Virus record (IMG/VR): IMGVR_UViG_3300028422_001054
Source: an uncultured virus (IMG/VR IMGVR_UViG_3300028422_001054)
Lineage: Duplodnaviria > Heunggongvirae > Uroviricota > Caudoviricetes
Strand: one strand, 5' to 3'
Length of the DNA: 20,000 nucleotides
The notes below the pieces were generated by a model. That model was not told the origin of the DNA and did not search any database. It saw nothing but the letters and a program-made list of their open reading frames with translations. Shown here piece after piece: positions 1-20,000 of this stretch; within the stretch, counting starts at the first letter, position 1; each line of letters begins with the position of its first letter. The position numbers were made by a program, and so were the translations under genes.

Positions 1-746
1 ATTGTATTTATTAAACTAGCTATGGTTCCATAACTGGCAAAAGCAGCCGAAAACGTAGGGTTTAGTGATAATCCTACAGGTAGAATACTCTCTACTGCAA
101 AAGTTAAAGTATACATTAGACAGTCTTCCCCATCGTAAACTACAGTTATAGGTTCAACACCTAAGTATTTAAGATTCGACATTTTGAGAGTAAGCCCTGT
201 AACACCTAAAAGAGGAATTGGTTTACCGAATGTTAAAATTCCTTGACGGTAGATATGAGATGAATCATCATGAGATTTGAAAACATTGTTAATAGGATCA
301 AATACCTGAAACATCCATTCATTAAAGTATCCTAAAGTTCTGAAGAAAATATCCTCTTCGATAACAACATTAACGAGCTCAGGATGATTAAAACCTATAA
401 AAGGATTTGTGCCCCATCTCGTTTTTTGAGTTTCTAAAGTCAATTGAGGAAACGATACACTTCTAACACGATATTTTAAATCAGGAAGCTCCGAATTACC
501 TGTATCCATACCAATAGCATTTAACCCGATGTTTTTAGCACTGTTGAAAAGATTATCAGCCAGATTACGAACTTCGCTATTATTACCGGAGATTAAACTT
601 TTTCTCTCAATTGTAAATTCCCAATCAGTTTCCTTTTGACGAGGAGCTGCCAAAATAGCAGCCCCATCAATAAGGTTAGAAACAGAGTTTACAGCGTTAG
701 AAATCGAAGACCCTAGGGTACTAAGGTCTTTTAAAAAATCGGACAA
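1..746 (-). CDS. Tail tube-family protein (T4 gp19/gp48/gp54-like tube or baseplate-tube initiator), 3' end runs off the window
   Basis: Not in ORF track. Manual translation from TTG at 746 is open to position 1: MSDFLKDLSTLGSS...DWEFTIE...LKYRVRSVSFPQLTLET...VNVVIEEDIFFRTLGYFNEW...YTLTFAVE. LKYRVRSVSFP parallels IKYRITNFSLP in the adjacent tube gene; starts 2 nt after that gene's TAG. Confidence 0.7.
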   Translation of the reverse strand, partial: MSDFLKDLSTLGSSISNAVNSVSNLIDGAAILAAPRQKETDWEFTIERKSLISGNNSEVRNLADNLFNSAKNIGLNAIGMDTGNSELPDLKYRVRSVSFPQLTLETQKTRWGTNPFIGFNHPELVNVVIEEDIFFRTLGYFNEWMFQVFDPINNVFKSHDDSSHIYRQGILTFGKPIPLLGVTGLTLKMSNLKYLGVEPITVVYDGEDCLMYTLTFAVESILPVGLSLNPTFSAAFASYGTIASLINT

Positions 747-748
747 AT

Positions 749-1282
749 CTAAACAGTCGCTCCAGGCTCAAGACATTTTAAGAAAGTTCCTGTAACTTGA
801 ACAGTTAAAGGCTCCCCTGAAGTCTGATCAAACGTTAAACCTGCTACATTTGTTGGATACCAGCCCTTTAATGCCCAAACACCATCAGCTATAGTATTTG
901 TATCATTCTCATCAATAGGGTTAACACTAGCATCTACTCTGAAACCATCTTTACTGTCTGGATTTCTTTTAGAATTTTCGGCCCACTCTCTTAGAGCTAA
1001 ATAAAAAGTATAATTCTTCGCTACTCGTAAAGTAAAAGAATTAGTTTTAGGGTCTCCATTTAAACCACTAGGAGTAACTACTCTCTCCCCTTTGTACCAT
1101 TTATCATAAGTATTTACGATAACTTCTGGTAAACTAAAATTAGTTATTCTATACTTTATCGAATCCGTAATACCTGTTGGAACTTTAGTCACTGCACCTA
1201 TGGTGAACGAGATCTCGAACATATTAGCCAGGGCATCATTACCTTGTTCATAAAATGTATCTATAGGATTAGTTAATAACAT
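749..1282 (-). CDS. Tail tube protein (T4 gp19-like)
   Basis: 177 aa directly after the sheath; tube-like pattern (NMFEISF, YRITNFSLP, LREW, WALKGWYPTNVAGLTFDQ, VQVTGTF). Confidence 0.8.
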   Translation of the reverse strand: MLLTNPIDTFYEQGNDALANMFEISFTIGAVTKVPTGITDSIKYRITNFSLPEVIVNTYDKWYKGERVVTPSGLNGDPKTNSFTLRVAKNYTFYLALREWAENSKRNPDSKDGFRVDASVNPIDENDTNTIADGVWALKGWYPTNVAGLTFDQTSGEPLTVQVTGTFLKCLEPGATV

Positions 1283-1285
1283 CTG

Positions 1286-3142
1286 TTACCCTCCTATATA
1301 ATCAGTTACAGATGTTAACTGATCTACGTTTATTACATTTAAACGTATTCTTTGCGAATTAGGTGTAATTTGAATTACAACATCTACTACAAACTCATTA
1401 GCATTTCTAACTAATGCAGTATTATTAGATTCATCACATACGATAAGTGCATCATCTAAACCAGAGTTAATCATAGGAGCTAATAAAGTAACACCTTGAT
1501 TATATATTTTTAATCTGTGAGTTGCATCGTTTGGTTTATTAATCTGAGGAGGAAGAATTCTAGAAACCATTTGGTCTGTAATAAGATTTCTAATTCTTCG
1601 TCTACCTACATAAGAATAATCACCATTATCCGCAGCCCTAGTTCTATCACCTTGAATCATCAATCCATACAACAAATCTTCCCCAACATAATTGATATGT
1701 GCAGAATCTAATTGTAAAGCTACTGCTGCTCTATCTGTGAATAAAGCCTCGATAACTCCGGAGCCTATCTGACCCCCATGGTTATTTTCGTCAGTAAACG
1801 AAGGCGAACCACTATCAAAAATATCTACCATCTGAGCGTATTTCACCGCTATTCTACCTGTAAGATTTCTAACAATATTTCCTGTACCATAGGTGTTTGC
1901 CATAATATGCCAAGAGTCGTAACAAGCCATATCTGGATTAGAAATACCTTTAGCAGCCGTAGCAGGATCAGCTAAAATATCTTCTGCTGACAGTTTCTCT
2001 ACAGCATAGATTCCTGACTTATTTAATTGAGCTGTTGACAATATATCAGAAATCATTCCAGGAGTAGCTGTTTCAGAAGATGGGTCAAAAAAGATATCCG
2101 CTTTGTATCGAGCTTTATTCTTAAAATAATTCCAACCTACTGCATAAGAACCACCTGCCTCGGAAGTTGCTGGTAAAGCTGCTCCTCTAGAACTTCCTGT
2201 TAAAGCTTGAGCTACTAGAGTAGGAGCTACATAAGAAGTAATATCACCAAGAGTAAATATTCTAATAAAAGGGTCTGTATCCCCTACAACATTTTGATAG
2301 TAATTAGATCTACCATAGTCATCTAAAGAATTTTCATCTAAAGAGAATAGGTATCTCTTTTTAAAAGTTGTTACCCCTGCAACAGTTTCATAAGCACTTA
2401 TAGAAATCAAACCATTACTATCTGTAATATCTAAAGATACTGGAATATTAGTTGGAGTCGATGTAACAACAACAAGAGTTCCTTCTGCTGTTAAATCTGT
2501 AGCTTTATCTAAAGATACCCCAATCTTATCTATTAAACTAAATCCTGTAGTATTTGTTAAAGTAACAACTAAAACACCGGTAGCTAACGTCAATTCTGCT
2601 GAGGTGAATAAATCCCACTGAGCAGGAGTTGATAAAACGTATGTTTCTACACCAGCATTTGATACCACATCAAATACCAATTTAGTACCATCTTTTAGAT
2701 AAACAAAAAGAGATTCTGGAGTAAGTCCAGCTAATGGCACAGAATAAGTACCTTCAAGACCAGCAACAACTTCTGTTGACTTATAGTCAGTTGCTACATC
2801 TGTTAGAATGTTTGTAGCTAAATCAGAAGGAGTTAACCCCATAGGATATGCTATAGGAGCCGCTACTTTAGGTATAGCTATAGCACCATGTCTACCATCT
2901 TTTGACGGAGCAGAAACCCATAAATTACCAACCGTATTGAAGTCATAAGCTTCAGCTACATTAGGGTAAGCTACAGAAGGTGCACCTAAATAGTTTTTTA
3001 AAGTTGCACTGTTATTTGCTCCGAAGAAAAGAGGCTTCTCGAAACCTTTTTGAGAATGAACTACTGTAGCCCCTATCTCTGTGATGGTTGTTGTTCCAGA
3101 TCCACCTACGGACCTATTGGAAGTTATAATTCGATCACTCAT
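1286..3142 (-). CDS. Contractile tail sheath protein (T4 gp18-like)
   Basis: 618 aa; C-terminal sheath signature IQGDRT...YVGRRR...IVCDESNNT...NEFVVDVVIQ...IRLNV; SD GGAG upstream; followed by tube gene. Confidence 0.9.
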   Translation of the reverse strand: MSDRIITSNRSVGGSGTTTITEIGATVVHSQKGFEKPLFFGANNSATLKNYLGAPSVAYPNVAEAYDFNTVGNLWVSAPSKDGRHGAIAIPKVAAPIAYPMGLTPSDLATNILTDVATDYKSTEVVAGLEGTYSVPLAGLTPESLFVYLKDGTKLVFDVVSNAGVETYVLSTPAQWDLFTSAELTLATGVLVVTLTNTTGFSLIDKIGVSLDKATDLTAEGTLVVVTSTPTNIPVSLDITDSNGLISISAYETVAGVTTFKKRYLFSLDENSLDDYGRSNYYQNVVGDTDPFIRIFTLGDITSYVAPTLVAQALTGSSRGAALPATSEAGGSYAVGWNYFKNKARYKADIFFDPSSETATPGMISDILSTAQLNKSGIYAVEKLSAEDILADPATAAKGISNPDMACYDSWHIMANTYGTGNIVRNLTGRIAVKYAQMVDIFDSGSPSFTDENNHGGQIGSGVIEALFTDRAAVALQLDSAHINYVGEDLLYGLMIQGDRTRAADNGDYSYVGRRRIRNLITDQMVSRILPPQINKPNDATHRLKIYNQGVTLLAPMINSGLDDALIVCDESNNTALVRNANEFVVDVVIQITPNSQRIRLNVINVDQLTSVTDYIGG

Positions 3143-3176
3143 TTATTTCTCCGTATTAAATTTTTAAATTATATTC

Positions 3177-3185
3177 TTATAGTTA
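3177..3185 (-). promoter_or_regulatory. Candidate phage late promoter TAACTATAA upstream of tail sheath
   Basis: Same 9-mer as upstream of the major capsid gene; sits in the only sizeable gap before the sheath-tube operon. Confidence 0.5.
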
Positions 3186-3186
3186 T

Positions 3187-3921
3187 TTACAAAGGTGTAA
3201 CTACGGGAGCTTCATCTTGTAAAATAATTTCGTATATATCAGATGTTTCCATATCTACAGTACTAATATTTCTTGTAGCAGCTAAACGTAATATAGCTTT
3301 TTCTGTAATACTTAACTCCATGTGTGTATCTGCATCTAGGAATAAAAATGTATCAAACTTAAAATCGAGTTGAATATTACGAATCTTATTAACCTGGAAG
3401 TAGTCATTATCGGCATAAAGATTATCAAACTGAGGATTGTATTCGAGTACAGCGATATTTGCTAATTGAAATTCAGAATCTTCTAAAGGTATAGCATACT
3501 TTAATCTTGTTTCGTAAGCATTATCTTGTAGAATTCGTCCCATACCTACAAAAGCATCTTCCATTCTTTGACCATAGAAAACATTCGCATCATATGATAC
3601 AGTAATAGGTAACGCTCTAACTTTTATACCTAATTCCGGTATAAAAACACCCCCTACAGTCATACTTTTATTATACCATGTTGGATAAGATTCTTGAGGG
3701 AGCATATTTGTTCTATAAATGTTCATGAAAGGAAGATTAAGCTCCCCATCAAACTTCTTTGCACGTTCTCGAAAACATCTTTCTGTTGACGAATAAGTAA
3801 TTCTAGAAAAGTCCCCTTTAAAAAGAAGATCTGCATAATGCTCAACTATAGCAGCATCCAAATTAAGCATCGTATTAATAATACTGAGATTTTCTGAGGT
3901 AGCACTATAGTATGTTTTCAA
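3187..3921 (-). CDS. Putative tail terminator / sheath stabilizer (gp15-like) or other neck-tail junction protein
   Basis: 244 aa, TTG start abutting upstream TAA; position just before sheath; LPFMNIYRTN and PITVSYDANVF resemble gp15-family strands. Function inferred mostly from synteny. Confidence 0.45.
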   Translation of the reverse strand: MKTYYSATSENLSIINTMLNLDAAIVEHYADLLFKGDFSRITYSSTERCFRERAKKFDGELNLPFMNIYRTNMLPQESYPTWYNKSMTVGGVFIPELGIKVRALPITVSYDANVFYGQRMEDAFVGMGRILQDNAYETRLKYAIPLEDSEFQLANIAVLEYNPQFDNLYADNDYFQVNKIRNIQLDFKFDTFLFLDADTHMELSITEKAILRLAATRNISTVDMETSDIYEIILQDEAPVVTPL

Positions 3922-5439
3922 TTAAAGAATTCCTCGTTCTACGAGATTTTCTATTATCTTATTAGATGTTATATCCTGAATACCTACAGATTCAACCGAT
4001 TTAATAACTTCCTCTAACAACCCTTTCTGTGGTTTCATAGCACCTACATAAACAAGTTCCGTAAATAGTCTTCCACCTATAATTGTTTCAGGACTTTCCA
4101 CTACTTGTTGTTCTGTAAGCTTAATGGCCTCTAAAGTAATAGCTGTTTCTTCAAGGGATTTTTTACCTGCAACATACCTTGTAACTAAGATATTCTCTGT
4201 CATCTTTAAAGCAGACTTTAACTGATTAAGAGTCATCGCATCAGCATCTCTTTTAGCATTTTTAAGCTCCATCTGATATTGAGACAAAGGGTCATCTTCT
4301 AAGCCAAATTGCTTATCAATCTCTACAGCGATATTTACCATACCTTCACCTAATTTTTCTGCTGGCTTATCTTTTTCTAAAGGTTTAATCATTCTTTGGT
4401 CTAAAGATCCACTTTGAACTACCTCAGACTCGTCAATTTCCTTTTTTTCTATTTCCATTTGAACCTCTTCAATTAGTTTTTTATCTTTTAAACTTTTATT
4501 TAACATGCTAACCATAGGTTGCATAAAAAAAGTAATATATCTTAATAGTTGTTGCGTATGCTTACATGATAAAGAATGGTCTTGTATACCTTTCCACCCC
4601 TTACCTTTTGTACCGGTAGTTAAAGGAATATTTGTAGGATAGATGGAAGCATCTAATTGTGATAAGTTGTAATTAGTTCCTTGCCAATGAAACGCTGGAC
4701 AATTACAAAACATTTGAGCATCAACTTCCGATATAAGTTCTTTTAGCTCATCTCTTGTAACAATTCCAGAATCAGATGGTCGAGTATCTAACCATTTAAA
4801 AAAATTAGGAATTCGTATATAAATTTCATACGTTTTTGAGCTATTCTTTTTAAGATCGAACTTAGCTGAAGGGTCAGTTTCCTGTTTCAAATCCTCTAAA
4901 GGAGTTGCTTCTGTTAAAAAACCCCACTCAACATAATCATCGGTTCCTACCTTCTTTACAACGCAGTCAATTAGTTTTACGCTTTTATTCCCTTCACCAA
5001 CTAAAGATCTACGTTCATCATAAAAAACTTTAGTAAAATCTGACATAGACTCCGGATGTTTTAAATCCAGGAGAGTTACTTCCATAACTTTAGATTCCCT
5101 AATAAAATCTTCTGTATACATATGACGATCACGCAAAGCTCCTGCTAAATCAATAAGCATAAACATAGAAGTGTGTATATTCCCTGAAAACTTATCTAAA
5201 TCTACGAAAGGAGATAACGGAGTAGACCGTCCACTACTGAATAGAAAGTCTCTAGGAATGGCTCTTATTACGGAAGCTGTAGAAATAGGAAATGAAGGCC
5301 TTCTACTATCTAACACTACTAAGTAAAGACTATAGTTGACATTCATCACTTTTGATAATTTGACATTTTTAATTTTTTCTATATTAAAGTACTTTCTCAG
5401 AGTTTGAGCTTGAGGAGTACCATTCATAAACTCAGCCAT
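3922..5439 (-). CDS. SWIM-type zinc-finger domain protein, possibly virion-internal
   Basis: 505 aa; CxC...CxH motif (FCNCPAFHWQG ... SCKH, 4558-4707); several hydrophobic-X-E sites (IRES, VMEV, IDES, LGEG, LTEQ, VVES) between apparent domains. Confidence 0.6.
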   Translation of the reverse strand: MAEFMNGTPQAQTLRKYFNIEKIKNVKLSKVMNVNYSLYLVVLDSRRPSFPISTASVIRAIPRDFLFSSGRSTPLSPFVDLDKFSGNIHTSMFMLIDLAGALRDRHMYTEDFIRESKVMEVTLLDLKHPESMSDFTKVFYDERRSLVGEGNKSVKLIDCVVKKVGTDDYVEWGFLTEATPLEDLKQETDPSAKFDLKKNSSKTYEIYIRIPNFFKWLDTRPSDSGIVTRDELKELISEVDAQMFCNCPAFHWQGTNYNLSQLDASIYPTNIPLTTGTKGKGWKGIQDHSLSCKHTQQLLRYITFFMQPMVSMLNKSLKDKKLIEEVQMEIEKKEIDESEVVQSGSLDQRMIKPLEKDKPAEKLGEGMVNIAVEIDKQFGLEDDPLSQYQMELKNAKRDADAMTLNQLKSALKMTENILVTRYVAGKKSLEETAITLEAIKLTEQQVVESPETIIGGRLFTELVYVGAMKPQKGLLEEVIKSVESVGIQDITSNKIIENLVERGIL

Positions 5440-5449
5440 AGTCTAATAG

Positions 5450-6109
5450 TTAAGAAAACATACTCGGACTTATTGAAAATATTTCCTCAGAAGAGTATTC
5501 TATAATCCTCAAATAGTAGGACCCATAAAATCTACAACGAGCTCTTACTACAATATCCTTGTAAAGAGTCCCTATAAAATCCTTTTTACAGGATTCTGTA
5601 AAAACAACACCAACTAAATGAGTTCCTAACAATCTGGTTGATGCATTTTTAGTTGCTCCGCAGAATAAAACTTTAACTTGTTTACCTCTGGCTCTAAGAT
5701 AGATGCTATCCCCGGACAAAGTAATCTCTAATCTGTTAGAAAAAGGCATAGCTTTCAAGGTTTCTAAAAAAGAAAACTTGTACATATCTGCTTCGTGTTG
5801 ATCTTTAGTTAAAAACAAAGTAGAAAAGGGCATAAACGTACAAACCCTAGAAATACCATAAACGTCGGAAAACAATAAAAGTTGTTGTAAATAAATCATG
5901 GAGAGTATCTCGATTAAAGTGGTTCCACATCTATTTAACCCTCCAGGGAGCTGAAGAATACTTCTTGTGTTTTTTGTGTTCCAGTAGCTTCTCAAGACAT
6001 TCACTGTAGATTCTTTTAACTTACTACTAATATCAGTACCTAAATACTCAGGAGTTAAAAACTCGTCAATACTAGGCGGTAGTTTATTAATATTCTGATA
6101 ATTATTCAT
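5450..6109 (-). CDS. Truncated, probably inactive paralog of the large terminase ATPase domain
   Basis: 219 aa; aligns by eye to TerL (8002-10098): PPSIDEFLTPEYLG vs PPTITEFMTPKYLG; RLLGTHLVGVVFTE vs KLLGLSILGGTISE; YKDIVVRARCRF vs YNDLKGRIYSRF; Walker A position reads RCGTT instead of GAGKS. SD GAGG upstream. Confidence 0.8.
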   Translation of the reverse strand: MNNYQNINKLPPSIDEFLTPEYLGTDISSKLKESTVNVLRSYWNTKNTRSILQLPGGLNRCGTTLIEILSMIYLQQLLLFSDVYGISRVCTFMPFSTLFLTKDQHEADMYKFSFLETLKAMPFSNRLEITLSGDSIYLRARGKQVKVLFCGATKNASTRLLGTHLVGVVFTESCKKDFIGTLYKDIVVRARCRFYGSYYLRIIEYSSEEIFSISPSMFS

Positions 6110-6185
6110 ATAACCTCTTATATAGATAGTACTAGATTAACTTTTCTAAAAAGTATAAGCTTATCAAAGCTAGGAGGCTAAATAG

Positions 6186-6398
6186 ATGAAAACACTTGTA
6201 TTTGCAGTATACAAACTTTTAGTAAGCATTTTATTATTGTTTGGAACATGGTTTGCAATAGGTCCATGGTTATTAAATCAACAATCTAGTTTAATGTACT
6301 TATTGGGAATAATTATCAATATCTCTGTAATCATTCCTGTCGTAAAAATCCTACAAAGTGTAGGTAAAGATATAAAGAAAATAGGAGAAGAACAATGA
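6186..6398 (+). CDS. Small membrane protein with two predicted TM helices
   Basis: 70 aa, two hydrophobic stretches; strong SD AGGAGG at 6172-6177; ATGA overlap with next gene. Confidence 0.75.
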   Translation: MKTLVFAVYKLLVSILLLFGTWFAIGPWLLNQQSSLMYLLGIIINISVIIPVVKILQSVGKDIKKIGEEQ

Positions 6399-7273
6399 AA
6401 AAATTACTAATTTTACTAGTAGTTGTGTTAAGTTTTGTTTCTTGTGCGGATAGAGTTTCGCCAGGATATGTCGGTATCAGAACATACCAAAGAGGTGATA
6501 AAGCAGGTCAATCAGAAGTCTTAGGTGTAGGAAAACATTCTTTTGTATGGGCTACATCAACAGTAGTATTTCCTACTTTTAGACAAAACTATGTTTGGAC
6601 GCAAGATCCTACAGAAGGATCCAAACGAGATGAATCTATCAAGTTTGCTATAGAAGGAATGGAGATAGGTGTAGATATAGGTATAGAGTTCTCTGTTATA
6701 CCTGATTCTGTAGCAGTTGTTTATGCTGAATACCGTAAAACTCTCGATGAATTAACAGCAGGGCCTTTAAGAAATTATATTCGAGATGCTATAACGTTTG
6801 CAACTAAAGATTACAACTCTGTTGAAGAGTTTATTACAGGAAACCTATTAACAGTTATCGTATCAGATGCAGCTAAACAAGTTAAAGATCATTTTAGAAC
6901 AAAAGGTATAGATATCTCTAAAGTATATATTATTGGAAAACCACATTACCCACCTAAAATTGTTGCTGAAATTGAAAACAAAGTTATGAAGGTGCAACAA
7001 GCTGCTGCAAAAGAAAACGAGGTTAGAGAAGCCGAGGCTCAAGCAAAAATAAATGAAGCGAAAGCTACAGGAGAGGCAAGAGCTAAAGAGATTTCCGCTG
7101 AAACTAATGCAAGAATTGTAAAACTAAATGCGGATGCTGAGGCATATGCTAATGAGAAAATTAGTAGGTCATTAACACCTTTACTTCTCGAAGATAAGAA
7201 AATAAATAAGTGGAATGGTGTAGAATCTCTCTACAATGCTGACGGTTCTGGAAACATAATATCGATTAAATAA
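6395..7273 (+). CDS. SPFH / Band 7 (prohibitin-like) protein with lipoprotein-type signal peptide
   Basis: 292 aa; MKKLLILLVVVLSFVSC signal/lipobox, RVSPGYVGI start of SPFH domain, C-terminal Ala/Glu-rich coiled coil (EAEAQAKINEAKATGEARA...AEAYAN) and KWNG tail typical of phage SPFH proteins. Confidence 0.85.
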   Translation: MKKLLILLVVVLSFVSCADRVSPGYVGIRTYQRGDKAGQSEVLGVGKHSFVWATSTVVFPTFRQNYVWTQDPTEGSKRDESIKFAIEGMEIGVDIGIEFSVIPDSVAVVYAEYRKTLDELTAGPLRNYIRDAITFATKDYNSVEEFITGNLLTVIVSDAAKQVKDHFRTKGIDISKVYIIGKPHYPPKIVAEIENKVMKVQQAAAKENEVREAEAQAKINEAKATGEARAKEISAETNARIVKLNADAEAYANEKISRSLTPLLLEDKKINKWNGVESLYNADGSGNIISIK

Positions 7274-7301
7274 ATACTACCTTAAATATTTTATTACCAA
7301 T

Positions 7302-7379
<78 letters not shown>

Positions 7380-7383
7380 ATGA

Positions 7384-8001
7384 CTATTCACCATTATACC
7401 AACTACTGGTAACAATATGTCTTTCTTCTTGTATAGGCGTTACTATAAGGTCATCTGAAGTCTCAGGGATAGGAACCTCTTCACCTTCAACAGGTAAGTC
7501 TTCTTCCCTAAATTTTTCTATTAAATAGGTCATAGCTAATTGCATCTGATTATCTCCTCTAACACCTTCTAAGGTATTTACTGGAGCTATTAAAAACCGT
7601 TGTTGCTGTACAAAAGTTTTACTCTTTACAAGACGTTTCTTTACCTGGAAGAGCTGTAGAATAAAGTTTTCTTTATCTAACCAGATCTGTCTGAATATAA
7701 AGTCATCTTCAGATAGGATATTATCGAAAGATGTGTAAGCATATTTCGGCAAAACATCATAAATATTAATGCCTTCTGACCCATGGCCATCATTTCCATA
7801 AAGCTCAGTTTCCTGACCTGGAATATCTAAATAGCATTCTACGATTTTCATAGATTGAGGAAATACTCTTTTATCCCTGTAAAGATTTAATTCCTCTGTA
7901 GTAACCAGAACTACACCCGTCTTATTCCCTACTTTCTTGATCTTAGCATTGTAAAGTTTTCTACGTGCCCCGTAATGGGCTCTGTTTAGGTTTTCTTGCA
8001 T
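7384..8001 (-). CDS. Putative head-completion / neck protein (possibly gp14-like)
   Basis: 205 aa, ATG immediately after TerL TAG; IVECYLDIPG...EGINIYD loosely resembles head-closure proteins; acidic C-terminal tail. Function call is weak. Confidence 0.4.
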   Translation of the reverse strand: MQENLNRAHYGARRKLYNAKIKKVGNKTGVVLVTTEELNLYRDKRVFPQSMKIVECYLDIPGQETELYGNDGHGSEGINIYDVLPKYAYTSFDNILSEDDFIFRQIWLDKENFILQLFQVKKRLVKSKTFVQQQRFLIAPVNTLEGVRGDNQMQLAMTYLIEKFREEDLPVEGEEVPIPETSDDLIVTPIQEERHIVTSSWYNGE

Positions 8002-10098
8002 CTAAACTTCCTCCAAGTGTTTATCTTTTAATAATTTTTTCAAAAGCTGTTCTTTACGAACAGTTCTATCTACATCTGGATCCAAAATTCTAAGCTCATC
8101 TTCGTTATAGACATACCTAGGAGTGCTTTTCATATCAGTATGACAAATATAAACTGCTGCTGCCGTAGAGTCTGAAACGTCATTTTGATACATCCCTGCA
8201 TCTGACAACAACCAACTAGTATTTTCTTTAGATTTCAAAGCATTGGTTTTCCCTTGCATATGGTCAACTTTCAACCCTTTTTTAGTAGGTACTGTAATTA
8301 ATGATTTTAGGTTATTCTTAAAATAAATCTGTTTCCCTGCTTTAAGTCTATGAGTTGATAGCAAGTTTAATAAAAATAAGTAAGGAGCCATTGTAGTCTC
8401 AACTGATTGCTTTTTTACCTGAAAACCTCTACGTTCTAACCATTGAATAGTTCCTTTAGATTCAAACTGGTCAAAAGAGATTCCGGCAATTCTAATATTA
8501 CCGAGAGTCTTTAAATCTACAATAAACTCTCTTATTGCATCCAGGTTTATTTTAGCACCATTTGATAGAATAGGAAACTGAATATCTATTATATAGATTT
8601 CTCTACCCTCTTTATCCAGCTCTTTATGACACATGGTAAATCCCAAAGCATCTGTTTTCTCTGATTGGTCTACGGATATATAACGTTCTTCTAAAGGATT
8701 TCTCCAGAACTGGTACATCCCATTACCTCTAACAAAATAAGTGTTTACTACTTGATTCCATATAAGGTTTTCTGGCTCAAACATAGAGTCGGCTAGAATA
8801 GATGTCATTATAGACTTTAAACCACCCTGGAAACATTCTTCGATACAAGATCTATTAGTAATAAACTTCGCATCGGCTCCTGCCGGAACCCCTGCATAGT
8901 TTTTCAAGTTCCTAATTAAGTCTTCGTCAAATAAAGGTTTTAACTCTAAAGGAGGGTGTATAAGATCAATCTCCTCGTATCGGGATACCTCTGAGTCATT
9001 TAATATTTTAGGTTCTCTAGAAGCATCTCCTTTAAAAATAGAAAACTTAGCTTCTGGATTCTGAATCTCCCATGTTTTATATTCCCAATAGGCTCCGGTA
9101 ACTACTTTATTACGAAAATATCCTTCAGAATCAGCCTTTGCAGATTCCCCTGTATGAATCATTCTATCTATAGAACATTCCATAGTATTTGGGGAAGAGT
9201 CCATAGATGTTCTTGCCAACCAGTTATTACCAAAACGTGAATAAATCCGTCCTTTTAAATCATTATAACTCCTTAAAATATAATCATCACTAAAACCACG
9301 ATCTAAGAAAAACGTTAACTCTGATATAGTACCTCCTAAAATAGAAAGACCTAATAACTTAGCTGGGTCTGAAATATTCTTAATACCTAAACCATCCTTA
9401 CCATCCCATGTTGGAAAAGATAAATCCATAGTTTTACCAGCAGTAGTCCAACAAACTTTAGAAGCTCCATAATCTTTTTGAGTATTCCTCATTTGCTCGA
9501 TAGTACGGCATTTTTCGTACATTGGGGAAGTTTCTAAGATATTTATCATCGGGTCTACTAAAAGCTCTCTAGCCTTATCCTGAGTGAATGAGAAGGCTAC
9601 AGCACATACTAATGATGCAGGGGAGAGACCTAATTCTTTTTTAGGATTCCTTTTAAGAAAATAGAGATAGTTTTGATACATTGCAGAAACTGTAGATACA
9701 AAAGACTTTCCTGCTCCAATAAATAATGATAATATCAAATGCCTATAGTCATTACCAAACTCCCAGTAATCCGCCATAATATCTAACCAGTACGAGAATA
9801 TATTCTCACCAGTATCCCCTAAATACTTTGGAGTCATAAACTCTGTTATCGTTGGAGGTTTCGATACATAGCTAAACTTCCAGGGATTTTTCATAATATT
9901 TAATAAGTCTTTTTGAGGAAGGTTTGGATTATTAACTAAAAACTCTAAGGACTGTTGTATAAGCTTAATATCATATTTCTCATCTAAGTCTTTATATAAA
10001 GCATCATCTCCCTGAAAAAAGTCAAGAAGCATGTTTGCTGGATCTGAAATAGCAGGTTTATGAATAATAGGTGGCTTTATATTATCAGTAATATTCAT
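8002..10098 (-). CDS. terL: Terminase large subunit
   Basis: 698 aa; Walker A IGAGKS, Walker B-like GGTISE, coupling motif MDSSP, RNase H-like nuclease motifs YISVDQS, ISFDQFES and terminal NDVSDS; SD AAGGAG. Confidence 0.9.
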   Translation of the reverse strand: MNITDNIKPPIIHKPAISDPANMLLDFFQGDDALYKDLDEKYDIKLIQQSLEFLVNNPNLPQKDLLNIMKNPWKFSYVSKPPTITEFMTPKYLGDTGENIFSYWLDIMADYWEFGNDYRHLILSLFIGAGKSFVSTVSAMYQNYLYFLKRNPKKELGLSPASLVCAVAFSFTQDKARELLVDPMINILETSPMYEKCRTIEQMRNTQKDYGASKVCWTTAGKTMDLSFPTWDGKDGLGIKNISDPAKLLGLSILGGTISELTFFLDRGFSDDYILRSYNDLKGRIYSRFGNNWLARTSMDSSPNTMECSIDRMIHTGESAKADSEGYFRNKVVTGAYWEYKTWEIQNPEAKFSIFKGDASREPKILNDSEVSRYEEIDLIHPPLELKPLFDEDLIRNLKNYAGVPAGADAKFITNRSCIEECFQGGLKSIMTSILADSMFEPENLIWNQVVNTYFVRGNGMYQFWRNPLEERYISVDQSEKTDALGFTMCHKELDKEGREIYIIDIQFPILSNGAKINLDAIREFIVDLKTLGNIRIAGISFDQFESKGTIQWLERRGFQVKKQSVETTMAPYLFLLNLLSTHRLKAGKQIYFKNNLKSLITVPTKKGLKVDHMQGKTNALKSKENTSWLLSDAGMYQNDVSDSTAAAVYICHTDMKSTPRYVYNEDELRILDPDVDRTVRKEQLLKKLLKDKHLEEV

Positions 10099-10114
10099 TG
10101 TAATCTCCTTAAAT

Positions 10115-10141
10115 AAAAAAAGAGGAGCCGAAACCCCTCTT
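10115..10141 (-). terminator. Rho-independent terminator after major capsid gene
   Basis: Minus strand AGAGGGG-TTTCGG-CTCCTCT followed by a T run (UUCG-type loop). A second small hairpin AGGAG-GAAA-CTCCT (10154-10167) lies just after the stop codon. Confidence 0.85.
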
Positions 10142-10171
10142 ATTAGTTAATTAAGGAGTTTCCTCCTATTA

Positions 10172-11668
10172 TTACATTACGTCTGTATTTAGAAGTAATA
10201 TACTATTAATATACTTATCTTGAAGTACTGCTTGGTCCTCATAAGTAACCAAACCACTTTCAGTATAGAACTCTGCTGGATGAGTTAGTTTACCCTCGAA
10301 TCTTCCAATAGGTAGGAAAACTCCGAAACTTAAAGAAGCATCATTTGCATCCTCTTCACCATTCTTGTAAACAGTGATAATTTCATCCGGTGCTACACCT
10401 GTAGAACCTGCGGCAGCAGACGCACCTGCATCGATACCACCAGAAACATCTACATATACTGGAAGACCTTCATAAGTACCAGCCTTGTAAACACCTACAG
10501 CGTTAGGTTTAGATTCTCTCACATAACCATCAACCTTAGTTAAATACTCTTGAGCAACAGCACCACAAATTAAATGTGAAATACCACCGTGACCAATTGC
10601 ATTTTGAGTTCTATGAGCAGCTTTATCAATATACTGTTTTAAATCTTGAGCTCTCATGCTAGAAGACGCAGCTCCTAGAGTTACCCAGTCAGCATCAAAA
10701 GTTATTTGAGTTGCCCAAGAAGAAACAGATTTAGCTGTTCTAATTGCTCTAAAACCTTGAGCTTTTACCATTTCTCTAGATGCTCCTGAGATAAGAGTTC
10801 TTTCAGCCCCCATCTTAAGCTGGTCATCCATCATTAAAGATGTCATGTGTGACCATTTTACTGCTAAAGGTTGTGGTTTAGCTTGGAAATCGTAAGCTCT
10901 TAGGTTAATATCCACAGTCTTTATTTGATTATACTGAGAAGGATCTTCTGTATTAACCCCATATTCAACAGTCATTGTTGCACCTGCTAAAGTAGCAGAA
11001 GCTAAAGTACCGCTTATTTCACCTGTTTTTAGGTTTACCCAAGATAGCGAAGCTAACGAAATACCAGGACCTACAATTCTTGCTTTATCAGCACTACCAC
11101 CTGTACCTGCTACACCATTATCATAACCTACTGGTTGACCATTTAAATAAATAGTAACAGATGTTGCTCTTACAACTTTATTAACGGCTGCTAAAGTAAA
11201 CGCATCTGTAGTAGCTACGTGCGTTAAAGCTGCTGTAACAATTTCTGTAGGATAATCGAAGTTAGCAAGAGTATTTCTCATAATCTCGCCTTTGTAAGGA
11301 CCTTCTGCGTAAGCTGTTTGAACTCTATAAATAGAATCCTTCATTCCGGACATCGCCCAAACGTTAAAGATATCGGATCTAATATCATTAACTGCTGTTA
11401 AGTTAATAACCTTTACAATTGTTTGTGGAGTAACTTGGAAAGTATCCGAAATCTGAGTTTCCGTCATCTTTGATAACATTTTCTCAGTATTTTCTAGTAA
11501 TCTAGCAATATTTCTAGCTTTTCTAAAGTTCTTAGTTGCTAAAGAATCTAAAGCACCCTCTTTAAACAAACCTCTCTCAGCACCCCATCTATTAATAAGA
11601 TTTCGGTCTTCTCGTAAAATTCTTTCTTCGTGAATTTTCTTAGATTCTACCATTTTATTGTTTATCAT
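10172..11668 (-). CDS. Major capsid protein (T4 gp23-like HK97 fold)
   Basis: 498 aa; follows protease/scaffold; ARLLENT N-terminal motif, AKPQPLAVKWS, GVYKAGTYEGLPVYVD, FGVFLPI; followed by strong terminator. Confidence 0.88.
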   Translation of the reverse strand: MINNKMVESKKIHEERILREDRNLINRWGAERGLFKEGALDSLATKNFRKARNIARLLENTEKMLSKMTETQISDTFQVTPQTIVKVINLTAVNDIRSDIFNVWAMSGMKDSIYRVQTAYAEGPYKGEIMRNTLANFDYPTEIVTAALTHVATTDAFTLAAVNKVVRATSVTIYLNGQPVGYDNGVAGTGGSADKARIVGPGISLASLSWVNLKTGEISGTLASATLAGATMTVEYGVNTEDPSQYNQIKTVDINLRAYDFQAKPQPLAVKWSHMTSLMMDDQLKMGAERTLISGASREMVKAQGFRAIRTAKSVSSWATQITFDADWVTLGAASSSMRAQDLKQYIDKAAHRTQNAIGHGGISHLICGAVAQEYLTKVDGYVRESKPNAVGVYKAGTYEGLPVYVDVSGGIDAGASAAAGSTGVAPDEIITVYKNGEEDANDASLSFGVFLPIGRFEGKLTHPAEFYTESGLVTYEDQAVLQDKYINSILLLNTDVM

Positions 11669-11861
11669 TCTTTAATTTCCTTTTTTAATAATTACATCTA
11701 ATTTGTTTTGTTTTTAAATAACTTAAATATCCTAAGTGTCTTCCGGATCAATATCAAATCCTTCGTAACTACCTAGGTATATGTTTAAGGTAGTTTTATG
11801 TTAATACAAATTTTTAAATATAACTTTTTTAAATATTTTTATTTAATGTTTTATTAAATAC

Positions 11862-11885
11862 TCAAGAGCATTTTCACACTCTTGA
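11862..11885 (-). promoter_or_regulatory. 5'-terminal stem-loop (GAAA tetraloop) at start of putative capsid late transcript
   Basis: Minus strand TCAAGAGTGT-GAAA-ATGCTCTTGA (10 bp incl. 2 GU), 2 nt downstream of TAACTATAA motif at 11888-11896. Confidence 0.55.
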
Positions 11886-11887
11886 TA

Positions 11888-11896
11888 TTATAGTTA
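11888..11896 (-). promoter_or_regulatory. Candidate phage late promoter TAACTATAA
   Basis: Identical 9-mer upstream of sheath gene (3177-3185); related ACTA(T/A) copies upstream of six other minus-strand genes. Confidence 0.5.
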
Positions 11897-11902
11897 CTTT
11901 AT

Positions 11903-13966
11903 TTAAGCTAAGTCACCTAACGCTGTTCCGTCATCATTACCGTAAGAATAGCTTGGTTTAAAGTTACTAAAACTTTCTTTAAAAGATGAATTATCTAAAG
12001 CTTCTCTTTTAATAATTCCGTTTAATTTAAAAATAGTATGTTGTAACTGATCATAAGTAGTACACTCTACTAAAGAACTCTTGTAAGTTGCTAAAGCAGG
12101 GTCTTTTGTAAGAATTTCTTCAACAGCTTCTCTAATTGTCTGAACATTAGCTGTAGATACTTTCTCATCAAAATGATTCATACTTTTGTTATCTAGTATA
12201 TTAGATGTTACGTTTACAGATTCTTTTACAGAATTTTTAGCTTTTTCTGCATCAGTCATATCAGAATCATCCTCTGAACCATCATTAGATTCTTTAATAA
12301 CATTAGGATCTTCAACAGCACCTGTTACAGCTCCAGTTTGTACCGGTAATTCAGGGTCAATTATACCTTCAGCACCTTCTTTAATAACTGTAGGATCTTC
12401 AACAGCACCTGTTACAGCTCCATTTTGTTCTGGTAAAGCAGGATCAATTATACCTTCAGCACCTTCTTGAACAGATTCTTTCTGCTTCTCTAATTGAGAA
12501 CGTAGCAACTTGTTTTGTTCTTTCTCTTTCTTTAATGCTGCTTGAAGAGTAGCTATCTCATTATCTTTAAGATTGTCACCTTCTTTAAACTCTACAGAAG
12601 TTTCTGGAATATTCTCTAATATAACCTTTGCTTCTACTAACTCTATCTTAAGGATTTTTGCATTATCTATTATAACTTCCTCAAGAACCTTACATTTATG
12701 ACCTGAAAATAGTCCTTCTTTCACTTTATTCTCCTCTGATGTAGTACCTGGGGTTACATTAGTTATAGGGTCTGCTACATTGTAATCAACGAGAGATAAA
12801 TCTGCGTTATTATTAGCATCTACTATAGTGTCATGATTTACATCTGCTTTATTGGTTTCAAGGCTTTCTTTAACCTCGGTGTTATCTTTATCGTAAAGCT
12901 TTTGTTTGCCATCACAGCCTTCCTCTACAACATCTTTGTCAGTTTTAGGGTCTGCTACAGCTTTTAGTATTTCTTGTTGTTTTATGTTTGTCTCTTTAAG
13001 AGCTTTAGATAACACTTCCATGGATTCTATAACTTTGTTTTTAGAATCTAATTCCTCTCGAAGCACTTTTATTTCTTCTTCAAGATTTTTTGAAACTTCT
13101 GCTGATTCTTGAAGCTTATTTTTAATCTCCAGAGATTCATTCTCTTTTATCTTCAATAAGTTTTCTTGTTCGGTTTTTATTACATCATAAGCTTCTTTTA
13201 TAGAAGCAACTACAATAGGCAATCTTGCTCTATCTTCGTCTTCGATATAACTCTCAATCACTTTTAGCTTTGCTTTTCGTTCATCTAAATTAACAATAGA
13301 TTTTGCACTCTCTATTAACTTACCGAACTCTAAGTTAAGCTCTGTTAAATTGCTTTTCACTGAATTCTCCTTAGATTCTATAATTGGTTTATTTAAATTC
13401 GATTCTTTTAGAACTTCGCCAGTAGGAGTTACTCTAGGGCTAGAAGGGGTAATATAAACTTCATAAGAAGGTACCATAACTAAATCACACCATCTGTCTA
13501 GTTCTAAATCAAAAACGTATCCTGCATCATCGATGTCACCATCAAAAACAGAAGAAACTCCTAAACTAGCTCCTAAAAATAAAGCTTTCTCTAATTTTAA
13601 ACTGAAAGCCTCATCGATTATATATACGTCAATATATAGGATATCCCCAAGTACTTGTGGATTTTTAGCTACAGCCCCTATATCTTTTGTTGAAGGTTTA
13701 CCTTCATCGTGGTCAAATAAAGCAAAAGTAGCATTCTTCCCGTATTTAGCAGCAACTCGAAGACCCTCTTTTTTTGAATAAATACGATTATTCAAATTAC
13801 GTTGGTCTAGTCTCCAAAGAGGAACCCTATACCCTATCAAATCTTGATAGGTTTGTACTCCCTCTTTTAATTTAATATCTATTTTAGATTCTGTTAACTT
13901 CTCTAAAGGAAGTAACTGCTCATTCCAGTCTCTGTAAAAATTATCTATTAGTTTCTTTTTAGCCAA
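11903..13966 (-). CDS. Prohead core protease (T4 gp21-like) fused to coiled-coil scaffold
   Basis: 687 aa, TTG start; N-terminal NLNNRIYS, FDH (His), LGVSS (Ser), DLVMVPS (Asp) gp21/S77-S80-type motifs; ~500-aa acidic coiled-coil C-terminus with many hydrophobic-X-E(S/G) sites; between portal and capsid. Confidence 0.85.
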   Translation of the reverse strand: MAKKKLIDNFYRDWNEQLLPLEKLTESKIDIKLKEGVQTYQDLIGYRVPLWRLDQRNLNNRIYSKKEGLRVAAKYGKNATFALFDHDEGKPSTKDIGAVAKNPQVLGDILYIDVYIIDEAFSLKLEKALFLGASLGVSSVFDGDIDDAGYVFDLELDRWCDLVMVPSYEVYITPSSPRVTPTGEVLKESNLNKPIIESKENSVKSNLTELNLEFGKLIESAKSIVNLDERKAKLKVIESYIEDEDRARLPIVVASIKEAYDVIKTEQENLLKIKENESLEIKNKLQESAEVSKNLEEEIKVLREELDSKNKVIESMEVLSKALKETNIKQQEILKAVADPKTDKDVVEEGCDGKQKLYDKDNTEVKESLETNKADVNHDTIVDANNNADLSLVDYNVADPITNVTPGTTSEENKVKEGLFSGHKCKVLEEVIIDNAKILKIELVEAKVILENIPETSVEFKEGDNLKDNEIATLQAALKKEKEQNKLLRSQLEKQKESVQEGAEGIIDPALPEQNGAVTGAVEDPTVIKEGAEGIIDPELPVQTGAVTGAVEDPNVIKESNDGSEDDSDMTDAEKAKNSVKESVNVTSNILDNKSMNHFDEKVSTANVQTIREAVEEILTKDPALATYKSSLVECTTYDQLQHTIFKLNGIIKREALDNSSFKESFSNFKPSYSYGNDDGTALGDLA
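12290..12468. repeat. 87-bp (29-aa) in-frame tandem duplication in scaffold domain
   Basis: Copies start at 12290 and 12377; encode EGAEGIIDPxLPxQxGAVTGAVEDPxVIK twice. Confidence 0.92.
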
Positions 13967-13994
13967 TTTAGATTCCTTAATCTAATAGTAATAA

Positions 13995-15893
13995 TTATTT
14001 TTCAGACTCTTGCTTTTTAGCAATCTCTGAAAAATCAGCAGTTACTCCATACAAAGTTTTTCTTAAAGTATTTACTACTTCAGTCGTTTTCTTTGCTTCC
14101 TCTAAGCTCTCTTTAAGCCTAGAGGTCTCTTTAAGCTTAATAGTAGATATTGTTGCTTTCATTGATTCTAAGAACCTCTTATCTAAGCTACTTGTGGAAG
14201 AGGACGCCATAAAATGTCTAGAATCCTCAACACCCTCATATCTACAAGATTCTTGTCGTGTTTTCATGATAGCTTCCCTCATTAAATCTGGAGTTAAAAC
14301 TTCTCGTATTTTAATAAAATGCTCTTGTAATATTGGATCAGAATCCTCTACGTTAATAGTCTCTTCAGTACCATTAGCAATCTCAGACACCCACATATCT
14401 AAATCTTCTTTTGGAGCTACGGACAAGGATGATAAGATACTTCTTATAGTATCCTGAGGAAGTTTTGCAGTCGCTGTAAACCCTAAAAGATCTCTAATAG
14501 TTTCAGCAGTATCCTTGGCAAGTCTGAGCCTTTCTTGATAAAGTCTAACTAACTCTGGGTCATCATCTACTGTTGGTAAAGGCATACTTAATTCAAAGTA
14601 ATCTTTATCTGGGTCATATTCCCCTGTAAGAGTCATTTGGATTTTAACTTGAGTAACTAATTGTTCAAGGATGGCAGACTGTATACTATATACAGCTTTT
14701 GCAAAGACTTTAGATTGGGCTACTAAAGTTTTATTTGAATCTCCAAAACCTTTTTCCTTACCTTGGATTAAATAAGCAATAGGTACATCTAACGCTGATA
14801 TTACGTTTTCTTCATCAGCATCAAGATCGCCTATAGAACTTAAATCCATGGAAGTAGATTTTAAGTCATACTTAAAAACACCATCTATTGTAAAAATCTT
14901 CTGGCCAACTCCGGTAGCATCCTGAGCCGAATAATCAGAAAGATTTTCTTCTATTTCTTTTAATTCCTGTAGCCTTTGAAACATCATATCAATAGGAGTA
15001 GATTCAGCATTCATTAGTGTAACTACTTCTTTTGGAAATGATGCTATTCTAGCTAAAGCTATTAGTTCTTTTGTAGCTTTCCAGGTCATGTAAGGAGCCA
15101 AAGCTGAAAGTAATAATGGTTTTCCGTAGGGAGCAAACTCATGTCTTGAAGAAGGCATTCTAAAATGAGCTACTTGCCAAGGAGCAAATACAAAGTCATC
15201 TATTCTATAACCTATTAAAGTAGATTTAAAATACTCTGAAGTTGCCATATCAGGGTCGTCTATAGCTTTTAGAAGTTGTTGCATTCTGGAATCAGTTTGA
15301 CTAAGTTTATCGTAACCGTAGTAGCCACCTTCTACTTGATGCTTAATTCTAACCGGATTAAACTCGATTCGCTCTTGTAGAGAAAAAGGATCTGCTAAAG
15401 TAGTCTCTGCTATTCCTTCTGTTGGTGTTAAAGAGTTTATAGCTATTGAATTTCCTAATGTAACAAGGTCTTCGACTATAGCTTCTAAATTAGCCTTGGT
15501 ATATCCAGCTTTTTGTAGAAATGTCTTAATCCATCTCTCTTGTTTACGTGTTCTTGCTTTCACTTGAATAGTATCATGAGATATCTTAGAACCTATAGTC
15601 TCATTCTTATAAAGTTTTACTGTTTTAGATACAGGTCCATTATTATGAGCCATCTGGTCTAATATTTGCCAAAGCTGTATTCTTTGATGAAGATTAGGTT
15701 TATCTATAGTGTAACTGTTCCTCCAATGATTTAGAGCTTTTTCTAAATCACTTGGAAGGGTTATGCCTTTATCGGCAAAAGTTCTAGGTAAAACTTCTTT
15801 ACCGCCTAAACTTTTTGAAGTTGTTTGGATAGTAATCCCGAACTCTTTTTTTAAATAATCTAAAGATGCTTTATCAAAACTTGAGGTATTCAT
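13995..15893 (-). CDS. Portal protein (T4 gp20-like)
   Basis: 632 aa; QVAHFRM...FAPYGKPLL...LARIASFP, DLSSIGDLD...ALDVPIAYL motifs typical of gp20-family portals; SD AGGAG. Confidence 0.88.
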   Translation of the reverse strand: MNTSSFDKASLDYLKKEFGITIQTTSKSLGGKEVLPRTFADKGITLPSDLEKALNHWRNSYTIDKPNLHQRIQLWQILDQMAHNNGPVSKTVKLYKNETIGSKISHDTIQVKARTRKQERWIKTFLQKAGYTKANLEAIVEDLVTLGNSIAINSLTPTEGIAETTLADPFSLQERIEFNPVRIKHQVEGGYYGYDKLSQTDSRMQQLLKAIDDPDMATSEYFKSTLIGYRIDDFVFAPWQVAHFRMPSSRHEFAPYGKPLLLSALAPYMTWKATKELIALARIASFPKEVVTLMNAESTPIDMMFQRLQELKEIEENLSDYSAQDATGVGQKIFTIDGVFKYDLKSTSMDLSSIGDLDADEENVISALDVPIAYLIQGKEKGFGDSNKTLVAQSKVFAKAVYSIQSAILEQLVTQVKIQMTLTGEYDPDKDYFELSMPLPTVDDDPELVRLYQERLRLAKDTAETIRDLLGFTATAKLPQDTIRSILSSLSVAPKEDLDMWVSEIANGTEETINVEDSDPILQEHFIKIREVLTPDLMREAIMKTRQESCRYEGVEDSRHFMASSSTSSLDKRFLESMKATISTIKLKETSRLKESLEEAKKTTEVVNTLRKTLYGVTADFSEIAKKQESEK

Positions 15894-15901
15894 CTATACT
15901 C

Positions 15902-16669
15902 CTATGCAGTTGTTATTTGTGGGAATTTAGCCCACTTTTCTTCAATTTTGGTTTCCAGAGCTTTACCATCATCAATCATTGCTTGGCCATCAACATCTAC
16001 AGGTAAATCCCCAACATCTTCTTTCTCGATTAGATTACCTAACCATTTTAAAAGATGAGCTGAAGCCAAAGAAATAACATCATCCCTATGTGAGAACGGA
16101 ACCTCTTCCCAAACGGTAATATTCTTTATCCAAGTTATACGAAGATCTCCTCCCATATTTGAATAACCATTTAGAACTCGTCCTACGATATCATTATCTA
16201 TAACTAATGTTTTAGAAGCATCTCTTAATCCTTGGGTTCGAGCTTTATTTAAAAGATAATTAGAAGTATCCATGCCAAAATTATACGGAGTTCCAAAAGC
16301 ATTACCTCCGGAACCTGCCATCATAGCTGAATTAGTCATCATATTTAAATTAGAAAAAGTATTTGGAACTTGATTAGGCCCTAAGACTCCTCGACCTTTT
16401 ATGGTTATAATTCTAGTATTAACTACACCATAACAATTTTCAGGATAATCTATAGAGAACTCACCATTTACGGGTTGTGTTGTTTTTTTGATTGGAGGGT
16501 TTACTATGTTGTATTGTCGAATAGCTTTATCAATATACCTTTGAATCATATCAATAGACTGAGTATATTGAGGAAGAAGTTCGTTGAAATCTTCTTCTGT
16601 TAAAAAAGGATACCCAAGAGGAAACAAAACTTCTTCCCGGACATCCTGCGGAACATTTACTGTTATCAC
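15902..16669 (-). CDS. Neck / head-tail adaptor protein (T4 gp13-like)
   Basis: 255 aa, GTG start with SD GAGGTG; N-terminal LGYP and C-terminal VDGQAMIDDGKALETKIEEKW match gp13-family pattern. Confidence 0.65.
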   Translation of the reverse strand: MITVNVPQDVREEVLFPLGYPFLTEEDFNELLPQYTQSIDMIQRYIDKAIRQYNIVNPPIKKTTQPVNGEFSIDYPENCYGVVNTRIITIKGRGVLGPNQVPNTFSNLNMMTNSAMMAGSGGNAFGTPYNFGMDTSNYLLNKARTQGLRDASKTLVIDNDIVGRVLNGYSNMGGDLRITWIKNITVWEEVPFSHRDDVISLASAHLLKWLGNLIEKEDVGDLPVDVDGQAMIDDGKALETKIEEKWAKFPQITTA

Positions 16670-16710
16670 TAGATCACCTCTACTTCTATAGTAGAAATAA
16701 TCCTATTTAA

Positions 16711-17250
16711 CTATTTAAGTCCTGTAGAACCCATTTTCCCAGAGCCTCTTGAGGTCTCAAGGAGTTCATCCTTCTCTACCACCTCACAGATAGGTGTTAG
16801 CATAGGTATTAGTTGAGTCAACTTTTCGTCTTTGGAAACCTTAATAGGTTTATCCGTCTGATTACGAATAATAATTACAATTTCCCCTGTATATTGTTTA
16901 TCAACAATTCCTGCAGAGATCTCTAAACCAATTCCAGCTCGACCAGATTTATCTCTAATTTGAATCCATGGTCTAAATTGAGTTTGAAACATATAGTCTA
17001 TCATAGATTTACATACATTAACAATCTGAGGATTTCTAAAGTTATGCTTTTCTAGCATAAATCCAGCCTGATCAAAACCTTTATACTCTAGCTGAGTTGC
17101 TAACCCTGAATGAATTACATTCTTCCCTGGGACTAACACCAAGTCTTCTTTTGCAAAGATATCAAATCCTGCATCCTCATTTTCTACCTTTTGACTAAGA
17201 AGCTTAACCTCTTTATCAAGTCTTTTAACATTTAAGTTAAATAAATTCAT
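16711..17250 (-). CDS. dut: Trimeric dUTPase with internal insertion
   Basis: All five motifs: DAGFDI, RDKSG, GIVDKQYTGEI, LTQL, RGSGKMGSTG. Confidence 0.92.
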   Translation of the reverse strand: MNLFNLNVKRLDKEVKLLSQKVENEDAGFDIFAKEDLVLVPGKNVIHSGLATQLEYKGFDQAGFMLEKHNFRNPQIVNVCKSMIDYMFQTQFRPWIQIRDKSGRAGIGLEISAGIVDKQYTGEIVIIIRNQTDKPIKVSKDEKLTQLIPMLTPICEVVEKDELLETSRGSGKMGSTGLK

Positions 17251-17252
17251 TA

Positions 17253-17705
17253 CTACTCCTCTAAGCGTAAAATATCTTTTAAAAACAATCCTTGTTCTAG
17301 GACACTATGAATACAACCTACTTGTGTAACTAATTCTTCTTGAAACTTTCCCCAATTAACATCCATCATCTTTATAAACTCAGGAGAACTCCCTCTAGTT
17401 AAATACCTAATGAGGTATTCTTGCTTAATAGCTTTGGTATCTTTAGGATAAACTAAATTAAAAAATAATCCTGCAGCAACTAAAGCATTCCTAACGTCCT
17501 TATGAGTACTCACTAGGATAATATCTGCTTTGGATAGATTATCCTTGATATGCTTGATATAATTTTCTGGAAAATCCGGATTCCGAACTCCTTTAGAAAT
17601 CCAAGAAAAAATACTACTGTCCGAATCTAGCACTCTATACTTGCTATTGTTTTGGAACCAGCTTTTCCCAATTCCTGGAAATCCTGCGACAATTATTGCT
17701 TCCAT
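17253..17705 (-). CDS. Small P-loop NTPase / nucleotide kinase-like protein
   Basis: 150 aa; Walker A GFPGIGKS at N-terminus, LDSDSS, YLxRG lid-like motif. Confidence 0.7.
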   Translation of the reverse strand: MEAIIVAGFPGIGKSWFQNNSKYRVLDSDSSIFSWISKGVRNPDFPENYIKHIKDNLSKADIILVSTHKDVRNALVAAGLFFNLVYPKDTKAIKQEYLIRYLTRGSSPEFIKMMDVNWGKFQEELVTQVGCIHSVLEQGLFLKDILRLEE

Positions 17706-17748
17706 TTACCATCCTTTATTATCTTAAATCTTTAAAAAATCACTTACT

Positions 17749-17964
17749 TTATTGAGAAGTATCGTCAATATTTAAATAACCTACTACAGCTCCTAGTCCT
17801 GTTAAAGCACTAGCAGTATAAATTATCTCAGCTCGATAAGGAGCCTCCCAATCGCACTTAATGGCTTTGGCTATACACTTTATTTCCCCTACTAATAAAA
17901 TCGCTGCGAAGATATAAGGTGAGAAAATAAGAAGACACCCTAAAAATCCTGAAAAGTTTTTCAT
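17749..17964 (-). CDS. Small membrane protein
   Basis: 71 aa, two hydrophobic segments flanking KCDWEAPYRAEIIY; SD AGGAGG. Confidence 0.7.
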   Translation of the reverse strand: MKNFSGFLGCLLIFSPYIFAAILLVGEIKCIAKAIKCDWEAPYRAEIIYTASALTGLGAVVGYLNIDDTSQ

Positions 17965-18053
17965 TATAAACCTCCTATGGTTTTATAGATATTAGTCTAT
18001 AGAATACATCGAACAAAGTCTACACTCTACTATTTTAAGAATAGCCTGGAGTT

Positions 18054-19061
18054 CTATTTTGAGAGATAATCCTTTAGAAAAAGCTCTTTTTCCTCTAATG
18101 TCCAGTTACACTTATTTAAAAGTTCTAATACTCTATTCAAAGATTTTTCTTTTAGATATTTTTGCTGATACTCTACGGGAAAGTTTAACCAATAAAACAA
18201 TCTGAACTGATTATTAGAGGATATTTTCCTATAAAGGAAATCTAAGGTCTCTTTATTAAACTTTAGCATATTTTCACAGATAAAATGTTTGATACTATCT
18301 ACTAGTAGAGAGTCTTGATTTAATAAAGTTGTTCCCATAATAGAAATCATTTCGTCCGAGATATTTGCATACTGAGGTATAGTATAAAGATACAGGTAAT
18401 CGCCTCGGTGCGTATTTAAAGTAGTTATGATTTCTTTAAATACCTCGTCGTCCAGAATATACTTATTAGCCTGTAGTAAATCGTGAGGAACGTTCCCTTT
18501 AGAGCTTTCCATATAATAAATTGACAACCCATAGTTTTCTCCATTAGTACAGTAATGAGGATTTTTTACATAGGTTAATATTTCATCTCTTGTAAAATCT
18601 TCCGGCATCCTAAAAGAGTCTATAAGGTCTATAGGAATATCTTGCCCTGTTATAAGTAACAAAGTCTTCAAGTTTTCCTTATTATGATAAAAATTAATAG
18701 CAAGATGCTTCCACAAATATCCTCGACCTAAGTACCCATTGAACTCTTCCTTTACACCAAAAAGTAGGTTCATAGCATCTCTTAAAAAAGCATACCGTAT
18801 TTGGTCTATAGCAACTCTCTTATTCTCATAAGAGCTAACCTGTAAAGATTGCCATGAATCTCGTAAGGCTTCTATAAGAAACAGGCTATTCTTATATAAA
18901 GAATTCTTCTCATATAATTCTAGCTCTAGGTTTTTTATACTAGAAGCTTGTTCTCTAGTACATTTCTGAAGTCGAGATATAGTTTCCTCGAAGTTTGTTA
19001 TTTTTTCACGAATATCCTTCGTTATAAGCTCGTTCAAATCAATTTCTATGTAGTTTTCCAT
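18054..19061 (-). CDS. Hypothetical protein with N-terminal coiled coil
   Basis: 335 aa open frame with SD AGGAG; no recognisable catalytic motif. Confidence 0.65.
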   Translation of the reverse strand: MENYIEIDLNELITKDIREKITNFEETISRLQKCTREQASSIKNLELELYEKNSLYKNSLFLIEALRDSWQSLQVSSYENKRVAIDQIRYAFLRDAMNLLFGVKEEFNGYLGRGYLWKHLAINFYHNKENLKTLLLITGQDIPIDLIDSFRMPEDFTRDEILTYVKNPHYCTNGENYGLSIYYMESSKGNVPHDLLQANKYILDDEVFKEIITTLNTHRGDYLYLYTIPQYANISDEMISIMGTTLLNQDSLLVDSIKHFICENMLKFNKETLDFLYRKISSNNQFRLFYWLNFPVEYQQKYLKEKSLNRVLELLNKCNWTLEEKELFLKDYLSK

Positions 19062-19114
19062 CTTATTATCTCCTACGCTAAGTTCCGGATAAGTTTTAAA
19101 CCGGAACGAATCCT

Positions 19115-19143
19115 AGTATAACATAAACAATAAGGCTTTTAAA
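19115..19143 (-). promoter_or_regulatory. Sigma70-type (early) promoter
   Basis: Minus strand TTTAAA-N17-TATACT with extended -10 TG; followed by a 7-bp hairpin GTTCCGG/CCGGAAC (19082-19107) at the expected transcript 5' end. Confidence 0.5.
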
Positions 19144-19161
19144 GTATATTTCTACATAAAC

Positions 19162-19968
19162 TTAATAATTTGTGAAAAGGACTTCTTGATAACCATTTTC
19201 AAGATTTTTCCTAACTTTAGAATAATCCATATCTAAAATAGTTTTCTTCCAACCTCGTGCCTCTAAGCCAAGTAATAAAGGAGAGTTCTCTTTCTTATCA
19301 AACAAAACTCCAGAAACCGCAACAGATGCTACTGTAGATAAACATTTTTCCAAAAGATGATTCTCTTCTACTTTACTCCAAAAGACGTTGTAACCTGCTT
19401 CTGTATTAAAATAAGGCGGGTCTAAATAAACCATGTCTTCTTTAAACCATTTTATTGCTTGGAACCGGTCTTTTCTAGTAATGATAGGAATTTCTTTTTC
19501 TCGAAATTCGGATACCCTGCACAAATAATCTCTTACTTTTTGCTCAGTACTCTCGTTATAGGTTCTCTTTCCAAAAGTTTGATTAAATTCACCCTTCTTA
19601 TTGAACCTCATCATATTCGAGTTACAGCATAAAATTAAAGCCATCAACATTGCAGGATTAAAAGAAGCATTATATCTCTTTCGTAATTCTAAATATCCCT
19701 TAGAATCATCTTTCTTCACACAATATCTCTTTACTTCTGAAATAAAATTGTACCTATTCTCAATAAAAGCTTTATGAATATCTGTGGATATTATATCATT
19801 CATAACTACAGAGTCAAAATTTAACCCGAGATTAAGGGCAACTGACCCACCTCCTGTAAAAACATCAATGAAAGACTTTTTAGAATAGTCTAACAGAGGT
19901 TCAAGCTGGGGTAGTAACTTATATTTACTACCCATATAGTTTAGCGGAGGATTTATATATTTTATCAT
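19162..19968 (-). CDS. dam: DNA adenine methyltransferase (Dam / D12 family)
   Basis: NYMGSK, DVFTGGGSV (motif I), MRFNKKGEFNQTFG, YLDPPY (motif IV), EVLFTNY C-terminus. Target sequence not determined. Confidence 0.9.
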   Translation of the reverse strand: MIKYINPPLNYMGSKYKLLPQLEPLLDYSKKSFIDVFTGGGSVALNLGLNFDSVVMNDIISTDIHKAFIENRYNFISEVKRYCVKKDDSKGYLELRKRYNASFNPAMLMALILCCNSNMMRFNKKGEFNQTFGKRTYNESTEQKVRDYLCRVSEFREKEIPIITRKDRFQAIKWFKEDMVYLDPPYFNTEAGYNVFWSKVEENHLLEKCLSTVASVAVSGVLFDKKENSPLLLGLEARGWKKTILDMDYSKVRKNLENGYQEVLFTNY

Positions 19969-20000
19969 TAAGATTATTTCTCCTACAAATAAATAAATAA

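Follow-up and report, generated by a model that had tools for sequence, protein, structure and literature searches.

No protein of tailed phages is better conserved than the large terminase (TerL), which is also a main target of bacterial pattern-recognition immunity. Evans et al. 2026 (Nat Commun, PMC13601566), where they deal with TerL-like proteins, describe vs.8 of phage T4 (NP_049732, 219 aa) as a TerL-ATPase look-alike that is restricted to one phage taxon and activates Avs2, and they leave the function of vs.8, Ksap1 and Ksap2 open. The corresponding passages on recognition describe an EcAvs2 interface that is sealed by a bridging ATP touching the terminase-bound ATP, a SeAvs3 that reads terminase active-site residues together with the bound ATP, and Upx, which was modelled binding the unfolded ATPase core (PMC13601566). 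Ksap2 (Bas60_220) is weakly TerL-ATPase-like and activates KpAvs2, according to the relevant section of Bechon et al. 2024 (PMC11564622). Furthermore, a second, truncated terminase is described in a section of Buttimer et al. 2017 (PMC5259590) for Rak2-like phages (CBB_274) and for the Sinorhizobium phages phiM12 and phiN3.

Here we analyse an open reading frame, ORF219, in a stretch of 20,000 nucleotides (the window) from the 129,693-bp record of an uncultured myovirus (IMG/VR IMGVR_UViG_3300028422_001054). Like vs.8, ORF219 is a stand-alone protein of 219 aa whose resemblance to the large terminase of its lineage is confined to the ATPase domain, and the motif FLTxxYL, located ~45 residues before the P-loop, is common to vs.8, ORF219 and TerL. 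Aligned with hhalign to our TerL-domain profile (A5), vs.8 falls in register, at a probability of 3% and E 0.014. However, both Walker A (GGRQSGKS) and Walker B are intact in vs.8 as published, whereas ORF219 has no P-loop lysine, and the vs.8 gene is found in the T4 region tk-vs-regB-denV, outside the structural genes, whereas ORF219 heads a tail-gene block. No sequence relation between the two is detectable (BLASTP E 4), which suggests independent origins from different TerL families. The Rak2-type copy and ORF219 are alike in that a large myovirus carries each of them, as an incomplete second large-terminase gene, in addition to a complete copy. As far as the account in PMC5259590 extends, the Rak2-type copies adjoin terL and are common to the whole phage group, whereas ORF219 lies 1.9 kb off and no ortholog of it was found. 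Ksap1 and Ksap2, in the part of PMC11564622 concerned with them, have a fold-level resemblance to terminase without sequence homology and are demonstrated sensor triggers; ORF219, in contrast, is a sequence homolog of TerL and only a candidate binder.

Short ORFs with an N-terminal ATPase part of MJ0330_N-type also occur as the 5′ exons of TerLs split by an intron or intein (P0026-P0029; split loci L011, L019-L022, L025, L029, L034, L039, L042, L050, L071 and L074). Such exons begin with the true N-terminus, have an intact GKS and rely on downstream exons for the rest of the protein, whereas ORF219 lacks the first ~78 residues as well as the lysine. That ORF219 is itself a split exon was ruled out, as the TerL gene of the window is full length and uninterrupted. 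ORF219 belongs to a recurrent group of truncated or stand-alone TerL-ATPase look-alikes and would have arisen independently, within the MJ0330_N-type TerL family. The precedent of vs.8, CBB_274 and phiM12/phiN3 indicates that phages can keep such domains.

Genomic setting and expression signals

The window covers a minus-strand structural module with 34% GC (Table 1), and the runs that contain its sequence belong to a hydrothermal-vent metagenome (two DNA runs, probably one data set filed twice; among the runs listed there is no RNA run). In tblastn searches, the TerL of the window matched 199 phage records, mostly annotated as large terminase (top E 1e-23). The protein collection holds 21 relatives of it, four of which (P0005-P0008) are 69-75% identical over 98-99% of the length. 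Judged by this homology, the 698-aa ORF is the true large terminase, full length and uninterrupted. A tblastn search with the whole TerL against the window revealed no further terminase piece beyond TerL and ORF219, and Rfam gave no match across the window.

Table 1. Features of the window and of ORF219, in order of position
Feature	Coordinates	Strand	Remarks
Tail tube	749-1282	minus	
Tail sheath	1286-3142	minus	
orf244		minus	after orf505 in minus-strand order
orf505 (P0003)	3922..5439	minus	conserved, function unknown
ORF219 (P0001)	5450..6109	minus	219 codons, ATG start; paralog of the ATPase domain of TerL, standing alone and predicted to be dead at the P-loop
YSS, ORF219 residues 205-207	5489..5497	minus	remnant of DSSPN (D->Y, P->E, N->E) in the alignment
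LLG motif and Walker-B Glu E172, LLGTHLVGVVFTE, ORF219 residues 160-172	5594..5632	minus	from alignment A4
Degenerate Walker A GGLNRCGTT, ORF219 residues 56-64	5918..5944	minus	TerL: FIGAGKS; no lysine
Conserved motif PPSIDEFLTPEYLG, ORF219 residues 11-24	6038..6079	minus	TerL counterpart PPTITEFMTPKYLG
Divergent intergenic region, 76 bp	6110..6185		contains the ORF219 Shine-Dalgarno (SD) sequence
Membrane ORF, 70 aa	6186-6398	plus	with the SPFH gene forms a reverse-oriented moron, 6186..7273
SPFH/Band-7 lipoprotein, 292 aa	6395-7273	plus	Band_7 1.9e-14; phrog_200 1.7e-56
Hairpin, 21-nt arms	7302-7343		between convergent genes
(TATC)9.5 microsatellite	7342-7379		directly after the hairpin
orf205 (P0004)	7384..8001	minus	conserved; directly after terL
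Large terminase TerL (P0002), 698 aa	8002..10098	minus	intact; parent family of ORF219
Major capsid protein	10172-11668	minus	
Scaffold-like protein		minus	between portal and major capsid protein in gene order
Portal	13995-15893	minus	
dUTPase	16711-17250	minus	
Dam methylase	19162-19968	minus	

Four ORFs, including orf205 and the two plus-strand genes, occupy the 1.9 kb between terL and ORF219. In a related virus (L031), the order terL ... orf205, orf505, orf244, sheath, tube is found on one contig, and the orf205 homolog (14708-15211) overlaps the start of the orf505 homolog (15208) by ATGA, which, as read from the sequence, is classic translational coupling of the pair. The block 5450-7383, consisting of ORF219 and the reverse-strand SPFH moron, sits exactly at the orf205-orf505 junction of the window, and no convincing repeats flanking it were detected. 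Towards terL and orf205, the block is closed off by the hairpin (7302-7343), which lies upstream of ORF219, and by the (TATC)9.5 microsatellite.

As the sequence-only reading had pointed out, ORF219 has an SD of its own, AAGAGG at 6114-6119 on the minus strand, 4 nt before the ATG. For orf505, which starts with an ATG 10 nt past the end of ORF219, no clear SD is seen. The same reading had also assigned ORF219 its own candidate late-promoter motif at 6124-6132, which the counts do not bear out: 16 sites of WACTATWR are present where 17.6 are expected, and 22 of CTATWWRA (both strands) where 20.3 are expected, neither above chance. Five of 11 minus-strand CTATWWRA sites lie just upstream of gene starts, and this motif remains a candidate only. 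No sigma-70-like site was found in 6110-6185. From its position, the region 6110..6185 would hold a putative promoter from which the minus strand is transcribed anew through ORF219, orf505, orf244, sheath and tube, and ORF219 is very probably the first cistron of this restarted tail-gene transcript, in place of the upstream coupled gene. Since ORF219 occupies the position of that coupled gene, there is a possible non-protein reason for its open frame, and it ends where the ATPase core ends because orf505 begins there.

Homology to TerL and altered motifs

The sequence-only reading had described ORF219 as collinear with TerL residues ~78-303 and had proposed a pairwise alignment of the two. BLASTP against the TerL of the window aligns the N-terminal stretch only, residues 11-80 with 81-147 (24/72 identities, E 5e-6). 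For residues 81-219 against TerL 148-340, the Smith-Waterman score is 40, compared with 28.2 +/- 4.8 for shuffled sequences, of which 12 in 500 reach 40; the pairwise similarity of the C-terminal two thirds is marginal. With a profile built from 19 TerL relatives, hhalign aligned residues 10-210 of ORF219 collinearly with TerL 80-305 (probability 96.4, E 1.4e-9), in agreement with the earlier description. In addition, when ORF219 was searched by tblastn against 79 IMG/VR TerL loci, the matches were TerL genes only, the top one being the TerL of L002 (24% over 233 aa, E 8.6e-11). Neither Pfam nor PHROGs gave a match to ORF219. Judged from the profile comparison, ORF219 is homologous to the ATPase domain of a MJ0330_N-type TerL.

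At the DNA level, a match that had been noticed earlier was recovered exactly: positions 6039-6064 and 9818-9843 are identical at 22/26 nt, in frame within the PPxIxEFxTPxYLG motif. Since the match lies within this conserved motif, protein conservation accounts for it, and gene conversion as its source was rejected on reading of the alignment. Five of seven synonymous sites agree by our count, which we judged by eye to be unremarkable at 34% GC and with biased codons.

We then compared motifs in an alignment of 38 rows (A4), comprising 37 TerLs and ORF219. Residues 11-24, which contain the 22/26-nt match, are the best-kept TerL-family motif in ORF219; P11, P12, E16 and F17 are invariant in all 38 rows, as are the columns of G162 and E172. 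Besides this N-terminal motif, LLG and E172, ORF219 retains R189 and both serines of DSSPN. The WTTA block is missing, as are the D, P and N of DSSPN, and two deletions fall within conserved blocks, one after WTTA and one after Walker B. The nearly invariant arginine of LMRxPKK (R150 of TerL), which from its position may be an arginine finger, is a serine in ORF219, beside a four-residue gap. One change had been recognised from the letters alone, namely the replacement of GAGKS by RCGTT in Walker A with loss of the lysine. It stands in the alignment, where IGAGKS of TerL corresponds to NRCGTT and no lysine is present anywhere in residues 51-70. GK[ST] is found in the P-loop of all 37 TerL rows and is absent from ORF219, and L002, the TerL closest to ORF219, reads IRCGKS at this position. 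P-loop NTPases without the Walker A lysine do not hydrolyse ATP. With this residue missing from its P-loop, ORF219 very probably has no ATP hydrolysis activity. Its C-terminus corresponds to TerL residue ~309, and a C-terminal RNase-H-like nuclease domain is absent, so the earlier statement that it stops with the ATPase core also holds.

The predicted structure places ORF219 in the RecA-like/ASCE fold class of terminase ATPases. An AF2 model computed with a TerL-domain alignment as input has a pLDDT of 71 and a pTM of 0.71, with pLDDT values of 91-93 at residues 11-24 and low confidence at residues 87-97 and 131-170. Since this input alignment could impose the TerL fold, an independent single-sequence model carries more weight. 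The ESM Atlas model of this kind has a pTM of 0.79, and the structures nearest to it are those of viral proteins 642-834 aa long that belong to the terminase type MJ0330_N, PF27249 (TM 0.77-0.80 over residues 8-219). The match to a TerL ATPase fold that the sequence-only reading had proposed looking for is therefore seen in the Atlas model, with TM up to 0.80. A Foldseek search of the PDB gave no match at E <= 0.001.

Divergence and maintenance of the frame

ORF219 is an orphan in every collection that we searched. Only the self-match was returned by phmmer over 1.84 billion (1.84e9) representatives and by a word-indexed search. No match was obtained in IMG/VR scans with ORF219 alone or TerL alone, in a tblastn search of ORF219 against 50,697 phage records, in a megablast of positions 5000-11700 of the window against phage records, or in scans for the DNA of close relatives with profile A3 and with P0006. 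The sequence-only reading had proposed searching related phage genomes for the pair of TerL and dead paralog; none of the 79 related IMG/VR TerL loci has a second TerL copy. A profile search with A5 among proteins of 120-461 aa yielded five matches, four GKS-bearing 5′ fragments of split TerLs and ORF219, and hence no other lysine-less stand-alone copy in the MJ0330_N-type TerL family within that size range.

The far divergence from TerL that had been inferred earlier is evident in a tree of 56 ATPase domains: with 5.93 changes per site, the end branch of ORF219 is ~25-fold longer than those of real TerLs (median 0.24). Its position in the tree is unresolved, and forced sisterhood with the TerL clade of the window is not rejected (lnL +0.49, p-AU 0.548); duplication within the lineage and capture from another phage are indistinguishable by the tree. 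As no TerL close to ORF219 is present in the 1.84e9 representatives, the divergence would have come after loss of the terminase role.

The frame itself is intact, as had been read from the letters: it contains no internal stop, whereas the five remaining frames across this DNA have 14-22, and with the given base composition a frame would be open by chance with a probability of 3.6e-8. In simulations of unconstrained drift of TerL-domain DNA to 60, 45 and 35% retained residues, with indels ignored, none of 1500 products was stop-free at any of the three levels (0/4500 overall, p < 1/1500), and the products had 7.6-12 stops on average. Something is removing stops from the ORF219 frame.

Whether the amino acids are also under selection was approached through the conservation of TerL columns. 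ORF219 keeps 9/14 of the columns that are at least 90% conserved, 5/17 of those at 80-90% and 3/22 of those at 70-80%, the lowest totals of all rows; for the columns that are at least 80% conserved, it keeps 14/31, and every real TerL row keeps 18/32 or more. We compared this pattern with stop-free neutral drift from four different TerL parents, realigning the products as ORF219 had been. In these runs the class of at least 90% conservation was retained at 0.28-0.41 +/- 0.12; 9/14 was reached in 3/72 runs, and 9/14 jointly with 3/22 in 0/72. This skew in retention indicates that some selection still acts on the core of the predicted fold, an indication that rests on 14 columns in a hard alignment. 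Together with the drift runs, it lends support to the earlier view that ORF219 is maintained and not freshly broken.

The codon-usage score of ORF219, 0.078 bits per codon, is the lowest among the large ORFs, and its GC at the three codon positions is flat (0.32/0.38/0.30, compared with 0.37/0.41/0.27 in the parent TerL domain). Since the parent domain is similar in composition, we gave both properties little weight and rejected composition as a sign of decay.

Possible roles of ORF219

We favour the explanation that ORF219 is a real, translated pseudo-ATPase, kept by selection and acting through binding only, to which we assign a probability of roughly 0.4. A copy of TerL codons ~76-309 would have been caught, with the reverse-strand SPFH moron, at the orf205-orf505 junction. 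The copy would then have lost the P-loop lysine, the nearly invariant arginine and the D, P and N of DSSPN, while the frame and the conserved core were kept. With catalysis absent, any activity of the protein would be exerted by binding, presumably to a partner that normally sees the TerL ATPase domain, such as TerL in the motor ring, the portal, a small-terminase-like factor or a host factor. Its expression would be late, from the leading cistron of the transcript that carries the tail genes. Several observations were counted against this explanation: no ortholog was found among the 1.84e9 representatives, in IMG/VR or at the 79 related TerL loci; the codon score is low, two deletions fall in conserved blocks and parts of the model are of low confidence; and the position of ORF219 offers a reason other than the protein for an open frame.

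This last point leads to a second and less likely account, in which the frame is kept for tail-gene expression and not for the protein. The insertion would have split the coupled orf205-orf505 pair and cut the late transcript, and the TerL fragment with its SD and promoter would now bring ribosomes and transcription to orf505, orf244, sheath and tube. Only stops and frameshifts would be selected out, through loss of coupling and Rho polarity, and the amino acids would drift. The local arrangement fits this well, as the genes that overlap by ATGA in L031 are parted by the block 5450-7383 in the window, the hairpin 7302-7343 and the plus-strand genes lie between orf205 and ORF219, and orf505 has no clear SD and begins 10 nt past the ORF219 stop. 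The end branch of 5.93 against 0.24, the lowest codon-usage score among the large ORFs and the orphan status also count in its favour. However, uniform stop-free drift fails to give the observed retention skew (3/72 runs for 9/14, 0/72 for the joint pattern), the single-sequence model is still confidently that of a TerL ATPase fold (pTM 0.79), and a spacer of 660 nt far exceeds what coupling needs, so that deletions should have shortened it. If no selection acted at all and ORF219 were a recent terminase fragment on its way to deletion, its orphan status, its lost catalytic motifs, its internal deletions relative to TerL and the variable insertion site would be accounted for. We regard this as highly improbable, since none of the 4500 unconstrained-drift runs kept the frame and 7.6-12 stops are expected on average. 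Furthermore, the divergence appears to postdate the terminase role, with no close TerL in 1.84e9 representatives, and the retention of 14/31 of the columns of at least 80% conservation, against 18/32 or more in real TerLs, indicates that ORF219 is not a fresh fragment of a working TerL. Least credible of all is that ORF219 and TerL come from two phages whose sequences were misjoined at the (TATC)n microsatellite. The public contigs of the two source runs do stop at 7330 and restart at 7388, and none of those listed spans the repeat. Against the window, the source-run contigs show no variants and no joints, and they break at the microsatellite. But the depth is alike on both sides (15.6 and 13.4), the join recreates the single-contig order of L031 (terL ... 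orf205, then orf505, orf244, sheath and tube), and the placement of the contigs itself passed over the repeat letters. The 38-nt repeat is longer than the 31-letter index words and could by itself have stopped a word-based assembler.

Two further proposals concern what a binding-only protein might do. It is conceivable, though improbable, that ORF219 is a rapidly evolving conflict protein, a TerL-derived, ATP-blind mimic that blunts host sensors or poisons the packaging rings of rivals. Its targets among sensors would be, for example, those that bind the β-strands of the domain independently of catalysis, as proposed for Upx; against rivals, it would poison the packaging rings of co-infecting phages and spare its own diverged TerL. 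A narrower version, in which the dead domain binds or soaks up terminase sensors (Avs1-3, Upx-like) without activating them and so shields TerL, seems to us slightly less probable again. Fast evolution combined with a kept fold and lost catalysis has the look of an arms-race protein, EcAvs2 and Upx recognise the ATPase domain alone, and PMC13601566, where it discusses the TerL-like vs.8 and Ksap1/2, raises an anti-defence function for them as a speculation. On the other hand, the Avs sensors are described there as oligomerising on target binding, and the known TerL-ATPase look-alikes, in the relevant parts of PMC13601566 and PMC11564622, activate Avs2 and do not block it. EcAvs2 and SeAvs3 read bound ATP or the active site, which a domain without the P-loop lysine should lack, so that a P-loop-dead copy should be a poor competitor for sensors that recognise terminase-bound ATP; the decoy or regulator idea is mechanistically awkward for sensors of the Avs2/Avs3 type. 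In our literature searches, neither a terminase decoy nor a dominant-negative TerL paralog was the subject of any paper retrieved.

Stand-alone TerL ATPase halves were already known from T4 (vs.8) and from Rak2-like jumbo phages. To these, ORF219 would add an independent origin in a different terminase family, together with a lysine-less P-loop, extreme divergence and a frame that is open beyond what drift alone would leave. Such a case gives added weight to the idea that phages have repeatedly found a use for a TerL domain without motor function. As the first cistron before a conserved gene without an SD, it also calls for caution, because an open frame may persist for reasons other than its protein. 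If the conflict proposal were true, independent dead copies in unrelated phages would mark a general and so far undescribed strategy of counter-defence or interference.

Sequence features and genes around terL

The hairpin and T-run that separate the major capsid gene from terL resemble a terminator placed immediately ahead of terL. The position of terL after the capsid gene is an unusual order, and no small-terminase gene is recognisable beside it within the window. In the scaffold-like protein, the tandem repeat doubles an acidic 29-residue segment (…GAEGIIDP.LP.Q.GAVTGAVEDP.VIKE…). The (TATC)9.5 microsatellite is flanked on both sides by the ends of public contigs from the sequencing runs that contain window DNA.

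Features in the window
Feature	Coordinates	Strand	Context
orf505	3922-5439	-	directly after ORF219, the stand-alone paralog of the TerL ATPase domain
Two-gene moron	6186-7273	+	reverse-oriented within late structural module
Hairpin, 21-nt arms	7302-7343		immediately before microsatellite
Perfect (TATC)9.5 microsatellite	7342-7379		directly after hairpin; between convergent SPFH and orf205 genes
GC-rich hairpin, then T-run (…aagaggggtttcggctcctcttttttt…)	10099-10171		intergenic region of terL and major capsid gene
87-nt tandem repeat, 2.1 copies, 91% matches	12290-12468		inside 687-aa scaffold-like gene

The two moron products are a membrane protein of 70 aa and a lipoprotein of the SPFH/Band-7 type (phrog_200, E 1.7e-56). 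The moron shows well-adapted codon usage and has no counterpart in any of the 79 related IMG/VR loci at E 1e-4. orf505, which has no match in Pfam or PHROG, is conserved at 29-31% identity in three related loci (L031, L033 and L054), and the window version exceeds its L031 homolog in length by approximately 190 residues. It includes a CxC…CxH pattern (CNCPAFHW…SCKH), which may resemble a SWIM zinc finger.

A motif upstream of the terminase P-loop

In T4 vs.8 (12254-12913 of the T4 record), the sequence FLTGPYL lies approximately 45 residues N-terminal of Walker A. This motif is similar to the EFLTPxYLG of MJ0330_N-type TerLs and ORF219, and has the same spacing. Terminases may generally carry such a motif upstream of the P-loop.

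Inserts in MJ0330_N-type TerL genes

Among the related IMG/VR loci, many TerL genes of the MJ0330_N-type family are split by inserts of approximately 0.8-2.6 kb (L011, L019-L022, L025, L029, L034, L039, L042, L050, L071 and L074; also the protein relative P0011). The insert positions are recurrent, at approximately residue 131 (inside Walker A), at 140-166 and at 220-270 (around Walker B). The two internal deletions of ORF219 are close to the latter two positions, perhaps by coincidence. P0011 (1042 aa) has a LAGLIDADG domain, and intein-splicing domains were found in neighbours among the ESM Atlas predicted structures. The TerL inserts thus look like intein or intron homing into catalytic motifs of the packaging motor.
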